From a virus, in IMG/VR virus record IMGVR_UViG_3300029286_002355, positions 32,001 to 96,000 of that record: a DNA stretch of 64,000 nt; one strand, written 5' to 3'. Under the pieces are notes generated by a model. That model did no database searches. It had not been told where the DNA came from and saw only the letters and a list, made by a program, of their open reading frames with translations. Positions 1-64,000 of this stretch are shown in pieces. Positions within the stretch are counted from its first letter, which is position 1, and each line of letters starts with the position of its first letter. Both the position numbers and the translations under genes were made by a program.

Positions 1-380
1 ACTTCGTTAAACGTGGTATTCTCCGCACCCATATTCCCCCATGTATTGATTGAGAACGAACCGACACTTGTGGGTTTAATAACCGTAACATTGGGCTCAA
101 GTACGGTTTCGTTTTGGAATACTCGTCCCCTACTCACAAATGACGAAAACATAGGTATTTCCAAGCTTCCAAGAGTAGCGGTTGAATCGGCACTTGCAAT
201 ATTAAAACTGTTGGTAGTTGCAACAATGAAATTGCTGGTGCTGAGGTTACTTATAGAATTGCTATTGATGGTGTTTAGGTTACTTATAGAATTGCTAAAC
301 GTATTGCTTTCTGCCCAAGCTCCCGCAACAGAAAACAAAATTAGCATTATTAGGATTCCGACAGTCTTCATGTTTTTCAT
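1..380 (-). CDS. Secreted/outer-membrane protein, TorF-like porin resemblance (C-terminus truncated by window edge)
   Basis: Manual translation from ATG at 380 (SD aaggag): MKNMKTVGILIMLILFSVAGAWAES... signal peptide, N/S-rich linker with a duplicated SNSISNL, then SSFVSRGRVFQNETVLEPNVTV; open to position 1. Not in the ORF track. Confidence 0.55.
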   Translation of the reverse strand, partial: MKNMKTVGILIMLILFSVAGAWAESNTFSNSISNLNTINSNSISNLSTSNFIVATTNSFNIASADSTATLGSLEIPMFSSFVSRGRVFQNETVLEPNVTVIKPTSVGSFSINTWGNMGAENTTFNE

Positions 381-416
381 ATTTTACTCCTTTGTATTGT
401 TTTTCGTAGCTTTTAC

Positions 417-773
417 TTACCATATATCGGGGCCATGATATACCTTACCGTCAACCATATCTCCGTCTTCAATCCACGGAGTATCAATATCGGGATCGGG
501 ATGGGCCTTCTCTTTCCCAAATTGCTTTTTAAGTCTTTCTTGAACACCTTTTTCTGTCAACATGGCATAGTTGTAACTCTGCTCCCCATTGTTAACGTCA
601 ATAAACCATTCCATTTTTCCTCCACTCATACCGTAATGAGCACTAGTAATAGTGGCAAGTCCTCCAGAATAATCATCGCTTCCACGTGAAATATGCAACC
701 TTGATTCTACATAAATCTCGCTTCCAACAACGGGATCTTTCGGCAGACCCTTTGTTTTTTTATTTTTTTCCAT
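417..773 (-). CDS. Hypothetical protein
   Basis: 118-aa ORF with SD, co-oriented with neighbours. Confidence 0.7.
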   Translation of the reverse strand: MEKNKKTKGLPKDPVVGSEIYVESRLHISRGSDDYSGGLATITSAHYGMSGGKMEWFIDVNNGEQSYNYAMLTEKGVQERLKKQFGKEKAHPDPDIDTPWIEDGDMVDGKVYHGPDIW

Positions 774-782
774 GATTTTCCT

Positions 783-1061
783 TTATTTAGTTGACATATA
801 TTCCGTATAGCAAACAAACCCGAATCCTGTCATCTCTCTTCCCTTGACCTTTTTACTCTGCATGGTTGCGCTCATACATATCTTGTAAGCCTTGCGTTTG
901 AAGTCTCCACTAATAACTCTCATGTTGTTTAAACCGACAAGTCTCACAAACCTATATACATCCTGATTCCCCGTAACAAAACAACTATAGACTCCACCCT
1001 TACGAATCTTATTTAGGATTCGCTTCAGTTTGTTTTTGTCATTGTTTAGATCTGATTTCAT
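783..1061 (-). CDS. Hypothetical protein
   Basis: ORF; start moved to MKSDLNN at 1061. Confidence 0.55.
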   Translation of the reverse strand: MKSDLNNDKNKLKRILNKIRKGGVYSCFVTGNQDVYRFVRLVGLNNMRVISGDFKRKAYKICMSATMQSKKVKGREMTGFGFVCYTEYMSTK

Positions 1062-1107
1062 TATTATGGATACATCATAGCAGAATAGAATAAAAAAGCA
1101 AGAGAAA

Positions 1108-1950
1108 TTATTGCAGATGCCAACCATAATAGGGCTTGCCATTTTTAATAGCGATTCTAGATAGTTCTTTTCGATTTAATCCGTATTTTTCGGCAAACTT
1201 ACGCAAGCTAATAACTTCTTCTCTACATCCTCTTTCATTCACAAAAACTATTTTTTTACCAAGTCTCGCAAAAGAAGCCTTACCTTTCATTGTATCTGAT
1301 TTTTTAATTCCTTTTGTTGCCTTAGACATCATTCTCTTGTATTTTGAGGTGTTCTGCCTCTTAATTTTGTCCTCTAGTTGTTCTGGTGTCAATTTCTTTC
1401 CAGTCATAATTCTTGATATTTTTTCCTTAAACTCTTTTGATTTTAGAACGGCAATACGCTTAGTATCATCTCTGACTTTGGCAGATTTTCTCATTCTTTT
1501 TATTGTCTTTTCAGTATGCTTGCTCCCTAGTCTGTGCCTCCTAGTGCATTCTCCAATTTCTTTTGCCCTGCTTCTAGATATAGCTTGTAATTTCGCTATT
1601 GTTTCCGGCGTATGTTTCCTACCACTCATCGGAGCAGTAGCATTAGAGCAAATATTATAGCAGTAATCCTTACCGATGTTTGAATCAAGTACCTTTTGCT
1701 CTTCTTTTATAGCCTTGGAGTGGCGAAGAACTTTAACAATAACAAAAGAAAAATTTTCGTCTCCATACTTGTTATATGCCCCTTGCAAATGCGGGTTTGA
1801 GTGCCTGTTTTTTCTTAGAAGATCTAGATGCTTAGAAAAACGTTTTGAAAAACTATTTTTTGTAGATCCAACATACCATTTGCCGTTAATCTCGTTGATA
1901 ATTGTGTATAAACCAGATTTCCCCATTAATTCTTTATTACATGTCTTCAT
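1108..1950 (-). CDS. GIY-YIG homing endonuclease with NUMOD3 repeats
   Basis: GLYTIINEINGKWYVGST (GIY-YIG), HSNPHLQGAYNKYG, NUMOD3-like MSGRKHTPETIAKL and LGSKHTEKTIKRMR. Confidence 0.9.
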   Translation of the reverse strand: MKTCNKELMGKSGLYTIINEINGKWYVGSTKNSFSKRFSKHLDLLRKNRHSNPHLQGAYNKYGDENFSFVIVKVLRHSKAIKEEQKVLDSNIGKDYCYNICSNATAPMSGRKHTPETIAKLQAISRSRAKEIGECTRRHRLGSKHTEKTIKRMRKSAKVRDDTKRIAVLKSKEFKEKISRIMTGKKLTPEQLEDKIKRQNTSKYKRMMSKATKGIKKSDTMKGKASFARLGKKIVFVNERGCREEVISLRKFAEKYGLNRKELSRIAIKNGKPYYGWHLQ

Positions 1951-1991
1951 AATATAACCTCCTAGTGTTATTGCTGTTCGGTTATATTATA
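1951..1991 (-). promoter_or_regulatory. TATAAT -10 box overlapping an RBS-sequestering hairpin
   Basis: Arms AATATAACC/GGTTATATT (1980-1988, 1951-1959) cover part of SD aggagg; -10 at 1986-1991. Confidence 0.55.
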
Positions 1992-2028
1992 CAACAAATT
2001 CGCCCCAATAACCTTTAGGATAATTCAA

Positions 2029-3339
2029 TTATTTTCCAGAGGGACTAAACTCCACCAGATAGTTAAGACGACATTGACTTGTACGAAACACTATCATTTC
2101 GTTGTTCATGACTCCACTCTGATGGGCTTTTGCAAAATAACTATCATGACCAGTAGGCGGATTGCGACTACATGGACCAGAAGGAACGTAGTAATTACCC
2201 ATTGCAACAGAACAAATAAACATAAACGGATTGTTGTCTTTCGCCCCACCACTCCAATAATTTGTTGCATAGTTTAACGATTTTGTGCTTTGATCGGAGA
2301 AATAAAGTCCATTGTGGAACATCCTGCCGCAGACATGTGGAGAGCTAGCAGGAGGAATAATAAGTCCAGCCCTTAATATTGACAATAGATTACTACACTT
2401 CGTGCCATGCCACAAATCCCAAATATTAGACATCTTAGCTCCGTCTTTTATAAAGGCAGAACTTACCGTATTAATATCAACCGAATAGACCATTTTAACA
2501 TCAAGATTGGCAGACTGATGAACGCTTTGCCAAGTCTTTTTGTAAAATTTACGTATTCTATCAATTTCCTTGCCATCTTCGACAAGGTGAAGCTGGCAAT
2601 CGAAAACTTTTTCCTCTGGAGCAACAACAGCTTTCGTACCATTAACAGGAATAGATGTTGCCGAAACAAGAGATGCTTGTAAACTATCCAAAATTTGCTT
2701 TTGGGCTTGAACCTTAGCAAGATCGCTCCACCACTCCCTAACATCTAATTTTCTATGTCCAATATCGCTAGGTATTAGCATAAGGTAATCATTTGTTTTT
2801 CGCCCCAGATCAATCCCGTAATTTTTTGCCACAACCATGTCTGCAATTTCCTCTAGAATACCGCTGGCAGCATCAATAGTTTTCTGCCCGACCACATCAC
2901 CTGTTGCTGTTGTAAATAAGCCAGTTGTATCATTATATACAATTTTTCCGCCTGTTGATGTCATAATTGAATGGGCGTTTTCTTTAACCAGCCTATCAAT
3001 CAGTTTGGTAACAAGAGGATTATTAGATTTAATTTGACTATGGGCAATGTTTTTTAAATCAGGCGAATTATGATTAACACTTTTGGTTGATGTGGAAGAA
3101 GATGGAGTTCCTACACTTTCTATAACTCTATAGCCCTTCCCCTCTTTTTCCCTCAGCTTTTTTTCTAGAAATGAAACGCCTGCCCCCGGAAACTCTTTAG
3201 ATTGACCAGAATCCCCCACTCGTCCCCATCTTGTAATAACCATTCCGTCACTATAGAGTTCGCCAGTCCAAAACTTATTATGGTTTTCCTCAACGCAATC
3301 GGTCATAATTCTTTTTTCAACTCTGATAGGCGTAGCCAT
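2029..3339 (-). CDS. Poly(ADP-ribose) polymerase-like protein (WGR + regulatory + PARP catalytic domains)
   Basis: NHNKFW...TRWGRVG (WGR); LWHGT, GRMFHNGLYFSD..KSLNYA, NNEMIVF give an H-Y-E triad; start at MATPIR (SD aggag). Confidence 0.9.
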   Translation of the reverse strand: MATPIRVEKRIMTDCVEENHNKFWTGELYSDGMVITRWGRVGDSGQSKEFPGAGVSFLEKKLREKEGKGYRVIESVGTPSSSTSTKSVNHNSPDLKNIAHSQIKSNNPLVTKLIDRLVKENAHSIMTSTGGKIVYNDTTGLFTTATGDVVGQKTIDAASGILEEIADMVVAKNYGIDLGRKTNDYLMLIPSDIGHRKLDVREWWSDLAKVQAQKQILDSLQASLVSATSIPVNGTKAVVAPEEKVFDCQLHLVEDGKEIDRIRKFYKKTWQSVHQSANLDVKMVYSVDINTVSSAFIKDGAKMSNIWDLWHGTKCSNLLSILRAGLIIPPASSPHVCGRMFHNGLYFSDQSTKSLNYATNYWSGGAKDNNPFMFICSVAMGNYYVPSGPCSRNPPTGHDSYFAKAHQSGVMNNEMIVFRTSQCRLNYLVEFSPSGK

Positions 3340-3355
3340 TTTAGTTCTCCTATTT

Positions 3356-3565
3356 TTACAGATTTTCAGTTGAGATATCTTTAAACTCACCCTTTAATAC
3401 AGCCTTGTGCATTTCAAGAGCATCTCCGGCAACCTGTTCATTGATTTCATTGGTGACGAAACCTTTTCCTATAACGCCAAACTTCTTTCTCAAGGCGTTA
3501 AGTTCTTCGATAACCGTCAATCCTCTCATTGGTATTTTGACAATCTTATTTCTTCCCTTTTTCAT
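3356..3565 (-). CDS. Hypothetical protein
   Basis: 69-aa ORF downstream of a consensus promoter. Confidence 0.6.
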   Translation of the reverse strand: MKKGRNKIVKIPMRGLTVIEELNALRKKFGVIGKGFVTNEINEQVAGDALEMHKAVLKGEFKDISTENL

Positions 3566-3577
3566 TTTGATAAAACC

Positions 3578-3606
3578 ATCATAACCTATTTCGACATAAA
3601 TTGCAA
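3578..3606 (-). promoter_or_regulatory. sigma70-type promoter
   Basis: TTGCAA-17-TATGAT. Confidence 0.65.
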
Positions 3607-3619
3607 GCTTTTTCTTTGT

Positions 3620-3976
3620 CTACATTGCTTCGTATCCGCCACATATTTGTAAAAATCTAGACCACTCATCTATAAAATCGGAAAAATCTTTTAGTGATCC
3701 GCTAAACAGATCTTTATTTTCCTGATACAATGCCTGTCTGGTTTTTTCATCTAAGGCTTTTATTTTTTTGGCCGCTTCCCTACTTTCCTTGGCGTTAATC
3801 TTAAACGGGGTTTCTTTGTTGCCATATTTTTCCCATAACACTTTTGAATAAAAACCCGCTTCCCACGATATGATGCCCAAGAGATTTGCTCCTGCCGAAT
3901 TAACATCAAAATAGTGTCCTCCACAACTATTTTTGTAATTAAGCTTTTTTTTGTTCGGATAATATTGTCGGCTCAT
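3620..3976 (-). CDS. Hypothetical protein
   Basis: 118-aa ORF in tightly packed run. Confidence 0.7.
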   Translation of the reverse strand: MSRQYYPNKKKLNYKNSCGGHYFDVNSAGANLLGIISWEAGFYSKVLWEKYGNKETPFKINAKESREAAKKIKALDEKTRQALYQENKDLFSGSLKDFSDFIDEWSRFLQICGGYEAM

Positions 3977-3977
3977 T

Positions 3978-4379
3978 TTATTCCTTTGTTACCAGCTTCT
4001 TTAACCGCTCAACTTCTGCTTCTGAGGTTTTCAAATTTAGAACAGCCCTATCATAATCCATTTTGGCATGAAACGCAAGGTTTTTCTTTTGTTGAAGCAA
4101 CTTTTTTTCAGCCTGCTTCTTTACACGTTCTTCTTCGTTATGGATTTTTGTAGCCGAAACCGTAAATTCAACTATTTCGGGAACACCAAACTCAGGATAG
4201 GCATTAGAGAAATAGGTAACTTGTGTTCTTGCCCCACCGATTCTGGTATAGAGTCTTGCGCCTTTCAATTCAACCCAAGTTTCTCCGTATCCGCCATAGC
4301 CTTTTCTGCGAAACCACTTGCCCTCTTTGTTTCTAACCGCAAAAAAGCTTAGGTCATTTGATTTAATATTCTTTGCCAT
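3978..4379 (-). CDS. Hypothetical protein
   Basis: 133-aa ORF, SD ggaggt. Confidence 0.75.
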   Translation of the reverse strand: MAKNIKSNDLSFFAVRNKEGKWFRRKGYGGYGETWVELKGARLYTRIGGARTQVTYFSNAYPEFGVPEIVEFTVSATKIHNEEERVKKQAEKKLLQQKKNLAFHAKMDYDRAVLNLKTSEAEVERLKKLVTKE

Positions 4380-4382
4380 AAT

Positions 4383-4730
4383 TTACCTCCTTAACAATTT
4401 TTTAACGAATTTCAAAAATTTATCTTTTGTCCCGAACACATTTTGAAAATCGCCCCTGAAATCAATAATGGGATTTTCTATATATTTACCACCGCTAGCG
4501 CAACAACAGCCAATCGGAACCAAACTCAATTTCCCATTTTTGAATTCTTTATATTGTGATTGGCTCAGAGAAAAATGTGATATAGATTGATCCGGATCTA
4601 GACTACTTATGATATACACTTTGCATTGTTTGGGGAGAGTGGCATAGTAGAACTGATGCCATTTTGAATCATCGAACATTCCATTACCCTTGAAACCCAA
4701 TGGCGCAACATCTTTGGCATATATTTTCAT
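4383..4730 (-). CDS. Hypothetical protein
   Basis: 115-aa ORF in run. Confidence 0.7.
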   Translation of the reverse strand: MKIYAKDVAPLGFKGNGMFDDSKWHQFYYATLPKQCKVYIISSLDPDQSISHFSLSQSQYKEFKNGKLSLVPIGCCCASGGKYIENPIIDFRGDFQNVFGTKDKFLKFVKKLLRR

Positions 4731-4740
4731 AAATTTCTTT

Positions 4741-5031
4741 TTATTTTCTCACCAGACTTTTCCACTCTTTAGAAGGAGCCCCGTATTCGTTTTCGCCAAC
4801 TAACCATTGAGCAGCTTCTATTGCGCCTTCTCTAACATTGTCGGCGTAACCCTTATTTTCATAATTATCGTAAACTTCGTCTTCAGTCATGCGTTCGGTT
4901 AACACATGAATCTGAGCGTCAATAGAATTCCAATGATTATCACCAAACATAGATTGCCTTACTACTGTGGGCTTCATGGCTTTCAGGGTTTCAATTTCCG
5001 CTTCAATTTCTTTTGTATTTGGAATTTTCAT
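4741..5031 (-). CDS. Hypothetical protein
   Basis: 96-aa ORF, SD ggagg. Confidence 0.75.
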   Translation of the reverse strand: MKIPNTKEIEAEIETLKAMKPTVVRQSMFGDNHWNSIDAQIHVLTERMTEDEVYDNYENKGYADNVREGAIEAAQWLVGENEYGAPSKEWKSLVRK

Positions 5032-5276
5032 ATCGTCCCTCCTTGTTTTCTTAACGCATTTTTTATATCTCTGAGAACTGCATATAGGTTTACGTCCTGA
5101 TCAATAGAAAGTTTTTTCCCTTCCTTTTTCCACTTGCCATAAGTTTCTCCCGTATGACAACTCCAAAGCAACTCATGGGTATCTTCGTCTCTTATAGTAA
5201 TGATTGTATTTGATAAAATAGCAGACTTGATTGCTTCCACCAAAGCATTTGCCTTTATTATTCTATCGATGTCCAT
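5028..5276 (-). CDS. Hypothetical protein
   Basis: 82-aa ORF, overlaps next start by 4 nt. Confidence 0.7.
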   Translation of the reverse strand: MDIDRIIKANALVEAIKSAILSNTIITIRDEDTHELLWSCHTGETYGKWKKEGKKLSIDQDVNLYAVLRDIKNALRKQGGTI

Positions 5277-5282
5277 AAGACC

Positions 5283-5573
5283 TCACTTGTATTCAGGTTT
5301 ATATGTCCAAAACACCGTATGATCGTTATTGTAGGTTGGCATGAGTCCAAAGAACTTGCAGAAGAGTAGTTGGTTGATAAATTCAAACTTCTCGCTAATG
5401 CTAATTATGCCATGCTGATAAAAAGGATCGGACTTAAGACGGATTTCAAAACGAACACAATCAACACCATTAGAAGCTTCATCATCAATGAACTTCACTT
5501 CGCAATGTTGTGTTTCTCTGTTGATCGCTCTTAGGTAGCCTTTAACAGCATTTATTTTTTTAGATACATCCAT
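5283..5573 (-). CDS. Hypothetical protein
   Basis: 96-aa ORF, SD aaagga, downstream of consensus promoter. Confidence 0.7.
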   Translation of the reverse strand: MDVSKKINAVKGYLRAINRETQHCEVKFIDDEASNGVDCVRFEIRLKSDPFYQHGIISISEKFEFINQLLFCKFFGLMPTYNNDHTVFWTYKPEYK

Positions 5574-5600
5574 AAATCCTTTCTTAATTATTATGCGGTC

Positions 5601-5629
5601 ATCATATCATAAAAGAATGGAAATGTCAA
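5601..5629 (-). promoter_or_regulatory. sigma70-type promoter
   Basis: TTGACA-17-TATGAT. Confidence 0.75.
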
Positions 5630-5632
5630 GAA

Positions 5633-6004
5633 CTATTCTATTTTTTGGGTTGTTCCTGATGCCGTTGTCCCTCCTGTTTTTACCGTCCATCCGGCCCCCT
5701 TAATATCGTCGGAGGATCGAACATGTAGCCTAACCCCATCCACATATCCAATATTTTCCGTATAAACCGCTTCATAATAGCAAGACTGTCCATTGGTGAC
5801 ATCCGTAAAGATTCTAACGCTTCCATCGCCAAAATCTTTTGTCAGAAGTTCGCTCCCTTCTTTTATCATAACGCTATAATGTCCGGGCTCATGAAGATAA
5901 ATCGCATCCACATCGTATTTTTCCTGAATTTTGTCGCAGCCACATAAAACGACAAGCAATAAAGCGATAAAAATTGCCGTCATAAACATAATATTAGTTT
6001 TCAT
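5633..6004 (-). CDS. Putative lipoprotein
   Basis: Hydrophobic N-terminus ending in lipobox-like VLCGC. Confidence 0.65.
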   Translation of the reverse strand: MKTNIMFMTAIFIALLLVVLCGCDKIQEKYDVDAIYLHEPGHYSVMIKEGSELLTKDFGDGSVRIFTDVTNGQSCYYEAVYTENIGYVDGVRLHVRSSDDIKGAGWTVKTGGTTASGTTQKIE

Positions 6005-6022
6005 TTTTGCCTCCTATTATCG

Positions 6023-6154
6023 TTAAAAAAACTTCCAAGCAGTCCAAGCTATTGCACCTATAACAATTGCGGCCAGAATAACAGATCCTAAAAATGAAAA
6101 TACAAATGACCACAACATGCTTTTCTGCGATTGAATTTCGTTTCCGTTATTCAT
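6023..6154 (-). CDS. Small membrane protein (43 aa)
   Basis: Manual translation MNNGNEIQSQKSMLWSFVFSFLGSVILAAIVIGAIAWTAWKFF; ATGA overlap with upstream gene. Confidence 0.55.
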   Translation of the reverse strand: MNNGNEIQSQKSMLWSFVFSFLGSVILAAIVIGAIAWTAWKFF

Positions 6155-6369
6155 TTTTTCACATCCTCACGGCTAATCAGTATTCGCATGGCTATATTAC
6201 AGGCAAATCCTATGCTCAACAGAACCCAATCAACCCAAGTCAGGTATTTAAACATAAGAAGATTGTAAGGTTTATCCCATACGTGACAGGTACTGGTTAC
6301 GGTTCCTACCAATACAAAAATACCAGTCAAAACAAGTAATATTTCTATCCATATATCAGATTTTCTCAT
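6151..6369 (-). CDS. Small membrane protein
   Basis: 72 aa with two hydrophobic segments; ATGA overlap with rtcB. Confidence 0.65.
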   Translation of the reverse strand: MRKSDIWIEILLVLTGIFVLVGTVTSTCHVWDKPYNLLMFKYLTWVDWVLLSIGFACNIAMRILISREDVKK

Positions 6370-7652
6370 TCTTCACCTGCATCTTTCCAAGAAACAAGAG
6401 GAAAAAGTTTGAACAATGGCAATACCAAATCGGCCTCATTAGAAATTACGTCTTCGATATCCTTATAGGCTTGAGGAGCTTCACTAAAATCCATCATACC
6501 CAAGTCCTTTCCCTTACGAGATACAGCCCTGCCATATTTAGTATGATAAACGCCTTCCATTGCTTTTTCTATTTCCTTGATCTTTTCAGGAGTATTGTAT
6601 TCTTGATTAAAGGCATTACGGCCCATTCTACGACCTGCCCCATGAGAACAAGATGACAATGATTCTTTTTGCCCACGTCCCCTTACGATGTAGGAAGCGG
6701 TGCCTTGAGAACCGGGTATGATTCCAATGGTCTTTTCACTTGCCAATGTAGCTCCCTTACGATGAACCCAAATATTTCTTCCAAAATGGTTTTCTATAGA
6801 GGCATAGTTATGATGAATGTTGATGAGATCCTTTACCCCCACTATTTCTCCCGAAGTGTTTTGCATATTAGGGAAGTAATGAAGCAGATTGTCCCAAATA
6901 TCATCCAACATAGCTTTGCGGTTATAGAAGGCAAAGTTAAGGCACATATTCATCCATCCCAAATAAGCCTTTCCTTCTTGGGAAGTAACAGGCAAGAAAG
7001 GAACAGAAGATTGCGAATACCACTCATGATTTATTTTTGCAGCAACATCATTAAAGTGATCGCATACTTTCTTACCTATATTACGGGAGCCAGAATGAAC
7101 CATAACCCAAATGTTTCCATTTTCGTCATATTGGAGTTCTATGAAGTGGTTGCCGCCTCCCAAGGTTCCCATTTGAGAAAAGAAAGCATCGGGTTTAACA
7201 ATCACGGGAACGGAAAGAACATCCAATCTATTTTCTCCCATGCAGAGATGTTTTGTGAGAGCATAATTAATCTTGTCACTGTATTTCTGTTCCATTATCT
7301 TTCGGCGTTGGTCTGTGTTATGCGAAAAGCCCATAGGAATAGCTCGTTCAATAGCATGATGAAGGATTTCTTCTTTCCCTTTAATATCTTGAACAGTAAG
7401 GTTGGTACGGAAAGCACCAAGGCCGCAGCCGATATCGACACCCACGAAGTTAGGAACAACAACACTAGTGCATGCAACAACTCCACCAATTGGCATGCTC
7501 ATTCCCTGATGACAGTCCGGCATCAAAGCAAAATGCTCGACAAATGGGAGTTTAGCAATGGCCTCTATCTGTTCAATAGCTCCCGCCTCAATATCGGAAC
7601 ACCAAGAAAAAACGGGCTTTCCATTCGATAACTTTATTTCCATAGTTTTCAT
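6366..7652 (-). CDS. rtcB: RNA-splicing/repair ligase RtcB
   Basis: MPDCHQG, VGVDIGCG, GTLGGGNHFIE, VHSGSR, HHNYA, HRKGAT, PGSQG, SCSHGAGR, EAPQAYKDI. Confidence 0.96.
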   Translation of the reverse strand: MKTMEIKLSNGKPVFSWCSDIEAGAIEQIEAIAKLPFVEHFALMPDCHQGMSMPIGGVVACTSVVVPNFVGVDIGCGLGAFRTNLTVQDIKGKEEILHHAIERAIPMGFSHNTDQRRKIMEQKYSDKINYALTKHLCMGENRLDVLSVPVIVKPDAFFSQMGTLGGGNHFIELQYDENGNIWVMVHSGSRNIGKKVCDHFNDVAAKINHEWYSQSSVPFLPVTSQEGKAYLGWMNMCLNFAFYNRKAMLDDIWDNLLHYFPNMQNTSGEIVGVKDLINIHHNYASIENHFGRNIWVHRKGATLASEKTIGIIPGSQGTASYIVRGRGQKESLSSCSHGAGRRMGRNAFNQEYNTPEKIKEIEKAMEGVYHTKYGRAVSRKGKDLGMMDFSEAPQAYKDIEDVISNEADLVLPLFKLFPLVSWKDAGEE

Positions 7653-7658
7653 GTATAC

Positions 7659-7686
7659 ATCGTAGCATATTTACTAAAAAAGTCAA
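7659..7686 (-). promoter_or_regulatory. sigma70-type promoter positioned for a leaderless rtcB mRNA
   Basis: TTGACT-16-TACGAT, then 6 nt, then the ATG; no SD. Confidence 0.6.
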
Positions 7687-8090
7687 GGACTAATTTCATC
7701 TTTTTTAATAGAATACAGTTTCCAACCCCTATGGTTCATGCTAGTTCTTTCGTCTATTTTACTACCACCATTTCTTACCTCAAATTGTTGGTAGTCCACT
7801 CCATACTTTTTTATTTCTCTTTTTATGCCTCCTTCTATAATAAATTCTTCACCAAGAGGAGAAACTAACTTCCATAACTTTGCATGAGGGTTTTTAAGTC
7901 CCATTTTTGAATCCGATATGTGTCTTCTAACCCTTGGCAACGTAGCAACATTTTTCCCTGTTTTCTTGTCAATCCAAGGCTTATTTTTCCTACATCTATC
8001 GGAAGCTTCTTTCTTCTGTTCATTTGACACGAGCGGAAACCCCGACATCTTTAGTGTGGGGGAGGTAAGCGAGTTACTATATCCACTCAT
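7683..8090 (-). pseudogene. Homing-endonuclease C-terminal (NUMOD-like) remnant fused to a start inside the IS left end
   Basis: SDSKMGLKNPHAKLWKLVSPLGEEFII; the first ~22 codons lie inside IS element 1. Confidence 0.5.
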
Positions 8091-9406
8091 CTCCTTTCTT
8101 TAACTTTCTACTATTATACATCTTTAATTCCTGAAATGCAAGAAAATAATCAAAGAAATAAAGAGGAAAAGACTAAATAGTTATAGAAGAACATAATATA
8201 TGAATATCTTAACGTATAATATAAAACTTGAACCGAAAGATAAGGAAGAATATGATCTTCTTTATTCTACACTACTTGAACACCAGAAGGTTTGGAATTA
8301 TATGTCAGAATACGTTTTTAAGTCAAAGAACGTAGATAAACGATTAATCCACGACAAAAATTACCATAAGTGCAGAAAACTGTTTCCCGATTGTCCTTCC
8401 CAAATAATAATTAGAGCCAAGGATTCTGTATTTTCTACCTATAAAACTATTCAATCTAATCATCACAAATTAGAAAAGCCAGCAAAACAAGAAAATCTCT
8501 CTGTTAGGCTTGACAAAAGAATATATACGTTCTTTCCTAATAATAAAATCAAACTAACTACGACAGGAAAAAGAATAATGTGCTCTTACGTTCCCTATTC
8601 TAAATTTCAAGAGATGTTCAATAGATATGCCGTATGTGATCCACTTTTGTTTTTTAAAGACAATCAGTTTTGGCTTTCTGTTTCTTTTGAGGTTAATACC
8701 CCAACTCTTATAGAAAATAGCTGTATTGGAGTGGATTTAGGTATTAAACGGTTTGCAACAACCTCTGAGGGAATTTCTTTTATAGATAGAACGTTCCTTA
8801 AAGAAAAAAGAAAATTGAGATATCTAAAGCGAATCTTACAGTCAAAATCCAAATCTACCTTTTCTCGTTCTGCTCAAAGAAAACTAAAGAACCTTAAGAA
8901 AAGAGAACAAAATAAGAATAAAAATCAAACTCATCTCATTGCTAACAAAATTCTAAACACTAAGTCTAATGTTATTGTTATGGAAGATTTAAGTGGAATT
9001 AAATCTTCTAATAAAGGTAAGAAATTTAATAACAGACAATCTCAAGTTCCTTATTTTGATTTAAGAAGGATACTAACATACAAGGCACTATTGCAAGGAA
9101 AAACAATAGTAACGGTTGACCCTGCTTATACCTCTAAAGATGACTATACTGGTCTTGAACGAGGAATAAGAAGTGGATGCAGATATTACACCTCAGACGG
9201 CAGAGTTTATGATGCAGATTGGAATGCTGCTATAAATATTGCTCAACGTTATTCTATAAGAAAAAGAGTAAAAGGTGTAAAACTCCCTGTTTCGTTTAAT
9301 ATACCTATTGATGGTAAATTAAACCTTATAGGCAAGCCACATCAACTGGCTAATCGTGAGATAAGGTCTCGCAAACCCAATGATCTTTAGTCATTGGGTA
9401 GTTGAT
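8024..9406 (+). mobile_element. IS200/IS605-family tnpB-only element 1
   Basis: LE hairpin GAGCGGAAACCCCGACATCTTTAGTGTGGGGG..GTAAGCGA after TTCAT (8019-8023); RE hairpin CAAACCCAATGA-TCTTTAG-TCATTGGGTAGTTGAT (9372-9406); no tnpA. Confidence 0.85.
8200..9390 (+). CDS. tnpB: RNA-guided endonuclease TnpB (lacks the C-terminal Zn-finger cysteines)
   Basis: RuvC-I IGVDLG, RuvC-II IVMEDL, VDPAYTSK, RuvC-III DADWNAAINI. Confidence 0.9.
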   Translation: MNILTYNIKLEPKDKEEYDLLYSTLLEHQKVWNYMSEYVFKSKNVDKRLIHDKNYHKCRKLFPDCPSQIIIRAKDSVFSTYKTIQSNHHKLEKPAKQENLSVRLDKRIYTFFPNNKIKLTTTGKRIMCSYVPYSKFQEMFNRYAVCDPLLFFKDNQFWLSVSFEVNTPTLIENSCIGVDLGIKRFATTSEGISFIDRTFLKEKRKLRYLKRILQSKSKSTFSRSAQRKLKNLKKREQNKNKNQTHLIANKILNTKSNVIVMEDLSGIKSSNKGKKFNNRQSQVPYFDLRRILTYKALLQGKTIVTVDPAYTSKDDYTGLERGIRSGCRYYTSDGRVYDADWNAAINIAQRYSIRKRVKGVKLPVSFNIPIDGKLNLIGKPHQLANREIRSRKPNDL

Positions 9407-10137
9407 TATGCCCCCTTGAATAACCGATCTGATAAATACGATGACAAACTAGCATACTTAATAGCCGACTCTGTTTTGGCAATATTGTAAAACACCCTTC
9501 TAAGAGTAAAAGTAACATTATCGCCAAAATCAAAAATACCATAACAAGCCCTGCAATCTCCGTCTCTGGGTTGTCCTACACTTCCAACATTTACAATAAA
9601 CTTTTGGTCTTTATCTAGAACCATATCATCTGTCAAGAATTCATATAGTCCATTTTTACTTCCAAAAACAAATGGATTGTGCGTATGTCCAACCAAACAT
9701 ATTCTAGACGGAGTTATTTTCAGTTCTTCCCTTGCCTTGTGTTTGGCATCTATATAATTCCATAGAGAAGGTTCTGAAAAAGATCCATGACATAAAACCA
9801 TATCCAATTCAGGAATATTTATGGTATGTGGAAGATTGGCTATAGCTTTTATTGCTTCTTCGCTAAGATTTTTTCTCGCATAACGAACCCCCTCAATGGC
9901 ATAAAGATTCAATTCTTTCTCCATAACGGCATTACAAACGCATTCTTCGTGATTTCCCTTGATCATTTTCTGGCAAAGAGAAGAGACAATACCCAAACAT
10001 TTAAGTGGATCTGGCCCATATCCTACAACATCTCCAAGACAATAAACTACGCCAATATCTTGTGACTTTAGATCCTCTACAACAGCCTGTAAAGCTTCCA
10101 AGTTTCCATGAATGTCAGATATGATGGCTATTTTCAT
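9406..10137 (-). CDS. Metallophosphoesterase (calcineurin-like)
   Basis: SDIHGN, LGDVVGYG, GNHE, GHTH, NVGSVGQPRDGD. Confidence 0.92.
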   Translation of the reverse strand: MKIAIISDIHGNLEALQAVVEDLKSQDIGVVYCLGDVVGYGPDPLKCLGIVSSLCQKMIKGNHEECVCNAVMEKELNLYAIEGVRYARKNLSEEAIKAIANLPHTINIPELDMVLCHGSFSEPSLWNYIDAKHKAREELKITPSRICLVGHTHNPFVFGSKNGLYEFLTDDMVLDKDQKFIVNVGSVGQPRDGDCRACYGIFDFGDNVTFTLRRVFYNIAKTESAIKYASLSSYLSDRLFKGA

Positions 10138-10901
10138 TTGACGACAACTCCCTTCAAGAAATTTACGGGTTTTGGGTATTCCATATTGAGCATGGTCATT
10201 TCTTTAACCGTAATTTTTGCAATGAGTAAATTTCTATACCACTGAGAGTTTGATGGAATAATTTGCCAATATTTAGTATTAGTTGCATTGATAACTTGAT
10301 CGTATGCATCTATATATTTGTCCCACAGAAGTCTTTCTTTAAGGTCTGCTTCTGATATTTTCCAGTTTTTAGCTGGGTCATCAATTCTCTCCTGAAGCCT
10401 TTCCCTTTGTTTCTCTTTGGATATATGCAGGAAAAACTTTAAAATTGTGGTTCCTTGCCGCCACAACATATCTTCAAAAGTGTTAATATATCTATATCTG
10501 TCTCGAATTTCATCATTCCCTACTAATTCATGAACCTTGGGGAACAGAACATCCTCATAATAACTTCTATTAAAAATAACAATTTCTCCTTTGGCCGGAA
10601 CTTGTTTATGTATTCTCCACAAAAAGTCATGATCAGATTCCTCTTGGGTTGGAGTTTTAAACGAAACTACCCTTACCCCTTGAGGATTAAAACCGCTAAA
10701 GGAATGGCGAATAACTCCATCTTTACCCGAAGCATCCATACCCTGCAAAACAATTAAAATACTATGTTGGTGTCCTGCATATAACAACTCTTGTAATTTA
10801 GACAATTCTTCCTGAACCATAACCATTTCTTTTATGGCTTCTTCTTTTTGGCCTTTTTTGAAAGCAGGGTCTATGTTTTTAAGATTCATTTTATCAATCA
10901 A
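10134..10901 (-). CDS. ppk2: Polyphosphate kinase 2 family protein
   Basis: LQGMDASGKDG, FKTPT.EE..HDFLWR, IFNRSYYEDVL. Confidence 0.93.
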   Translation of the reverse strand: MIDKMNLKNIDPAFKKGQKEEAIKEMVMVQEELSKLQELLYAGHQHSILIVLQGMDASGKDGVIRHSFSGFNPQGVRVVSFKTPTQEESDHDFLWRIHKQVPAKGEIVIFNRSYYEDVLFPKVHELVGNDEIRDRYRYINTFEDMLWRQGTTILKFFLHISKEKQRERLQERIDDPAKNWKISEADLKERLLWDKYIDAYDQVINATNTKYWQIIPSNSQWYRNLLIAKITVKEMTMLNMEYPKPVNFLKGVVVK

Positions 10902-11628
10902 AAGTAAGTGTTTCTGGCATCTTCCGCTTGTGTTCGGAGTTTTTTATCCTTCTCATAATATTACTAACTTTATCTTCGCCTAAATTTAACTTTAAGTCAT
11001 GCAGTTGCCCCTGAACCCTTCCTGTCAGTAGTTTTAGAATATTATCCATTTCACTATAGGGCATCCCAATTTCGCTTTCATCGGTTTGCCCAGCCCACAA
11101 TTCCGCAGAAGGAGGCTTGTTAAGAATGCTTGGTGGGAAGTTCGGATAAGTTTTGGCAACTTCCCATACTTCGGTTTTGAATAAGCCGCCAATAGGTTCT
11201 ACATCACATCCACCATCGCCATACTTAGTAAAATATCCAAGCATCATTTCTGTTCTATTACTCGTACCAATAACCAAACCATTATTTTCAGAAGCTAGTC
11301 CGTAAAGAATAGCCATGCGAACTCTTGCTCTGGTATTTCCCATGGTTAGACGGTTGGTAAAACCAAATCCGTCCACAATCAACTTAATGTTTGTACATCC
11401 ATAATTGGGAAGTTCTAGGATCGAAGCCACTTTATCTGCATCACCGGTTGATTGATCGCCATAAGGCATTGTTCTTGCAAAAATTTTATCTTTACCCAAA
11501 GCTTCAACGCAGAGAAATGTAATAAGGGCAGAGTCCACCCCACCCGATTCCCCTATAATAGCGTTTCGTCCATTCATAAAAGAACGTATTTTTTCAACCA
11601 AATTGGCTCTGACTTTTATATAATCCAT
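10894..11628 (-). CDS. nadE: NH3-dependent NAD+ synthetase
   Basis: SGGVDSA, GNTRARVRM, GTSNRTE..LGYFTKYGDGG, PSAELWAGQTDE. Confidence 0.95.
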   Translation of the reverse strand: MDYIKVRANLVEKIRSFMNGRNAIIGESGGVDSALITFLCVEALGKDKIFARTMPYGDQSTGDADKVASILELPNYGCTNIKLIVDGFGFTNRLTMGNTRARVRMAILYGLASENNGLVIGTSNRTEMMLGYFTKYGDGGCDVEPIGGLFKTEVWEVAKTYPNFPPSILNKPPSAELWAGQTDESEIGMPYSEMDNILKLLTGRVQGQLHDLKLNLGEDKVSNIMRRIKNSEHKRKMPETLTFD

Positions 11629-11652
11629 TGTTATCTCCTTGTCTTTCTTTAC

Positions 11653-11680
11653 ATTGTATTTGATTCGGAAAATAAATCAA
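11653..11680 (-). promoter_or_regulatory. sigma70-type promoter for the nadE-ppk2-phosphoesterase run
   Basis: TTGATT-16-TACAAT. Confidence 0.55.
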
Positions 11681-12418
11681 TCATTTTTTACAAATATAAA
11701 TCAGGGATGATTCTTCCCCTACCGTTATGTTCATATTCACTACATCCGAAAAAACCTCCCTTAATACCACTTCGAGCCTTTCTTCCGGAATCCAAAGAAA
11801 CGAAGTATGGTGCGGCTCATGTCCTTCTACATAAACAGACCGATGAATGAAACCGTTAGCATCCAAACAATGTATCTCCACATACTCTTTACCATTTGCT
11901 TTGAAAGTTCTAGTTACAGGCTTTTCGCTTGGGGTCTCAGGGAAAGTGCTGAATACGAATTTAGAATTTTTTGTCATTGATCTTTTAAGAAGAAGCAGGT
12001 TGTCTTTATCGAACCAATAGTTGATACCCTGTTGACAAATGACCGCATCATAAGTATCGGCATAAGCATAATACTTTAGGAAGCTGTGGGTAGAACCATT
12101 AAAAAGAAGGACTTCCCTATCATAGTCGTTAGAGCAAGAAAGCAAGTTCCCATCTTTATTAAAACCTCTTTTGTTAAATCCTATTTTTTGTGGTATTTCG
12201 TAGATATGTGGGTTGGTATCTACGCCGGTTACAGAATAGGCTCCCATTTCAACAGCTTCTTTAATCCCGTTCCCATTGACGCCACAACAAAGTTCTAATA
12301 CCATTTTTTTATCTATGGGGATAGCAAACGCCAAGAGTTCTCTGGGGGTTTTTTCGACAAGATGAGGATATAAAATCGCATATTCGTCACTTGCCATTTT
12401 AAATTTTGGTTCCGACAT
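11681..12418 (-). CDS. Class I SAM-dependent methyltransferase
   Basis: VLELCCG...VTGVD motif I/II; DAVICQQG. Confidence 0.75.
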   Translation of the reverse strand: MSEPKFKMASDEYAILYPHLVEKTPRELLAFAIPIDKKMVLELCCGVNGNGIKEAVEMGAYSVTGVDTNPHIYEIPQKIGFNKRGFNKDGNLLSCSNDYDREVLLFNGSTHSFLKYYAYADTYDAVICQQGINYWFDKDNLLLLKRSMTKNSKFVFSTFPETPSEKPVTRTFKANGKEYVEIHCLDANGFIHRSVYVEGHEPHHTSFLWIPEERLEVVLREVFSDVVNMNITVGEESSLIYICKK

Positions 12419-12428
12419 ATTTATCCTT

Positions 12429-14111
12429 TCATTTTTTCATCTTTACAGAATACAATTTCTTCCCATCGGTATAATACATTCCACCCGAAACATTAAACAT
12501 TCTATCAGAGGCACCAAAAGGAGGATTATCAATAACCTTTACGTTCTCCCCCTTAAATACTTCAACATTGGAATCGCTTACCAAAACAGCAACCCCATTA
12601 GGCATAACGGTTAAATTCATATTACAGTAAGATACATCGTGGGTTATTCTAATGGTATATTTTGCATAGGAAGGATCAAATGACAACACCAGTCTAGTAT
12701 ACTCTCCCTTCTTTTCTGCAATAATAGCACATACGTTTCTTTCCGATCTAGCATCAATAATCCGAAGACCATCCAATTCCTTAACATGAATACTTTGGCA
12801 AGAACCTTTTACATAAGGAATGGTTACATATTTTTTCCCTAGCAAATCCTGTATGATTACTCCATCAAAAACTTGGGTAGAAAGATCCATAACCGAAAGA
12901 GCCATGCGTGTTCCATGCACCGTCTTTTCTCCAAATCGAGTAAAACTATTTTCAATTAATTTGCCATCAAAAACGGTGTAAATGCATCCGTTTCGATACA
13001 TCATATCTTCTGCCGCAATCTTCCCTACGTCTTTTCCGTTATCGTCAAAAATAGAAACTATTCCGTCCTTAAGAATACAAACCACAGGAGCTACCCCATT
13101 CGATTCGCACATAAGAACCTTCTTTGCGTCGTCAATGATAACAGGAAGTTTAGCTCTACCCTTATAAATATTTTTCTTGCCAATTAAGAAGTTGATACCC
13201 ATGAAATTGAAAACGTTCAAAATGACTTCGGGACATTCTTCCGAAAGAACCGTGATGAATGCATCTGTAGCCGATATGATATTGAAAGTATGTGGAATAG
13301 CTACCGAAACAATATCTCCCATGCTAGGCGGGGAACATCGGGCATTGTCAACGAAAACTTGCTTAAGCCATTTTAAATGACTACTTGGAATAATGGAAAA
13401 ATCATTACAGGATTTGGGGAGAGAAACTTTGGGATCAAAAATAGAGATGCCCTTTTCCATTCTCTTCAACCACTCGCTATTTTTGTAATCAGGATGAGAA
13501 CCTTTAAATGGATGAATTCCCACCCACAATTGAGTAGCTAAGACAGCAAAAGAGAACCAATCGCTTCCTTCATTCCATTTGTTAGCCTTAATGGTTCTGT
13601 CACGAATACTCTCCATGATTGCCGTAGCTCTAAAAGATGGGGTTTGATAAGAATCTACATCAATAAAAAATACATCATCAAATTTCTTAGCAACCAATTC
13701 GTTCATTTCGTTAAGGTCTACTATAAGACAATTCGCATCATGAATGGACTGAACGACCACTTGCATTTGAGATATCAATTCGTTTACCTGCTCATTACTT
13801 ATGTTATTTTGCTGTTTGAAACTATTGGTAAATAGTTGGCAGAGAGGGTAAGAGCCCTTCTTAAACTCCAAAGCATATCCGACAGGTTTATTGTCTTCAT
13901 AAACAATAGCTAATGGGATAAGAACATTAGGGTGTTTGATTTGCTTTAATTCATCAATTTTTTGAGAAGGAAGCATTTGTTGTGGGTCATTGTAAATCTT
14001 GTATGCAGTTTTATCTTTGACGTAGATAGAAGCTTCTCCACCGCTTGCTAGGTAGTCATTATCGGTAAGGGTTATCTTCCCCATCCCTTCAACTGTATAA
14101 GTAGTCTTCAT
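12429..14111 (-). CDS. Ser/Thr protein kinase-like protein (TerY-P kinase type)
   Basis: LASGGEASIY, AYKIY, LIVDLNEMN, FIDVDSYQ, SDWFSFAV..QLWVGIHPFKG; long beta-rich C-terminus. Confidence 0.85.
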   Translation of the reverse strand: MKTTYTVEGMGKITLTDNDYLASGGEASIYVKDKTAYKIYNDPQQMLPSQKIDELKQIKHPNVLIPLAIVYEDNKPVGYALEFKKGSYPLCQLFTNSFKQQNNISNEQVNELISQMQVVVQSIHDANCLIVDLNEMNELVAKKFDDVFFIDVDSYQTPSFRATAIMESIRDRTIKANKWNEGSDWFSFAVLATQLWVGIHPFKGSHPDYKNSEWLKRMEKGISIFDPKVSLPKSCNDFSIIPSSHLKWLKQVFVDNARCSPPSMGDIVSVAIPHTFNIISATDAFITVLSEECPEVILNVFNFMGINFLIGKKNIYKGRAKLPVIIDDAKKVLMCESNGVAPVVCILKDGIVSIFDDNGKDVGKIAAEDMMYRNGCIYTVFDGKLIENSFTRFGEKTVHGTRMALSVMDLSTQVFDGVIIQDLLGKKYVTIPYVKGSCQSIHVKELDGLRIIDARSERNVCAIIAEKKGEYTRLVLSFDPSYAKYTIRITHDVSYCNMNLTVMPNGVAVLVSDSNVEVFKGENVKVIDNPPFGASDRMFNVSGGMYYTDGKKLYSVKMKK

Positions 14112-14362
14112 TCATCTTTCTTCCAAACAATTTTATACCTTCTCACAATTGTATCTACGTCAAATGCCCTACAATCATCGCATACTCCACCAAGTTTATT
14201 TATGTTCCCAACAAGAAATATACCTATTTTTGTATCAATGAGAGTACCGGGAATATTGAGATGTCTCTTGCAAAAAGAATCTAATTCGTCCAATTCTTTT
14301 CCCTTTTCGTTTGAGTAAATAGTCCCAAAAGGTAATCCGCACTTAATCCATCCATCTTTCAT
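14108..14362 (-). CDS. Hypothetical protein
   Basis: 84-aa ORF, SD aaggagg. Confidence 0.65.
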   Translation of the reverse strand: MKDGWIKCGLPFGTIYSNEKGKELDELDSFCKRHLNIPGTLIDTKIGIFLVGNINKLGGVCDDCRAFDVDTIVRRYKIVWKKDE

Positions 14363-14371
14363 AACTCCTCC

Positions 14372-15250
14372 TTATACCACTACGGTTGCTATAGAAATGT
14401 CATCAAAATGAGACATAAGTAGTTTTTTGTGATCTTTCTGCAAAGCCTTCATCCTTCTTTGGACAAAAACCCCCGATGTATTCTTGTAAGCCACAAAGCT
14501 ATTAACAATATCTTCCGATAGGACATTATTCATTCCATTGTCAGATTGCTTTTGATAGCTTTTTACTCCATCCGACATAAGCGATATACTTTCTATATCC
14601 TTGAACGTAAATGAAGTATTGTCCCACCCTATTGAAGGATGAGGAGATAAATTAATTTGCTTGCTTGCATTTTTCCTGAGTCCATTTAGTTGTTGTAGGT
14701 TTTGACATACATCTAACATCCCACCAAATTCTTGAACATAACACGCCAACCGATTAGAATCTAAGGGATAAGATGGGTAGTAAGGTGCTCCACTTAAATA
14801 GGTTACGTCAATGATATTCAGATCCCCATTCTTGAATTTAATAGCCGCAACGCCATCTCCGAACATAAAGAGATTGGCCTTATCTTTGTCAACAACGGTC
14901 AGGAGCAATGTGCAATCGGAGAACAGGGGAGAAAGGTCAAGATGTTTTCTTACAATTTCTACCTCTTGCATAATACAATCTCTAATTTTTTCTTGCTCAC
15001 TAGAGAATTCGGTTCCTCTTTCTTTGTCAATTTCCGAAAGGGTTTTTACGACATCCGAATGCATCAATAATTTTCTTGCGGCATAGGCAACAACCCTAGC
15101 CCCTAAATCTGCTTGACCACTTATGTTATGGGATTCGGAGCAACCATCTGTAACAATGGCAAAACCAATTCCATCCTTCTCCCCTGTTAAAGCATAATCT
15201 TGACAGGATTCGTGAGAAGAACCAATTTCAAAATAGCAATCGGTTTTCAT
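14372..15250 (-). CDS. PP2C-like phosphatase (TerY-P type)
   Basis: SHESCQDY, IVTDGCS, LMSDGV, DDISIA acidic metal-binding motifs. Confidence 0.85.
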   Translation of the reverse strand: MKTDCYFEIGSSHESCQDYALTGEKDGIGFAIVTDGCSESHNISGQADLGARVVAYAARKLLMHSDVVKTLSEIDKERGTEFSSEQEKIRDCIMQEVEIVRKHLDLSPLFSDCTLLLTVVDKDKANLFMFGDGVAAIKFKNGDLNIIDVTYLSGAPYYPSYPLDSNRLACYVQEFGGMLDVCQNLQQLNGLRKNASKQINLSPHPSIGWDNTSFTFKDIESISLMSDGVKSYQKQSDNGMNNVLSEDIVNSFVAYKNTSGVFVQRRMKALQKDHKKLLMSHFDDISIATVVV

Positions 15251-15657
15251 ATTTGTTTTACCCGATATTCAGGGAAGGGTTTTGCGCCACGGAATTTTTC
15301 AACAACAATATCGACATGCGGAGCTTTGTTAATAAGAACCAACACAAATCCACCTATTTTGACTACAGAATAAGAGTATCTGAAGTTAATGACGCTAAGT
15401 AGTTCTCTTTTGAGTGTAGGGCCAAAATCAAAAGCCTTTATCTTTCCGTCTGAGGCATCAATAACATTTGACCTATAGCGAATATGTCCTTTGGCGTTAT
15501 CTTTCTCGCAACATGGACAACCTTTAAAATGTTTTTGATAGGTAACAACAGGACTATCGGGAAGGATACGAATTTTTACAGGTTCTCCATCTTGCAGCTT
15601 AATGAATTCGAGTTTTGTTGGCCCCAAATAATCTTTCATTTTATCATATATTAGCAT
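15247..15657 (-). CDS. Hypothetical protein, resembles gp32-type ssDNA-binding OB fold
   Basis: KIRILP, CPCC, RYRSNVID...KAFDFG pattern; resemblance only. Confidence 0.45.
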   Translation of the reverse strand: MLIYDKMKDYLGPTKLEFIKLQDGEPVKIRILPDSPVVTYQKHFKGCPCCEKDNAKGHIRYRSNVIDASDGKIKAFDFGPTLKRELLSVINFRYSYSVVKIGGFVLVLINKAPHVDIVVEKFRGAKPFPEYRVKQI

Positions 15658-15675
15658 ACGTCCTTTCTAAGACAA

Positions 15676-15701
15676 AGGGCGAGATATTCCATCCCGCCCT
15701 C
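15676..15701 (-). terminator. Hairpin, possible intrinsic terminator
   Basis: AGGGCGGGAU/AUCUCGCCCU stem followed by UUGUCUU. Confidence 0.45.
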
Positions 15702-15729
15702 CACTTACAAATCAATTGCCCAATACAAA

Positions 15730-16068
15730 CTATTCCAAACAAGTAACGGAATCTGCAACATAAGTTCCGGGAGGAGCAACTTCAATATCTGACTTGCACA
15801 AAGTATTTTCCCATAAATACTTTATGCCACCCAAATATTTTGCGATACGTTTTTGTTTTCGTGGATTTTTTGCAATACATTTTACAACCAATATATCTGT
15901 GTATTGAGAAGCAAAAGCAGTGGCATCTTTTTTTTCTTTAAAAAAGAATAGTTTTGATCCTATTAGAGATGGAAACACTTCAACATTAACAGGATAGGTT
16001 AGAGCAAAGTAGTTTCCATATGAACTAATAGAATCTCTTCGGTTGTTAAGAACTTTCCATCCATTCAT
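15730..16068 (-). CDS. Phage paralog family A, copy 1
   Basis: GWKVL...YPVNVEVFPSLIGSKLFFF...VKCIAKNP...GTYVADSVTCL. Confidence 0.8.
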   Translation of the reverse strand: MNGWKVLNNRRDSISSYGNYFALTYPVNVEVFPSLIGSKLFFFKEKKDATAFASQYTDILVVKCIAKNPRKQKRIAKYLGGIKYLWENTLCKSDIEVAPPGTYVADSVTCLE

Positions 16069-16076
16069 ATTTCACC

Positions 16077-16853
16077 TTAGAACGTAAGTTTAGATGAAGC
16101 TACCGTTGACGTTCCCGAAGCAAGAGCCTGAGACGTAGAAGAAATACTACGACTGATATATCCTGCCAATTTAGCCAAGGTCTTTTCAGGAGATGTCTTT
16201 TGGAACAAATCCGTCAAATCAACAAACTGAGTGATATCCGCATCCTTTCTGAAATCGTCCAAATAAACAACGGTACTGTTATCGCTATATCCAACCCCAA
16301 CAAGAATAACAGCAATAGATTCCAGCTTTTCTTCCTTCTTAGCCTTGTCAATAGCTTTCTTACAAGTCTTAGCTGTAGCCTTACCCATATTGTTAGCCCC
16401 ATCAGTTAGAACATAGATAACTCCATTAGCGGAGTAATCCTGATCCACAAGAAGCTTTCCGTAATCCGCTGTAGCTTCAACACAAGATTGAACGGCATCG
16501 AATAAGGAAGTACAGCCACCAATTTGAACGGCATCGGTATATTCCTTTTCTTTAATGTCTGTAAGAAGCCTGAAACCGTGGACTTCTACAACCGTATCGC
16601 TAAACATAACTAGACGAAAGAGAAGATTATGTTTTCTTGGAGAGCTTTGACAAGACTTTAAAATGGTCTTCAAGCAATCTTCCAACTGTTTTCGATAGCT
16701 ACTTACCGAACCTGATACGTCAACCACCACTGTAGCTAACGTATATTCACTTGCTCCTGACAGCGAATCCAATCCAACGGCACTAAACCGATAATTGGAA
16801 GCAGTTGAAAGCTGCTGCATACTCACATTTTCATCTACAACGATATCCGGCAT
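16077..16853 (-). CDS. vWA-domain protein (TerY-like)
   Basis: MIDAS VDVSGS, GGCTSLFDA, VLTDG. Confidence 0.87.
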   Translation of the reverse strand: MPDIVVDENVSMQQLSTASNYRFSAVGLDSLSGASEYTLATVVVDVSGSVSSYRKQLEDCLKTILKSCQSSPRKHNLLFRLVMFSDTVVEVHGFRLLTDIKEKEYTDAVQIGGCTSLFDAVQSCVEATADYGKLLVDQDYSANGVIYVLTDGANNMGKATAKTCKKAIDKAKKEEKLESIAVILVGVGYSDNSTVVYLDDFRKDADITQFVDLTDLFQKTSPEKTLAKLAGYISRSISSTSQALASGTSTVASSKLTF

Positions 16854-16867
16854 ATTTCCTCCTTTAT

Positions 16868-17032
16868 TTACTCAGTTATACTTTCTTCAATTATTTTACG
16901 CCATGCTTGTTTTATTTCTTTTTGGATCGTACTATCAATTGCATCCCACTCGTTCCCTATTCCTCCACGATCAGAAATATCTTCTACGATCATGTCAACT
17001 ATATGTTTTGATATTTTTTGTTTTTTGTCCAT
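16868..17032 (-). CDS. Hypothetical protein (54 aa)
   Basis: Manual translation MDKKQKISKHIVDMIVEDISDRGGIGNEWD...; SD aaggag. Confidence 0.55.
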   Translation of the reverse strand: MDKKQKISKHIVDMIVEDISDRGGIGNEWDAIDSTIQKEIKQAWRKIIEESITE

Positions 17033-17040
17033 ATTTCTCC

Positions 17041-17262
17041 TTAAAACTCCAAGTGCATTCCACCACCACCTTTACTGGTAAGATCGATTCCTCTGAGGAT
17101 TTTGAATCCAAGGAATTTCCGATAATACAGAACCACATGATGCAAGCTTTCGTTCGGTGGCTCAAAAGAATTTCCTACAATAGGCTGTTCTCTGCTATCC
17201 CACGTAACTTCGCTACCAAACGGGCTTCGCTTTTCCACTGGATCGTAAAATCCTTTCTTCAC
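17041..17262 (-). CDS. Hypothetical protein
   Basis: 73-aa ORF, SD aggag. Confidence 0.6.
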   Translation of the reverse strand: MKKGFYDPVEKRSPFGSEVTWDSREQPIVGNSFEPPNESLHHVVLYYRKFLGFKILRGIDLTSKGGGGMHLEF

Positions 17263-17270
17263 AAATTCTC

Positions 17271-17573
17271 CTATACGGTCTTTATTAAAAGACTACAATT
17301 AGCCTGCGCCCTCTCAAAAGTAAAGGCGTGATGGGTTACGATAACTCTTAGCCCCTTTATTTTATCCAATGCGGAACTTAATAGTGTATATGCTTCATCA
17401 ATATCTTCTTTAATTGCAGGTTTTTTATCATTGCCAATTCTAACAATAATAAGCTTGCCTGATAGAGATGCTTTCTTTATGGCAACAATGTCATAAGGCT
17501 TACGTCCATCTGATTTCTGCAAAGTCTCTTCAAGCAAATTGGTTTTATTGGGCATAGTATCCTTTCGTTCCAT
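17271..17573 (-). CDS. Hypothetical protein
   Basis: 100-aa ORF. Confidence 0.65.
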   Translation of the reverse strand: MERKDTMPNKTNLLEETLQKSDGRKPYDIVAIKKASLSGKLIIVRIGNDKKPAIKEDIDEAYTLLSSALDKIKGLRVIVTHHAFTFERAQANCSLLIKTV

Positions 17574-17576
17574 TAT

Positions 17577-17990
17577 TTACTCAATAGGTTCGTCAAGTAA
17601 GTTTTTCACAACCTGTTCAACATCTATAATTCCTAATTTATCCAATGGTTTTTCTTCAAAGGACTTAGCAAGAGTGGTTAATATTCTACCTGCTTCTGCT
17701 AGTTTACCAATATAATCAGTTACCGTACCAGCAACGCCTTCATAGTGGCATCCATTAGGAGATAACCATGACCATCCATCGGGGCATTGATAGGTTGGAT
17801 CACAGGGAACTTTTTGCCAACCCATTAGAAAATGAATCTGTTCGTTAACTTCCGCTCTAGTAAGTTTTGTTGGGTTAGATCGGATACGAATTTTGATTGG
17901 TTCTGGATGCACGTTTTTTAGTCTAGCATTGACATCTTTTGTTTTCTTAACCGTTGCTTTTCTTTCTGCATCTGTAAGTCTTGTAGCCAT
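17577..17990 (-). CDS. Hypothetical protein
   Basis: 137-aa ORF, SD aaggag. Confidence 0.7.
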   Translation of the reverse strand: MATRLTDAERKATVKKTKDVNARLKNVHPEPIKIRIRSNPTKLTRAEVNEQIHFLMGWQKVPCDPTYQCPDGWSWLSPNGCHYEGVAGTVTDYIGKLAEAGRILTTLAKSFEEKPLDKLGIIDVEQVVKNLLDEPIE

Positions 17991-17999
17991 ATTTACTCC

Positions 18000-18188
18000 T
18001 TATTCTTTAACCCATTGATGACCGCATTTATGACAAGTAACCTTAATAGCTCTCTTGGATAAGGCCCAATTGAACACCTTACGATAAAAGAATTGTTTTA
18101 CAATACCACCAAACAATCCATAAGTTGTTATCGTAAGGTTTCGCTTACAATTAGGGCATACCAAATCGAGTTTAGTTACCAGTTGCAT
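18000..18188 (-). CDS. Small zinc-ribbon protein
   Basis: CPNC...CHKCGH. Confidence 0.65.
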   Translation of the reverse strand: MQLVTKLDLVCPNCKRNLTITTYGLFGGIVKQFFYRKVFNWALSKRAIKVTCHKCGHQWVKE

Positions 18189-18982
18189 TAAGCAAGGTAC
18201 TCCGTAGACTTCTCAACCCTCATTCCACGTTTAATCATGTCGATAACGAAGTCTTTACCAAGCTTATCAAAGCCGGTTACATTCGAACAGCAATCTTCTA
18301 GGAGAACGAATTTCTTGATATTTTCGTCACCAAAAGCTTTAGCCACTTGTTCAACGGTAGCTTTTACGCAATGGCTTAACGCCTCTCCTGCTATTAAAAG
18401 AGAGTCCGCCTCCTGAAGAGTCTTTATTAGTCCAGTATTTAACATGGTGCTAGGTTCTTCGGGAGAGGGAACTTCCGCCTCAAGTGCCCCATAATGCTCC
18501 GACATATAGAAATCGCCTTTAACACAATAATCCGCCATTCTCTTCCTGTCTTTTTCCCATTGAATAATAGCATCAGAAACGTTAGGGACAAGAGCATGGC
18601 CCCAAGATCCTATAAGACAGTGATAGGGCCAAATAATTAGTGGATATTTACCCTTTGTCGATAGCTCTTCAACATAATCAATTCCCCTTTTTCTCAGTCC
18701 CAAAAGGGTTGTTTGCCACACACTCTTCCTGACATCATCTACGCTAATAACCGTAAATGGCTGAGGATGCTCGTTTTTGGAATTAACCCAGAAAGCAGAA
18801 TGGAATACCTGCATTACTTTGTGTGAATCTAAAGTTGCATGTATACGGTCAATTTTCTTGCCCACCCTATTGATGAATTTAGACAATCTATCCATATCCC
18901 CATCGGCACCGGGAACGAACAAATTCCCTTTTGGACTAGAAAAATCATTTTGACAATCAATAGCTAACAGATGTACTTTCAT
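18188..18982 (-). CDS. pncA: Nicotinamidase/isochorismatase-family cysteine hydrolase
   Basis: IDCQNDF, LFVPGA, TLDSH, WPYHC..GSWG, AGEALSHCV. Confidence 0.85.
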   Translation of the reverse strand: MKVHLLAIDCQNDFSSPKGNLFVPGADGDMDRLSKFINRVGKKIDRIHATLDSHKVMQVFHSAFWVNSKNEHPQPFTVISVDDVRKSVWQTTLLGLRKRGIDYVEELSTKGKYPLIIWPYHCLIGSWGHALVPNVSDAIIQWEKDRKRMADYCVKGDFYMSEHYGALEAEVPSPEEPSTMLNTGLIKTLQEADSLLIAGEALSHCVKATVEQVAKAFGDENIKKFVLLEDCCSNVTGFDKLGKDFVIDMIKRGMRVEKSTEYLA

Positions 18983-19032
18983 ATTTTCTCCTTTGTTACT
19001 TTGTTTATCTTAATCCTATCTTAATTACAAAC

Positions 19033-19060
19033 ATTGTAGTCGAAGTAAAAAAAAATGCAA
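19033..19060 (-). promoter_or_regulatory. sigma70-type promoter
   Basis: TTGCAT-16-TACAAT. Confidence 0.6.
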
Positions 19061-19061
19061 G

Positions 19062-20030
19062 CTATTTTTTCATATTTTTTTCAACATAATCTTTTTCCTC
19101 TTTACTCAGGGTATGACAAATAAACCTAAATTTTCCACCCATCACCCGTACAACATACTTCTTTTTAGATACGACATTCCTAAGATAATGCATCCATCCT
19201 TTCCCTAAAAAGTTTTTCTTGTTAAATCCCGTAACCTCCACATATGTATTTGTTTCTGGAAAAAAGAAATCGTATCTTTTTAGCCCTCTTTTCCCAAGAT
19301 GCCCATATTTTTCATTGTGGATAAAGTTTAAATTATCTTTTTTGTATTTCAAATAAAAGAATGCTTCTGTTTTAGATGCGCACCTTGCACCATCCTTAAG
19401 AACTATCTTGTTTGCCTTACTACATTTTGGACAGTGGTTCCCGTCATTTCTATGATAAACCTCTGTTTCCCATTCATGCCTACAGGTAGAACATATCCAC
19501 CATGCCACAAAATTACTTCCGGGAGATACATCGAATGGAGTACGCTTCCTATTTTTTGTGGGGTGCCATTCTTTTGCTATTTTAGGCAGTTGGGTCTTCA
19601 AACAATTACTTTTACAAACCTTATGTCCGCTACAATATGGACAGCCGTTACCGCTATTTCTATAATTAATTCCGGCTTTCCATTCATGTGTTTCACCATT
19701 AACAATATGCTCCCACCATACGGATTTGCTAGAACCCGGCAAAAAATCAAATGGGCCTCTTACATTTTTGTGTCCCCACTCTTTAGAAAGTAATGGGTTA
19801 ACAGATCCTAACGATATACACTTAGGACATTGACCATAATTAAAGAGAGTCCTGTAATATATTTTTGTTTTCCATTCATTTCCGCATTTTATACATTTCC
19901 ACCATGCTTTTCTGTCAGATCCATAACCAATTTTTGTTACATCGAGTTTTCCATTTTTTGTAGGGTGCCATTCTTTTGCCAATATTGGATTGTGTATAGC
20001 AAGGGATATCTTTTTACAATTTTTTTTCAT
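19062..20030 (-). CDS. Zinc-ribbon-repeat (DUF4379-like) protein with C-terminal PD-(D/E)xK-like nuclease; putative homing endonuclease
   Basis: Repeats LAKEWHPTKN...WWKC..C..EW, CPYCSG; C-terminal SKTEA...YDFFFP..YVEVTG. Confidence 0.75.
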   Translation of the reverse strand: MKKNCKKISLAIHNPILAKEWHPTKNGKLDVTKIGYGSDRKAWWKCIKCGNEWKTKIYYRTLFNYGQCPKCISLGSVNPLLSKEWGHKNVRGPFDFLPGSSKSVWWEHIVNGETHEWKAGINYRNSGNGCPYCSGHKVCKSNCLKTQLPKIAKEWHPTKNRKRTPFDVSPGSNFVAWWICSTCRHEWETEVYHRNDGNHCPKCSKANKIVLKDGARCASKTEAFFYLKYKKDNLNFIHNEKYGHLGKRGLKRYDFFFPETNTYVEVTGFNKKNFLGKGWMHYLRNVVSKKKYVVRVMGGKFRFICHTLSKEEKDYVEKNMKK

Positions 20031-20212
20031 TGTTTTACCCCTTCTATTTTTATATTATACACATTTATGATAATATCTTCTATGTATTGGGATAGAAACG
20101 ATTCTAATTCTTCTACTATAAGCGATTCTATATCAATGTGGTGTGATCTAATTACTTCTAGTTTTTGGACTAAATCAACTAACCTAACAGTACTGGTAAT
20201 ATTGAGTTGCAT
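20027..20212 (-). CDS. Small protein, possible ribbon-helix-helix regulator
   Basis: 61 aa with strand-helix-helix pattern (ITSTVRL / LVQKLE / IESLIVEELESFL); SD aaggag. Confidence 0.5.
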   Translation of the reverse strand: MQLNITSTVRLVDLVQKLEVIRSHHIDIESLIVEELESFLSQYIEDIIINVYNIKIEGVKQ

Positions 20213-20340
20213 TGGCGGCTTCTCCTTATTATATTAAACACAAAAGCCCAAGAATACCTCCATAGAAGCCGCCAAGCTAACAGGGGAGAGTCTCCAAGGG
20301 CTTTTGTTATGTTCATTTTATTTAGCTTTGGCGGCTTTTT
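20212..20340 (-). ncRNA. Putative pseudoknot/switch leader RNA, copy 1
   Basis: P1 20322-20337 pairs with 20266-20280, which is the loop of a long hairpin closed by 20298-20307/20240-20249; 10 nt of P1a repeated at the start codon (20212-20221). Confidence 0.6.
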
Positions 20341-20380
20341 CATACACTAATATTATACAATAAAAGCCATCAAAATACCT

Positions 20381-21145
20381 TTATTTGTTCTTCATTATCT
20401 TTCCTAATCTTTTCACAATAATATCGTAATATTTTTGCTCTTTTTCAATTCCAATAAATCTACGATTAAGGTTGTAAGCAGCTTCTAATGTTGAGCCTGA
20501 ACCAGCACAATTATCTAAAACCAAATTTCCTTCATTGGTATAAGTTCTGATCAAATATTCCATGAGCGCAACAGGTTTTTCAGAAGGATGATTTTTGTTT
20601 TTCCCATTATTAACCACGGGGAAATTTAGTATAGAAGTAGGGTAACGATCTGTTTGTCCACCGCCCTTGATTCCCCACTTTGTTTTTCCGTAAGTCAAAG
20701 TTGCGGCCCCTTCATGATGGGTAAACGAATTAACAGGTTTATGTCCTGTTGTTTTTTGGGGATTATAAGTTGGTGGATTTCTATAAAAAACTAAAACGGA
20801 TTCATGCTTCCTCAGGGGTTGTTTTTTGGCGTTTAAAAATCCTGTTACTTTATTTTTTACCCAAATCAAGTCGTACCTAAAAATGGACATATTGCTAGCT
20901 ATTAACTTTGTTCTAAAGGGTTCTACGGCAGTAAAAACCATTGCGGCGTTACTTTTTGTTATTCTTAGATATTGTTCCCATAGCGGTTCAAAGGGTATGA
21001 TTACGTCCCATGTTTGGCGATTGGTTACAGAATAAGGCAAATCACACAAGACCATATCAATTGATTGGTCTGGAATATTTTTCATTAGTTCCAAACAATC
21101 GCCCAACCAAACTCCCCGACTAAATTTATCCGAATTGTTTTTCAT
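20381..21145 (-). CDS. DNA N6-adenine/N4-cytosine methyltransferase (beta class)
   Basis: CDLPY (motif IV), HPSEKP, VLDNCAGSGST (motif I). Confidence 0.92.
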   Translation of the reverse strand: MKNNSDKFSRGVWLGDCLELMKNIPDQSIDMVLCDLPYSVTNRQTWDVIIPFEPLWEQYLRITKSNAAMVFTAVEPFRTKLIASNMSIFRYDLIWVKNKVTGFLNAKKQPLRKHESVLVFYRNPPTYNPQKTTGHKPVNSFTHHEGAATLTYGKTKWGIKGGGQTDRYPTSILNFPVVNNGKNKNHPSEKPVALMEYLIRTYTNEGNLVLDNCAGSGSTLEAAYNLNRRFIGIEKEQKYYDIIVKRLGKIMKNK

Positions 21146-21834
21146 GGATTTTGATTAATTTTTATGACCAATTTATCACTTAAATATTTTGCCCCCAACA
21201 AGAAATCAAACTCTTCTTTATTGGTTGGTAATTCTCCGAAAACATCTTTAATAACATTTACTAAATAAAGAGGATGGCTTTGTTTATCCCATGCGTCAAT
21301 AGGATGGTTTTCGTCTCCATCTGACTCCCAGTGATCTTCTAGCCATTTATAACTACAAGCAATCCCTATTTCAACTACTTCATTTAATATCCATGATGGC
21401 AAATGATGGAGGGATAGTTTGGTTACGTTTTTATATCCTGCCAAAATAGGATTACAAAATGGTGAGTGTCTATCGTTTTTCGGTTCATGACATAACGCTA
21501 TATCCAATCGAATGTTAAAGGGGTGCATCCAAACAAAGGCGTTCCTATTTTTAACCCAATTAGCCCATGTTCCACAATTCAATTTGGGCCTTAAAGCTTT
21601 ATTACAACTATCATATCCGTTATTGCTGATATCCGAATGATAATCTAGGTTAATAATACGATCACAATGAGATTTATTTATAAATGGGAGTAGGTCGGCG
21701 TGATCATCCACAATTTTGATTGGTAGACCAGTAGCCTTAATTTGCCGCATGAATTTAAGGCATTCTTTTGCGGGTCTATCGTTCCAAAAATCTAGATCTA
21801 TGGATAGATACGTTTTCAAGGTTATCTCAAACAA
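21142..21834 (-). CDS. Hypothetical protein, UPF0489/arginase-fold-like
   Basis: LSIDLDFW, VDDHADL, NLDYHSDI. Confidence 0.5.
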   Translation of the reverse strand: MFEITLKTYLSIDLDFWNDRPAKECLKFMRQIKATGLPIKIVDDHADLLPFINKSHCDRIINLDYHSDISNNGYDSCNKALRPKLNCGTWANWVKNRNAFVWMHPFNIRLDIALCHEPKNDRHSPFCNPILAGYKNVTKLSLHHLPSWILNEVVEIGIACSYKWLEDHWESDGDENHPIDAWDKQSHPLYLVNVIKDVFGELPTNKEEFDFLLGAKYLSDKLVIKINQNP

Positions 21835-22226
21835 GTAATGGAATCTGCGACATAAGTTCCGTGAGGGGCGTTTTCGGTAAAAGGGACAGAAGCACCTTTT
21901 GTTTTATTTACATAATCCCAAAAATATGTTAGCTGGGTTAAGCTATTAGTAATGAATGGTTGTTTTTTGGGGTTAGTGGCAATACATTTTACAGTAATAT
22001 ATTCTACTCCATTATACCTGCCTAACCTGCCTATGTAATTTTTGGCATCTTTTTCACTTTTAAAAAAGAATAATTTTGATCCTTTTAGAGACGGAAACAC
22101 TTCAACATTGACCGGATAACGTATAGAATGAATATTTAGATTATCCCAATCGCTAATGGAGCGTCTATTCTTTTTAAGTAAAACTTTCCACCCCTTACAC
22201 TTATTTATTGTTTTTGATTTTTTCAT
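21822..22226 (-). CDS. Phage paralog family A, copy 2
   Basis: GWKVLL...YPVNVEVFPSLKGSKLFFF...VKCIATNP...GTYVADSITCL. Confidence 0.8.
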   Translation of the reverse strand: MKKSKTINKCKGWKVLLKKNRRSISDWDNLNIHSIRYPVNVEVFPSLKGSKLFFFKSEKDAKNYIGRLGRYNGVEYITVKCIATNPKKQPFITNSLTQLTYFWDYVNKTKGASVPFTENAPHGTYVADSITCLR

Positions 22227-22254
22227 ACTTGTCTCCTTCTCTGCAATACGAACG

Positions 22255-22497
22255 TCATTTTTCATAAGTTACTGTTCTTTTTCTTTTGGGAACAGGAGCC
22301 GAAGCTTTGGGTTCTTTACACTCGTCTTGATCTAGCGGAACCACGTAAGTATCAACTCCGCAACCGCAACCGCATGTAAAATGAATTATTTTACCTTTAA
22401 TAATTCCTCTTTTGATTCTGGAATTGAGAACTGAGTCTATCCACTTGGACTCTCTCATTTGTTTCCCGCTTAAGAAATACTTATCCGATCTTTTCAT
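22255..22497 (-). CDS. Hypothetical protein
   Basis: ORF from MKRSDK, contains CGCGCG. Confidence 0.55.
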   Translation of the reverse strand: MKRSDKYFLSGKQMRESKWIDSVLNSRIKRGIIKGKIIHFTCGCGCGVDTYVVPLDQDECKEPKASAPVPKRKRTVTYEK

Positions 22498-23485
22498 CTT
22501 CCTCCTCCACAACAACATGAAACTTATCTATGAATTTCTGTTTAAGATTAATTCCTATAGAAATCTTTTTTGCCCCAACATTCTTAAGCTCTTCCTCCAT
22601 GGTTGAGCCATTCTTGCGAAGAGAGAAGATGATTCCCTTTTCGAAAGCATAAACGGTTTTAGGTATAATGGTAAGCGCAAACTCCTTCTGCTCCTTGATA
22701 TCCTTATGATCTTGGTAAACAGAAGCAATACGGTTTTTGATTTCCGTATAAATACCATCCACAAAAGTAAAGTACGGTTCATCTTCGGGAAAATAACGAA
22801 GATATTCAGGGTGTTCATTTCCCATAATAAGATTTAGGACATTCTTGGGCGAAATATTTCCGTTCTCCCTCATGTGGGCTACGGCAACAAAAGAAGGGTT
22901 CTTTGTTTTAACTCTATGATGAGACCCATTTTCATTTTCAATTACAACCACCACTCCTTCTTGAAGCGTTGGAAAAGATTCTACCAACTTAAATAGCTCG
23001 GCAAAATCCTTACAAACGAAAATTTCTGGGCGATCAACTTCCATCATCCTTGCAACATTATTTAGCTCCGTATTGGAAAGTTCCCGATAGTTGTTGCGCT
23101 CAAGATTGTTCCTGCCACCAATAAGTGTAATTTTGTTTTCCGTATAGGGAGAAACAACCCGGTTTTCTGGCCCCGTAAGCTCGAATACAAGAGTAAATTC
23201 TTTCATTTCTAAAAGTGTAAGAAACTCCTTAAGACCTGTTTTCTTTTCAGCATCCCAAAATACTTCGGCAAAAGTTCTTCCTAGATTGGTTTGTCCCTCT
23301 GCGAAAGCCATTTTTCGAGTAGCTACGCACCACTTCTCTCCGTCAAAATAAAGCGAAAGCAGAGAGTTATGAACCAGCATATCGTTTGCAAAATAATTTT
23401 CGGTAGTAGTTTGCAAATCATAGCGTTTTGACTTACACTCTACCTTCTTAATCAATTTTATTTTGGCGAGCATAGGTTTACCCAT
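22481..23485 (-). CDS. Split RNA ligase, C-terminal gene: C-intein (to HN at 23366) + C-extein of a T4 Rnl1-like ligase
   Basis: KRYDLQTTTENYFANDMLVHN|S (intein blocks F/G), then SLLSLY, TRKMAF, FELTG, EGVVV, KTKN ligase motifs. Confidence 0.9.
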   Translation of the reverse strand: MGKPMLAKIKLIKKVECKSKRYDLQTTTENYFANDMLVHNSLLSLYFDGEKWCVATRKMAFAEGQTNLGRTFAEVFWDAEKKTGLKEFLTLLEMKEFTLVFELTGPENRVVSPYTENKITLIGGRNNLERNNYRELSNTELNNVARMMEVDRPEIFVCKDFAELFKLVESFPTLQEGVVVVIENENGSHHRVKTKNPSFVAVAHMRENGNISPKNVLNLIMGNEHPEYLRYFPEDEPYFTFVDGIYTEIKNRIASVYQDHKDIKEQKEFALTIIPKTVYAFEKGIIFSLRKNGSTMEEELKNVGAKKISIGINLKQKFIDKFHVVVEEEDEKIG

Positions 23486-23512
23486 AAAGCCCCTTTCTCA
23501 ATTGTTTGCGCT

Positions 23513-23540
23513 ATCATAACATTTTTATTTAATAAGGCAA
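23513..23540 (-). promoter_or_regulatory. Promoter for the C-intein/ligase gene
   Basis: TTGCCT-16-TATGAT with extended TG; SD gaaagggg downstream. Confidence 0.5.
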
Positions 23541-24677
23541 GATAAATCTTCTGTTAACAAAAGTTTTTCTGCCACCAACTTTTCTAGCTCTTCGTCATTG
23601 CATCTTCTAATTTCGTTTTCCCAAACATAAACCACAAAATATCCCATTTTTTCTGCCATGTTCTTTTTTTTCAAATCCCTATTCCATAGTTCTTGTGCTA
23701 ATATTTTATTACCAAACGGAAACGGCAACATATCATTATGCTTGTATTTGTCGGGATTGGCATGATAAAAGTCTCCGTTCACCTCCAACAAAATCTTGCC
23801 AATCCTAAAATCAAACTGCTTAAATTTCAAATAAAAAGAATGAGTATATTCTAGCCCCCATTTTAATAATATGTTGTTTACTCTACCCTCTATGCTCGAT
23901 ACCGTTACGTGGTGCAATCTTGACAAAATTTTGCTTTTTTCTTCATCTGATAGTTTTTCCCATCTACGCTTACATCCATCACTGAATTCATTTCTTTTCT
24001 TCGGGCAATTCTTTCCAGTATTTTTTAACAACTTCACTTTTTTCTTTTCTTTTCTTTTTCGTCTGACAAGGCCAATCGGTCCCATAATTTTTCCTTGAGG
24101 TCGCCACTCGTTTCTTTTCTATATCTCCCCATTTTTCATCGTTAAATTTCAATCGTGCTTCTGATATTTTTTCTGGATTACAAACCCTTTTTACACCATA
24201 TCTTCCCATAATTGTTGAGGTTATTTTTTCTTTTATTACTTCTATCTGAAATACATTATTTACGCCATATCTTTCTTGAACGGTTTTGTTTCTTTTGTCA
24301 TAAGCATCTGTTCCCCTACTCAACACGTTTATTTTCCCATATTTTTTTAAGCAAGTAGTTTCAAATTTTTTCTTTCGTTGTGGTAAACTGGAACTAACTT
24401 TAATACTTCTAGTCTCGAAGCCATAATATTTTAAAAGGAAAATTGTTTCTTTGAACCATAATCCAAATTCGTTTTTTATGTCTGGTAAACTTTTTTGTTT
24501 TACCACGTATTCTTCTTCTAGCTTTTCTTTGGTCGCTATAAGTGGGAAATTATATGCCAAGAAACTTGCTTTTATATCATTTTTGCCAAGATCTCCCCTG
24601 CTTTCGCACTTATATATGTGATGGCCCTTTATTTCCCCAAATGATAATTCTTTATAACAAAATGGACATTTTCTCAT
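23525..24677 (-). pseudogene. Vsr/DUF559-like homing endonuclease, frameshifted near 23990
   Basis: Two overlapping ORFs (23988-24677, 23525-24085) join as WKELPEEK/RNEFSDGCKRRWEKLSDEEK; C-part SSIEG..FDF..LLEVNGDFYHANP..RD..K..GY..VYVWE. Confidence 0.7.
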
Positions 24678-24724
24678 TTTTTATCCCCAAGACAAACATG
24701 ACCCACTCATATTTGTCGTGTATA

Positions 24725-25363
24725 TTAGTTCGATAGAAAAACAGAATCTCCTTCTTTTAATTCTTTTACTTTTCTATAGCACTTAAATTCTGGTAGCCAT
24801 ACATAATGTTCGCTTGTTAGTTTAATGGTTTTCCCGTTTTCTAGTTCTATTTCAAACCAATCGTCATTATTGTTTTTAATAGAAAACGCAAGAACATCAG
24901 CCCAAACAGTTTCCCCTGTATCGGTATCATACGCCAATATCTCTACCTTTTTTTTAGCCTCGCATATTTCTTTTATTGTTTTGTCACCGTCACGAGTTGT
25001 TATGAGCACATCTTCGGAACAACACCCATCTAGCTTGTTTTGAATCAACGCATCATTGAGACAAAGCTTCCATGTTCTAGGTTCATCAAAACTAGCTTCA
25101 CGTTGATTCCCTGAAAGCTTATCCTTTTCTTCGATCCCTTCTGCAAAATTATAAAAACGAACGAAGGACATTGCCATAACTTCCCAAGTTCCTTTGCGCA
25201 GGATTAGTCCACGGCATTCATCGCAGATTGGATTGAACTTAGGGCTATCAATTTGCGAGTAATTTAGTGTTACTCTGTCGGGATATTCTTTGACTTCAAT
25301 ATGGAATTCGTCTTGGAGTTTTTGAAGACCGTTTTTTATTAGATATTCTTGGACGTTAAGCAT
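24725..25363 (-). CDS. Split RNA ligase, N-terminal gene: Rnl1-like N-extein + 99-aa N-intein
   Basis: LNYSQ, ECRGLIL, FVRFYN, KLDG|CCSEDVLITT (Cys1 at 25022-25024), block B LTSEH, stop at 24725; SD aagga before MLNVQEY. Confidence 0.9.
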   Translation of the reverse strand: MLNVQEYLIKNGLQKLQDEFHIEVKEYPDRVTLNYSQIDSPKFNPICDECRGLILRKGTWEVMAMSFVRFYNFAEGIEEKDKLSGNQREASFDEPRTWKLCLNDALIQNKLDGCCSEDVLITTRDGDKTIKEICEAKKKVEILAYDTDTGETVWADVLAFSIKNNNDDWFEIELENGKTIKLTSEHYVWLPEFKCYRKVKELKEGDSVFLSN

Positions 25364-25370
25364 AGTATCC

Positions 25371-25571
25371 TTAAATTTCTTTCTTGCATCCTGAACAATT
25401 AGTTGACCTGATCGTGCAATAACAACCCTTATTTTTATCAAACAACTTTTTGGCCTTTTTTACAGCCGATACACTATTGCGAGCTTCAACTTCATAAGTT
25501 GCGCTATCGTTATGATCGTACCCATTATATCCTTCGTATGAATAGTCAAATTGTATTTTGTATCTTTTCAC
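25371..25571 (-). CDS. Hypothetical protein
   Basis: 66-aa ORF. Confidence 0.55.
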   Translation of the reverse strand: MKRYKIQFDYSYEGYNGYDHNDSATYEVEARNSVSAVKKAKKLFDKNKGCYCTIRSTNCSGCKKEI

Positions 25572-25590
25572 GTTGCCTTCTTAGTCTTTC

Positions 25591-25884
25591 TTACATTCTA
25601 TCTTCGGTATAGATACATGGGTTTTTACCAAGAGCATCTCTCCACCCCTTTCGCATAAGCTTGAAATGTTTCTTCTTTTGTGCCATATATTTCTTTTTGG
25701 CTTCCTCTCCGTGTCGCCATATATCTTCGATTTCTTGGGCCAACTGAGGAATTCTACCAAAACCATGCTCCTTACAAAGCAGCAATAGGTCAATAAGAAC
25801 ATTCTTTTCTCGGTAATAGCCTACAGTTTCCTTCGGCCAAACATTAATACAATCCAGATCTTCTACTTTTGGTGTTTTGTGCAT
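25591..25884 (-). CDS. Hypothetical protein
   Basis: 97-aa ORF, SD gaaagg. Confidence 0.65.
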   Translation of the reverse strand: MHKTPKVEDLDCINVWPKETVGYYREKNVLIDLLLLCKEHGFGRIPQLAQEIEDIWRHGEEAKKKYMAQKKKHFKLMRKGWRDALGKNPCIYTEDRM

Positions 25885-25899
25885 TTTCGTTCCTTTCTT

Positions 25900-26151
25900 T
25901 TATGCCACTTTCTCTCTGAGTTTTTCTATTGGTTTTACTCCTGCCATTTTTGCCACTTTCTCTTCGGCTTCTTTTTTCTCGTTATATTTGTCCATTGCTG
26001 TCTCAAATTCATCCATGCTCCACCCATTCTCTTCTCTTGTTTTCGACCATTCCACAAGTAGATTGAAAGTTTTAACCCTGTATCTGCCCCAAGCCTCGTC
26101 AAATAGACGTTTCATGGTTTCAAAATCCGCCTGAACAGGTTTCTTTTTCAT
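25900..26151 (-). CDS. Hypothetical protein
   Basis: ORF from MKKKPVQ, SD aaagga. Confidence 0.65.
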   Translation of the reverse strand: MKKKPVQADFETMKRLFDEAWGRYRVKTFNLLVEWSKTREENGWSMDEFETAMDKYNEKKEAEEKVAKMAGVKPIEKLREKVA

Positions 26152-26161
26152 ATTTATCCTT

Positions 26162-26536
26162 TCATTCCAAACAAGTGATGGAGTCAGCAACGTAAGTTCC
26201 TTCTGGTGCAAGATTTAAAAGACTGCTGATACCTGTTATTTCCCAAGAATATTTTATATCTTCTCTCATTGCGGCAACATATTTTTTCTTTTTTGGATTT
26301 TTAGCAATGCACTTCACAATTATACAATCGCTACAACTAGCCCTATCGAAACAAACAGCATCGGCATATTTTTTAAAAAAGAACAGTTTTGATCCAGTTA
26401 GTGTTGGGAACATTTCGACATTAACTGGATAGGTTATAGCGAACTCGTTTTTACCACTCCAATCGCTGATAGAACGTCTATTCTTTCTAAGTAAAACTTT
26501 CCACCCTTCGCACATCTTTGCCTTTTGTTTTTTCAT
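26162..26536 (-). CDS. Phage paralog family A, copy 3
   Basis: GWKVLL...YPVNVEMFPTLTGSKLFFF...VKCIAKNP...GTYVADSITCL. Confidence 0.8.
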   Translation of the reverse strand: MKKQKAKMCEGWKVLLRKNRRSISDWSGKNEFAITYPVNVEMFPTLTGSKLFFFKKYADAVCFDRASCSDCIIVKCIAKNPKKKKYVAAMREDIKYSWEITGISSLLNLAPEGTYVADSITCLE

Positions 26537-26694
26537 TCTGGCTTCCCTTCTGCTTTTTCTGCTTGTTCTAATATCCCCAAAACAATTCGTTTAACATACG
26601 CTTCTGATAGCACTCTTTGCTGACTTATAGAAAAGGCAAAGAGATCAAACACCTTCTTTGTTATATCGTAGGCAATTTTATCTTTATTTTTCAT
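26533..26694 (-). CDS. Hypothetical protein (53 aa)
   Basis: Manual translation MKNKDKIAYDITKKVFDLFAF...; overlaps both neighbours in a coupled fashion. Confidence 0.55.
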   Translation of the reverse strand: MKNKDKIAYDITKKVFDLFAFSISQQRVLSEAYVKRIVLGILEQAEKAEGKPE

Positions 26695-27671
26695 TATCTC
26701 CTTACTTTAGCCAGATATTTCTTCCCATCCTCTGTAAGAATTCGGCCCTTTGTTGTGCTCCGAATCATTCCCAGTTCTCTAGGACGAACTTCAATTTCCG
26801 ACTCAATGTTTTCTTCGTTAACCATCATTTTGAAAGCAATGTTGGCGCAGGAAATTGGCTGCTCATTTTCAATTATACCTAAAAGATCAACTTCCTGACG
26901 ATTTAATCCTTTCGGGAAAATACCCAATATGTTTTTCAATTCTCGCCAATGATTTTCTGTCAGAACCATAGCTGCTTGTCTTGTAAAATATCGTGTATTT
27001 TTGAAATAACGCTTAATATCATCGGCCAACATATAAGCGTCTCTTCCTCTGCCTCTACAAGCATCAGACAAATCTTCTGTATTGCAAGTTATCTTTACGT
27101 TCGGACAATAGAGTGCTAGCATTTTCAGCAATTCTGCATTACTGTATGCATTAAAATAAACTCTCTTGCAACGATCCAACAGTGGTTTAAACATTTTGAA
27201 AGCATCCGTAGTGGCGAAAACCATATTGATCTTACTTTTGTCATAGTTGATAGCCGAATCCCCGGACAGGATAGTTCTAATATTTTTTGTCCCTGTATCC
27301 AGAAGCGTCAATAATACAGTGGTAATGTCTTTGCTTAACCGATGGGCTTCATCCATGAGAATACTTACTGGAGTTTCACCAAGAACTCTTTCAATTAAAA
27401 TCTTGGAGAAAAACTCATCAACGGTTTCAATAGAGCCGCAATTGACTTCCACAAACCTACGCTGCAGGCTCAGAGCAACTTTAGAGGCAATCAGGGTTTT
27501 ACCTAATCCGTGAGAACCCGTAAATAAGAGCGTAGGGACGTTGATTTCCTCATCATGAGTAAGATATAGGTCAAGCTTGTTACGAACTTCCATTTGACCA
27601 ATTACACCAGAGAAGTCAAGACAAGTGGGCTTTTCCACCGCATTCCCGCTAATCAAGTTAATCGTTTTCAT
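26694..27671 (-). CDS. ruvB: RuvB-like AAA+ ATPase
   Basis: FSGVIGQ, GSHGLGKT, MDEAH, ATTD, PLLDR, CRGRGR, C-terminal winged-helix-like GLN...TTKGRILT. Confidence 0.75.
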   Translation of the reverse strand: MKTINLISGNAVEKPTCLDFSGVIGQMEVRNKLDLYLTHDEEINVPTLLFTGSHGLGKTLIASKVALSLQRRFVEVNCGSIETVDEFFSKILIERVLGETPVSILMDEAHRLSKDITTVLLTLLDTGTKNIRTILSGDSAINYDKSKINMVFATTDAFKMFKPLLDRCKRVYFNAYSNAELLKMLALYCPNVKITCNTEDLSDACRGRGRDAYMLADDIKRYFKNTRYFTRQAAMVLTENHWRELKNILGIFPKGLNRQEVDLLGIIENEQPISCANIAFKMMVNEENIESEIEVRPRELGMIRSTTKGRILTEDGKKYLAKVRR

Positions 27672-27697
27672 GTCATCCTTTCTTATTCTTTAAGGAT

Positions 27698-27726
27698 ACT
27701 ATAACAGAAAGACGGTTAATTGTCAA
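27698..27726 (-). promoter_or_regulatory. sigma70-type promoter
   Basis: TTGACA-17-TATAGT. Confidence 0.7.
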
Positions 27727-27735
27727 GCCCTTTTA

Positions 27736-28662
27736 TTAGCCTTTTTTCTTCTTCTTTATTTTCGCCTTTTTCTTCTTTTTAGGAGGCCCGAATTTAAAAT
27801 GACGATCCTGAACTTGGAAAGGCAATTGCAAAATACCTTCCCCATGTTTTATTTTTATCATTAGCTTCTTTTTGAGATTGGCAAGAGCTTTTTCCCTGAT
27901 TTGTCGAATTCTTTCTCCTGTAATTCCATATTTTTTACCAAGGGTTGATAGTTTTGTTTTGTCGGCATCGAGACATTGAGAAATAACCACATCCCTGCTT
28001 ATCTCGTCCAGTTCATCCAGAATTTCATAAAGATAATTATAGTCTCCAAGTGATTTTGCGTTACCATCGGGAGAAACAGTTTTTTCGTCAGCAATGAAAT
28101 CCCCGAAAGAAGCGGCATTTTCCTCTTCACCATTTCCGATAGGCTGGTTCATAGAAATCGATGAGATATGAGCCTGTCGTATCTTGTCAACAGCTTTTGA
28201 AGTAATTTCAAGTTCTTCCTTGAGTTCATCGTTAGTGACATCGATTCCGTCATTTTCTTCTACCATCTTTTTATGTTTGATAACCCCATTGACAACATGA
28301 ATGGGTATCTTGACAGGAGCCGAATGATAGATCAACTCTTTTATTCTTTGTTGAATCCACTGAGTTGCGTAAGTTGAAAAACGGGTTTTAAACTTAGGAT
28401 CGAACATAAGTGCCGCTTTTACCAAGCCAGATTTTGCCGCAGAATAGAGTTCTCCGACATCAGTAGAACAACGGTGAGAGTAATAAAAAGCTTGTTTAGC
28501 AGCCCATCGAAGATTGTGTTTAACTAGTTCCTCAATAGCTTTTTCTCTTTGCTTACCACCCTTGAAGGAACGGATGGTGCGGATAAGCTCTTTTTCTCGT
28601 TTAACGGTCAAAAGAGGTATCCCCTTAACTTCTTCGATAAAATTCATAGAACTGTTCAACAT
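27736..28662 (-). CDS. RNA polymerase sigma factor, sigma70 family
   Basis: Region 2 HNLRWA..GLVKA..FDP..RFSTYATQWI; region 4 YGITGERIRQIREKAL; start MLNSS with SD gaaagga. Confidence 0.92.
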   Translation of the reverse strand: MLNSSMNFIEEVKGIPLLTVKREKELIRTIRSFKGGKQREKAIEELVKHNLRWAAKQAFYYSHRCSTDVGELYSAAKSGLVKAALMFDPKFKTRFSTYATQWIQQRIKELIYHSAPVKIPIHVVNGVIKHKKMVEENDGIDVTNDELKEELEITSKAVDKIRQAHISSISMNQPIGNGEEENAASFGDFIADEKTVSPDGNAKSLGDYNYLYEILDELDEISRDVVISQCLDADKTKLSTLGKKYGITGERIRQIREKALANLKKKLMIKIKHGEGILQLPFQVQDRHFKFGPPKKKKKAKIKKKKKG

Positions 28663-28735
28663 ATTACCTATTCCTTTCTTGGGCGCACAACGTATCATGA
28701 ATAGATGATGAATGTCAAGCATTATTTACAATTTT

Positions 28736-29623
28736 TTATAACAGTACGGCTCCTGTATATTTCCAATCATACCCGATGGTTCCGTCAGGGTAGAAAATAA
28801 TTTGGCGCATGTTCTCACTCGTATCGTTAGTTGTCAAGCAATTACTCAGGCAAAGATTCTGCCCCCTAAAATCATAGACTGTTGCACCATGAGCCAGATG
28901 CAATATGGGTTTCCCAACCGATTCAACGTGATGAATAATTGCTCTCTTTTTCAATTCCGGCAAGGTATGTAAGTCTACCCATTGCGCTACTTTACTGTTA
29001 TCTTCAACTCTTACAATCGGACGCAAAGTAAGTTGCTTGATTTTGTTTTCTATGCAAAAATTCACAACGTCATCAATGTCCCCGCAATTTGAAACAAAAC
29101 CATTCAGCATCATAATCGAGAGGCGAACAGTAAACCCCTTATCTATCAGAATTTTTGCGGTTGTCTTGATGTCAGGATATTTGTCTCCATAAATCTTCTT
29201 ATTGGCTGTTTGATGAACACTGACAGCAGACAAAGCCACGGTTGTCAAGCCTAGTTTGTACCAATCGGCCAAGTAGTCAAAAGAGTAGTCAACTGTTTCT
29301 TCATTTAAATCTCCTTTGAGTTCACCATTGCCAATTTGCATACCGTTGGTTTGGAGTTCGATGAATGGGAATTTAAATCCACTATCCCTGATGATACTAA
29401 GATAGCTTGAAATCAAACTGGGATACAAAGTGGGTTCTCCTTTCCCTGTAAATAGGATTGTCGTTGCATCTGCTCTGTCTGCCAACGAAAGGGCTACATT
29501 GAAGTTACGCCAGTTGACTTTGGTTGAAAGTTTATGCTTGGGCGTTTGTTTGGACACACAAAACGGACATGTGGCATTACAAGCGTTAGTTCCAACCACA
29601 ACCGACATTGTTTGAATCTTCAT
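28736..29623 (-). CDS. Radical SAM protein
   Basis: CNATCPFC (CxxxCxxC), FTGKGEPTL, LQTNG. Confidence 0.9.
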   Translation of the reverse strand: MKIQTMSVVVGTNACNATCPFCVSKQTPKHKLSTKVNWRNFNVALSLADRADATTILFTGKGEPTLYPSLISSYLSIIRDSGFKFPFIELQTNGMQIGNGELKGDLNEETVDYSFDYLADWYKLGLTTVALSAVSVHQTANKKIYGDKYPDIKTTAKILIDKGFTVRLSIMMLNGFVSNCGDIDDVVNFCIENKIKQLTLRPIVRVEDNSKVAQWVDLHTLPELKKRAIIHHVESVGKPILHLAHGATVYDFRGQNLCLSNCLTTNDTSENMRQIIFYPDGTIGYDWKYTGAVLL

Positions 29624-29653
29624 AATAGATACTCCTTTCCTATTGTTCTAAGC

Positions 29654-29682
29654 ATACTACTAGAAGAAGGAATAAATGTCAA
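29654..29682 (-). promoter_or_regulatory. sigma70-type promoter
   Basis: TTGACA-17-TAGTAT. Confidence 0.7.
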
Positions 29683-29690
29683 GAGGAAAT

Positions 29691-29900
29691 TTAATCTATT
29701 TCTAGGCTTCTGATAGGGCCTAATTCTTCAAAATTTATGTCGGGCGTTTCCATCTTTTCAAAATTAGAAGAAATCGACACAGTTTTTATCATATCTGGTT
29801 TCATCAGTGCTTTACCAGCGACAATGGTATCATAATATCCCTTGCCATAAAGCTGATCAATTGCTTTTTTATAATCTAGTTCTTGTTCGTCTTTAGTCAT
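29691..29900 (-). CDS. Hypothetical protein
   Basis: 69-aa ORF. Confidence 0.55.
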   Translation of the reverse strand: MTKDEQELDYKKAIDQLYGKGYYDTIVAGKALMKPDMIKTVSISSNFEKMETPDINFEELGPIRSLEID

Positions 29901-30151
29901 ATTTCCAAGCTCCCAATGGTATTAAATTCCACTGCTGGTTCGTTATTGTTCGTTAAAGAATTTTCTTTTTTAGACCCGTCATCAGATAAGTTTTTCCCCA
30001 TAAGTTTCTCAATGTCTGTTCGCTCTAGTATCCCGATAAGAAATTTCAGTTCATCCTTATTTTTACATAACACTTTAATATCGGCCAATATAACAGGAGA
30101 AAAATCGTTGCTTCGATACAAATTTTCTATACTACTAATTTTCGCTTCCAT
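29897..30151 (-). CDS. Hypothetical protein
   Basis: 84-aa ORF. Confidence 0.55.
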   Translation of the reverse strand: MEAKISSIENLYRSNDFSPVILADIKVLCKNKDELKFLIGILERTDIEKLMGKNLSDDGSKKENSLTNNNEPAVEFNTIGSLEI

Positions 30152-30752
30152 CTTTCTCCGAAAATATATCAGGTTTTGAATTCATGTGATCTATTATTTC
30201 TTTCCAAGACCAAGGGAAAAATCTCTTATGGGTTTCAGTTTCCATGTCCACTCCTACATCCGTTGATTTATGAAGATCAGGAAGATTTGAATGAGAGTGT
30301 CCATATAAATGTATGCTGCCCTTAAATGCACTGGGCCAGCTTCTAAGAGCATAATGTCCCACAAAAACTCTTTGGCCTTCTATTTCCAACATTTTGTAAA
30401 TAGAAAAAGTAGGATCTTGAATAGCTAATTCTCCACCCATTATCTGCAATTTACCGGACTTAATCATATCCCTTAACAAACCCCTTGCGTAAGCCTGTCG
30501 TAGAGGTTTGTCGTGATTGCCCAAAAAAATTGTATGTTTACCGTTTAGTTGTTTAAGGAAATCGGCAACATAAAAAGGCGAACATTTATAGCCGACATCT
30601 CCAAGATTAGTAGTTTCATCGGCATCGGTAACAATTGAATTGTGATTAGAAACAATCGTTTTGTCTTGATCCTGAATATACTTAAATGGTCTATTGCATA
30701 GGAAAAGAATATTCGAATGACCGGCGTGATAATCTGAAGTAAAATAGTGCAT
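30135..30752 (-). CDS. Metallophosphoesterase (phage type)
   Basis: FTSDYHAGH, LGDV, GNHD, LYGHSH. Confidence 0.9.
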   Translation of the reverse strand: MHYFTSDYHAGHSNILFLCNRPFKYIQDQDKTIVSNHNSIVTDADETTNLGDVGYKCSPFYVADFLKQLNGKHTIFLGNHDKPLRQAYARGLLRDMIKSGKLQIMGGELAIQDPTFSIYKMLEIEGQRVFVGHYALRSWPSAFKGSIHLYGHSHSNLPDLHKSTDVGVDMETETHKRFFPWSWKEIIDHMNSKPDIFSEKDGSEN

Positions 30753-30754
30753 AT

Positions 30755-31378
30755 TTAATAAAGTTTCCCATCTTTTCTAGCTAATTGGCCCAGATACCCT
30801 GAATGGTGATATTTTCCATATTCTTCTCTTGTTAGCCCTTTCTCTTCTGATGCAATAAGAGCTAAGGCATCGGTTAAGCACTGTATAACCAAAATAGAAG
30901 TTGTTGGGGCAAGTTTAAGTTCCCCTGCTTCTTCAATTTCTCCCATATCAATTACAAAATCAGCTTTTTCTCTTACAGGGCTATCGGGATGAGAAGTTAT
31001 ACCAATAATATATTTAACATTAACATTTCTAGCCAAATCCATTATCTCCATGACTTCTCTTGTTTTACCCGAAGTAGAAGCCACAAATAGAATATCTTTA
31101 GATCCAACAAGTCCTAGATCACCATGAGAAGCTTCGCCGGGGTGGAGATAACAAGAAGGCATACCCAACGAACAAAGGGTAGAAGAAAACTTTTGCATGG
31201 CTATACCGGCTTTTCCCATGCCTGTGGTAATTATTTTTCCCTTGCAAGTTTTAAGGAGATCAACAACCCTAAGAAAATTATTGTCGGCACTTAAACGTTC
31301 TATGGTTGCTGAAAACTGTTTAAATATTTGATTTGCCTTTTTGATTCTTTCGTTGCTTTTTCTTTTCATTTTTTGCAT
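30755..31378 (-). CDS. SIS-domain sugar-phosphate isomerase, KdsD/GutQ-like, without CBS domains
   Basis: TGMGKAG, HPGEASHGDLG, STSGKTRE, APTTS, YHHSGYLG. Confidence 0.88.
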   Translation of the reverse strand: MQKMKRKSNERIKKANQIFKQFSATIERLSADNNFLRVVDLLKTCKGKIITTGMGKAGIAMQKFSSTLCSLGMPSCYLHPGEASHGDLGLVGSKDILFVASTSGKTREVMEIMDLARNVNVKYIIGITSHPDSPVREKADFVIDMGEIEEAGELKLAPTTSILVIQCLTDALALIASEEKGLTREEYGKYHHSGYLGQLARKDGKLY

Positions 31379-31883
31379 CCTTTGTCTCTTTCAAGTCTTT
31401 TGATCGCTCTGGGTTTTCTATTGATTGCGAATTTGGCGTAGCGGGGATAAAGAATGGCCCTCTTATAACAACATCGGAAGAATCGGAAGAATCGGATTGA
31501 TTTTTTTCCACAATATCTTCCATTATCTTATGCAAAATGTCCTGAATAGCATTTGGGTATTGGGAGCTTTTAGAACTATCTTTTTCTACTTGACTATTCT
31601 TAAGTACCAACTCCAACGATTCATCAAAAGACTTGTTCTTATTTTCATGTGGGATGGGGCCATTTCGCATAATAACTAATTGTTGAAGTTCTTCGATAGT
31701 ACATTCTCCATTTTGAATCATCCGCTTGAAAAAGTTAAATTTTTGAGCTATAGCTTTTTGAATAGATACAGCTTCGTCTATATCACCGGGGACAAAAGCA
31801 AGTCCACTGGTCGCTTCGTAGTTTGCCAACTGGAATAGAAGTTGATCCATCATCATTACTTCTCTTAGTGAATATCTTCTCAT
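31320..31883 (-). CDS. Hypothetical protein
   Basis: 187-aa ORF. Confidence 0.65.
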   Translation of the reverse strand: MRRYSLREVMMMDQLLFQLANYEATSGLAFVPGDIDEAVSIQKAIAQKFNFFKRMIQNGECTIEELQQLVIMRNGPIPHENKNKSFDESLELVLKNSQVEKDSSKSSQYPNAIQDILHKIMEDIVEKNQSDSSDSSDVVIRGPFFIPATPNSQSIENPERSKDLKETKDAKNEKKKQRKNQKGKSNI

Positions 31884-31953
31884 ATTTTGTTACTTCTTAA
31901 TTTGGCTGTCTTTCCCCTAGTTTTTTTTCAATATATTTAGAATCTCGAATAAT

Positions 31954-32232
31954 TTAAATCGGCACATTTTCGGAATATGCAGCACCGTTGGGAATATGCA
32001 TCCATCGTTTAACATATTTATCAGGGAAAGGCGGCAGAGTTGTAGTAGGAATTGTATCCCATTCTCTTTTTTCGTAGTTAAACTGGCCACAAAAAAATCC
32101 CGCTACATTTGCGTTTGGCGGTTTAGTTTCAAAAAATACCAAGACGGAATAAGGACTACTATTATCAATTAAAGGTGGTTTTGCCACCCAATTATCAAAC
32201 CATACTTCGTTATCTGTTTTCCCATTAATCAT
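31954..32232 (-). CDS. Hypothetical protein
   Basis: 92-aa ORF, SD aaggag. Confidence 0.6.
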   Translation of the reverse strand: MINGKTDNEVWFDNWVAKPPLIDNSSPYSVLVFFETKPPNANVAGFFCGQFNYEKREWDTIPTTTLPPFPDKYVKRWMHIPNGAAYSENVPI

Positions 32233-32246
32233 TGTGCTCCTTTAAA

Positions 32247-33425
32247 TTAAGGCTTTCCAAGACTACTAATCGCTCCCATTTCATCAATTTCTACAATGTC
32301 TTCTGGGAGTATTTCTCTACCATTAGGATCTCTTTCATAACCAAATACGTCAATATCATTATACAAGGAATGAATATCGTAATATTCAAGATACTCCACT
32401 AATTTCTTCTTGTCAAAAACTTCTGGTTCTATAGGCGGTAAAGACTCAATGTAATCCATCTTCTTCAAGCTATAAGCCAATTTAATTCGTTTTTGGAACA
32501 TAAGAGCCATAAGTGTTGTTTTCGGCATTTTAACTTCTCCCCTTTCAAAAGCCATGGCAACCCCGGTATAAGGCATATCAAAAGTAATGTCGGGGTATTT
32601 TAATCTTGATTTCTCGTTTGTTGGATCTGATCTGATTGCCTTAAAATCATCGAACACTTTTCTAGCATCTGGCAATCTTGCGTTTTCTGGAAGTTTCTCG
32701 TTTTCGCATATATCCATGTATTTTTTTCTTAACTCCCCAAACTCTTTCTCGTAAGCTGCAATAACTTTTTCCCAACTGCCATATTTCTTGATTTCTTTTA
32801 CGGCTGTCTTTTCGCCCCATCCCGGAACGCCAAAGATATTGTCACCATCGTCTCCCATTAGTGCGCCAACATCTATCCATTGACTCGATTGAATTCCATA
32901 TTCTGCGGCAAGGCTTTTTTCTGTTACTTCTTTTTGCTTCATGGCATCATAAATGGATACATTCTTGTCCAATAGCTGTCGGTAATCTTTATCGCTAGTG
33001 ATGCAAATAATTTCATTGTCATTTTTCAAAATTTTACAATAACTGGCTATGACATCATCAGCCTCAAATTCTGGCAATCGTATCTGTGGAATTCCTGTTG
33101 CCCCTATGCCTCTTTGTAAATAAGGAGACTGAGCATAAAAATCTAGTAAGGGCTTTGGTTGAGGCCCTTTCTTTCTATTCTCCTTATATCCTTCGGGAAC
33201 AACACCATTGGAAACGGCTTCAAGAGATTCTTTCATTCGTCTAGCTGATTTGCCATCCCATACCATTAAAAATTGCCAATCGCTGAATTTTTTCTCCAAG
33301 AGAATAAGACTTTGAAGAACCCCGAAATGAACTCCAGTGGGTATTCCATTTGTACTCGTCAACTGCTCGTTAGCAAATGAACATCGGCAAGCTAAATTGC
33401 TTCCATCTATAAGTAAATATTTCAT
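32247..33425 (-). CDS. 5'-3' exonuclease / flap endonuclease (PIN/FEN family)
   Basis: LIDGSN, EADDVIAS, TSDKDYRQL, LMGDDGDNIFGVPGWGEKTA. Confidence 0.93.
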   Translation of the reverse strand: MKYLLIDGSNLACRCSFANEQLTSTNGIPTGVHFGVLQSLILLEKKFSDWQFLMVWDGKSARRMKESLEAVSNGVVPEGYKENRKKGPQPKPLLDFYAQSPYLQRGIGATGIPQIRLPEFEADDVIASYCKILKNDNEIICITSDKDYRQLLDKNVSIYDAMKQKEVTEKSLAAEYGIQSSQWIDVGALMGDDGDNIFGVPGWGEKTAVKEIKKYGSWEKVIAAYEKEFGELRKKYMDICENEKLPENARLPDARKVFDDFKAIRSDPTNEKSRLKYPDITFDMPYTGVAMAFERGEVKMPKTTLMALMFQKRIKLAYSLKKMDYIESLPPIEPEVFDKKKLVEYLEYYDIHSLYNDIDVFGYERDPNGREILPEDIVEIDEMGAISSLGKP

Positions 33426-33453
33426 TATTCCATTCCTTTGTTATTTAGAGATA

Positions 33454-34386
33454 TTATACAGTTTTTGCCCAATGATGAATGGCTTCTTTTATTCTTTTAT
33501 CTAACCCCGCTAATTTGCATTCAATCCAAAGCTCTTCTAACCTTTTCACATCCCCTTTGTTATTGTATGTCCATTGTCTTGATTTTAAATAGGGGATTCG
33601 TCGTCTAGAAATCATTTTCCCTGTGTAAACGTTCCATAAAATAGCGGCGTAAAAATCAGCCTTATATGCATCAGGTAGATTCGTCCATGGCTTATATGAT
33701 TCGGGCATTAAATAGCTTAATAACGCAGGCCATATAGGAGAAATGTAGATGCCTTTTTCGCAGTTGATTTCGATAGGAATAGACCATTGCACGAAATAAG
33801 GAATTACAGCATAATCATAATAAATATATGCTTCTCCATCAATGTATCTTTGTTGACCTGTGGCTAAAACTCCCGCCATAAAGGAAATAGAATCCCTTGA
33901 ATAAGGAAGGTATAACGATGGAACGTGAGACCAAATATATCTATTTTCACCATATTTTTTGAGACTTTTTTTAACAATGATTTTGCCAGAGAACGGAGAA
34001 TCGCTAATAGTATTGGCTAAGTTCGTATTTCCAGACCATTTGAAAGCGGGGAAATGGGTTTTAAACCACGACACTTTACCGGCAGTAGTAAGTCCGGCAA
34101 CAAAATCTCCATTCCATATGCTTGCATTAATTTTAATGTGATTTCTTATATACCACTTGATATACGGTACAGGAGCATTACGAATAACAGTTTTGACAGA
34201 AGGGGGTGGAATTCCTTCAATACCGTCTAGATCCCACATTTGGCTAAGAATATCGTTGGTAAGTCCTTTTCGTCCTTTGAAAAGAAATATTTTTGACGCA
34301 ATTTCACAATATTTGATACGAAGTCTATTGGCTATATTTCTTGTATTATCGATTAAATAATAGGGTTTGGGTGTTAAGGAGATCAT
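33454..34386 (-). CDS. Hypothetical protein
   Basis: 310-aa ORF; no family recognised. Confidence 0.75.
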   Translation of the reverse strand: MISLTPKPYYLIDNTRNIANRLRIKYCEIASKIFLFKGRKGLTNDILSQMWDLDGIEGIPPPSVKTVIRNAPVPYIKWYIRNHIKINASIWNGDFVAGLTTAGKVSWFKTHFPAFKWSGNTNLANTISDSPFSGKIIVKKSLKKYGENRYIWSHVPSLYLPYSRDSISFMAGVLATGQQRYIDGEAYIYYDYAVIPYFVQWSIPIEINCEKGIYISPIWPALLSYLMPESYKPWTNLPDAYKADFYAAILWNVYTGKMISRRRIPYLKSRQWTYNNKGDVKRLEELWIECKLAGLDKRIKEAIHHWAKTV

Positions 34387-34826
34387 AAGGGTTCTTGAAG
34401 CGGATCGTATTCTGATAAAGAAGGTTGGGTAACTTGGGGAACTAATATTATTTTTTTCCCCATTGCTATTGCTTTTTTTATGGTATCTTCGGTTCCACCT
34501 TTGCGATCAGAGGCTACTACGGCAATTAAAACATCGGAATCTTTAGCAATTAGAGTGTTTCTAGCGAAGTTGATTTCAGCATAAGCCCATCTAGGATTCT
34601 GTTTTAGTTTTACGGGATCAAGCTTAGATTTGTCGGGATAGTGGATTATTTTTTGGGTATGGTATTCTTCTATAAAGATTTTTGCAAACCTATCGCCACC
34701 CTTGGGACAGCCTCCGGAAACAATAATATCGCCCTCTTCGTAAATCTCCAAAAAGATTTTTCTACAGGCGTCTAGGTCTTCTTTTGTATCTCTTCTTCTA
34801 GATCCCACTATACCTATATTTTTCAT
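34383..34826 (-). CDS. SLOG-superfamily (DUF2493/DprA-like) protein, likely leaderless
   Basis: IGIVGSR, VSGGCPKGGD, ARNTLIA, GGTEDT; TATAAT 6 nt upstream of ATG. Confidence 0.8.
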   Translation of the reverse strand: MKNIGIVGSRRRDTKEDLDACRKIFLEIYEEGDIIVSGGCPKGGDRFAKIFIEEYHTQKIIHYPDKSKLDPVKLKQNPRWAYAEINFARNTLIAKDSDVLIAVVASDRKGGTEDTIKKAIAMGKKIILVPQVTQPSLSEYDPLQEPL

Positions 34827-34844
34827 ACCATTATTATACAAAAC

Positions 34845-36589
34845 CTAGCTAAATTGCAGCTTTTGCTTAAGGTCAAGGTAGTCCTGATTTAATATTTCTC
34901 TAGAATAGTTTTTATAATGTTCAGGAAGATAACGCCTATCGGAACAAGCTAATACCGCTGCTAATTCTTGTAGCCGTAGAAGCATGGGGTCAAGAGGATC
35001 AATGAACGAATCCACCGCCTCTTCAAAATCATTTGCTGTAACATTATCGTCTCGTTTAGCTATAACCGCCTTCTCTTTGGCCCGAATAACAATAGCTTCA
35101 ACATCACTCCCTGTTAAGCTACACTCTCCCATTTTCCTGTTGATCGAATTTCTTGTTTCATCTGTCAAAACAATAGCATTAGTTTTACAGACAGTTTCAA
35201 AAAGATCCATAACCTCTCCAGAATTTTGACTGGGGAAAAGAGGAATACAGAGGCCGAATCTTCCTTGACGTTTCATATCAATGGAAAGAAGATCGGGGCG
35301 AGATGTCATAGCTATCCAAAGTTCTCTTCCACGCAACGAAGTATCTCCAATGTAAGCTGCAATAGAAGAGAAAACTCTGGATGACACCCCGCTATCACCA
35401 GAAGCATTTCTGTTTCCCAAAGCCGCATCCGCTTCGTCAATAACAACGATAATAGGGCCAAGCGATTTAATAGTCATAAGAATTCTGGACAATTGTTTTT
35501 CGGTATCGCCAACCCACTTAGATCTGAAATCTCCCATAATCATAACTGGCAGTCCACATTCGCTAGCAAAACAACTGACCAAGAATGATTTCCCAACACC
35601 CACTCTCCCGGAAGTAAAATTCCTCTTTCTAGAACATTGCCCTTACCATCCTTTATCAGTTGGGCAATTTCACGCAATCTAGCTTTTGCCGCCGTATGGG
35701 TAGCAACATTTTCCAAACTGATACCTCTTTTAGGTTCCATAAATTGAACTAGTCCTTGGCAATACTCTTCGATCAATACCTTTTTCCGTTGAGAAAGATA
35801 CTTCCAATCTATTCTTATATTGTTATGAATGGCTTCCCCAAGAAGATGTTGGATTCGGACAAGATTTAAACCCGATGCCCTGCTAGCGAGTTGTTTGATG
35901 TCAAAATCGCAAAACTGTGACAATTGAGATTCTCCCAATAAGCCACTCATCCAAGTTGAATCGGAAAGGAAAGCCTCTCTTTCTTCGCCTGTGGGGAGTG
36001 GGATATTAACTTGGGCGAAATATGGATTGCGAACAATATCTGATTGAAGCTCAGAAATACTTTCCGTCAACAGAAATATTCCGATATCTGAATTACGCAT
36101 TTCTGGAGAGATGCCCCATTTTAGCATCGAAACGGTTGCCATTCTTTCTTCTTGACTCATGCCTCCACCCGACTCAGGAATAATTTTTTCAGCAAAGTCA
36201 ATGATTAGAGTGACTCCTTTCTTTTCATCGGTTGCCTTCATGAAAAATCTACGGAGGAGAGGGACAAGCTTCAAAAATTCTTTGGGAAGATTATTTTGAT
36301 AATTCGTCTTTTCTGTTTGATCGTAAATCTCAAGCCATTTGAAAAAGTCTGCCTGCATTATTTTTGACCCAAAGGTTAATCCATCACTAATGTCGTAATA
36401 GAGCAAATAGGGTCTGTCCTTGAATATCCGATTGGCAAGGAATGACTTCAAGGAAACATATTTGGTTCTTTCAAACGAGTTTTGAACCGGGAAAACATCA
36501 AATATATTACCGTATAGAACAAAGACAGAATAGGTTTGACTATTCCATTTTCGAACCAGCTCTGTTAGCCAAGAAGTGTTATCGTTCAT
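34845..36589 (-). pseudogene. AAA+ ATPase with a 1-nt frameshift inside Walker A (~35610)
   Basis: Frame 1 ends ERGILLPG; frame 2 continues RVGVGKSFL, VVIDEAD, MTSRPDLL, RQGRF; adding one base gives GRVGVGKS. Confidence 0.75.
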
Positions 36590-37559
36590 ATGAATTCTCC
36601 AACGACGATTTTCTAATTTTCCTTGGATCTTTGGTTTCATAAGGTACTGCATTAACACTTTCTGTTTCACCAAACCCAATACGAGTTGTATTCAGTTGTG
36701 GCATATCTCCCACAACATCCTTGAAATCATTCAACTCCGAAAGCCACTTATTGGTACTTTCCAGATGAGATACGCTGGCATCAATTCGACTAGTTAAGGC
36801 ATCTGCATTACGGGTAGCAATAGCATCGGCCCGAATAAGTTTGACCTGTTGGGCTAGTCTTGCTTGTTCAGATATTACTATATCAATATTGTTTTTGCCT
36901 TGATCAACTCGCTCTAATCTCTTTTCTAATACGTCCAATCTTTCGGTATAGGAGTTAAGAAGTCTTTCCTTTGAACTGATAACCATAGCCGAACCATTTT
37001 TGGTATCCTTACGAGCATTGTCCAATTCTTTTCCAATGCTACTGATCTTTTCTTCAACCTCTTTTATTTCGGTGGGCAAATTATCTTGTCTTTCCGACTC
37101 AATAAAAACCTCTAGGGATTGCTCAATACACAGAAGTTTAAGATATGTCCAAATAAGCTCGTCAATTTTAATCAATCGTGTATTCATTGCTGTATCTTGA
37201 TCGGAAACAGAATCCATTGTAGCTTTTTCAATATCTTTGCCCACCTTTACCAATTCATTGTATTGCTGTTTGCGTGAATTACCAAGACTGGAATAATATC
37301 GGTCTCTTTTTATTTTGAACGCTTCTACTTGCCGTTGTTCTTCTTGTCTTTTGATTTCTGCATATTTTTCTTCCATCTTCTTTTTGAACCAAGGGGAATC
37401 GTGAAGAAACATAAAGCTCAACCCGTAAGCAACTCCGAATAGCAGAAAAATAAAGAAGTTTGCAGAAAGGAAGCCGAATCCAAGAAGACCCGCTGCCAAT
37501 CCGATATTCAGTTTACTTTTAAGATATTCTTTTGTGTAATCAATTTCGATATTGTCCAT
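36579..37559 (-). CDS. Membrane-anchored coiled-coil protein
   Basis: Two N-terminal TM segments, then long heptad-rich helices. Confidence 0.75.
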   Translation of the reverse strand: MDNIEIDYTKEYLKSKLNIGLAAGLLGFGFLSANFFIFLLFGVAYGLSFMFLHDSPWFKKKMEEKYAEIKRQEEQRQVEAFKIKRDRYYSSLGNSRKQQYNELVKVGKDIEKATMDSVSDQDTAMNTRLIKIDELIWTYLKLLCIEQSLEVFIESERQDNLPTEIKEVEEKISSIGKELDNARKDTKNGSAMVISSKERLLNSYTERLDVLEKRLERVDQGKNNIDIVISEQARLAQQVKLIRADAIATRNADALTSRIDASVSHLESTNKWLSELNDFKDVVGDMPQLNTTRIGFGETESVNAVPYETKDPRKIRKSSLENSYER

Positions 37560-37584
37560 AATCGCCTCTCAATTTATAAAGAAT

Positions 37585-37613
37585 ATCATAATATATTTTC
37601 CGCTAATTGTCAA
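37585..37613 (-). promoter_or_regulatory. sigma70-type promoter
   Basis: TTGACA-17-TATGAT. Confidence 0.75.
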
Positions 37614-37618
37614 TACAT

Positions 37619-38701
37619 TTATCCTATAAGTTTAAGTAGGGAAACCTCGTCTATATCTTCCCCTCTTTGTTTCTCGGTTTTTTTAGAAGATCGCATGGCT
37701 CTATTTACCCATTCCAATTCTCCCGAAGCGGTTTTACTATTCTCAACTCTATCTTGCAATTCTCTTACCATCTCGAAAAACCACTTCTTTTTCCTCATTT
37801 CTTCAGGAGAGATATCTGGCCGTGGAGCTTTCAAAATCTCAACCAGTCTTCCGGGATTTGCTTCCATTCTGAAAATTCTATCCCCAAGATAAACCGCTTC
37901 ATCCATGGAATGTGTAACAATGATTACTGTCCCTTGAATTTCTTTCCAAAGCTCAACCAAAAGCTCTTGCATCTTCAACCGCATTTTTGGGTCAAGGGCT
38001 CCAAAAGGTTCATCCATCAGAAGGATCTTAGGTTGAAGTATAAGTGTAGCGGCTAAAGAAACTCTCTGCTGCATACCACCCGAAAGTTCTTGCGGGAATT
38101 TATCTTCCGATCCTTCCAAGCCAATCTTTTTAACCCATTCCCTTGCCTTGTCTCTTCTTTCTTTCCGTCCTGTTCCATTCAATTTTAATCCAAAAGATAT
38201 ATTGTCGATTACCGTAAGATGAGGAAGGAGTGAATATTTTTGATCAACAACTCCACGGTCAATTCCTGATCCTGTAATTTCTCCACCTGCAACAAAAGCT
38301 TTTCCAGAAGTAGGAGGAAATTGTGGCTCTAATCCCGCTATGATTCTCAATATGGTTGACTTACCACAACCCGAAGGCCCAACCAAGGCTACCATTTCAC
38401 CCATATTAGGAACATCATGAACTTCAAAAGTAACATCATGAATGGCTATTTTATCGCCAAATTTTTTTGTTACATTTTGAAAAGAAACAATGGGTGCCGC
38501 TTCCAACAAGGCTTTTGGCTGTTTAGAAGCTTCTATTTGTTTTGGGGCTTCTTTGATTTCAATTTTGTGGGTTTCAATAACCTCTTCAATCTTAACTATT
38601 TCATCCTGTTTAATAGCTTCTGCTTTAACAGATGGACTAGGTTCCAATTTAGGAGCTTTGCTAACCCAAAAAGGAGCTAAAATTTGTTTTAGACTTGTCA
38701 T
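37619..38701 (-). CDS. ABC transporter ATP-binding protein (NitT/TauT/SsuB type)
   Basis: GPSGCGKST, LSGGMQQR, LLMDEPFGALD, VTH. Confidence 0.95.
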   Translation of the reverse strand: MTSLKQILAPFWVSKAPKLEPSPSVKAEAIKQDEIVKIEEVIETHKIEIKEAPKQIEASKQPKALLEAAPIVSFQNVTKKFGDKIAIHDVTFEVHDVPNMGEMVALVGPSGCGKSTILRIIAGLEPQFPPTSGKAFVAGGEITGSGIDRGVVDQKYSLLPHLTVIDNISFGLKLNGTGRKERRDKAREWVKKIGLEGSEDKFPQELSGGMQQRVSLAATLILQPKILLMDEPFGALDPKMRLKMQELLVELWKEIQGTVIIVTHSMDEAVYLGDRIFRMEANPGRLVEILKAPRPDISPEEMRKKKWFFEMVRELQDRVENSKTASGELEWVNRAMRSSKKTEKQRGEDIDEVSLLKLIG

Positions 38702-38702
38702 G

Positions 38703-39566
38703 TTAGCCTTTCTTTCTGTTTTGAGGGAACAACCACACCCCTGTAACTTTCCAAAGTTTATCACATAATGTAGCTATTACAACAATAACAATAATGATGG
38801 CAAAAATTTTATTGGTACAGCCTCTACGAGAAGATGTTTCCATGAGATAACCAATACCGTTTTGAGCATTAACAACTTCTGCTAGAATAATCCATCCCCA
38901 ACCTACTCCATAAACCCCACGAAGATGATTCCATATAGAAGGCATAGCTACAGGAAGCAATACGTTTTTTACCAACTGCCATTGAGATGCCCCCTTTGTT
39001 TTCGCCACATCAAGGAATGATTCGCTTACGTCATCGATTGAACGAATGACCAAGGGGAGAAGCACAACAAAACAGGCAATAAAAAGAAATCCTATTTTTT
39101 GTATTTCATCAGAACCCCACCAAGCCAAGGTCAAGGGAATAAAACTGATAATAGGAACATAGGAACCAATTAAAGCTACGGGTTTGAAAAAAGAAGAAAT
39201 AGGTGTAAACGCTGCCATATAAGTTCCAAGAACAAGAGCTAAAATCGCAGCAAGAATAAAACCTGATGTTACACGGACAAAAGAGACCCCAACGCTTCTT
39301 AGTAAGCCCTGATCAAAATGAAGAATGGGAAATGCCTGTAGAACTTCGACAGGACTAGGGAGAATAATAGGCGGAAGCATTCTATCTTCAACCCTATCTC
39401 CATTTGTAGAAAACCACCAAAATCCTATCAGAAGAGCAAGAAACGAAACCGTGATAAGAATTGATCTTTCTTTGGCAAGCTCTTTACGAACAGGGAACTT
39501 GGCAATTCTTACGACAAGAGTTAGAAGCACAACCAACCCTAAAATTATTCCAATGAAGCTCCACAT
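38703..39566 (-). CDS. ABC transporter permease (NitT/TauT/SsuC type)
   Basis: LPSPVEV, multiple TM helices, EAA-like DVAKTKGASQWQ, AEVVNAQNGIG. Confidence 0.92.
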   Translation of the reverse strand: MWSFIGIILGLVVLLTLVVRIAKFPVRKELAKERSILITVSFLALLIGFWWFSTNGDRVEDRMLPPIILPSPVEVLQAFPILHFDQGLLRSVGVSFVRVTSGFILAAILALVLGTYMAAFTPISSFFKPVALIGSYVPIISFIPLTLAWWGSDEIQKIGFLFIACFVVLLPLVIRSIDDVSESFLDVAKTKGASQWQLVKNVLLPVAMPSIWNHLRGVYGVGWGWIILAEVVNAQNGIGYLMETSSRRGCTNKIFAIIIVIVVIATLCDKLWKVTGVWLFPQNRKKG

Positions 39567-39584
39567 AATTCCCTCGTTTCTTTA

Positions 39585-39625
39585 GCAAAAGGGAATGGAA
39601 GGTTTCTTCCACTCCCTTTTTTGCC
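39585..39625 (-). terminator. Intercistronic stem-loop between SBP and permease genes
   Basis: AAAAGGGAGUGGAAG-AAAC-CUUCCAUUCCCUUUU. Confidence 0.6.
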
Positions 39626-39639
39626 AACATAGTTTTTGC

Positions 39640-41403
39640 CTATTCGGTTTCGAGAGGATATACCTTGATTTCGGTTCTTCGATTTTTCTTGTTTTGCTCC
39701 TTGTCGCTTGAATCTGTGCAACCGGGCAACGGGCTATCCCAACCATTTCCAACAACCTTGAACTTGTTAGGGTCAAAATTGGGATATTTGGTCAAAATAG
39801 ACTTCTTAACCGCTTCGGCTCTGTCATAGGACAATTTGCGAATAGCATCAGAAGGCACTAATCCCTTCATACTTCCATCGGTATTTCCTTCGATGACGAT
39901 GTAAGCATTACCGAAATTACCTGCAAGCATACCAATTTCAACAAGCGAATTTGGAATATTGGTATCATAGGTGGAATTCAAATCCCATTTACCAGATTCA
40001 AACCTAATCTGAACAGCCTTGGAAAGAATATTCCCTTCTCCAGCCTCAAGGGTCTTAAACACCATATTGGGACTGAAAACAGGCTGAGACAAATCCTGAA
40101 CGTCTTTATAGTCGTTAACCATTCCAAGAAGGAACTTGGAAGCCTTAACTTTGGCAGCAACAATAGGAGCATCAATAACCCCAAGTGACTGATAGATTGT
40201 TGAAGATTTATTCCAAATAGACTCAAAGTTAACTGGATTCATTTGGTCGCAGAAGAACTTGTAATTCTCTCTGTAATTGAGAAGATGGGCATCTCCGCTA
40301 GCAATACCACCATCTTTGCCAATCATCATTGCGCAATCCGCTACCGGAAGATTATAGGCCGCACTAAGATATTTGGCTGCAAGTTGGGGGTCTTTTCGAA
40401 CCATATCAACCCCCTCGAAAATACAGCGAATCATTTTTTCAACGATATCGGGATGATCGGTTGCAAAATCATTACGAACAGCCCAAACATCGAAGATAAC
40501 ATTATTGGCTGTAGCACTTGTAACCACCAATCTTGTTCCGGGGACTGAATCTGTAACCGTATAGATGTCAGGAGACCACCCCACGAAAGCATCAAACGAT
40601 GTATCCTGAACGAACAACTTAGCGGCTGAAGGAGCATCTTTTGTCCAACGGAAATCAATTTCGGCAGGATCAATACCCGCATTGATAAGCAGAATCATAA
40701 AGAAATTATGGCTAGGCGAATTCTGAGCAAGAACAACCTTGCACCTAACTCCATTCTTCATGCGGAAATCATTAATGGACTTGATATTGTTTCGAGAGAC
40801 AACCCCATCTCCACCATTTGAGTTATCAATGGCTTGAGCTACAATAGGAATAGTTCGTGAATCCTTTGACAAAGCAGGTGCAAAGAGAGCAATCATGTCC
40901 AATGTACCCCACAGAATATGAGAATGCCCACTCGCAAACAAATCTCTTGCCATGACAGGATCATCCACCAAACTAAGCTCAACGAAAAAGCCATACTTCT
41001 TATAGAAAAGACTTTCTTCGTTAGCCCCCATTCCGTTATTAGCCATGATGATTCCAGCCCATCCCGGCCATACATTAATAGGGAATTTCACCAAGAGTTT
41101 ACCGTTCTTGGTTGTTTTGTCATATGAGCTAACTGCCGTAACCGGAGGCATTACGCTATCTCCAATAAGCGAAACTGTATTAGTTCCTGCAAGCAATTTG
41201 GAGTTAATATCAACAGCAGTTTTGATTGCCGCCACTACATTACTCCCAAGGTTATTCAACTTATCCTTAAGAGCGTTAATGTTAATTGACGGATTTGAAG
41301 TCGGAGCAGGAGGGAACAACTTATCCTTCCACCTATAGCCCCCAATACTCAGTACGGCAATTACAGCCAATGCTACCAGAATTTTACCCTTTAGTGTCAT
41401 CAT
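39640..41403 (-). CDS. ABC substrate-binding protein (SsuA/THI5-like) fused to a C-terminal OmpA-like domain
   Basis: N-terminal anchor, WPGWAG, WGTLD, DNSNGGDG; C-terminal RFESG, IEGNTD, LSYDRAEAV, NRRTEI. Confidence 0.85.
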   Translation of the reverse strand: MMTLKGKILVALAVIAVLSIGGYRWKDKLFPPAPTSNPSININALKDKLNNLGSNVVAAIKTAVDINSKLLAGTNTVSLIGDSVMPPVTAVSSYDKTTKNGKLLVKFPINVWPGWAGIIMANNGMGANEESLFYKKYGFFVELSLVDDPVMARDLFASGHSHILWGTLDMIALFAPALSKDSRTIPIVAQAIDNSNGGDGVVSRNNIKSINDFRMKNGVRCKVVLAQNSPSHNFFMILLINAGIDPAEIDFRWTKDAPSAAKLFVQDTSFDAFVGWSPDIYTVTDSVPGTRLVVTSATANNVIFDVWAVRNDFATDHPDIVEKMIRCIFEGVDMVRKDPQLAAKYLSAAYNLPVADCAMMIGKDGGIASGDAHLLNYRENYKFFCDQMNPVNFESIWNKSSTIYQSLGVIDAPIVAAKVKASKFLLGMVNDYKDVQDLSQPVFSPNMVFKTLEAGEGNILSKAVQIRFESGKWDLNSTYDTNIPNSLVEIGMLAGNFGNAYIVIEGNTDGSMKGLVPSDAIRKLSYDRAEAVKKSILTKYPNFDPNKFKVVGNGWDSPLPGCTDSSDKEQNKKNRRTEIKVYPLETE

Positions 41404-41450
41404 ATCTATACCCCTTTCTTTGTTACTACTATTATTGTTTGTTTATTTAC

Positions 41451-42218
41451 CTATGCTGTTGCTTCTATCTTTTGACGTTCTACAGGCTTAGACTCCGCTG
41501 TAGCTTCGGGAGCTTGAACCCCAATAGAAGCTTTCTGCTTGTACTCATTGAACAGAGCCCTACCACGTGCTTTTCGAGCGTCCTGTTGCATCCTGATATT
41601 TGCACCCATTTCTTTTGCAAGATCCATCGTTGCTGTCATTTGACCTTGCCCCTGAACAGACGCTTCACGCATCCTCTGTAATGCGGAAGCTGCTTCTCCA
41701 CCCACCATCCCTTGAAGCTCCGTAATAGATGCCTTCATCATTTGAGCAACCGATTCCATGTTTCTTGAGACTCGAACCTGAGCCTTAAGAGACATAAACT
41801 GTCGTTCGAGCTTTTGAATCTGACGAAGAGATTCCGCAATGATTTCGGTGTTCTGCTTATAGCTTGCGTTAAGCGTTTCCAGTTGTTCTTGGTTGGTTTT
41901 TAATTCACCTTCAAGGTTTGCCAACTCTTCCGCATAAATAGAACCGTTAGCCTCATCGTTCTCTTTTATAGCCAACTCAATCAAACGCTTAAACTCGTCT
42001 TGCTTATTGGTTTGATCCTTAATTTGCATTCTGAGAAGGATAATCGTAGATTGCAACTGACCATTGGCATAATGAGCCTTGTCAGCTTTCACCTTCTCTT
42101 CCCGCAAACTCTTCTCAACAACCGCTTCGTTCATGGCGTCTGTTTCTGTAGATTTCTCTATCCACAAACCCAAAGCCGCAAATACTCTTGCCAATGCCCT
42201 TCTAATGCTATCGAACAT
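41451..42218 (-). CDS. pspA: PspA/IM30 (ESCRT-III-like) family protein
   Basis: N-terminal amphipathic MFDSIRRALARVF followed by a long coiled coil of ~255 aa. Confidence 0.75.
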   Translation of the reverse strand: MFDSIRRALARVFAALGLWIEKSTETDAMNEAVVEKSLREEKVKADKAHYANGQLQSTIILLRMQIKDQTNKQDEFKRLIELAIKENDEANGSIYAEELANLEGELKTNQEQLETLNASYKQNTEIIAESLRQIQKLERQFMSLKAQVRVSRNMESVAQMMKASITELQGMVGGEAASALQRMREASVQGQGQMTATMDLAKEMGANIRMQQDARKARGRALFNEYKQKASIGVQAPEATAESKPVERQKIEATA

Positions 42219-42247
42219 AATTAACTCCTTTCTTTATTGTTTGATAC

Positions 42248-42275
42248 ATTCTATCAGGTTTACAAAAAAATGCAA
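42248..42275 (-). promoter_or_regulatory. sigma70-type promoter
   Basis: TTGCAT-16-TAGAAT. Confidence 0.6.
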
Positions 42276-42287
42276 GTAAAATCGTAA

Positions 42288-42995
42288 TCAATCTTCTCGC
42301 TCCAAAAGAATCTTCTCTTTTAGAATGAAATCAAATTTTTCGTTCAACTCCTTTTCATTCGAAGCACCAACAACTGTAGCCCCACGATCCTGAACCGCTT
42401 TGAACAAACCAGCATCAATATCAAAAGCTACAAAATGAATTCCGTTTTTAATTCCTTCTTTTGACAAACCATCCATGATAGCATCGGGAGATGGGCCGGC
42501 GTTTGATCCACCATCCGTAAGAACCATAATATGTTTGGCTGGAGCATTTTTTATAATCGCAAGTTGATCAGAAGCAAGCTTGATAGCATTTCCAAGGGGA
42601 GTACCACCATCGGGAGAAGGAACTTTCCACTTCTTAATAACTTCAGATGCTTTTTTGTTATTATTCGCAATCCCAAATCCCTCATAAAGGACTCTGCCAT
42701 GATTAAGCAGAACAAGGCCAAGACCAATAGCACGATTCTTAGACATAGAAAGATATTGATCTAATCTGTTCCCAATTGATTCCAGAGCCCGACGAGAAAT
42801 GGCATCCTTACTTTCGTCTACACCTTTGTCATTTTTAACCGATTGTGCCATACTGCCAGAACCATCCCAAACAATATAGATAGCAATATTGTCTGTCTCC
42901 ACAGGAAGATCTACGGTTTTAACAGGGGCGGGAACAGAACCCGAACAACCTGCCACCATAACCATTATTGCTGCCAACACTATTGATCTTTTCAT
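42288..42995 (-). CDS. vWA-domain lipoprotein
   Basis: Lipobox VAGC; MIDAS WDGSGS, GGTPLG, VLTDG. Confidence 0.87.
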   Translation of the reverse strand: MKRSIVLAAIMVMVAGCSGSVPAPVKTVDLPVETDNIAIYIVWDGSGSMAQSVKNDKGVDESKDAISRRALESIGNRLDQYLSMSKNRAIGLGLVLLNHGRVLYEGFGIANNNKKASEVIKKWKVPSPDGGTPLGNAIKLASDQLAIIKNAPAKHIMVLTDGGSNAGPSPDAIMDGLSKEGIKNGIHFVAFDIDAGLFKAVQDRGATVVGASNEKELNEKFDFILKEKILLERED

Positions 42996-43019
42996 TATTT
43001 CTCCTTTTCTATGTTTTTT

Positions 43020-44198
43020 CTACGAATCCAACGACTTACCGAAACATTCCCAATTAGTCACTCTAATTGCTTCTGGATCACCCATTACTTTTCCCTTATC
43101 ATCCGATGTTTTAACAACGGGGATTCCATTAATACTCCACAGTTTAATAACCATATTAAGAGCAGGAGAATTTGGAAAATCATTGGTAAAGAAGGTTCCA
43201 ATCCCAAACGAGCAATTAATTACATCCCTGCAATATCTTGAAATATCAACCGCTTTTCTGCAATCCAAGGCGTTACTAAAGATGATCGTTTTTGTCAAAG
43301 GATTAATCTTCATCTTTTTATAGTGCGCAACAATCTTGTCTGTAAACTCCATTTCGTTACCAGAATCGCATCGGACACCATCAAAAAGCTTAGCATAACG
43401 AAGATCGAAATCCTTAAGGAAGAGATCGGTTCCAAGTGTATCGGTAAGAGCAATACCCAAATTTCCGCCATAGACTTTAACCCAGTTTTCCATCCCGAAG
43501 AGGTTGCTATGACGAATTCCAAATAGGGCTTGCATGGCCTGATACCACTCATGGGCCTGAGTTCCTTTGGGAGTCATATTGTTTTGATACGATAGATAAA
43601 CATTGCTCGTACCAACAAACCGATTGAATGGCTTCATGTTTTCAACAACCATAGCCTGAGCCAAAAAGTCTTTACGTCTACGGGTTCCAAAATCTGTAGT
43701 GATGCAGTTCCAATCCTGAAGCTGATTCATTTTTTCTTTAGCCCTATCTGCTTCTCCAACTCTATTCCAATTAGTATCAATAATTTTGAAATAAAGTTCC
43801 GAAACGGTTGCCATCAGCTTAACTTCCCACAAAACCGTTTCGCACCAAGGGCCTTCGATATCAATAACTAAATTTTTCTCTTCATTGAGGGAAATCTTAA
43901 CCTGTTTAGGATTATAGCGGTAATTTCTGAGATAGTCAAAATACCAAGGCTTAAGATATGGGCAAGTCTTACGATACCATTCGATTTCGGATTCACTAAT
44001 GGCAAATAGCGGGAAAAAGGTGGAAACTTGATATTGCAATGCCTTAAGGAATTCTTCGTTGAATCTTTGTTTGCCCCTGTTGATAAAACGATAATGTGCA
44101 ATAGCATCGGGAAACAGTTCAAGAATTGCGGCTTGCATTGAAAACTTGTACTGATCGTCGTCAAGCATTGAACGGATTATTGTTTCATTTGTATTCAT
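43020..44198 (-). CDS. pncB: Nicotinate phosphoribosyltransferase
   Basis: LDDDQYKFSM, DFGTRRR, GTSNV, GTQAHEW, LTDTLG, GVRCDSG, FGIGT. Confidence 0.95.
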   Translation of the reverse strand: MNTNETIIRSMLDDDQYKFSMQAAILELFPDAIAHYRFINRGKQRFNEEFLKALQYQVSTFFPLFAISESEIEWYRKTCPYLKPWYFDYLRNYRYNPKQVKISLNEEKNLVIDIEGPWCETVLWEVKLMATVSELYFKIIDTNWNRVGEADRAKEKMNQLQDWNCITTDFGTRRRKDFLAQAMVVENMKPFNRFVGTSNVYLSYQNNMTPKGTQAHEWYQAMQALFGIRHSNLFGMENWVKVYGGNLGIALTDTLGTDLFLKDFDLRYAKLFDGVRCDSGNEMEFTDKIVAHYKKMKINPLTKTIIFSNALDCRKAVDISRYCRDVINCSFGIGTFFTNDFPNSPALNMVIKLWSINGIPVVKTSDDKGKVMGDPEAIRVTNWECFGKSLDS

Positions 44199-44242
44199 TT
44201 TTTCTCCAATGCTAAATTACTTTTTCAATCTTTAATGCAGCC

Positions 44243-44270
44243 ATTGTAACAGATTAGCGGATAAAGTCAA
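44243..44270 (-). promoter_or_regulatory. sigma70-type promoter
   Basis: TTGACT-16-TACAAT. Confidence 0.6.
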
Positions 44271-44708
44271 GAACTGTTTTCAACTATTTTATTTATTTTT
44301 TACCAACCTAAAATATAGCTTTTCTATTTTTTTAATAAAATCTTCCATAGAATTATCCCACTTTAGACAATTACACTGGAAACAACATGGTACTATATTG
44401 CCCTTAATATATCCCTTATTGCTATCCATTCTATCGATACCTTGATATTTGATTTCTTTTCTAAACTCTTTGCTTTCACCAAATAGAACAAAAGTATTAC
44501 TTGGACCATCCCCGCAATAATGACAATTTTTATACATAATTTCTCTTACATCTTTTTTGGATAATTGAAGGGGAAACCCTTTTGTCCTTGCCCTTTGTCT
44601 TAGCCCGTTAAACATTCTTTTAATTACCTTGCTGTCTGCGTAATCTTGGTCTTCGTATTTTTCTTGATAACGAACAACAGCCCGTTCAATCATGCCACAA
44701 CTTCTGCA

Positions 44709-46019
44709 ATGAACTACCCAGACACTAAAGATGTCTGGGTTTCTATAGGATAGTTCCTACCCTTTTGAAATCCCATATTGGTTAATGCAAAGTCTTTAAC
44801 GTTCTTGGAAGCATTAACGTCTCTATCATGCTCCGAACCACACTTCTTACATTTCCATACTCTTTCATCTAATGTGAGTTCGTGATAGACTTCTCCACAA
44901 ACATTACAAGTCTTGCTGGACGGTTCAAATCTTCCTATCTTTAGAAAATTCTTACCATACCAATCGGACTTGTACTGAAGCATTCGGGTTAAATTGAACC
45001 AACCTAAATCTCCTATAATTCTGTTTGTAGGTGCTTGATTTTGACTCTGCATGTTTTTAATAGATAAGTCTTCAATACAAATCGTCTCTACTTGGTTATC
45101 GTGAGTCAATTTGTGTGATAGTTTATCTAAGAAATCTTTCCTTTGTCTTGCTATTTTTGCGTGTAACTTACTTATTTGCTCCTTCTTTGATATATGTTTT
45201 GTTGAACCCTTTGTTAGTAACTCTAGTTCTTGCTGATGTTTTGCTAGTTTATCTTGAGATTGCCTGAAGTATTTTGGTGATTCGATTTTATCTCCGTTTG
45301 AAATCGTCAAGAACATTTTAACACCAAAGTCTATTCCAACGGTCGTACTTTCTTCAACCGCTGGCTTCTTAGGAAACTCTATATTTTGTTCTACCAATAT
45401 TGAGGCATAATACTTTCCGTCATTTCCTCTTGAAACAGTGCATTGTTTAATATTCCCTTCAAAAGCTCTATCAAATATGCACTTCAATCTATTATCCCTA
45501 TTCTTGGTTTTAATGAACTTCGGGAGGTAAAGACGATTGTTCTCAAAATCTGGTCTAATGGAGTTAGCTTCAGGACAACAGAACGATTGCTTGTTATTCT
45601 TTCTTGACTTAAATTTAGGGAATCCCATGTTAGAACGGAAGAAGTTGGTATATGCGTTGTCAAGATTTCTGATAGTTGCTTGTAACGATTGACTGCCTAT
45701 TTCGTCTAGCCATTCATGTTCTTTTTTTAGTTCTATAAGGCTATTAGCTAAATCTACCCATCCAATAGTTTTTTTAGTTTCCTTGTAGTGAGTAATCTTC
45801 TTTTGAAGGAAGTGATTATAGATGAATCGACAGGAGCCAAAGTGTTTTTCAAGCAAAACTCTTTGTCCTTTATTTGGATACAATCTATATTTGTAAGCTA
45901 GTAATTTCATACTACTAATCTTCTTCTATAACTATTTAGTCTTTTCCTCTAATTATTTTTGGATATTTTAGTCGCTTACATCCACGACACTAAAGATGTC
46001 GTGGTTTTACGCTCCCAGA
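44709..46019 (-). mobile_element. IS200/IS605-family tnpB-only element 2
   Basis: LE GAGCGTAAAACCACGACA-TCTTTAG-TGTCGTGG after TTTAT; RE GAAACCCAGACA-TCTTTAG-TGTCTGGGTAGTTCAT. Confidence 0.88.
44714..45910 (-). CDS. tnpB: RNA-guided endonuclease TnpB
   Basis: AYKYRLYPN HTH, VGIDFG, ICIEDL, EPSSKTCNVCG, CKKCG..HDRDVNA. Confidence 0.95.
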   Translation of the reverse strand: MKLLAYKYRLYPNKGQRVLLEKHFGSCRFIYNHFLQKKITHYKETKKTIGWVDLANSLIELKKEHEWLDEIGSQSLQATIRNLDNAYTNFFRSNMGFPKFKSRKNNKQSFCCPEANSIRPDFENNRLYLPKFIKTKNRDNRLKCIFDRAFEGNIKQCTVSRGNDGKYYASILVEQNIEFPKKPAVEESTTVGIDFGVKMFLTISNGDKIESPKYFRQSQDKLAKHQQELELLTKGSTKHISKKEQISKLHAKIARQRKDFLDKLSHKLTHDNQVETICIEDLSIKNMQSQNQAPTNRIIGDLGWFNLTRMLQYKSDWYGKNFLKIGRFEPSSKTCNVCGEVYHELTLDERVWKCKKCGSEHDRDVNASKNVKDFALTNMGFQKGRNYPIETQTSLVSG

Positions 46020-46148
46020 ATAAACTTTCTTTTTGCCATTTTTTAATTTTCGACGCCAATACCCTCTTTCTATTTTACGAATTTTGTTACAACGATCACA
46101 TTTTACATATTTATATTCTCTACACTTTATTTTTTCTAAATTTTTCAT

Positions 46149-46266
46149 TTTACCCTTTAAAATAGACAAGCTCCTAACAGCTATCTTTGACGGCGGCTAA
46201 ACCATTTCAAGACAAGACCATTAAGAGCTTATCACTATATTTCTATTTTAAGGTTTAGCCGCCTTT
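46149..46266 (-). ncRNA. Putative pseudoknot/switch leader RNA, copy 2
   Basis: 12-bp P1 46252-46263 with 46192-46203, the loop of a long hairpin closed by 46223-46232/46166-46175; TATAAT at 46273-46278. Confidence 0.6.
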
Positions 46267-46316
46267 CATAACATTATACAAGAATTTAACAGAAAAACCT
46301 CTATTTCTATCCATCA

Positions 46317-48299
46317 TCATTTCTTCCCCTTATACTCTAAGTATTTTCCGTGATAATCTTCATAAATTACTTCTTCGGAAGATTGCGCCTCTCCAATTTC
46401 AAGACCGTTTTCCTTACAAAGGATTACGAAATCAGCAGGAGAAATACTGTCAAAAGTCAAAAGCTGGTCAACCGTAGCTTTTAAAATCTGACTATTCCTA
46501 GTTAAAATATCATTGGCATCACTTCTGCATTTTTTCATAATGGTTTCAATAAGATTGTTTGTCCCTTCCACATCATTATTCAATAACTCCATTTCTGTGG
46601 AAACCGTGGAATCATAATTGCTCATGGCCCACTTACGAATCATACTTCCTGCACGTTCAGTCGCATGCATTAAATCGGATTCGTTCCCATTGGTTACAGT
46701 ATCGCTACCAAAAATAATGCGTTCCGCTTCTGTCCCAGCAAGAAGAACCGTGATTTTCTTAAGAAGCATACTTTTGGAGTTACATGTGCTTAGCGTATAA
46801 ACAAAACCTTCGGCCTCATTAGAAGCAGGGGTAGCCATAATTTGACTGGGCGACATTTTAAAAAGATAAGCAAATGCTACGGCGTGTCCTCCTTCATGAA
46901 CCGCCGACATTGCCCTTCTGTTATTGTTTTGCCCACGTTCTTTCTTGAGCTTGTCTAGAGTCCCCATGTAGGGAGATTTGATAACAGCTTCACCAATTTC
47001 AACTTCTATTTTTTCAGTCTTATAACTAAGCTTCACCATGGTCTTTTCGTTTATAATTGCTTCCAAAAGAAAGTTCGGCAAAAGTGTTTCGAGAATTTCT
47101 GATATGGTTGAAAATACAGGCCGGGTTCCTTGAGTGGGGAAAACGCCATTGTCATAAATCAACTTATTAATTGATTTATCTACAACCAAATCAATTCCCG
47201 CCGTAGCCTTAACCCTCTCGATGATCCCTGCGATTTTTCTTTCAATAATCACTTCAAAAGAATTTTTGCTGAGAGAGGGGTAAATGATATGACAGTTTCC
47301 CATACGAGAAATTTGTTCGGGGCGAAACCTTTTTGATAACGCTGCTTTAATATCCAAAATGTTAATCTTTTTAGACATATTGTGTAGGATATCGGCATCT
47401 ACATCAACTTCTTTTGAATCCTTTGTAAATCCGTAAGCATCATCTAAGTTGCCAGAAATAAAGATGAGACATTTCGTGTAATCTTCTTCTTCATAAATAG
47501 ATTTACTGGCTAACCTTTCCATAATAATTTCTTTCTTCTTAGTATCTGTCCAAAGAGCTATTTCCTCAAGCGATTCATTAAGACGAAGTAAACTTTTGAA
47601 ATAATTAAGCTGGTAAAAATTGAATTTACCATCATCGTCATCCTTAAAATAGGGTTTGGTCTTTATATCTGGAGAATCAAAAAGATCACTGTCATCATCA
47701 TCGTCATCTGATAAATCTTGACCAGACACTCTGGAAGTTACCGGAACTCTTGCTATGACATCCTTTTTCTGATAATCCCATAACATATTCATAAGACTCT
47801 CCACTTCTACTTGAAACGGAAGCTTGCCATCACTTAGAAGAGTCCAAACGTCCTTGAACTTGTAATCGTGGATATCTTGTCCCTGTTCATCAATAGTTCT
47901 AAATCCCTGAACTTCGTCTAACAATATAATGGCCGGACTACCAGATTGGATATTCGTATTCTGTCTAAGAATAGCTGCAACACTAGGACTCCAAGGATAA
48001 GTTGAACATCCTTTGTTGGAAATAATAATCTCACAAAACTTGTCTGGAAATCCAAGAATTTTAACCAATCTACGAACCAAATCTGTCTTGCCCACTCCGG
48101 TTGGTCCAAAAAGACATACAATAGCAGGACGAGTAAGAAGCTCAGGAAGGCAATACCACGTTTCAATGTTCTTGATGATCTTATCAATAATATCATCCAG
48201 TCCAACAAAATGAGCCTTCAGTTCTATTGCTGCCTTATCTAGAGTTGCCTTACGTTCTTTAATTCTATCAGCCAATTTTTTGATATCAAGTTTATCCAT
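46317..48299 (-). CDS. AAA+ ATPase (Clp-like) fused to a peptidase M41-like domain
   Basis: GPTGVGKT, LLDEV, RFRPEQISR; C-terminal VHEGGH (HExxH), LLAGTEAE, NGNESDL. Confidence 0.82.
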   Translation of the reverse strand: MDKLDIKKLADRIKERKATLDKAAIELKAHFVGLDDIIDKIIKNIETWYCLPELLTRPAIVCLFGPTGVGKTDLVRRLVKILGFPDKFCEIIISNKGCSTYPWSPSVAAILRQNTNIQSGSPAIILLDEVQGFRTIDEQGQDIHDYKFKDVWTLLSDGKLPFQVEVESLMNMLWDYQKKDVIARVPVTSRVSGQDLSDDDDDDSDLFDSPDIKTKPYFKDDDDGKFNFYQLNYFKSLLRLNESLEEIALWTDTKKKEIIMERLASKSIYEEEDYTKCLIFISGNLDDAYGFTKDSKEVDVDADILHNMSKKINILDIKAALSKRFRPEQISRMGNCHIIYPSLSKNSFEVIIERKIAGIIERVKATAGIDLVVDKSINKLIYDNGVFPTQGTRPVFSTISEILETLLPNFLLEAIINEKTMVKLSYKTEKIEVEIGEAVIKSPYMGTLDKLKKERGQNNNRRAMSAVHEGGHAVAFAYLFKMSPSQIMATPASNEAEGFVYTLSTCNSKSMLLKKITVLLAGTEAERIIFGSDTVTNGNESDLMHATERAGSMIRKWAMSNYDSTVSTEMELLNNDVEGTNNLIETIMKKCRSDANDILTRNSQILKATVDQLLTFDSISPADFVILCKENGLEIGEAQSSEEVIYEDYHGKYLEYKGKK

Positions 48300-48310
48300 A
48301 TACTCCTTGT

Positions 48311-49156
48311 TTATCGTTCCAGTTTCTGAACGTAATAAAATCTGTAAAATGATCCATATTTAGTCCCGCTTCTACCCCTAAGAAACCCAGTAACTTCTGT
48401 GTATGTGTTACTATGTGGAAAATAAAAGTCACATTTGCATCTTCCTAAGCCATACATCTTATTATGTTCGAAGATTTTCCCTTCTGTCTTATATTTTAGA
48501 TACATATAAGCTTCTGCAACAGAATGGCAGAATGTTCCATCTTGAAGGACGATACCCTGAGAACAAAGGGGGCAAGAACTTGTTGTGTTCCTGTGGTATA
48601 TCTTTGCTTCGTATTCATGCCCGTTTGGACAGATCCACCAAACTTTATACTTGCTGTTGGGAAGAACGCCATATGGAGTTATGCCTTTATTTCTGGTTGG
48701 ATGCCATTCTTTTGTCAACTCTGGATTTTGAGTCGCCAGACAGTTATCTATACATGCCATATGATTTGAACAATACGGACATCCCCTAGTATTTTTGGTT
48801 CTGTTCCCGACAGAAGATTTCCACTGATGTCCCTTTGAGCATATCCATTTATATTTCTTGGAAGAAAACGGTAATACGTCATACGGACTACATTTATTTT
48901 CAAAAGACCACTCAAGTACTAGCTCTGGAAAAAGATTACCCAAACAATTTTCTAGGCTTACTATCTTATTTTCGCAATATGGACATCCATATCCACCATA
49001 TCTATTGTCTACTCTCGCCATCCAAGAATGACCACAACTGCATTTCCACCAAACCTTTTCTTTACTCCATACCGATATTTTAGATGGATCTAATTCATTT
49101 TTAGCATCATCCCAATCAATATATAACTTAGAATTCTTAACATATTCTCGTTTCAT
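48311..49156 (-). CDS. Zinc-ribbon-repeat (DUF4379-like) protein with PD-(D/E)xK-like nuclease, paralog of 19062-20030
   Basis: WWKCSCGHSW, CPYC repeats, LTKEWHPTRN; C-terminal HSVAEA..CDFYFP..YTEVTG; start MKREY after SD ggag. Confidence 0.75.
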   Translation of the reverse strand: MKREYVKNSKLYIDWDDAKNELDPSKISVWSKEKVWWKCSCGHSWMARVDNRYGGYGCPYCENKIVSLENCLGNLFPELVLEWSFENKCSPYDVLPFSSKKYKWICSKGHQWKSSVGNRTKNTRGCPYCSNHMACIDNCLATQNPELTKEWHPTRNKGITPYGVLPNSKYKVWWICPNGHEYEAKIYHRNTTSSCPLCSQGIVLQDGTFCHSVAEAYMYLKYKTEGKIFEHNKMYGLGRCKCDFYFPHSNTYTEVTGFLRGRSGTKYGSFYRFYYVQKLER

Positions 49157-49270
49157 TTTCGCAGTCTCCAAAAAAGTAGGCCCAAACCAATCACGAGACT
49201 GCGAAATCAAGAAGTGACCAGAATGGACCTACAAATTTTTCCTATTATATAAGTTTCGCAGTCTTATATA
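49157..49270 (-). ncRNA. Putative pseudoknot/switch leader RNA, copy 3
   Basis: AGACTGCGAAA (49254-49264) complementary to hairpin loop 49196-49206; identical 11-mer at 49157-49167 directly before ATG; stem 49224-49232/49176-49184 followed by U6. Confidence 0.65.
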
Positions 49271-49292
49271 ATATTTCTACGTAGAGACAGTT

Positions 49293-51311
49293 TCATCCTT
49301 CAATCAATTTCAGAAAATCTTCCTGAGTAATAATTGGGACATTTAGCTCAAGTGCTTTTTGGTATTTCCCTTTCATTGTCTCCCCATCAAAGACCAATGC
49401 CGTCAATTCTTTAGATACAGAAGCAAGTTTACCACCATTCTCTCCGACCATTCTTTCCATAGTATTTCTATCGGGCGAATCAAAGGAACCCGTGAAGCAG
49501 AACTTTTTCCCTGCCAATTTATTACTGGCCTGAGCAACCTTTTTAATGCTGACATACTTCAGAAGAAGCTTAATTTCTCCACGACGAGCTTTCCAAGAAG
49601 TAATGAAGCTGTTTGCCTTAGCTTGACCAAATCCGCTAATTTTCAAAAGATCGTCAACCGTCAATTTGTCAATATCATCAATGGAAGGAGCAATATCAGA
49701 AATGTCTTTTGCACTTGTCTGAATATTCTCAATTCCCAATGCCCGAATAAAAATAGGTAGCGAAACTTCCGTAACCGATTTAATACTTTCCAAAAGGTTA
49801 TCGTAAGTCTTCTGCCCCATTTGAGACTTAAGATATGCATACTTACGGAAAGGATGTTCTGTTGCCCTATCGTTATCAAGCATGTAATACATTTCAGCAA
49901 TATTGGAAACAATTTGCTTCTTGTCCCAAGCCATTTCCTCTTTATCGGTCAATTTTGAAATCGTCCCTGCCCCAAACCCCTTAACGCCAATTTCCTTGAA
50001 CCAATAATCAATCTTCTTGTTAAGCTGTGTCGAGCAATTGTAATTCTTGCAAACCAATTCAACCTTGTTATCATCCCAATCAATTGCCTCTCCGCAAGCA
50101 GGACATTTGGTGGGGATATCAATGGTCTTATTTCCCATCTTCTTTACTTTAACGATTTGGGGAATGATATCGCCCTTCTTCGCAATTAAAACGATACTGC
50201 CAATCTTAATTGCGTCTTTACCAACCAACGCCCCAAAATTATGAAGCGTAGCCCTTGTCATCATGGCTCCACCCAATTCAACGGGCTTCAGAATTCCAAC
50301 AGGCGTAAGCTTACCTGTTCTACCAACTCCAACTTCAACGCCAATCAATTCCGTCTCTTTTTGTTCGGGCGGAAATTTTACAGCACGATTTGATTTAGGC
50401 TTTCGTCCACCTGCAACAGAGCCCATTTTCTTTGCCTTTTTAATATCGTTTAACTTAACCACGATTCCGTCAATATCATAATGGAGCATATTTCTATCAA
50501 TCGCATCCATGTAATATTGAACAGCCTTGGCAATTTCAGCATATCCAATCCCAGTTTTGGTTCTTTTGGTTGATTTGATAAGAGTGGGAAAACCCAGCTT
50601 ATCCAAAAACTCATTCTTCTCAACTTCCGTATCAAAATCGTGTCGGCAAATTTCATAAGCAACAAATCGAAGCCCCTTCTTGCGGGTTTCTTCGGGGTCT
50701 TTTTCGTTCATGGCTCCCGCTGTAAAGTTTCTCGGATTCTTGTATTCTCCACCAACCGAAGTATGCCATTTCTTATAAAAGTCCTGTCGGTTCTTATGGC
50801 ACTCTCCACGAACTTCAATCTCGTCCTTAAAGGGGATCGTATGTTGAACCCCTTCTACCGTCTTGGCCTTTTCGGTAACATCAATACCTGTAATTCCATC
50901 CCCTCTCGTAAGAGCTTGAACTAATTTACCGCCCTTATAAAGAAGACCAAGAGAAAGACCATCCACCTTATGTTGAAGAACGAAAGAGGCATCCTTTAGA
51001 TCGGGATATTGAGATCGAAGCCATTGTTCAAACTGTTCAACCGAAAGCGACTTACTAAGAGACCCCATAGTAACCTGATGGGGAACATCTTGCCCCTGAA
51101 TGGCATCTACGGCAATACCACCTACTTCATTGAAAAAGTCATTGCCGGGTTCCAAAGCTTCGCATTCGTAATACTCCTGATCGTAGTCTTTGTCGGAAAT
51201 AGGCGAATCTCCATTGGACTCATAACGTTCGGCGCAATAACGCAAAAATCCGATACGATCACCAATTAGGGCCGACTTATCAACTTTCTTTTGCTTCGAG
51301 AAATCTTTCAT
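49293..51311 (-). CDS. ligA: NAD-dependent DNA ligase
   Basis: KVDGLS, EVRGE, NPRNFTAG, DGIVVK, VGRTGKLTP, RATLHN, CPACG Zn finger, C-terminal BRCT (FCFTG); SD aaggag. Confidence 0.96.
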   Translation of the reverse strand: MKDFSKQKKVDKSALIGDRIGFLRYCAERYESNGDSPISDKDYDQEYYECEALEPGNDFFNEVGGIAVDAIQGQDVPHQVTMGSLSKSLSVEQFEQWLRSQYPDLKDASFVLQHKVDGLSLGLLYKGGKLVQALTRGDGITGIDVTEKAKTVEGVQHTIPFKDEIEVRGECHKNRQDFYKKWHTSVGGEYKNPRNFTAGAMNEKDPEETRKKGLRFVAYEICRHDFDTEVEKNEFLDKLGFPTLIKSTKRTKTGIGYAEIAKAVQYYMDAIDRNMLHYDIDGIVVKLNDIKKAKKMGSVAGGRKPKSNRAVKFPPEQKETELIGVEVGVGRTGKLTPVGILKPVELGGAMMTRATLHNFGALVGKDAIKIGSIVLIAKKGDIIPQIVKVKKMGNKTIDIPTKCPACGEAIDWDDNKVELVCKNYNCSTQLNKKIDYWFKEIGVKGFGAGTISKLTDKEEMAWDKKQIVSNIAEMYYMLDNDRATEHPFRKYAYLKSQMGQKTYDNLLESIKSVTEVSLPIFIRALGIENIQTSAKDISDIAPSIDDIDKLTVDDLLKISGFGQAKANSFITSWKARRGEIKLLLKYVSIKKVAQASNKLAGKKFCFTGSFDSPDRNTMERMVGENGGKLASVSKELTALVFDGETMKGKYQKALELNVPIITQEDFLKLIEG

Positions 51312-51404
51312 AGTATCTCCTTTTACTTGCTTAATTATACAATCTTTTCCCATCGTCAATGAAGATACTGTAACAGAAATGCAGACAAAAAGCAAGCATA
51401 AAAG

Positions 51405-51446
51405 ATAAAAAGATTATCTATAAAACCTTACAGATAATCTTTTTAT
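51405..51446. terminator. 15-bp inverted repeat (terminator or operator)
   Basis: ATAAAAAGATTATCT-N12-AGATAATCTTTTTAT. Confidence 0.5.
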
Positions 51447-51496
51447 ATCCAGCTATATATCAACTACTTACTGCTTAAATTAGATTTTGATGTTTT

Positions 51497-51736
51497 TTAT
51501 AGTTTAACAAAAGATGGGCTCCACGGTTCTGTTTCTGATATTGTAAATGGTGTTTGGTTAATAAGTCCGCTTGTAAACTTTGAACTATCCATCTTTAACC
51601 TTGATTGCTTTTCTGCTTCCGCTATACTCCTTGCCCTGCTCACTATTCCTATTGTTATTACTGATTGGAAATAACTAATGTAATTATTAGGTTCTCCATC
51701 ATGTTTGATCTTTATCCGATTCCTAGTTACTGACAT
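51497..51736 (-). CDS. Hypothetical protein
   Basis: 79-aa ORF, SD aaggag. Confidence 0.65.
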   Translation of the reverse strand: MSVTRNRIKIKHDGEPNNYISYFQSVITIGIVSRARSIAEAEKQSRLKMDSSKFTSGLINQTPFTISETEPWSPSFVKL

Positions 51737-51820
51737 AATCCTATCTCCTTTATTTTCTTGCTACTTCCTAATACTATTGTAATTGAAAACCGGAAAAAAT
51801 CAACTACTTTTTAGTATTTT

Positions 51821-53536
51821 TTAACAAGGGATTATGTCCACTACCGTAAGTTCAAATTTAGAATAAGGCATACTAGAATTGGGAAGACGCTGAGGAAATG
51901 AAAACATAATGTTAACCTTTTTCCCTTCCATTTCGGTTCCACATAGAGCATGAAATGTTTTGAAGGTGTAAGGTATTTTTGTCCCATTTTTTTCAACATT
52001 AAACTTCATTAAACGCCAACCCTTATTCTTGTCAAGAAAAGATATATCTGTAATAATTGCATTGGATAACATAAAAATAGGTTCGTTGTTATTTTCGTCA
52101 CAATATGGATAAAGATGTTGACACAAAACTTTTGCCGTTTTAGGGGTTATAGCATCTACAGTTAATTTACCATCGTAATACTGAATAGGATCTTCCGTGA
52201 TGTGGTGCCTGTCATAAATGGTTTTACATGCCTTGTTAAATATTTTATTTGCTTTTTTAAGACAATTTATCTTTAAGGTAACTCCTGCCGCCGAAGCATG
52301 ACCCCCATAAGTTTCAAATATTTCAGGGCATTCATCGAGAATTTCTTTTAAATTAACGCCGGGGATAGTCCTGCCACTTCCTTTCCAAACACCGTTATGT
52401 TTCCCTACAACAATAGAAGGTTTTTTGTAAAGATCAACTAATCGGGCGGCTACAATACCTACTACTCCAATATGCCACTGATCATTGGAAATTAATATTC
52501 CGTGAGAAAAACTTCCATTGCCCATCTCTACAATTGCCTTGGCTTCTATCTCTATTTGTTTTTGAACATCTTTTCTTTCATCATTATAGGCCAAAATATA
52601 TCCTGCCATTTTATCAGCAGAGGCCATATCTCGTTCTACCATTAAGCCAAAGACAAGATCGGGATGAAACATTCTACCAACCGCATTTATTTTGGGAGCT
52701 ATTTGGAACGATATATCTTCTTGGGTTACAGAAGATGAATTTATTCTGGACTGTTTCAAAAGAGCAGTTAATCCAGAAGCGACAACGTTATTCAGTGCAT
52801 ATTCGGTCAATCCGTTTTTAACTATGATTCTATTGTCACCAATGATAGGGCTGCAATCGGCTATGGTTCCTATTGCGGATAACGATAAGTATTCTATTGG
52901 ATTAACTTTTTTCGTAAACCATCGAACTCCTCTTATAAATTGGAACATTTCTCCGCAAGTACACATTTCACAATTTCCGCCCAAATGCCAAGATATTATC
53001 GCATCGGCATTGTTTACAGCATCTTTATTAACCGAATGGTGATCAATTATAATAATTTTGCATCCAAACAAAGATTTAAGTTCTTCTATTTCCTTAACAC
53101 TATTCGTTCCACAATCGAGCACAAACAACAGGTTTATTTTCTTATCCTTGTTCTTATTTTTAATTTCCTCAAGAGACCTATGGTTTAGTCCGTATCCGTG
53201 ATCTAATCTTGACGGCAGCAAACAATTACATTCAACCCCAAAAGTTTTGCATAATTCCATAAGCATCACGCTAGATAGAATTCCGTCCACGTCGTAATCT
53301 CCCCATGAAGCAACAGATCCCTTATTATTTACCACTTCTAAGAATATTTCAACAGCCTTTTCTACGTCGTGTAATGAAAATGGGTGAGAAAGGTCATTAT
53401 ATTTTGCAGATAAAAAAACATCAACGTCAACGGCGGCAACATTCCTCTGAGCAATAAGTCGGGCCAACATTTTATGATAGCCGCACTGAATCAATTCTTG
53501 CTCTTTCGCTTTATCGTATGGTCTTTGTTTCCACAT
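51821..53536 (-). CDS. recJ: ssDNA-specific exonuclease RecJ (DHH family)
   Basis: GDYDVDG, VLDCG, IDHH, GTIAD, APKINAVGR, GSGR, GGHASAAG. Confidence 0.95.
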   Translation of the reverse strand: MWKQRPYDKAKEQELIQCGYHKMLARLIAQRNVAAVDVDVFLSAKYNDLSHPFSLHDVEKAVEIFLEVVNNKGSVASWGDYDVDGILSSVMLMELCKTFGVECNCLLPSRLDHGYGLNHRSLEEIKNKNKDKKINLLFVLDCGTNSVKEIEELKSLFGCKIIIIDHHSVNKDAVNNADAIISWHLGGNCEMCTCGEMFQFIRGVRWFTKKVNPIEYLSLSAIGTIADCSPIIGDNRIIVKNGLTEYALNNVVASGLTALLKQSRINSSSVTQEDISFQIAPKINAVGRMFHPDLVFGLMVERDMASADKMAGYILAYNDERKDVQKQIEIEAKAIVEMGNGSFSHGILISNDQWHIGVVGIVAARLVDLYKKPSIVVGKHNGVWKGSGRTIPGVNLKEILDECPEIFETYGGHASAAGVTLKINCLKKANKIFNKACKTIYDRHHITEDPIQYYDGKLTVDAITPKTAKVLCQHLYPYCDENNNEPIFMLSNAIITDISFLDKNKGWRLMKFNVEKNGTKIPYTFKTFHALCGTEMEGKKVNIMFSFPQRLPNSSMPYSKFELTVVDIIPC

Positions 53537-54629
53537 ATTTATTATGTCCTAAGAATTCTGCCCATCCATTCCATTCATTTTTGTAAACTTTTTGTGGATT
53601 TATAGGAATATGACAATAGCCCTTGGATCTTATATGTTTTTTCCATTCGCTATCATTTTTTAAATGTAATGATATGGCTAACGTCCTTGCTTTTTTCATT
53701 GAAACAAACTTAGTTTTCAAATAATTGCTTTTTATTTCTCCAATACCATCAAATCGTTTATATTTTTCAACCAATTTCAGATTGCTTTCATTATACATAT
53801 ACTTCTTTAGTCTTCTAGCGTCGTTTATTCCACAAGTGAGTTGATAGTTCCATGCCGTATGTCTAAAACAAACCCCATTTACGGTTTTATCTTTTTCTTT
53901 TTCTTTTCTTCGCCTGATATATCCATAAAACCCATCTATGTTTTCCCTAAGAATATTTAAAAGACCATAAATAAAAATTTTGCTGCCAGAAGTGAAATTT
54001 GCGACATAATTAATTTTTTGTATTCCACTTTCTTTTGTTCTTCTAGCATCTTTGGACATGCAAATACAACCATCGCCATCAAAATAACCTCTTACAAAAT
54101 CTGGCAAAAGATTTTTTGGAATTTTAGGAAACGTTACATCTAAGCTCTTTCTTTCTTTTCCGCCTAAGGAAACTATATCATTCACAATTTCTCTAGATTG
54201 TATTTCAAACTGGCATACTCCCCATTTTCTTACCTTAATTGGGTAATTAGATCTCATGACTCTAAGTATTTTTTGTAAAATATATTTTCTGGGTTTCCCT
54301 TGCGATATACAAAATTTATCTTTATATATCCATCCGTCTGCCCACCAAAAACCCAATATATAAGCCATATCGTGCGACCATGTTTTAAAGAAATTATGGT
54401 TGGCATCATACTTTCTACATGTTTTTCTCTCTCCACCTAGCCAATCTCTCATCCCTTTCCAATCTTTTCCATACACTTTACGGGGAACAGATGGAATTTT
54501 CTCATTAAAACTTTTACTTTTTCTCCAATCCCTTAACTCATCTTGGTTCTGCAATCTCAATTTTCTAACAAATCTTCTAGCTCGTTCAAAATTCCAAAAC
54601 CTACTCTTTATCTTGTTTCTTTTTACCAT
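53511..54629 (-). CDS. LAGLIDADG homing endonuclease with terminal repeat domains
   Basis: AYILGFWWADG and FVRGYFDGDG; related N- and C-terminal repeats (F..AR......L.....W....IP..P.KVY...W.G..-WLG). Confidence 0.9.
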   Translation of the reverse strand: MVKRNKIKSRFWNFERARRFVRKLRLQNQDELRDWRKSKSFNEKIPSVPRKVYGKDWKGMRDWLGGERKTCRKYDANHNFFKTWSHDMAYILGFWWADGWIYKDKFCISQGKPRKYILQKILRVMRSNYPIKVRKWGVCQFEIQSREIVNDIVSLGGKERKSLDVTFPKIPKNLLPDFVRGYFDGDGCICMSKDARRTKESGIQKINYVANFTSGSKIFIYGLLNILRENIDGFYGYIRRRKEKEKDKTVNGVCFRHTAWNYQLTCGINDARRLKKYMYNESNLKLVEKYKRFDGIGEIKSNYLKTKFVSMKKARTLAISLHLKNDSEWKKHIRSKGYCHIPINPQKVYKNEWNGWAEFLGHNKYVETKTIR

Positions 54630-54777
54630 TTGTTAACTCCCCATAAGTGTTCCTAATGAATTTTCTTATGAATTTAGACATATTAACACAGTGGTCGTTT
54701 CTAAGAAATTCAACCATGTTGTTTTCTTCTTTGGTAATTCTAACACAAATGCTATGATTTTTAATGTCTTCTTTCAT
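54601..54777 (-). pseudogene. Ribbon-helix-helix protein, frameshifted near 54718
   Basis: MKEDIKNHSICVRITKEENK / MVEFLRNDHCVNMSKFIRKFIRNTY; SD gagg. Confidence 0.55.
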
Positions 54778-54830
54778 AATTTTACCTCACTTATGTGATT
54801 CTATAAATGTAATGCAAATTCCTGCTTTTA

Positions 54831-54878
54831 TTATACGTTTTCTTCCTTAGCTTTGTCGTATGTTTTTAATTGCCACAT
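54831..54878 (-). pseudogene. Orphaned duplicate of the recJ 5' end
   Basis: MWQLKTYDKAKEENV* versus RecJ MWKQRPYDKAKEQEL; ATG 6 nt after TATAAT. Confidence 0.7.
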
Positions 54879-54922
54879 GGAGATATTATACAGTAATTTG
54901 AAAGGATATTCTGCGTAGTTTT

Positions 54923-55741
54923 ATGAAAGAATATCTAACTATGAAAATTAAATTATCCAAATCTCAGTGGGAATCAATGGGAAAGCAAGCGGGTTGGATG
55001 CAAAAAAAATCTCAAAATACTAGAGAATTTTATCACGGAACCAGCTCTGGCCCAAATAATGAAAAAGTTATATCGTTTAAAAACGGGATAAACCAATCTG
55101 TCGCTCAAGGATATGGTCAGGGATCTGGCTTTTATGTGTGGTTGAATAAAAATAACGCCATTAATCATTCTCAAGAATTTTCTAAGGGTGGGTATCCAAT
55201 GATCGTTTCTATTCAAGCAGAATTATCTCCTCAAAATTTTGATTTGGATCACGAGGTTATGTCTTCAATGACTGGACAATTCATATACGACACATGGGAC
55301 AACTTATTTAAGAGAATTCCTGAAAATTATGTAAGTGTAGAAAGAGGTACGCTAAATATTAATAAAAGTAGAAAAGTAGTAGAAAGTAATGTGATGGTTT
55401 TTAGCTTTGGCAATGGAGGAACTAAAGCGTTAAGACCGTCAACAGAATCAGATATAGGAGCTGGAGAAATATTTGGGTCTATTTTCAACGCTATTCAAAA
55501 ACTGTTCCCGCAACAAACATCGGATTTTGAATTAAAAGCATTTAGCCAAGTGGTGAACAATACTAACGCAGCTTTAAAATATGTTGGTAGCCAAACGTTA
55601 ATCCCGTCAAAAATTGAATGTTTTATAAATAATCAGTGGATTGACGTTACAAACCAAAATATGCCTCAACAGGTTCAATCGCAACCAACACAACCAGCAC
55701 AATCTAACCCATTAGCACCCACTACGCCACCAACAACTTAA
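54923..55741 (+). CDS. Putative ADP-ribosyltransferase-domain protein
   Basis: FYHGTSS and GQGSGFYV resemble the H-Y ART motifs; N-terminal KLSKSQWESMGKQAGW; P/Q/T-rich tail. Start may be 54941. Confidence 0.55.
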   Translation: MKEYLTMKIKLSKSQWESMGKQAGWMQKKSQNTREFYHGTSSGPNNEKVISFKNGINQSVAQGYGQGSGFYVWLNKNNAINHSQEFSKGGYPMIVSIQAELSPQNFDLDHEVMSSMTGQFIYDTWDNLFKRIPENYVSVERGTLNINKSRKVVESNVMVFSFGNGGTKALRPSTESDIGAGEIFGSIFNAIQKLFPQQTSDFELKAFSQVVNNTNAALKYVGSQTLIPSKIECFINNQWIDVTNQNMPQQVQSQPTQPAQSNPLAPTTPPTT

Positions 55742-55770
55742 TTTTACGGTATAAATTTATTTCTCTTGAC

Positions 55771-55986
55771 CTAAATACAATTCTTTTTATAAACTTTAAT
55801 AATGGCTTTTTTGTATTGCGATAATTGTGGCTCTAACCCATAAGTAGCAATAATATGTGGTTTTTTATTTAAGATATCAATCGAATCGGAAAATCTTATT
55901 TCTATAAAATTAGCTGATTCTAAATCATTAATCATATTTCCCTGTAGTTCTGTTGCGACCCTATATTGATCTATTTTCTTCTTCAT
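55771..55986 (-). CDS. Hypothetical protein
   Basis: 71-aa ORF, SD aaagga. Confidence 0.55.
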   Translation of the reverse strand: MKKKIDQYRVATELQGNMINDLESANFIEIRFSDSIDILNKKPHIIATYGLEPQLSQYKKAIIKVYKKNCI

Positions 55987-56115
55987 AATTATTCCTTTAT
56001 TTTATAACTTCAATACGTGTTTACAAAAATTACTTTATGGAGATATTATACAGTAATTTCTATATTGCTATCAATTTTATCATTCCGTGTATGTTTTGTG
56101 TTGTATAATGTAAGA

Positions 56116-56406
56116 GTGAAAAAGAAGAACCGAAAAGCCATTAATAGGTCTGGAACTGAGGCCTGTTGCGTTTGTAAAAATATCGACTTTCTTCATACCC
56201 ATCATATCAACGGAAGAGACATTCCCAACTCTGACCACGCTTCAAATCTTGCGGATTTATGTCCTTCGTGCCATAATCGGGTTCATATGGGGGAAGTCAT
56301 TATAGAGCGTTGGGTTATGACTTCGGCAGGACATGAATTGATATGGCATAAAAAGGGGGAAACAGGTCTTACAGGCGACAATTCTTCACCCTATGTTATT
56401 CCCTAG
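56116..56406 (+). CDS. Small HNH endonuclease
   Basis: CCVC..LHTHH...NLADLCPSCHNRVH; GTG start 6 nt after TATAAT (56104-56109). Confidence 0.75.
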   Translation: MKKKNRKAINRSGTEACCVCKNIDFLHTHHINGRDIPNSDHASNLADLCPSCHNRVHMGEVIIERWVMTSAGHELIWHKKGETGLTGDNSSPYVIP

Positions 56407-57496
56407 TTAATTCTCTATACAATGCTTCAATTTTGCCTTGGTCAACCGAATGTGGAATTGTGGAAGTTTTATATAGTTCTTTGAGATTTTCCATTCTCTT
56501 TTCCACCTCGTCCATTAGCTCTTCATACTGGAATTCTCCATTACGAATCTTCATAAGGTAATCTCTTTGTTTTCCTTCAAATCTAACAAGAGGGCATCCA
56601 TGAGTAAGAATATGCTCACCCGAAATTAAAAGTCGAAAAGTATGCATCATATTTTTAGCATCCCACTTCATGACCTTATTATCATGACCTATCCATCTAT
56701 TAGGATTTTTGTTATCTACCCACTCCTTATACTTTCTATGTTGCTGTAGGGCTTTTTCGTATTCGTTTTTATTATAGATCAAAATACCATAAAACTTATC
56801 CCACTCATCATCAATAGGAATACTTTCACATACCAACATATCATCCCCACGAAATACTCCTTTAGCTTGTTCTCCATAGTCATATAATCTATAAGTATCA
56901 GAAACGTGCTCTAATCCCGCTGCATGAAATCTACTTAAATCAAGACCAGATTTACTTAACGGCATAGGTCTCATGGGAAAAATAGCAGAGAAAATATCAA
57001 TATGTCTAACCCCCATAAAAAATGGAGATTTAATTACATGACAAAAATCTTCTTTAATAGGCTTTTTGAACATTTCTGGGTGATTAATCATTTTATTTTG
57101 ACCCGTCGCCTTTTCACATTGAGCCCTTGCATAAGCTATATGTGTAAAGAAACATTTTTTGGAAATAAAAAGATCTCTATATTTAATTAGCTCATCCATT
57201 TTTACTGTTTTAATATTGACACAATTATCTGGAATCCATAAAAGTTCTACGCAATTTGGATTTGATTTTTGTAATAACTCAAAAATTCTTTTTAGGCTGT
57301 AATAAACAATATCGTGTTTCTCGTCATTAATTTGCCCCGATGGTTCTGAAAGTCCAAGATATTCTAAAGAAGGGTTTATATATAGGCCACGAGTATCAAA
57401 ATCAGATTTTTCTGGAAGATGAAGATTATATGCCCTACTACCAGAGACACATTCAAAAATTATACGATCTGAATATTTAAGTTCATTAAGATTCAT
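56396..57496 (-). CDS. Pol-beta-superfamily nucleotidyltransferase (RlaP-like)
   Basis: VSGSRAYNL...SDFDTRG, KSNPNCVELLW, KNMMHTFRLL. Confidence 0.85.
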   Translation of the reverse strand: MNLNELKYSDRIIFECVSGSRAYNLHLPEKSDFDTRGLYINPSLEYLGLSEPSGQINDEKHDIVYYSLKRIFELLQKSNPNCVELLWIPDNCVNIKTVKMDELIKYRDLFISKKCFFTHIAYARAQCEKATGQNKMINHPEMFKKPIKEDFCHVIKSPFFMGVRHIDIFSAIFPMRPMPLSKSGLDLSRFHAAGLEHVSDTYRLYDYGEQAKGVFRGDDMLVCESIPIDDEWDKFYGILIYNKNEYEKALQQHRKYKEWVDNKNPNRWIGHDNKVMKWDAKNMMHTFRLLISGEHILTHGCPLVRFEGKQRDYLMKIRNGEFQYEELMDEVEKRMENLKELYKTSTIPHSVDQGKIEALYRELTRE

Positions 57497-58877
57497 AAGT
57501 TTTTGTGAGCGGAAACCCCGACATCTTCAGTGTCGTGGGTAAGCGAACATCTTTTGATATTTTCTTCCGCTTCTCTCCTTTGTCTTATATTATACTCATT
57601 ATCTGCCAAAAATCAAGGAAAAAGAAAATTAAAATATTTTCACTTTCTTAGAGGATTTTAAAAAGTTTCATAGAACTAATAAGACATAACAAAACTATGA
57701 AAGTTCTTAAAACATATAAACTAAAACTTGATGGAGATTTTTCTAACATTTCTTCCGTTTCTAATTCCTATCTCCAAGCTATAAACTGGATGTCTGAAAT
57801 TATATATAACAAACATAAATCTTCTTCAATCAAAGATGTAAAACCTGATAACCCCAATAAACTATCAAAAGAATATTACTCCGTCATTAGAGAAAAATTC
57901 AAGCTGACTAGTCAACTAACACAATCCCTCTTCCGTCATCTTATGGGAACTTATTGGTCTATGAAATCTAATGGAAACTGGGAACTAGCTATATATAAGA
58001 AACCTACTATTCCCGTATGCTGGAAAAGAGATTTTAATGTTTCAAATAGAAATGGACTTACAATCTGGAGAAACAAATTTTCTTATAAATCTAAAGAATT
58101 ACCCACTGGAAGCTGGAAAGATTCTAAAATAAAACTAATCAAAGAACAATGGTATCTTATACTTACAATAGAGCTTGAATCTAAGGAACAAAAAATCGAA
58201 GGAAGCATTATTGGGGTTGACAGAGGAATTAAAAATATTTTAGTTGCCACAAACTTGTCTACAAATAAAACACTATATATAAAGGGAGGAAAGTTAAATC
58301 ACAAGAGAAAGTGCATTAGACAGACTAAAAGTAAAGTTGCTAGTGTTGGTACTCAATCCGCTAAGAGATTATTAAAAAGACTTAGTGGAAAAGAGAAATC
58401 CGTAACACAAGAAATGCTACATATTGCTTCAAAAGAGTTAGTAACATTTGCCGAGTCTCAAAATGCAAAAACAATAGTAATGGAAAAATTAACTCATTAT
58501 CGCAAAAACCAAAAGAACCAAGGAAGGGTATTAAATAGGATGAAGCATTCTTGGCCTTATGCAAAAGCTGGATTCTTTATTGAATATAAGGCATTGGATA
58601 AGGGCATGGAAGTCAAGTATGTAAATCCTAGAGATACTAGTAGAAGTTGTCCTAAATGTGGCAATGTATCGAAAGAGAATAGAAATGGGTTAATGTTCTG
58701 TTGTGTTTCTTGTGGCTATAAAGACAATTCTGATCGTGTTGGAAGTATTAATATTTCTATGCGATCTGTTCTTCTAAGGCAAGCCGAGGAAGAACGAGCC
58801 TCAATCAATAGGCTTAAAGTAACAGAGAGTAATCTTTAGTTACAAACCCAATGATCTTTAGTCATTGGGTAGTTGAT
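57497..58877 (+). mobile_element. IS200/IS605-family tnpB-only element 3
   Basis: LE hairpin after TTCAT (57492-57496); RE 58843-58877 identical (35 nt) to that of element 1. Confidence 0.88.
57697..58839 (+). CDS. tnpB: RNA-guided endonuclease TnpB
   Basis: IGVDRG, IVMEKL, VNPRDTSRSCPKCG, CVSCG..DNSDRVGSINI. Confidence 0.92.
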   Translation: MKVLKTYKLKLDGDFSNISSVSNSYLQAINWMSEIIYNKHKSSSIKDVKPDNPNKLSKEYYSVIREKFKLTSQLTQSLFRHLMGTYWSMKSNGNWELAIYKKPTIPVCWKRDFNVSNRNGLTIWRNKFSYKSKELPTGSWKDSKIKLIKEQWYLILTIELESKEQKIEGSIIGVDRGIKNILVATNLSTNKTLYIKGGKLNHKRKCIRQTKSKVASVGTQSAKRLLKRLSGKEKSVTQEMLHIASKELVTFAESQNAKTIVMEKLTHYRKNQKNQGRVLNRMKHSWPYAKAGFFIEYKALDKGMEVKYVNPRDTSRSCPKCGNVSKENRNGLMFCCVSCGYKDNSDRVGSINISMRSVLLRQAEEERASINRLKVTESNL

Positions 58878-58882
58878 GAGGG

Positions 58883-58910
58883 ATTATAACAGAAACAATA
58901 AGGAAATCAA
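58883..58910 (-). promoter_or_regulatory. Original promoter of the nucleotidyltransferase gene, displaced by element 3
   Basis: TTGATT-16-TATAAT; after in-silico excision it lies 5 nt from the ATG. Confidence 0.6.
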
Positions 58911-58913
58911 GCT

Positions 58914-59150
58914 TTAAATAGGGCGAAATGCTTTACCTGAGAAATGTAGTTTTTCGACAAACATTTGAAGGCGTGATTTAGGGGCCGTAAAAAGTAACCC
59001 ATTATCTTTTTCTTCTACTTTAATTCCATACTGACGAGCTACAGACCCAACAGTTCCTAGAACATCTCCATGGGTTTTTACTCGCATATCTATTAATGTT
59101 TCGTAAGGTGAAATTCCGCACCAAACCGATAATGTAGGTTGCTTTTCCAT
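58914..59150 (-). CDS. Hypothetical protein
   Basis: 78-aa ORF. Confidence 0.65.
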   Translation of the reverse strand: MEKQPTLSVWCGISPYETLIDMRVKTHGDVLGTVGSVARQYGIKVEEKDNGLLFTAPKSRLQMFVEKLHFSGKAFRPI

Positions 59151-59202
59151 GATATTTATTTCAAAAGAAGGTAGTTGAATCCCTTCTTATGAAAAATTTA
59201 CT

Positions 59203-59553
59203 ATGCGTCGTTCTTCTAAAAAGAAAAAACACAAAAGAGACAGTAAAAATAATCTCTATAAAATAACCCATCGACTCTACAATGAAATTAGAGAAAACCC
59301 AGAAGCCTTAAAACTTAAAAAATTACGTGGATATCAAGGCGAATACGACATGACAACAGAAAATATTCTGGTTGATTACCGCAAAATGTTTTTCCCAACC
59401 CTTATCCATGAGTATTTTCACAAATGGAACGAAGAAAAAAATGAAACTTGGATTCTTAATAAGGAACGCACAATCATCAATAGCATATCCGTAAGGCAAA
59501 TTGTCAATCTCATTAAGATTTTAGCTATGTCTCTATCTAGCAGAGAAAAATAA
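59203..59553 (+). CDS. Small HExxH protein (possible minimal metallopeptidase)
   Basis: TLIHEYFH. Confidence 0.55.
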   Translation: MRRSSKKKKHKRDSKNNLYKITHRLYNEIRENPEALKLKKLRGYQGEYDMTTENILVDYRKMFFPTLIHEYFHKWNEEKNETWILNKERTIINSISVRQIVNLIKILAMSLSSREK

Positions 59554-60030
59554 CTATTCAACGTGAGAAATCTTTTTGTCCCATTCTCCTAATTCAACAA
59601 GAGTATCTTTAACGATCAACCAATCACTCATGCCCTCAAATCCAGCTTTATCTTCAAGCATGATATCTAAATACATTTTTTCAGAAAAATCACATAGCTC
59701 ATTATTTTCGCATTCAGGGTTGCAATTAACATAATCAAATCTTATGTGATATTGGTTAATCCAACTCAAAATATCATCAATAGCTTCCGCATGGCTGGAA
59801 GTATAAAGAATTATACACATATCTTTACGATTAGTAAGCCACCTAAGTACTTCTTCTGCATGGGGATACATACATCTTCCATCGTTATTCCGTGTATAGG
59901 TTCCGGGAATTATAACGTCATGAAGATCGATGGCCCAGTACATAGGATATTTCCAATTACCATGCTCGTCTTTCTTTTCACGCTTCTTTTTTTTGTCAAA
60001 GGCTCTAACAATAGCATTTTTAAGCGACAT
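59554..60030 (-). CDS. HAD-superfamily phosphatase-like protein
   Basis: WAIDLHDVI, ILYTS, KMYLDIMLEDKAGF; SD aggagg. Confidence 0.7.
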   Translation of the reverse strand: MSLKNAIVRAFDKKKKREKKDEHGNWKYPMYWAIDLHDVIIPGTYTRNNDGRCMYPHAEEVLRWLTNRKDMCIILYTSSHAEAIDDILSWINQYHIRFDYVNCNPECENNELCDFSEKMYLDIMLEDKAGFEGMSDWLIVKDTLVELGEWDKKISHVE

Positions 60031-61207
60031 GTTTTTCCTCCTGTTCCCATTTATTTTTGACCCATACAATACATGAACGGGTTAATCCTGTCAATGAAAT
60101 TATTTCATCAACATCAAAAATGCCTGCACAAAGATATTTTCTTATCAATTGTTTTCGTTCATCTGCTATTTCTTTCCTAGATTTCACTTCAGTATTTATA
60201 TTCACTTTTGACCATTTTCTAGACATTATGGGCAACTTAAATTCAATAGCCTTCCGCTTCATTGCCTTAATTAACCTAACATCTGGAATTTCCCACTTAA
60301 CAGCCCTGTCTCGTTTTTCTAATGGCATATTTTCATAATGAACAATTCCAATGTGTTTTGCTTTTGAATTCTTTTCCAATCCAAAATATCCATACAAGAA
60401 TGGCTCGAATTGTTCAAATATCGACATCCAAGCTTTGTAGGCCGTATAGGTTACAAAAGGGAATTTACCATTTTTTTGCTGCTTTAACATAATGCAACCG
60501 TCTCCATCCGTATAGCCAACAATCAAGCAAAACAGTTCGTCAGGTTTCAAAGAGAATAGTTTTGTTGGAGGGTTATAGGTTTTAACTTGTGACGATTCTA
60601 ACCCCATCTTATCCATCAGGGTTCTAATGGTGACTATATCGTTAACATGAACACCCAATGCATCATGCGTTTCGTCTTTTACAACGACATTAACTGTTGC
60701 ATTTATGAATTTTGCAAACTTTCGCACAGATGACAAATCTTTCCTTGCCAATGTAAACTTCAATGCGTTATACTGCTTATCGTATTTTTTGCTTTTATCT
60801 CCACTAAAGCATCCATCGGCTAGAATAAATCCTATCCAATAATAAGATTCTGGTGAATTATCTAATATTCTTTTTAGATTGTTATTGGTTGTTTTTTCTA
60901 CTGGCCTTACTCGATACTTATTCATTCGTGCATAAACATTCGAATATTTCAGATTTAATTCTTTTGCAACATCTGATGGGGATTTTGTCTTTAAAAGATC
61001 AAGAATCTTTTCATCTATGGATTTTATTTTCACCCAATGTCCACTTCGGCTTAATCCATAATGCCTTGCTGTGGTATTGATTCCATTCCAACTTCTATTT
61101 GGGAACAAACTAATTAACGCCTGTTTACTTTCTGTTGGGAACTTTTCTTTAAGAAGCAGTAAATCTTCTTTAGACCATCGTGATTTAATATACGCTGTAT
61201 TATTCAT
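60020..61207 (-). CDS. LAGLIDADG homing endonuclease
   Basis: YWIGFILADG and IVGYTDGDG; N-terminal HTH-like repeats. Confidence 0.9.
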   Translation of the reverse strand: MNNTAYIKSRWSKEDLLLLKEKFPTESKQALISLFPNRSWNGINTTARHYGLSRSGHWVKIKSIDEKILDLLKTKSPSDVAKELNLKYSNVYARMNKYRVRPVEKTTNNNLKRILDNSPESYYWIGFILADGCFSGDKSKKYDKQYNALKFTLARKDLSSVRKFAKFINATVNVVVKDETHDALGVHVNDIVTIRTLMDKMGLESSQVKTYNPPTKLFSLKPDELFCLIVGYTDGDGCIMLKQQKNGKFPFVTYTAYKAWMSIFEQFEPFLYGYFGLEKNSKAKHIGIVHYENMPLEKRDRAVKWEIPDVRLIKAMKRKAIEFKLPIMSRKWSKVNINTEVKSRKEIADERKQLIRKYLCAGIFDVDEIISLTGLTRSCIVWVKNKWEQEEKHVA

Positions 61208-61352
61208 GGCATATTATTCTATATTCATTGTAATATTCCTGCATAAATTTACAAAAATATTTTTCGCCATTTTGCCAGTACATTCGTGGCCACTTTTCCC
61301 ATCCCCTCTTGATTTTCTTTTCAAAGGCTCTTTTTATAGCATGTTGAAGCAT
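61200..61352 (-). pseudogene. Orphaned duplicate of the HAD gene 5' end (50-aa ORF)
   Basis: MLQHAIKRAFEKKIKRGWEKWPRMYW... versus MSLKNAIVRAFDKKKKR...WKYPMYW; SD aggag and promoter 61376-61403. Confidence 0.7.
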
Positions 61353-61409
61353 TGTATTCTCCTATTGTTTCGAGCATTGTAACAGATTGGGAAAGAAAGT
61401 CAAGGGAAA

Positions 61410-61760
61410 TCAATCTATGTCCCAATTCTGCTGACCGCATATGGGGCACTTCAATTGATCTTTTTTGGCCTTAAATTCATCATATGTTTTAACTAGCATT
61501 TTTCGAATTCTTTTGGCTCTACGCTCTAATTCCCAAGCCACATAATCAGTTCCAGTGCAATAAGTTTTTCCTTTATCATCTATGTGCATTGGAATAAGAA
61601 GATTTTCTCTAAAAAATGATATGTCAAAATATAGTTTTTCTATCATTAAATCTTGGAACCAATGCATATCTTGGTTAAAATTAACTGGATTATAATATTT
61701 ATCCCAGAAATCATCTTGAGACCAATGACAATTTTTTGTGTGACAGTGTAAATAAGCCAT
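61410..61760 (-). CDS. Hypothetical protein
   Basis: 116 aa, C-terminal CPICG. Confidence 0.7.
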   Translation of the reverse strand: MAYLHCHTKNCHWSQDDFWDKYYNPVNFNQDMHWFQDLMIEKLYFDISFFRENLLIPMHIDDKGKTYCTGTDYVAWELERRAKRIRKMLVKTYDEFKAKKDQLKCPICGQQNWDID

Positions 61761-61770
61761 AATTCTCCCT

Positions 61771-62676
61771 TTATTCCAACCATTTAGGAATTGGCAAACC
61801 GCTTTTTGTTCTAACTACTTCGGCAATAGAAGATAAACGATCTTCTGATTTAGAATGATATTTAGGAGACATTTCTATACCTATGTAATGCCGCTTCATT
61901 TTCTTAGCAACCGCACAACTTGTTCCACTTCCTGAAAAAGGATCTAAAACAATATCGTCTTCGTAGGTAAGTTGATCTATTAACCTACAAGGAAGTTCTT
62001 CGGGAAAGCAAGCTGGATGATCGTACTTTTTCATCATTTGTCCTTCGCAAGGGAAAGACCATAATGCTCTTGAATTTCTGATAAAGTTTTCTTTAGATAC
62101 GGTTATTTTAGACTTATCTCCTTCGTGCTTTAGTGTTCCTTTACTAACAACAATGATAAACTCGAATTGTGTAGGGAAAGATGGGCAGGAGGGACTTTGC
62201 CAAGACCCCCAAGCGGTAGAAGCTCCTATTTGATTTTTATCCCATACTATTGTGGTCATCATTTGAAAGGGTTTATAAATTTCTGGAGCATCTTGCCAAT
62301 CATTTCCGCTATCAACAACAAAACAACCACGACAGATTTCCCTAGTTAACATATGGGTAAAATCTGCATGGGATGGAACAGAACCATTGGCTCCATCTCC
62401 AATGTTTATACAAAGTCTACCCCCAACCTTAAGAACCCTATTGCATTGATAGAATAATTTCTTCATCCAGTTCAAATAGTCTTCATAAGGCATATTATCA
62501 TCATAGGAATCATAGCTATCAACTTTGTGCTTATTACCCACTCCCAATGAAACGTTGTACGGAGGACTTGTAACAATAAGGTCAACAGAACAGGCCGGGA
62601 TAGAGGGCATAACATCTTCCCATTTGCCAAGGTGAATTTTATCAATTATTTCTTCTATAGTTTTCATATTACCCAC
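61771..62676 (-). CDS. DNA N4-cytosine/N6-adenine methyltransferase (beta class)
   Basis: VTSPPYN, HPACFP, VLDPFSGSGT. Confidence 0.93.
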   Translation of the reverse strand: MGNMKTIEEIIDKIHLGKWEDVMPSIPACSVDLIVTSPPYNVSLGVGNKHKVDSYDSYDDNMPYEDYLNWMKKLFYQCNRVLKVGGRLCINIGDGANGSVPSHADFTHMLTREICRGCFVVDSGNDWQDAPEIYKPFQMMTTIVWDKNQIGASTAWGSWQSPSCPSFPTQFEFIIVVSKGTLKHEGDKSKITVSKENFIRNSRALWSFPCEGQMMKKYDHPACFPEELPCRLIDQLTYEDDIVLDPFSGSGTSCAVAKKMKRHYIGIEMSPKYHSKSEDRLSSIAEVVRTKSGLPIPKWLE

Positions 62677-63191
62677 AGCGATGTATCCAAGATGCCATTA
62701 TTTACTTTATTCAAGTAAATAAGCATTTCGTTCCATTCAGAAAAGAAATGGTGCTCCTTAATAAACGTTGCCATCCAAGGGTTAAAATCATTTAACTGCT
62801 TTTTTTCATACTTAAGTAAAATTACTTTTTTCTCAAAAGTCGCAACCACCAATTCATGAATACTACCCACCATAGGAACTAATGGATCGTAGTTAAATAT
62901 AATAAAATCGCAATGATCTACCATCCTTAGATCACATCTGACAATCGGCCAAAACCCTCGTTTAACCTCTCCCCAGTCTCCTGAATTAACTAGGTCTCGA
63001 AATTTTTGTTTGTTTTTACCCACTTCGCTGAGATCAACACTCCCGTTTACTATTTTTTTACATGGATCAAGAACTTCCATACCATAACGATATAACGATG
63101 GTGTAATTTCATCTCGCCATATTGTCCCATCATCGTTAACCGAATGGATGGGGCCGGTCAAATAAACTTTTTTACCTTTTAAATAATTCAT
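62664..63191 (-). CDS. Nucleoside 2-deoxyribosyltransferase-like protein
   Basis: VYLTGPI, VLDP, DLRMVDHCD, GSIHEL. Confidence 0.75.
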   Translation of the reverse strand: MNYLKGKKVYLTGPIHSVNDDGTIWRDEITPSLYRYGMEVLDPCKKIVNGSVDLSEVGKNKQKFRDLVNSGDWGEVKRGFWPIVRCDLRMVDHCDFIIFNYDPLVPMVGSIHELVVATFEKKVILLKYEKKQLNDFNPWMATFIKEHHFFSEWNEMLIYLNKVNNGILDTSLWVI

Positions 63192-63700
63192 ATAGCCTCG
63201 ATTGTAGCAATATTGTTAAGTTCTAATTCCTGTTTCCATTCATTAAATTCTTCTTTTGATACCATGGAATATAGATTATTATGAAAAGGTTCTATTTTTG
63301 CTCTTCCTAATGTTTTCGCCTTATCGCTAACATCTTTTGCTTCCTTCAATCCCATTCCTGTTCTTCTTCTGACCGCTCTTATAAAATCTATTGGCTTTAA
63401 AACTGATGTAACCATTATACAAAAATCACATACATAATGTCTTGGATCTGGTAAAACAACTGTATTGCACATAATTGGAAAATTAAGTTCTAATAAATGA
63501 ACTTCTCCTGTAACTTCCCTAATAGCCTTCCTTTCTTCTATTCTGCCATCCCCACCACAATCTAAGCTACCCCTACCTTTAGCTGCTTTTTCGGCCTGAT
63601 TTCTTTCTGTAAAAACTCCTATTAGATGTCCGTTTCCCACGTTACCATAATCCCCATATACAGCTAAAACATCTATTATTTGATTCATATTTTGATTCAT
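63188..63700 (-). CDS. Hypothetical protein with a ribosomal L7/L12 C-terminal-like domain
   Basis: IDFIRAVRRRTGMGLKEAKD; start MNQNMNQ with SD aggag. Confidence 0.6.
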   Translation of the reverse strand: MNQNMNQIIDVLAVYGDYGNVGNGHLIGVFTERNQAEKAAKGRGSLDCGGDGRIEERKAIREVTGEVHLLELNFPIMCNTVVLPDPRHYVCDFCIMVTSVLKPIDFIRAVRRRTGMGLKEAKDVSDKAKTLGRAKIEPFHNNLYSMVSKEEFNEWKQELELNNIATIEAI

Positions 63701-63719
63701 ATTTTGCTCTCCTAACAGG

Positions 63720-63974
63720 CTAGTTAACAGATTTGAAACGTTTCGCATCAGGGTTCTTGTCGTTCTGATGATATTTAAATTGATTGCAATTATTGGCATT
63801 ACTAAGAGTAAATGGACATTTGAATTTCGAAGAATCTTCCGTGTCCTCGTCAAATAATTCGTCAAATACTTTTTCTGCACAAAGGAGGCCATACGTTTCA
63901 TCGTCCAATTGATGACTGCAAAAAGTATGAGGACTATCCCAATACCCATAAGTGTTTTTGTCTATAAATTTCAT
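63720..63974 (-). CDS. Hypothetical protein
   Basis: 84-aa ORF, SD ggag. Confidence 0.6.
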   Translation of the reverse strand: MKFIDKNTYGYWDSPHTFCSHQLDDETYGLLCAEKVFDELFDEDTEDSSKFKCPFTLSNANNCNQFKYHQNDKNPDAKRFKSVN

Positions 63975-64000
63975 ATTTTGCTCTCCAATCTGGCTCCACC

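Follow-up and report, generated by a model that had tools for sequence, protein, structure and literature searches.

Three RNA leaders in the genome of a phage most likely belong, judged by sequence, to one architectural class that borders mobile endonuclease cassettes on their 5′ side in a group of large AT-rich phages. We observe in them a set of complementary segments, the conservation and covariation of these segments, and their linkage to cassettes with four endonuclease types, and we consider it probable that the leaders are a cis-acting RNA switch controlling both transcription and translation of the endonuclease cassettes. An earlier sequence-only reading of this DNA had proposed an undescribed cis-regulatory RNA of this kind – a translation or termination switch – and that proposal is supported here by the absence of any Rfam match and by covariation in homologues.

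Three leaders on the minus strand

The leaders lie in a virus record of 186 kb with 36% G+C, of which the window, the whole stretch of 64,000 nucleotides analysed, covers bases 32001–96000. Nearly all genes of the record are on the minus strand, and the three regions are therefore 5′ leaders read on that strand. Copy 1 (20212–20340), copy 2 (46149–46266) and copy 3 (49157–49270) are all present, on the minus strand, where the sequence-only reading had located them, and with the topology that it had recognised: a 5′ segment (A5), an A/U-rich linker, and a long two-part hairpin with an apical loop (A′) complementary to A5. A U-run and a Shine-Dalgarno (SD) sequence stand 3′ of the hairpin, and a third copy of the repeated segment (A3) lies over the translation start in copies 1 and 3 and is absent from copy 2. 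For two of the three leaders (copies 1 and 3) relatives are known in other phages, in which base changes stay paired. The further claim that all three precede mobile endonuclease genes holds for copy 3, which abuts an endonuclease gene, but not for the other two: copy 1 is directly 5′ of a 61-aa ORF rather than of the endonuclease itself, and copy 2 is directly 5′ of a 52-aa zinc-ribbon ORF, followed by TnpB and then by an HNH gene.

Copy 1 is placed between a DNA methylase gene (stop codon 20381–20383) and the 61-aa ORF (20027–20212, minus strand), which is the first gene of the cassette, contains an HHIDI motif, and has an ATGA overlap with HEG1, a DUF4379 zinc-ribbon endonuclease-like gene (19062–20030, minus strand). 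Read 5′ to 3′ on the minus strand, the first element is seg0 (TTGATGGCTTTT, 20362–20373), an imperfect copy of A′ located 10 nt upstream of the –10 hexamer, which by its position would be able to pair with A5 in read-through transcripts only. An extended –10 promoter follows (TGTATAAT, 20352–20359), a motif that is invariant in all homologous leaders, and then A5 (AAGCCGCCAAAGCTAA, 20322–20337), the 5′ strand predicted to pair with the hairpin loop. The bipartite hairpin is 64 nt long (20242–20305), with an outer stem formed by AAAAGCCC and GGGCTTTT and an apical loop, A′ (TTAGCTTGGCGGCTTCT, 20264–20280), that is complementary to both A5 and A3; with the U-rich tail (20230–20241) it makes a terminator-like element. 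The SD sequence GGAG (20222–20225) is followed by A3 (AGAAGCCGCCAA, 20212–20223), whose last base is the first base of the start ATG of the 61-aa ORF. The repeat across the start codon noticed earlier is thus real, A3 being a second copy of the A5 core. The genome's other sites of the copy 1 core 11-mer are in coding DNA and look like chance. For the product of the 61-aa ORF AlphaFold predicts two helices (pLDDT 82), and this predicted helical hairpin falls in no recognised RNA- or DNA-binding family.

Copy 2 (leader 46125–46280, minus strand) is placed between an AAA/FtsH-like gene and the 52-aa ORF, with its ATG at 46146–46148. It has a TGTATAAT promoter at 46273–46280, A5 at 46252–46263 and a hairpin at 46165–46233 with A′ at 46192–46203, and the 3′ strand of the hairpin covers a GGAG. 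The 52-aa ORF was considered as a severed N-terminus of the HNH gene and is probably not one, since its Atlas neighbours are stand-alone viral proteins of 49–61 aa. Between this ORF and TnpB there is an 8-bp hairpin (CCACGACA...TGTCGTGG, window 45925–45975, minus strand); this may form the left end of the TnpB element, in which case the copy 2 leader would lie outside it.

Copy 3 (leader 49133–49270, minus strand) is flanked by an NAD-ligase gene and by a second DUF4379 gene, an endonuclease gene at 48311–49156 with its ATG at 49154–49156. Its A5 (AGACTGCGAAA, 49254–49264) is followed by a clean 9+8-bp hairpin (49177–49232) with A′ at 49195–49206, by six U residues directly 3′ of the hairpin (49171–49176), and by A3 (49157–49168), a repeat of AGACTGCGAAA immediately before the ATG. 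Copy 3 thus has the same triad of direct repeat, complement and direct repeat as copy 1, which the sequence-only reading had missed. It has no clear seg0 and no clear promoter of its own; an ATGA-coupled 10-codon ORF finishes right at A5.

The motif TGTATAAT is a general promoter motif of the genome, with 51 sites, mostly upstream of minus-strand genes (examples are at window 34840, 66974 and 143897, minus strand). At several sites ATGAAA opens an ORF after exactly 6 nt, and this spacing suggests that leaderless mRNAs may be frequent in the phage.

Homologues of copy 1 and their covariation

Homologues of copy 1 were sought by an exhaustive phmmer search with the 61-aa ORF and by a pattern scan scored with a covariance model. 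The phmmer search gave six remote relatives of the 61-aa ORF, of 55–91 aa, with the motifs HH(I/V)DI and QYIE(E/D)I, and the loci examined were four from this search (L204, L205, L206/L207 and L208) and one from the pattern scan (L226). The leader is present in all of these five other phage contigs. GenBank phages gave no match in a megablast with the copy 1 region, and among 80 loci from a search with the DNA methylase neighbour none was syntenic.

The order of parts is invariant: seg0, the promoter TTGTATAAT, A5, linker, bipartite hairpin with A′, 5–8 U, AGGAG, and an ATG with A3. The stems of the hairpin differ in sequence among the homologues. The fourth segment, seg0, is TTGGTG-like and lies 8–10 nt upstream of the –10 hexamer and upstream of the invariant TTGTATAAT promoter; it is an imperfect, G·U-tolerant copy of A′ in which most differences are C-to-T changes that keep G·U pairs, a pattern that appears to be an RNA signature on the minus strand. 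A3 varies in position, from the SD–ATG spacer to codons 2–6, and is always inside the ribosome footprint. The nuclease encoded downstream is of the DUF4379 type in copy 1, L205 and L206, GIY-YIG in L208, HNH in L226 and another zinc-finger type in L204, so that the conserved module is the leader together with the small ORF. L206 is syntenic with copy 1: the small ORF and the DUF4379 gene are followed immediately by an isochorismatase gene.

The core sequences vary by phage (GCCGCCAA, ACCGCCAA, GTCGCCAA and GTCGCTAA), with the changes matched across all segments of each locus. Among five distinct sequences, A5:A′ is 88% paired with five pairs changed on both sides, and A′:A3 is 95% paired with six such pairs; seg0:A5 is 90% paired with three pairs changed on both sides, and its U·G is kept in four of five sequences. 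The covariation score was reached by none of 500 shuffles and slid registers were 13–64% paired. The sets are small, with 5–6 distinct sequences of the copy 1 type and two of the copy 3 type, and related sequences can beat shuffles without structural constraint, so that these controls do not wholly remove the effect of relatedness. That three or four repeats change in concert could in part be due to gene conversion between them. As a complement A′ is composite: it reaches toward the 3′ side of A5 and toward the 5′ side of A3, which fits RNA helices rather than repeated protein-binding sites. Conservation across six contigs, as we read it, excludes a chance origin of the copy-1-type leaders.

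A further TGTATAAT motif, at 20054–20061, falls within the codons of a conserved NVYN motif close to the 3′ end of the 61-aa ORF, and the motif is also embedded near the end of the small ORF in L204 and, in a weaker form, in L205. In the 61-aa ORF it could give rise to a second, leader-independent endonuclease transcript.

A homologue of copy 3

Among full-length relatives of the copy 3 endonuclease, the best (56% identity) is encoded directly behind the NAD-ligase gene of another phage (L166–L168). The spacer there (L166:3879–4021, 122–140 nt) aligns with copy 3 and has an A5 (GGACTGCGAATCCA), an 8+7-bp hairpin with A′ in a 21-nt loop, six U residues, an SD sequence, and an A3 (GGGACTGCGAA) before the ATG. 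From copy 3 to L166 an A-to-G change beside the core is matched in A5, in A′ (as U to C) and in A3, and at the other end of A5:A′ an A-U pair is swapped for U-A; the hairpin stems of the two leaders are unrelated in sequence. L166 also has a partial upstream copy of A′ that pairs with A5, bringing its segments to four, and a strong SD with a 20-codon ORF running over the first two segments and stopping inside the 5′ strand of the hairpin. In L166 (segment 1, L166:3893–3902) and in L208 (seg0, L208:88–96) the upstream segment is in each case a perfect 9–10-nt match, in contrast to its G·U-rich version elsewhere. Searches of viral and metagenome contigs with exact-core patterns of the copy 3 type yielded chance matches only, within GC-rich coding DNA.

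Assignment to one class

A covariance model (R1) was built from five copy-1-type sequences with the A5:A′ helix only. In the whole genome its best non-training matches are copy 2 (25.7 bits) and copy 3 (25.6 bits), both as full-length alignments; L226 scores 32 bits and L166 only 10 bits. Antisense matches on true members reach 24–32 bits, near the scores of copies 2 and 3, which therefore mainly reflect a rare long-range helix at the right spacing; we take these scores to show shared architecture and not as proof of common descent. In 308 kb of other endonuclease loci R1 had no match at E≤1, and in 593 kb of bacterial DNA preselected for promoter and core motifs it had none of at least 22 bits. 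The bacterial pattern scan gave at least 120 chance matches, and among the 80 listed loci that were scored with R1 none reached 22 bits.

Rarity, folding and known families

The 186-kb genome has exact 10-mer triads at three sites only, namely copies 1 and 3 and the 3′ end of a TnpB gene; twenty Markov shuffles gave about 0.2 per genome. Among 381 starts with an SD and ATG, the longest upstream complement of a start region is 12 nt, found at copies 1 and 3 and, as a tie, at one other start (window 26515). The triad in the TnpB 3′ end (genome 11882–12010, outside the window; L085 about 1383–1511) consists of a perfect 11-bp hairpin (TCAAATGCCGC...GCGGCATTTGA) and a third copy about 100 nt downstream, and may be part of the TnpB guide-RNA scaffold. 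Local 10–12-bp hairpins over the SD and start codon were also seen at window 1950 and genome 23078 (minus strand), one of them with a 5′ strand that overlaps its own –10 region.

Folding z-scores are –3.1 for copy 3, –3.6 for copy 2 and –1.2 for copy 1, the last being weak because nested folding cannot credit crossing helices. Nested minimum-free-energy folds contain A5:A′ in copy 1, L204 and L208, and A′:A3 in L205 and L207; the choice thus varies among members, which indicates that the two states are close in energy. Computed energies are –16 to –26 kcal/mol for the duplexes, with A′:A3 at 11–16 bp and –19 to –21 kcal/mol, and –25 to –34 kcal/mol for the hairpins. All members have a G+C-containing outer stem of 8–12 bp followed by 5–8 U, the stem and U-tract of a terminator; the hairpins are bipartite, 60–70 nt long, with apical loops of 19–25 nt, which is atypical for intrinsic terminators, and a simple consensus terminator scan did not flag them. 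No part of the window matched Rfam 15 at gathering thresholds; copy 1 gave chance-level matches only (E≥0.11) and the homologous loci none at E≤0.1.

A proposed switch and its alternatives

From this arrangement we infer transcript ends, termination and the direction of regulation as follows. Four mutually complementary segments in alternating orientation – seg0, A5, A′ and A3 – would make up the switch, in which the hairpin (H), helix P (A5:A′) and helix Q (A′:A3) all cross and P excludes Q through the A′ that they have in common. Only 0–4 nt separate A′ from the inner stem, so that a full P or Q would be incompatible with a full hairpin. A5, which is made first, would capture A′ before the 3′ strand of the hairpin exists and so serve as an antiterminator, weakening the terminator-like hairpin and leaving the start site open, while the alternative A′:A3 pairing would close the start site. 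In read-through transcripts seg0 would tie up A5 as an anti-antiterminator, the hairpin would then terminate, and in transcripts that escaped termination A′:A3 would close the start site. In transcripts from the leader's own TGTATAAT promoter, which lack seg0, A5 would take A′ and the first gene would be translated, and along with it the endonuclease, whose start overlaps the first-gene stop.

No terminator lies between the upstream stop codon and seg0, and read-through transcripts are therefore expected; as seg0 lies upstream of the promoter with no terminator separating them, it would be carried by read-through transcripts only. That the input of the switch is the origin of the transcript, own or read-through, is a tentative proposal to which we give somewhat less than an even chance. 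Because copy 2 has no A3, and copy 3 no clear seg0 or promoter, this input is not general as stated, and in these two copies a trans factor or a short upstream ORF may provide the input instead. Moreover, seg0:A5 is weaker than A5:A′, and strand displacement could erase the discrimination between own and read-through transcripts.

The nearest rival, which we hold to be unlikely but worth keeping in view, retains the same RNA switch and lets a trans factor set the choice between A5:A′ and A′:A3; candidates are the small two-helix protein (by autoregulation), a ribosome on a short upstream ORF, processing of the 5′ end, or an RNA-binding protein of phage or host. Alternative folds of nearly equal energy would suit a switch tipped by a factor, the small ORF is always found alongside copy-1-type leaders with its stop overlapping the endonuclease start, and short upstream ORFs stop inside the 5′ strand of the hairpin in L166 (20 codons, SD-led) and right at A5 in copy 3 (10 codons). 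Against this, the small protein belongs to no recognised binding family, and seg0, conserved, covarying and at its fixed distance of 8–10 nt from the –10 hexamer, would have no role; the upstream mini-ORFs are not conserved among copy-1-type leaders, and for this reason a leader-peptide attenuator was set aside as a general mechanism. The same fixed spacing of seg0 speaks for a reading at the DNA level, in which the repeats are operators that bind a cassette or phage protein controlling the TGTATAAT promoter, with RNA pairing incidental. Protein autoregulation is common in the family, many related cassettes having a ribbon-helix-helix regulator gene instead, and one related locus has repeated operator-like motifs. 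Such operators would nevertheless have to alternate strictly in orientation (–,+,–,+), as pairing requires, and to include two of four copies that are 60–120 bp past the promoter, one of these within a hairpin loop; the C-to-T changes of seg0 keep G·U in RNA but would alter a DNA site, A′ is extended differently toward A5 and A3, and the site sequences differ by phage, so that protein specificity would need to co-evolve each time. We regard operators as very improbable.

Lower still, at the bottom of the scale, is the idea that the leader of about 110 bp is itself a small mobile insertion, MITE-like or templated, with the 10–12-bp repeat as target-site duplication and the loop as guide; an RNA-templated insertion had been the other proposal of the earlier reading, and it is not upheld. 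It would explain the direct repeat, internal complement and direct repeat of copies 1 and 3; if one repeat and the interior are removed from copy 1, what is left is an in-frame ORF that opens with ATG behind a nearly leaderless promoter, and Y1-transposase/TnpB elements do occur in the genome. The interior, however, occurs only once in the genome, there is no multi-copy family, terminal inverted repeats are lacking, and a fourth complementary segment is present 5′ of the promoter. The downstream repeat of four homologues sits inside the opening codons of the conserved first gene or extends across them, and point changes make the repeats diverge together with that gene; such a repeat is missing from copy 2, and copies 1 and 3 have no linked recombinase. 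A different, trans-acting reading, which we rate as a long shot, would see in the U-run-stopped RNA of about 110 nt, with its loop 'address' of 12–17 nt, and the two-helix protein a programmable control or immunity module for homing endonucleases, beyond a passive insulator. If true, the RNA would, in co-infections, silence the start sites in copies of the same cassette that come in or compete, and the module would be a portable unit exchangeable among four unrelated nuclease families.

Mobility of the cassettes and other control modules

A relative contig (ENA sample ERZ1426824, for which the gene map only was used) encodes an FtsH-like protein 81% identical to that beside copy 2, with a ligase–FtsH gap of 40 nt. 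It is without copy 3 and its endonuclease and without the copy 2 cassette, has a DUF5131 gene in place of the copy 2/TnpB block, and carries a 61-aa ORF and DUF4379 gene at another place. The absence of both leaders together with their cassettes indicates that the leaders travel with inserted cassettes. Scanning viral contigs with the FtsH-like neighbour as the single query protein gave no match. DUF4379 endonuclease genes adjoin NAD-dependent DNA ligase genes in several unrelated phage contigs, which suggests that the ligase gene region is a preferred homing site.

The leader is not a constant companion of these nucleases. Two further DUF4379 genes of the genome have no such leader upstream, and in 80 viral loci with DUF4379 relatives there was no GC-containing triad and no comparable leader, R1 found nothing, and upstream stood only local start-codon hairpins or operator-like repeats. 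Other full-length relatives of the endonuclease have a ribbon-helix-helix gene, or no spacer, in the leader's place. Most relatives elsewhere thus do without the leader, which is one of several control solutions of these nucleases. Small ribbon-helix-helix-type ORFs overlap the start of a DUF4379 nuclease at L169:613–777, L178:1055–1219, L179:108–278 and genome about 184975–185140, that of L169 in a leaderless TGTATAAT-N6-ATG arrangement; such an ORF is a putative alternative, protein-based control module of the same nuclease family.

Relationship to known systems

Homing endonuclease genes need expression enough to spread, without harm to the phage operons that they invade, and to our knowledge little is known of how this balance is controlled outside T4-like phages. 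T4-type homing endonuclease genes (I-TevI/II/III, segB and Aeh1 mobE) have structures that sequester the ribosome binding site (RBS), with an internal promoter that yields translatable transcripts (PMC2988022). The leaders described here resemble them in standing before a phage endonuclease, in having an upstream complement that would hide the ribosome site (as A′:A3), in a promoter placed so that its transcripts lose one strand, and in restricting a selfish nuclease among essential genes. They differ in having four segments rather than two and in a promoter that removes only seg0 rather than the anti-RBS strand: the TGTATAAT promoter is upstream of A5 and A′, and its transcripts would retain the anti-RBS. 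The effect of losing seg0 would thus be relayed through A5 and A′, with the anti-RBS in the loop of a terminator-like hairpin, and the gene under the leader's control would in most members be a small first one, with a stop codon that overlaps the start of the endonuclease.

Fold-back inhibition in IS10 is a form of self-protection against impinging transcription. IS200 uses a left-end terminator and an SD-sequestering stem-loop to the same effect (PMC4513863). As in these elements, a terminator at the upstream edge and an RNA structure hiding the start would keep outside transcription from activating the element. The terminator of IS200 is a separate element from its SD hairpin; in the phage leaders a single loop sequence connects terminator, antiterminator and start site, and the leader cassettes have no transposase and no evident antisense RNA.

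The pyr, trp and infC leaders of B. subtilis are classical attenuators built of anti-antiterminator, antiterminator and terminator; classical attenuators sense protein, tRNA or ribosome, and their antiterminator competes for a strand of the terminator stem. The phage leaders share the serial alternative helices before a U-tract hairpin, with an upstream element that decides the downstream fate, but differ in that the competitor would pair with the apical loop of the terminator (a pseudoknot-type intrusion) and the same loop would mask the start site. Two families of mobile-element RNA were set aside. For IS110/IS1111 bridge (seek) RNA the neighbouring genes are of the DUF4379, HNH, GIY-YIG and TnpB types, with no DEDD recombinase, and there is a single loop, complementary to sequences of the same leader, as against two target and donor loops. 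For TnpB omega-RNA and IscB HEARO RNA there is no Rfam match, and copies 1 and 3 have no TnpB; copy 2 stands before a distinct 52-aa ORF, and another hairpin comes between this ORF and tnpB. The leaders are best filed as a new architecture on an already known theme, that of RNA structures by which the expression of selfish genes is made independent of where they are inserted.

On this understanding, the leader would represent a compact, portable and sequence-reprogrammable control of mobile nucleases in uncultured phages. The outcome would be a new RNA family for annotation and a testable case of a loop-intruding antiterminator that doubles as an anti-RBS, and the leader with its small HHIDI protein could serve as a marker for mobile nuclease cassettes in metagenomic phage genomes. 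Because each member has its own pairing code, an orthogonal insulator part could also be made from this design.

Follow-up and report, generated by a model that had tools for sequence, protein, structure and literature searches.

An uncultured 186-kb phage from a freshwater lake encodes an ATP-dependent RNA ligase of the Rnl1 type (T4 RnlA-like) in two adjacent genes on the same strand, and the locus is very probably a fractured gene, in which the two halves of a split intein surround a free-standing endonuclease gene and the ligase would be rebuilt by protein trans-splicing. Positions are given in the window, the whole 64,000-nucleotide stretch that was analyzed (positions 32,001 to 96,000 of IMG/VR record IMGVR_UViG_3300029286_002355), and all features described here lie on its minus strand. 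The break falls between the Gly and the Ser of nucleotidyltransferase motif I (K-L-D-G/S). This reading had been proposed by a first-pass annotation made from the letters of the DNA, and the present analysis upholds it: class-1 intein residues are present in both halves, the exteins of the two neighboring ORFs abut exactly as in uninterrupted homologues, and a free-standing homing endonuclease gene, itself frameshifted into two ORFs, stands between the intein halves. The record contains one ligase and one intein; since it is estimated to be 82% complete, a second ligase copy could still exist.

Gene 1 (24725-25363) runs from an ATG at 25363, in agreement with the starts of the homologues P0002 and P0121, to a TAA at 24727-24725, and encodes 212 aa. 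Its N-extein (25025..25363) comprises ligase residues 1-113 and ends with motif I, K110-L-D-G113, of which K110 is the predicted adenylylated lysine. The N-extein shares about 80% identity with the N-terminal part of P0002, an intact homologue, and the stretch ALIQNKLDG is among the shared residues. Gene 2 (22481-23485) starts at an ATG at 23485, has its stop codon at 22483-22481, and encodes 334 aa. Its C-extein (22481..23365, stop codon included) opens with Ser+1, gives 294 aa of ligase, and carries motifs III (F-E-L), IV (E-G-V-V), and V (R-V-K-T-K) together with the C-terminal domain. The coordinates and residue counts thus agree with what had been proposed for both genes, namely 113 aa of Rnl1-like ligase ending in KLDG plus a 99-aa N-intein with Cys1 and TxxH in gene 1, and a 36-40-aa C-intein ending in HN, followed by Ser and 294 aa of ligase, in gene 2. 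The break in the ligase is exact, because positions 17-107 of the PHROG 562 profile fall in gene 1 and positions 107-362 in gene 2. The predicted spliced product would have 113 + 294 = 407 aa and agrees with uninterrupted homologues across the junction. P0002, which is 77% identical and, like P0019, continuous across K-x-D-G-S, reads KLDG-SLLSCY where KLDG-SLLSLY is predicted for the spliced product, so the earlier proposal that motif I is rebuilt as KLDGSLLSLY fits well.

The two exteins together have the nucleotidyltransferase motifs I (KxDG), III, IV, and V, and gene 2 matched the Pfam family RNA_lig_T4_1 (PF09511) with 38.3 bits, above the cut-off of 28.3. The C-extein matched PHROG 562 (T4 RnlA) with an E-value of 5e-27 and T4 Rnl1 (PDB 5TT6 and 2C5U) with an E-value of 3e-4, with N-S-L-L-S-L-Y placed opposite G-S-L-V-S-T-Y. 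The motif columns (III-V) showed no variation in 12 homologues. When compared with the T4 RnlA equivalog model TIGR02308, the ligase scored 42 bits, far under the cut-off of 242 bits. By its sequence, then, the ligase is a family member of the Rnl1 type and not an equivalog of T4 RnlA, and with so low a score it may act on a substrate other than that of T4 Rnl1. The same phage also encodes a Pnkp-like kinase-phosphatase with AAA_33 and PNK3P domains (L080:820-1794), which makes RNA (tRNA) repair, the role known from T4, the probable task of the ligase. A blastn search of the locus against GenBank phages returned no match, and a tblastn search of gene 2 against the same phages returned 12 distant Rnl1 matches, with the C-intein in none of the 12.

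The N-intein (24725..25024; 99 aa and the TAA stop) begins with C-C-S-E-D, in which Cys1 is followed by Cys2, and has T70-S-E-H73 as block B. Residues 114-188 of gene 1 matched the NCBIfam model TIGR01445 (intein_Nterm) with 34.9 bits, exceeding the cut-off of 24.5, and Cys114 aligned with position 1 of the profile, which places the intein start exactly at residue 114. The N-intein also matched Pfam Intein_splicing (E 1.2e-8) and the NrdJ-1 intein (PDB 8UBS; E 1.6e-6). The C-intein (23366..23485) has 40 aa if translated from the ATG at 23485 and 36 aa if translated from the ATG at 23473, the second Met of gene 2; relatives and the public gene call P0001 (330 aa) start at the equivalent of this second Met. 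Its blocks F and G read S-K-R-Y-D-L-Q-T and N-Y-F-A-N-D-M-L-V-H-N, the terminal His-Asn being followed by Ser+1, and it matched residues 113-149 of NrdJ-1 (E 1e-3). As with the ligase profile, the Intein_splicing profile is divided between the two genes, with positions 7-93 in gene 1 and positions 121-155 in gene 2. The net charges of the two halves are opposite (-7 for the N-intein and +4 for the C-intein). The catalytic residues of the intein are conserved among 120 N-inteins and 22 C-inteins: Cys1 is found in 115, Thr70 in 119, and His73 in 112 of the 120 N-inteins, and the same conserved C-intein was found in 5 proteins from metagenomes and at 14 loci in IMG/VR, where the next residue is Ser in all except one, which has Cys. 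A tblastn search with the N-intein found matches of no more than 35% identity, in Campylobacter and Streptococcus phages and one uncultured phage record, and the annotated host genes of these matches were ribonucleotide reductases.

We propose that the product of gene 1, with the catalytic lysine and an acidic 99-aa N-intein at its end, and the product of gene 2, with a basic 36-40-aa C-intein at its start followed by motifs III-V, would associate after translation through the intein halves to form one HINT domain. Class-1 trans-splicing via Cys1, the Thr and His of block B, the terminal His-Asn, and Ser+1 would then yield the 407-aa ligase with a native motif I and release the intein pieces. 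Ligase activity would depend on splicing because the active site is incomplete in each half alone. The intein halves could instead serve as a non-covalent zipper that holds the ligase fragments together with no splicing, and the replacement of the block-B His by Asn in 7 of the 120 family members would fit such a role. At this locus, however, every class-1 residue (Cys1, Thr70, His73, the terminal His-Asn, and Ser+1) is kept, and the active site would probably not tolerate an unspliced intein of about 135 aa inside motif I, where it would part the catalytic Lys-x-Asp-Gly from the strand that follows. A zipper is accordingly highly improbable, and trans-splicing remains the preferred reading.

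The region between the intein halves carries a predicted RNA hairpin and an endonuclease gene. The hairpin (24688..24720), with an 11-bp inner stem and a 5-nt loop (z = -2.3 for the 101-nt fold), directly follows the stop codon of gene 1; the ribosome-binding site of the endonuclease gene, GGGGA, comes just after it and is outside the stem. Hairpins at related loci cover the ribosome-binding site or the AUG of the endonuclease gene, and some of their loops are TATAAATA-like; the hairpin may have a function in the present locus as well. [quoted passage not shown] Its first ORF (ORF A, 23988..24677, 229 aa, ending at a TGA) is a putative N-terminal DNA-binding part with CxxC...HxxxC and repeated KYGV-N-V motifs. 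It matched positions 1-104 of 220 of the Pfam profile DUF7487 (E 1e-10) and PHROG 12131 and PHROG 3339, both of which are annotated as homing endonuclease, and it aligned with the first two thirds of single-ORF relatives. Its second ORF (ORF B, 23525..24085, 186 aa) encodes a Vsr-like (EDxHD) catalytic domain with an intact core, E-V-N-G-D-F-Y-H...D, and the downstream R-D, and matched PHROG 22677 (E 2.7e-18) and TIGR00632 vsr (E 1e-3).

The two endonuclease ORFs overlap in different frames and are separated by a one-base frameshift, a feature absent from the first-pass annotation. At the frameshift point (23988..24002), the last codons of ORF A are GAA GAA AAG AAA TGA; it is the +1 frame that carries on with the conserved sequence N-E-F-S-D-G...W-E-K-L-S-D-E-E-K. 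Relatives have one ORF of 300-380 aa (L010, L012, L013, L016, L019, L058, L061, and L064), while here the DNA-binding region and the catalytic domain are not parts of one polypeptide as they are in an EDxHD enzyme, and the copy is broken. Because the frameshift parts these two regions, the endonuclease gene is most likely decaying, judging from its reading frames. It appears rather unlikely that the endonuclease is still active, whether with its two ORFs translated into separate polypeptides or with the ribosome shifting to +1 at AAA-UGA. An AGGA precedes the ATG of ORF B by 7 nt, the catalytic core E...G-D-x-x-H...D of this ORF is intact, both ORFs are otherwise open, and the frameshift is fixed in three samples. 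However, since the AGGA and the ATG lie within conserved codons of ORF A (K-N-Y-G), their presence may be due to chance, and no known shift signal was seen. Most relatives keep a single ORF, and one relative (L011) is frameshifted at a position other than that found here, which resembles random decay.

Contigs of three lake metagenome runs (X1, X2, and X3) are identical over 22300-25600. The contigs compared, one of 35 kb from X1, one of 14.9 kb from X2, and several short ones from X3 (another study), showed 0 differences, 0 gaps, and no alternative joints; two of the three runs may be the source of the record itself, and the independent run, X3, has a depth of about 4-5. Runs X4 and X5 contained only small shares. 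The endonuclease frameshift point is likewise the same, with no gaps, in X1, X2, and X3, and record 8 of X3 covers 23517-24380. Mis-assembly of a contiguous cis-intein, which the first-pass annotation had named as an outcome that could overturn its reading, is ruled out by the independent contigs. More broadly, an assembly artefact, whether concealing a contiguous cis-intein in the true gene or presenting a sequencing error as the frameshift, is extremely improbable: the comparison was made on assembled contigs, yet these agree in all three runs, several stop codons lie between the halves in every frame, and the same architecture is found at many independent loci.

A group I intron was considered for this region and rejected, with nothing found by Rfam within 21800-26000. 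The scan for promoters and terminators was at chance level, with 10 found and 10.6 expected, and therefore the TTGCCT-16-TG-TATGAT site ahead of gene 2 is not taken as evidence. No meaningful DNA repeats were found flanking the cassette, and the leader of gene 2 showed no unusual fold (z +0.5).

The same split layout was found in about 17 IMG/VR contigs. Among 119 protein-cluster representatives that carry the N-intein, 110 terminate right after it, and nearly all have it at or adjoining a ligase-type motif I. A single-protein scan of IMG/VR gave only one distant locus, and a scan of metagenome contigs gave at least 8 loci, the best at 55% identity among the matches listed and none of those listed a close intein-less allele at the DNA level. 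The same insertion site is also occupied by contiguous forms: a LAGLIDADG endonuclease is nested in two of them, and one is a mini-intein. A variant without the endonuclease (L018) occurs as well. In the extein tree, each of the six split alleles (6/6) is sister to an intact allele, so that 6 changes are needed, with support of 98-100 for four of the pairs; the split P0009 and the intact P0019 are 89% identical.

This distribution also bears on the possibility that a mobile element has broken and killed the ligase gene, leaving two halves without function. The endonuclease of the same cassette is already frameshifted, and RNA ligases of phages are accessory genes, as would be expected if the ligase were dead. 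Nevertheless, the ORF of each half is complete, the ligase motifs are all invariant, the phage has kept the partner Pnkp-like gene, and the split layout is kept in more than 100 divergent cluster representatives with conserved catalytic residues, which points to purifying selection on the halves. A dead ligase is therefore very unlikely, and we favor a ligase restored by trans-splicing. In the proposed history of the cassette, the free-standing Vsr-like (EDxHD) homing endonuclease would once have mobilized it.

There is about an even chance that a large clade of split inteins, not described in the literature searched, has specialized on motif I in nucleotidyltransferases of the ligase type and that the locus is one of its members. 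In such a clade the variants of the motif would be KxDG, KxHG, KxEG, and KTDE, and its hosts would be Rnl1-like ligases, PHA02142-type OB-fold ligases, kinase-ligase fusions, and others. If so, the gene-breaking model of split-intein origin could be tested on a natural series of forms, and the Ser+1 split inteins of the clade, with their short C-halves, would be a source of inteins that may be orthogonal to gp41-1, NrdJ-1, and Npu DnaE. Splicing could, in addition, act as a gate on RNA repair, since until then the active-site lysine is on a separate polypeptide from the remaining ligase; the Cys1-Cys2 pair and two more conserved cysteines would permit redox control.

If the halves splice as we infer, an ATP-dependent RNA-repair ligase joins the enzymes assembled by natural protein trans-splicing. 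The family, whose more than 100 diverged representatives have short C-halves throughout and Ser+1 in most cases, provides candidate orthogonal split inteins for protein engineering. The contiguous, mini, split, and endonuclease-less forms at one site allow direct study of split-intein origin and endonuclease decay. For annotation, paired 'partial RNA ligase' genes in phage metagenomes are not necessarily pseudogenes.

The ligase resembles T4 RNA ligase 1 (RnlA; PDB 2C5U and 5TT6) in PF09511, PHROG 562, motifs I, III, IV, and V, and the Pnkp-like partner, but T4 RnlA is uninterrupted and a distant relative (E 3e-4 to the PDB chains). I-Bth0305I, the prototype EDxHD (Vsr-like) homing endonuclease, resides in a group I intron of recA (PMC3239194). 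The endonuclease described here likewise combines an N-terminal DNA-binding region with a C-terminal Vsr-like catalytic domain as in 3R3P, but it is free-standing inside a split intein, has a DUF7487-type N-terminus, and has its domains parted by the frameshift. Among RNA-repair ligases, cis-inteins have been reported in the RtcB-type enzymes of archaea and actinobacteriophages (bioRxiv 10.1101/2025.01.02.630785); RtcB has an unrelated GTP-dependent fold and its inteins are contiguous. The nearest solved intein to both halves is NrdJ-1 (PDB 8UBS and 9OMB), a fast natural split intein that is also of class 1 and has the canonical split site, an acidic N-half, and a basic C-half about 36-40 aa long; the two differ in that identity over the N-half is only about 30% and the host of NrdJ-1 is a ribonucleotide reductase.

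The fractured-gene layout has been known since 2009, and it is well supported that the RNA ligase locus adds a member to this known kind. Dassa 2009 listed gp41, IMPDH, DnaE, NrdA, NrdJ, DNA ligase, terminase, and one unknown gene (PMC2677866), so the three precedents named at first pass (gp41, NrdJ, and IMPDH) are all in that list. The further first-pass remark, that an RNA ligase example is not known, is consistent with the list, which has none, and with our search of the literature for inteins in Rnl1, RnlA, or ATP-dependent RNA ligases, which found none (most subscription papers and InBase lay outside the search); the 'DNA ligase' locus of Dassa 2009 resembles the Felix O1 ligase (PMC2677866). 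As in those loci, a split intein divides a conserved phage enzyme gene into two neighboring ORFs on one strand, and a free-standing Vsr-like endonuclease gene (there also GIY-YIG) lies between the halves with a hairpin in front, which in Dassa 2009 was found at the endonuclease ribosome-binding site or AUG in 15 of 16 such genes (PMC2677866). Endonuclease-less variants occur in both collections (gp41-7 there, L018 here), and the opposite charges of the halves recall the NrdJ-1, IMPDH-1, and NrdA-2 group (PMC2677866). In contrast to the loci of Dassa 2009, the present host is an ATP-dependent Rnl1-type RNA ligase outside their list, the insertion lies inside catalytic motif I, and the endonuclease is frameshifted.

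All genes in the ligase part of the window are encoded on the minus strand. Gene 1 (212 aa) runs from ATG at 25363, 2 bases past the stop codon of the upstream gene, to TAA at 24727-24725, and gene 2 (334 aa) runs from ATG at 23485 (another ATG follows in frame at 23473) to a stop codon at 22483-22481. The PHROG 562 (T4 RnlA) profile matched gene 1 over positions 17-107 and gene 2 over positions 107-362, and gene 2 also exceeded the gathering score of Pfam RNA_lig_T4_1. Pfam Intein_splicing matched the end of gene 1 (positions 7-93) and the start of gene 2 (positions 121-155), while NCBIfam intein_Nterm, scoring above its cut-off, started at gene 1 residue 114, the first Cys past K-L-D-G. These exact profile boundaries give the order 113-aa N-extein, 99-aa N-intein, stop, endonuclease region, C-intein of 36-40 aa ending H-N, then Ser+1 and a 294-aa C-extein. 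Thus, the two-gene split-intein anatomy described in the first-pass annotation was confirmed, with exteins of 113 + 294 = 407 aa. Because the C-half of relatives begins at the position that matches the second Met, the 36-aa form of the C-intein is more likely than the 40-aa form.

When gene 2 was searched against 5.8 billion proteins, most of the matches were ligases of 380-420 aa without an interruption. The closest match, P0002 (77% identical), reads A-L-I-Q-N-K-L-D-G-S-L-L-S-C-Y continuously over the junction site. The window N-extein ends A-L-I-Q-N-K-L-D-G and the C-extein starts S-L-L-S-L-Y, and the halves line up with P0002 such that splicing would restore native motif I, as had been proposed. 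In T4 Rnl1 (PDB 5TT6, 2C5U), G-S-L-V-S-T-Y aligned to N-S-L-L-S-L-Y of the window, and the two alignments place the intein between Gly and Ser of motif I. The catalytic lysine and the remainder of the ligase active site are on separate polypeptides. In 12 homologues, the columns of motif III (F-E-L), motif IV (E-G-V-V) and motif V (R-V-K-x-K) had no variation. From sequence, the joined product of gene 1 and gene 2 is predicted to be an active ligase.

The intein halves contain Cys1, block B T-S-E-H, block F Y-D, the terminal H-N and Ser+1. An alignment of 120 N-inteins of this family had Cys1 in 115, Thr70 in 119 and His73 in 112, and in 22 C-inteins S-K-R-Y-D-(I/L)-Q-T...N-F-F-A-N-x-I-L-V-H-N was almost unchanging, followed by Ser in 21 and Cys in the other one. 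Judged by its residues, the window intein looks competent for splicing. In the same 120 N-inteins, the block-B His was replaced by Asn (T-x-x-N) in 7, and positions 21 and 82 were Cys in 88 and 103, respectively.

Between the halves are two overlapping endonuclease frames, ORF A (24677-23988, 229 aa) and, in another frame, ORF B (24085-23525, 186 aa). A profile built from these and eight single-ORF relatives matched the catalytic domain of I-Bth0305I (PDB 3R3P; E 2.9e-6), the prototype of the Vsr-like 'EDxHD' homing endonucleases (PMC3239194), and E. coli Vsr (E 6e-3), in agreement with the earlier Vsr-like assignment. In relatives the endonuclease is one protein of 300-380 aa. ORF A is the N-terminal, putative DNA-binding part (DUF7487) and ends E-E-K-K-TGA with a conserved continuation in the +1 frame, and the catalytic core is intact in ORF B. 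Decay is the usual fate of homing endonucleases once fixed, and we read the window endonuclease as probably in decay. In related IMG/VR loci, the endonuclease is truncated to about 130 aa (L007, 4687-5079; L015 is of like type), frameshifted at another A-rich run in a different place (L011, 5062-6004) or lost altogether, leaving 141 bp between the halves (L018, 1916-2058). Together, L018, L011 and L007 make up a series of decay stages.

One alternative to this layout is a contiguous intein split by mis-assembly. Logan contigs of three lake-water runs covered all of 22300-25600, and neither differences nor gaps nor alternative joints were seen; the comparison rests on assembled contigs, and the record may derive from two of the runs, the third being from another study. 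Such identity argues against mis-assembly, and makes the frameshift and the split layout traits of the population consensus rather than of one assembly.

Scanning IMG/VR with the C-half alignment gave 69 ligase loci, about 17 of which show N-extein, N-intein, endonuclease, C-intein and C-extein in complete order. The same cassette was found in three more divergent hosts, a divergent ligase (L058) and two for which no family match was obtained (L061, L064). An exhaustive HMMER search with gene 1 against 1.84 billion cluster representatives gave 2097 hits, and among the best 150 the window-type N-intein was present in 119, of which 110 end within 8 residues past it and were therefore counted as split. 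In these best 150, the insertion is directly past K-x-D-G in 71 N-intein proteins; most others are past a variant motif (K-x-H-G, K-x-E-G, K-T-D-E-x-R) or 1-2 residues further. The N-extein is Rnl1-like in 26, and others carry a PHA02142 OB-fold domain (another phage ligase-like family) or an upstream-fused AAA_33 kinase. Two metagenome kinase-ligase fusions (P0137, P0138) have an AAA_33 domain and then the ligase N-part; their N-intein begins past K-x-D-G-T, so that the insertion point is shifted one residue in some hosts.

Contiguous forms occupy the same insertion site: P0199 (748 aa) and P0261 (743 aa), both with a nested LAGLIDADG endonuclease, and the mini-intein P0202 (520 aa). The splicing blocks of all three are clear homologues of the window blocks, and the final 20 residues of the P0199 C-block are almost identical. 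In an extein tree of 117 proteins, all 6 split alleles were sister to an intact allele, requiring 6 changes without clustering; split P0009 and intact P0019 are 89% identical. Such a sporadic distribution would be expected of a mobile element. P0019, named 'MAG: RNA ligase [Synergistaceae bacterium]' in NCBI, is intact on a contig of 182,571 bp, a length close to that of the present phage, and this contig may be a phage genome that was assigned to a bacterial bin.

The IMG/VR record (linear, 186,119 bp, estimated 82% complete, lake water) carries a single copy each of the ligase, the intein and the endonuclease of this family. About 95 kb from the ligase locus and outside the window is a Pnkp-like bifunctional gene (L080:820-1794, about 151.2-152.2 kb of the record; AAA_33 kinase and PNK3P phosphatase, 324 aa). 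T4 Pnkp and Rnl1 act as an RNA-repair pair, and by this analogy the Pnkp-like gene, as the expected partner, supports a probable role of the ligase in RNA repair. The ligase has replication and transcription genes as neighbours (clamp loader, sigma factor, exonuclease, methyltransferase, HNH endonuclease), with the HNH endonuclease (PHROG 559; 19062-20030) and an adjoining DNA methyltransferase containing D-L-P-Y (20381-21145) just downstream on the minus strand. Two paralogous minus-strand genes flank the region (21822-22265, 147 aa; 26162-26536, 124 aa). Their products share C-x-G-W-K-V-L-L-(K/R)-K-N-R-R-S-I-S-D-W, Y-P-V-N-V-E, G-S-K-L-F-F-F-K and the tail G-T-Y-V-A-D-S-I-T-C-L; for the 147-aa paralogue, no PHROG family matched with an E of 1e-5 or lower. 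A NUMOD3 and TnsA-like-N endonuclease gene immediately upstream of the gene for a stand-alone AAA_33 kinase (L079:1941-2822 and 1405-1944; about 10-11.4 kb of the record) is a further mobile nuclease of the phage.

The hosts of the fractured layout reported by Dassa 2009 (PMC2677866) are gp41, IMPDH, DnaE, NrdA, NrdJ, DNA ligase, terminase and one unknown protein; unlike these, the window host is an RNA ligase. Full-text literature searches found no report of inteins in Rnl1, RnlA or ATP-dependent RNA ligases, consistent with the first-pass annotation, which named no RNA-ligase example among known fractured genes, and the RNA-ligase inteins reported for actinobacteriophages are in RtcB-type enzymes (bioRxiv 10.1101/2025.01.02.630785). 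GenBank phage records contained no Rnl1 gene with a window-type C-intein and no N-intein above 35% identity to that of the window. The layout is already known, and the RNA-ligase host is absent from the published fractured genes found. A hairpin lies 3' of the gene 1 stop, and relatives have hairpins over the endonuclease RBS or AUG, as in the Dassa 2009 loci. The N-half is acidic (net charge -7) and the C-half basic (+4), the polarity also reported for NrdJ-1, IMPDH-1 and NrdA-2 (Dassa 2009), and the NrdJ-1 split intein, which shares this polarity, is the nearest solved structure to both window halves at about 30% identity.

Follow-up and report, generated by a model that had tools for sequence, protein, structure and literature searches.

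The endonuclease leaders of T-even phages (I-TevI, I-TevII, I-TevIII, segB, and Aeh1 mobE) serve selfish nuclease genes that lie inside a polycistronic unit. Their SD sequence and AUG are paired in the RNA, and the placement of the gene's own promoter lets the identity of the transcript free the ribosome site (PMC2988022). For I-TevI, segB, and mobE of the T4 type, the ribosome site is occluded in an RNA hairpin with an embedded late or middle promoter, and I-TevI also binds an operator that overlaps its own late promoter (PMC2988022).

Here we describe 143 bases (49157–49299) within a window of 64 kb, the whole stretch of phage DNA that was analyzed; all positions refer to this window and to its minus strand. 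These bases are best read as the promoter and folded 5′ leader RNA of a selfish gene for a DNA-cutting enzyme in a large phage. The setting resembles that of the T-even leaders: a selfish nuclease gene of homing-endonuclease type is placed within a polycistronic unit, and its ribosome site is predicted to be held in a stable pairing. Whereas the T-even leaders use one hairpin, the present leader would form a relay of three or four elements with a pseudoknot-type loop pairing. In addition, the inhibitory strand (49206–49195) is located in a hairpin loop downstream of the promoter motif (49299–49275), so that both kinds of transcript carry it. In T-even phages, the gene's own transcript lacks the inhibitory strand; here, the predicted start removes the mask of a decoy instead. 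What is new is that a putative 5′-terminal decoy and its mask are added to the way in which homing endonuclease genes of the T4 type have their ribosome site occluded.

The translational attenuators of ermC and cat consist of four segments, and stalling at a leader peptide drives their switch. The four-segment pairing scheme of an ortholog of our leader (L002, see below) is similar, but a conserved leader peptide is absent, and we propose that the switch responds to where the 5′ end lies. In repZ of IncI-alpha and IncB plasmids, the loop of an upstream hairpin pairs beside the ribosome site and the pseudoknot activates, with a trans-acting antisense RNA as the competitor. The loop of our leader would also pair in competition, but the competitor is in cis, and because the pairing covers the SD and the spacer, it should repress, unlike that of repZ.

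The endonuclease cassette and its promoter-like motif

The leader is best read as part of a mobile homing-endonuclease cassette that is inserted between the phage NAD-ligase gene and an AAA/FtsH-like gene. The regulated gene (48311–49156) encodes a 281-amino acid protein of the free-standing homing-endonuclease type, P0001, which comprises three DUF4379 zinc-ribbon repeats followed by a PD-(D/E)xK-like C-terminal nuclease domain. The protein falls in PHROG endonuclease families, and its nuclease-like C-terminal domain contains a conserved D...E-V-T motif. Four paralogs are encoded in the same genome, and the presence of the endonuclease at the ligase site is patchy. Close relatives of the window DNA or of the nuclease were found neither in the phage collection nor in IMG/VR, and the relatives of the ligase in these two sets are at most 31% identical. 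Logan and ENA samples, by comparison, contain ligases with 55–72% identity. A search with the C-terminal region of P0006 matched only P0006 itself. The profile search with the nuclease domain returned 217 cluster representatives, and the three contexts fetched from these (L135–L137) are without the leader.

A promoter-like motif of the phage's second promoter class, AAGGA-N14-CGTAGAA (49275–49299), overlaps the last ligase codons and the TGA. The first-pass annotation had placed the pattern AGG-N15-CGTAGAA before the main hairpin; it is indeed present at 49299–49275. The bare pattern is no rarer than expected by chance. The distance from the motif to the 5′ copy of the repeated 11-mer, the putative decoy, is 10 nt, and this spacing is free of gaps between the window and L002. 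Because about six other genes with the motif have their ATG 9 nt after TAGAA, we place the start site on the first base of the decoy, which gives a predicted start of the cassette transcript at ∼49265.

The repeated 11-mer and the predicted fold of the leader

The leader was first noted for an 11-mer that is used three times, and this holds. AGACTGCGAAA, its complement, and AGACTGCGAAA again make up exactly three occurrences in 64 kb, all inside 108 bases, and a search of the window allowing one mismatch revealed no further copy. The decoy occupies 49264–49254, at most 1–2 nt from the predicted 5′ end of the transcript. The complement TTTCGCAGTCT (49206–49196) is located in the loop of the main hairpin, and the second direct copy (49167–49157) immediately precedes the ATG (49156–49154). 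The pairing between loop and ribosome site extends to 12 bp. The anti-ribosome-site 12-mer UUUCGCAGUCUC (49195–49206) occupies the 3′ side of the apical loop, where it abuts the 3′ arm, and is a perfect complement of the ribosome-site copy GAGACUGCGAAA (49168–49157), which comprises the final three SD bases (SD GGAG) and the entire spacer to the AUG. Such a triad is far beyond chance: for k ≥ 10, the arrangement X...revcomp(X)...X was counted at three places in the 186-kb genome versus none in 30 block-shuffled genomes, and for k = 9 at five places versus a shuffle mean of 0.07.

The decoy is embedded in a 10-bp A/U hairpin (49244–49272), the mask, in which ATTATATAAG (49272–49263) pairs with CTTATATAAT (49253–49244) around a 9-nt loop. 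A hairpin at this position had been proposed with 8 bp and the complete 11-mer in its loop; instead, the first two bases of the 11-mer (AG) belong to the stem and nine to the loop. Because its 5′ arm begins upstream of the predicted start site, the mask is whole on read-through RNA only. An A/U-rich single-stranded linker (49233–49243) joins the decoy hairpin to the main hairpin (49176–49232), which features a 9-bp outer stem, a UU/UU internal loop, an 8-bp inner stem (17 bp in total), and a 19-nt apical loop. The U6 run reported behind this hairpin is found at 49175–49170, directly after the stem and followed by GGAG, and may represent a terminator-like tail or a U-rich standby site. Intrinsic terminators combine a GC-rich stem and a short loop with an immediately adjoining U-run. 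Here, the foot is GC-rich and U6 adjoins it, whereas the hairpin is 57 nt long with a 19-nt loop, and a consensus terminator scan made no call. Hairpin and U6 probably also terminate part of the transcripts. In Rfam, the window has no match at the gathering score, the only hits being chance-level miRNA and snoRNA matches (E 0.6–9).

Since the fold depends on G·U pairs, we assign it to the gene strand. The main hairpin reaches −24.3 kcal/mol on the gene strand (z −5.6, 5 G·U pairs) versus −11.5 kcal/mol on the opposite strand. In two further leaders of the same phage, the values are −27.9 kcal/mol (8 G·U pairs) versus −10.7 kcal/mol for copy 2 and −28.5 kcal/mol (sense) versus −22.8 kcal/mol (antisense) for copy 1. 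Copies 1 (20345–20210) and 2 (46266–46146) share the layout of the leader described above (copy 3) with unrelated sequences. Copy 1 (decoy 20337–20322, anti-site 20280–20264, ribosome-site copy 20223–20212) precedes a 61-amino acid ORF and a paralogous nuclease (43% identical), and its mask is a hairpin that contains the promoter. Copy 2 (decoy 46266–46252, loop complement 46203–46192) precedes an HNH gene that is interrupted by a TnpB element; it has no mask, and its third copy is degenerate and vestigial. The GIY-YIG gene and the Vsr-like endonuclease gene of this phage carry plain pairings that occlude the ribosome site, and for the GIY-YIG gene the occluding strand overlaps the gene's own promoter, as in T4 I-TevI, segB, and mobE (PMC2988022).

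The same design is found at the same site in a related phage, L002, whose ligase and nuclease are 55 and 56% identical to those of the window. Across these loci, which allow a comparison of only two independent orthologs, the 9-nt core is unchanged in each of the three elements (27/27) versus 47% identity elsewhere, and the stems of both hairpins have a new sequence. At the first position of the 11-mer, the three elements change together, from A/A/U in the window to G/G/C in L002. A perfect core across 45% protein divergence could also reflect a sequence-specific reader. The L002 promoter motif AAGGA-N14-CGCAGAA aligns without gaps to that of the window, and a U6 run is present as well (L002 positions 2995–3000). 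In L002, a further exact repeat, the fourth, would serve as the mask and overlaps the −10 element. Of the four repeats, segments 1 and 3 are alike, as are segments 2 and 4, the last being the ribosome site; the pairs 1:2 and 3:4 (closed) stand against 2:3 (open). In all four leaders, a long A/U linker is present, the complement occupies the 3′ side of the apical loop, and the third copy lies from the SD to the ATG.

A scan for the triad at 79 distant DUF4379 nuclease loci did not find the design, and ∼650 kb of other loci yielded no further instance; locus L077 was rejected as an ordinary terminator stem. An exact-core pattern scan of metagenome contigs gave six matches, and the two that were inspected (L007 and L008) are unrelated tandem repeats. 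Two other candidate features of the leader were dropped. Mimicry of a tRNA anticodon loop by CUGCGAA has no equivalent form in copies 1 and 2. A leader peptide is not conserved: the short ORF over copy 3 has 10 codons and that over the L002 leader 20; the two agree in neither position, length, nor sequence, are out of register, and cannot be aligned.

Two proposed partners for one loop

The loop had been proposed to switch between two states. The triad kept in the ortholog while its stems are rewritten, together with the gene-strand folding via G·U pairs, the constant placement of the complement and of the third copy, and the plain occluding pairings of two other endonuclease genes, supports an RNA-level design in which the loop has two mutually exclusive partners, but copy 3 itself folds closed when nested folding is applied. 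Copy 3 is also not the clearest case, as the first-pass annotation had held, since it has the weakest decoy of the four leaders. Its duplex between decoy and loop is worth −16.0 kcal/mol versus −19.5 kcal/mol for that between ribosome site and loop (3.5 kcal/mol stronger), whereas decoy pairing outweighs ribosome-site pairing in copy 1, copy 2, and L002. In the minimum-energy fold of copy 3 the ribosome-site copy is paired with the loop, and the closed state is predicted for both transcript forms. The folding tools are restricted to nested structures, and the combination of a decoy–loop pairing with an intact hairpin is a pseudoknot, the energy of which was approximated from the duplex and hairpin values. 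Between the foot of the hairpin and the ribosome-site copy there is a linker of 7–8 nt, which seems short if the pseudoknot retains all 17 bp of the stem.

Masks exist only 5′ of the predicted starts. They are present in three of the four leaders and contribute −5.3, −15.9, and −10.9 kcal/mol on read-through RNA versus 0 to −1.3 kcal/mol on RNA from the own promoter; the mask of copy 3 accounts for the −5.3 kcal/mol, which falls to 0.0 on RNA starting at 49265. In plain folding of copy 1 and L002, decoy–loop pairing is 0.80–1.00 and drops to 0.00 in the read-through versions.

The sequence features suggest a trigger, which the earlier proposal had not named, namely, which promoter made the transcript. 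In this three-part relay, the loop of the terminator-like hairpin would offer a 12-nt anti-ribosome-site sequence. Pairing of the loop with the stretch from SD to AUG would close translation, and pairing with the identical decoy at the 5′ end would open it. On RNA that enters from the ligase gene by read-through, the bases 5′ of the cassette start would fold over the decoy; with the decoy masked, the loop would be left to pair with the ribosome site, and the nuclease would stay untranslated. On RNA from the own promoter, the decoy would be naked and made first, and would therefore capture the loop and leave the ribosome site accessible. For copy 3, this open state may be no more than transient. 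The sequence elements, their conservation, and their strand are observed, whereas start sites, in vivo pairings, termination, and the effect on translation are predictions from sequence. We tentatively favor the reading that the loop is an anti-ribosome-site, that the 5′ copy is its decoy, and that the origin of the transcript decides between open and closed, at a probability of roughly 0.45. More doubtful is the wider proposal that a protein-free relay of mask, 5′-terminal decoy, anti-site loop, and ribosome site senses the promoter and travels with homing-endonuclease cassettes. In its strongest form, the decoy–loop pseudoknot would also modulate termination at the U-run, and the origin of the RNA would set both read-through and translation.

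The closed fold of copy 3 in both transcript forms and its stronger ribosome-site pairing are also what would be expected of a constitutive brake without promoter sensing, which we regard as rather unlikely. Such a brake would combine a partial terminator with ribosome-site occlusion and let a toxic nuclease be made at a trickle from all transcripts alike; the 5′ copy would then provide a short kinetic window or, through pairing, shield the 5′ end from attack. The hairpin with a GC-rich foot and U6 in both copy 3 and L002 agrees with this, as do the 5′-end terminators of T4 mobE and segF (PMC2988022). What the brake leaves unexplained are the decoy masks just upstream of the predicted starts in three of four leaders and the stronger decoy pairing in copy 1, copy 2, and L002.

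Alternative roles of the 11-mers and implications

The 11-mers could instead be DNA operators, two direct and one inverted, through which the zinc-ribbon nuclease or another phage protein represses its own promoter. I-TevI sets a precedent with its operator over the late promoter, one L002 repeat overlaps a −10-like element, and the 9-nt core is identical (27/27) between loci whose nucleases are only 56% identical. Other paralogs of P0001 are accompanied by a small ribbon-helix-helix ORF, and control at the DNA level therefore occurs in this nuclease family. Operators would, however, give no reason for an inverted copy that is always in the apical loop, for stems that covary and need gene-strand G·U pairs, or for a third copy that always spans SD to ATG, and the identical layout also precedes an unrelated HNH gene. 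An operator of the I-TevI type would resemble the homing site of its enzyme and overlap the promoter. Look-alikes of the 11-mer with up to two mismatches are absent from the ligase and AAA genes and from the endonuclease-free alleles L131–L133. On this balance, we consider operators improbable.

Still less probable is a small RNA, either the U6-terminated leader acting in trans through its loop on the nuclease mRNA or an antisense RNA from the opposite strand. RNA from the own promoter to U6 would be ∼95 nt long and end in a terminator hairpin with a U tail, and the opposite strand has A6 next to the hairpin and T5 after it. Yet the loop of a trans-acting leader would be blocked by the decoy of its own molecule, and the opposite-strand fold is much weaker in copies 2 and 3. 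A cis-antisense cassette similar to IS10 RNA-OUT differs from the locus in that here the sense strand folds better and that no promoter of the TGTATAAT, second-class, or sigma-70-like type faces outward from the first codons.

Finally, the direct repeats could be a target-site duplication by a ∼97-bp element (hairpin, U-run, and SD) that entered an originally short leader, the loop being left over from targeting by complementarity. Deleting the stretch between the direct repeats would leave promoter, 24 nt, and ATG, as in other genes of the promoter class. This reading is highly improbable, since the conservation of the triad core, with the rest at 47% identity, points to long residence under selection rather than recent insertion. 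Neither the genome nor ∼650 kb of related loci contain another copy of such an element, and no small element is known in which the complement of the target-site duplication lies inside.

Homing endonucleases need enough expression to spread and little enough to spare the phage and neighboring essential genes. T4 meets this demand with one hairpin and a well-placed promoter, whereas the phage lineage described here appears to use a modular set of decoy, anti-site loop, and mask. The modular leader serves nucleases of different families and tolerates complete sequence replacement, since no sequence is common to the three leaders of this genome. Its signature, X...revcomp(X) in a hairpin loop...X-ATG, can be used to find such leaders elsewhere. 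If the reading of transcript origin is true, the leader would be a compact natural RNA device that operates without protein or ligand, which would be useful for understanding the domestication of selfish genes in large phages and for the design of synthetic translation control.

An 11-mer triad in the leader of the P0001 gene

The genes of this region are oriented on the minus strand. The finding is located in a spacer of 137 nt (minus) that separates the ATG (49156) of P0001 from the TGA of the upstream neighbour of the leader, a gene for an NAD-dependent DNA ligase (49293-51395, minus). P0001, a protein of 281 aa, has DUF4379 zinc ribbons in three repeats and, in its C-terminal domain, a nuclease-like D...E-V-T motif. 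Its relatives are endonucleases by PHROG family names, and the genome of the 186-kb virus (36% G+C) contains four paralogs of the nuclease. Nine relatives share a conserved block at the C-terminus, KKKxYVE...FEFIQ; P0001 stops about 40 residues short of it (window 48311-48440), and 12 nt separate its stop codon from the gene that follows. P0001 may be a truncated, inactive nuclease.

The first-pass annotation had proposed that one 11-mer is used three times in this leader (copy 3), and we recovered the complete triad: two direct copies of AGACTGCGAAA, at 49264-49254 and 49167-49157, with the complement between them at 49206-49196. A search of the 64-kb window that allowed one mismatch returned no further copy. 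The first copy (the proposed decoy) lies within an A/U hairpin of 10 bp, the complement (the proposed anti-site loop) lies in the 19-nt loop of a two-part 17-bp hairpin followed by U6, and the third copy begins inside the Shine-Dalgarno sequence (SD; GGAG) and ends immediately before the AUG. The match of the loop to this ribosome-site copy extends over 12 nt. The gene strand folds at -24.3 kcal/mol, compared with -11.5 kcal/mol for the opposite strand (copy 2, -27.9 versus -10.7), a preference of the hairpins that rests on G·U pairs. An antisense RNA as the product of the cassette does not fit these values. The annotated copies 1 (20210-20345) and 2 (46146-46266) share the layout of copy 3 with unrelated sequences.

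The genome has three such triads with k≥10, compared with 0 in 30 block-shuffled genomes. The third instance, an exact TCAAATGCCG triad with a perfect hairpin (genome 11882-12012, minus), is found where a 353-aa ORF ends (3′); this ORF follows one of 137 aa, by eye a TnpB/TnpA-type element. We rejected it as a leader; it is probably part of the right end or guide RNA of a TnpB-type element. In copy 2, the 5′ element (46266-46252, GGCGGCT) complements AGCCGCC, which copy 1 has both in its 5′ element (20337-20322) and in its ribosome-site copy, and the copy 2 loop resembles the copy 1 decoy. The two leaders may engage in cross-talk, or the match may be due to chance (about 1%).

Orthologous leader and promoters

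The closest relative of P0001, P0006 (56% identical), is encoded directly behind a 55%-identical ligase gene on three contigs from other samples (L002-L004). Its spacer in L002 shows the same design as copy 3: a 5′-side element GGACTGCGAATCC, a hairpin GTCTTGTC...GACAAGAC followed by U6, a loop element GGATTCGCAGTCCC on the 3′ side of the hairpin loop, and a gene-start element GGGACTGCGAA-C-ATG. Over all three places the 9-nt core is identical at 27/27 positions, the remaining aligned spacer is 47% identical, and the hairpin stems have no common sequence. At the first position of the 11-mer, A, A, and U in copy 3 correspond to G, G, and C in L002, so that the three elements changed together. 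A sequence-specific reader might also account for the perfectly conserved core. That the 11-mers are DNA operators is unlikely, since this explanation gained nothing from an 11-mer search of flanking genes and endonuclease-free alleles and leaves the structural regularities unexplained.

Next to a more closely related ligase (L131, 72% identical), a secreted-type protein of 159 aa with an ordinary promoter takes the place of the nuclease; the nuclease cassette is therefore an insertion of patchy distribution. In other relatives of the phage clade (contexts of P0062 and P0048), a nuclease of 454 aa from this family is located upstream of the ligase gene, and homing sites thus flank this gene on both sides. 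The longer P0062 contig carries a 61-aa ORF directly before the 454-aa nuclease, as in copy 1; no such abutting ORF is found on the P0048 contig. In a freshwater metagenome contig (L008:200-700), units of about 118 bp are arrayed in tandem, and every unit contains the inverted repeat AAAGACTGCGAATAAGAAT...ATTCTTATTCGCAGTCTTT; a 9-mer common to this array and copy 3 is apparently a coincidence.

As its main promoter the phage has an extended -10 element, TGTATAAT, which occurs about 50 times, and copies 1 and 2 each possess one 0-8 nt 5′ of their 5′ element. Copy 3 is preceded by a second, promoter-like motif, AAGGA-N14-CGTAGAA, whose loose pattern is not enriched (50 matches versus an average of 37 after shuffling). 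One coherent subset, AGGAA-N13/14-TATAGAA (variants CGTAGAA, TATGAA, and CACGAA), lies 5′ of TnpB genes, endonuclease genes, and a few others (window 8164, 45948, 54823, 54903, 57652, 59169, and 61240; genome 119459, 148829, 156405, and 177971; L134:1000-1060). In about six of these genes the ATG follows exactly 9 nt past the motif without an SD, which suggests leaderless mRNAs. The site in L134, an unrelated metagenome contig, heads a nuclease cassette. No outward-facing promoter was seen at the leader. Copy 3 and L002 align without gaps over the second motif, and the repeat starts 10 nt past it in both; the 5′ copy would therefore open the cassette's own transcript, whose start we infer to lie there.

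Predicted control of other endonuclease genes

Plain ribosome-site occlusion is already known for endonuclease genes, namely T4 I-TevI, segB, and mobE (reviewed in PMC2988022), and two genes of this phage share that arrangement. In the leader (1950-1993, minus) of a GIY-YIG endonuclease gene (window 1108-1950), an 11-nt complement of the SD-AUG region overlaps the gene's own TGTATAAT promoter (ATAATATAACC pairing with GGTTATATTAT), a predicted classical T4-style occlusion, active on read-through RNA only. A 451-aa Vsr/PD-(D/E)xK-like endonuclease gene (genome 21723-23078, minus) carries a 10-bp hairpin, ATAATCACTC/GAGTGATTAT, over SD and AUG (genome 23077-23112, some 8.9 kb ahead of the window).

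Other zinc-ribbon nuclease genes have an overlapping 54-55-aa ORF at their 5′ side in place of the folded leader (genome 184930-185130, minus; L011:613-777; L134:1055-1219). The ORFs show weak Pfam matches to RHH_1 (L011) and DUF6290 (L134), and that of the paralog at genome 184930-185130 appears ribbon-helix-helix-like by eye; they presumably represent an alternative, DNA-level control module of the family. In a fourth paralog (genome 124090-124180, minus), CTGCGAAT lies 5′ of the promoter-like motif and codons 3-5 contain ATTCGCA; the two form a 7-bp long-range complement with the TGCGAA core of copy 3 and L002 that is weak alone.

Proposed masks and competing pairings

The decoy can be masked by folding with sequence that lies upstream of the predicted start sites: the 5′ arm of the A/U hairpin in copy 3 (-5.3 kcal/mol), a fourth repeat, GGATTCGCAG, overlapping a -10-like element in L002 (-15.9 kcal/mol), and a promoter-containing hairpin in copy 1 (-10.9 kcal/mol). 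In RNAs from the predicted start sites the decoy region is unstructured (0 to -1.3 kcal/mol). The duplexes of the loop with the 5′ copy and with the ribosome site were calculated at -22.9 and -22.0 kcal/mol for copy 1, -22.6 and -5.4 for copy 2, -16.0 and -19.5 for copy 3, and -24.7 and -20.5 for L002. In nested folding, adding the upstream sequence lowered pairing of the 5′ copy with the loop from 0.80-1.00 to 0.00 in copy 1 and L002 and had no effect on it in copy 2; copy 3 remained closed with or without it. Two observations count against a relay, namely the thermodynamic bias of copy 3 toward the closed state and the lack of a mask and a third copy in copy 2.

The leader has no Rfam match, and none of the papers within reach of our literature search described endonuclease genes with a decoy-plus-loop design. 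The best-supported explanation, to which we assign a probability of 0.45, is a relay with four parts (mask, decoy, anti-site loop, and ribosome site). The hairpin and U6 would probably also act as a partial terminator. On the broader level, cis-acting RNA structure quite likely limits translation of the nuclease. By the proposed relay, the nuclease would be translated from the cassette's own transcript and kept off on read-through RNA.
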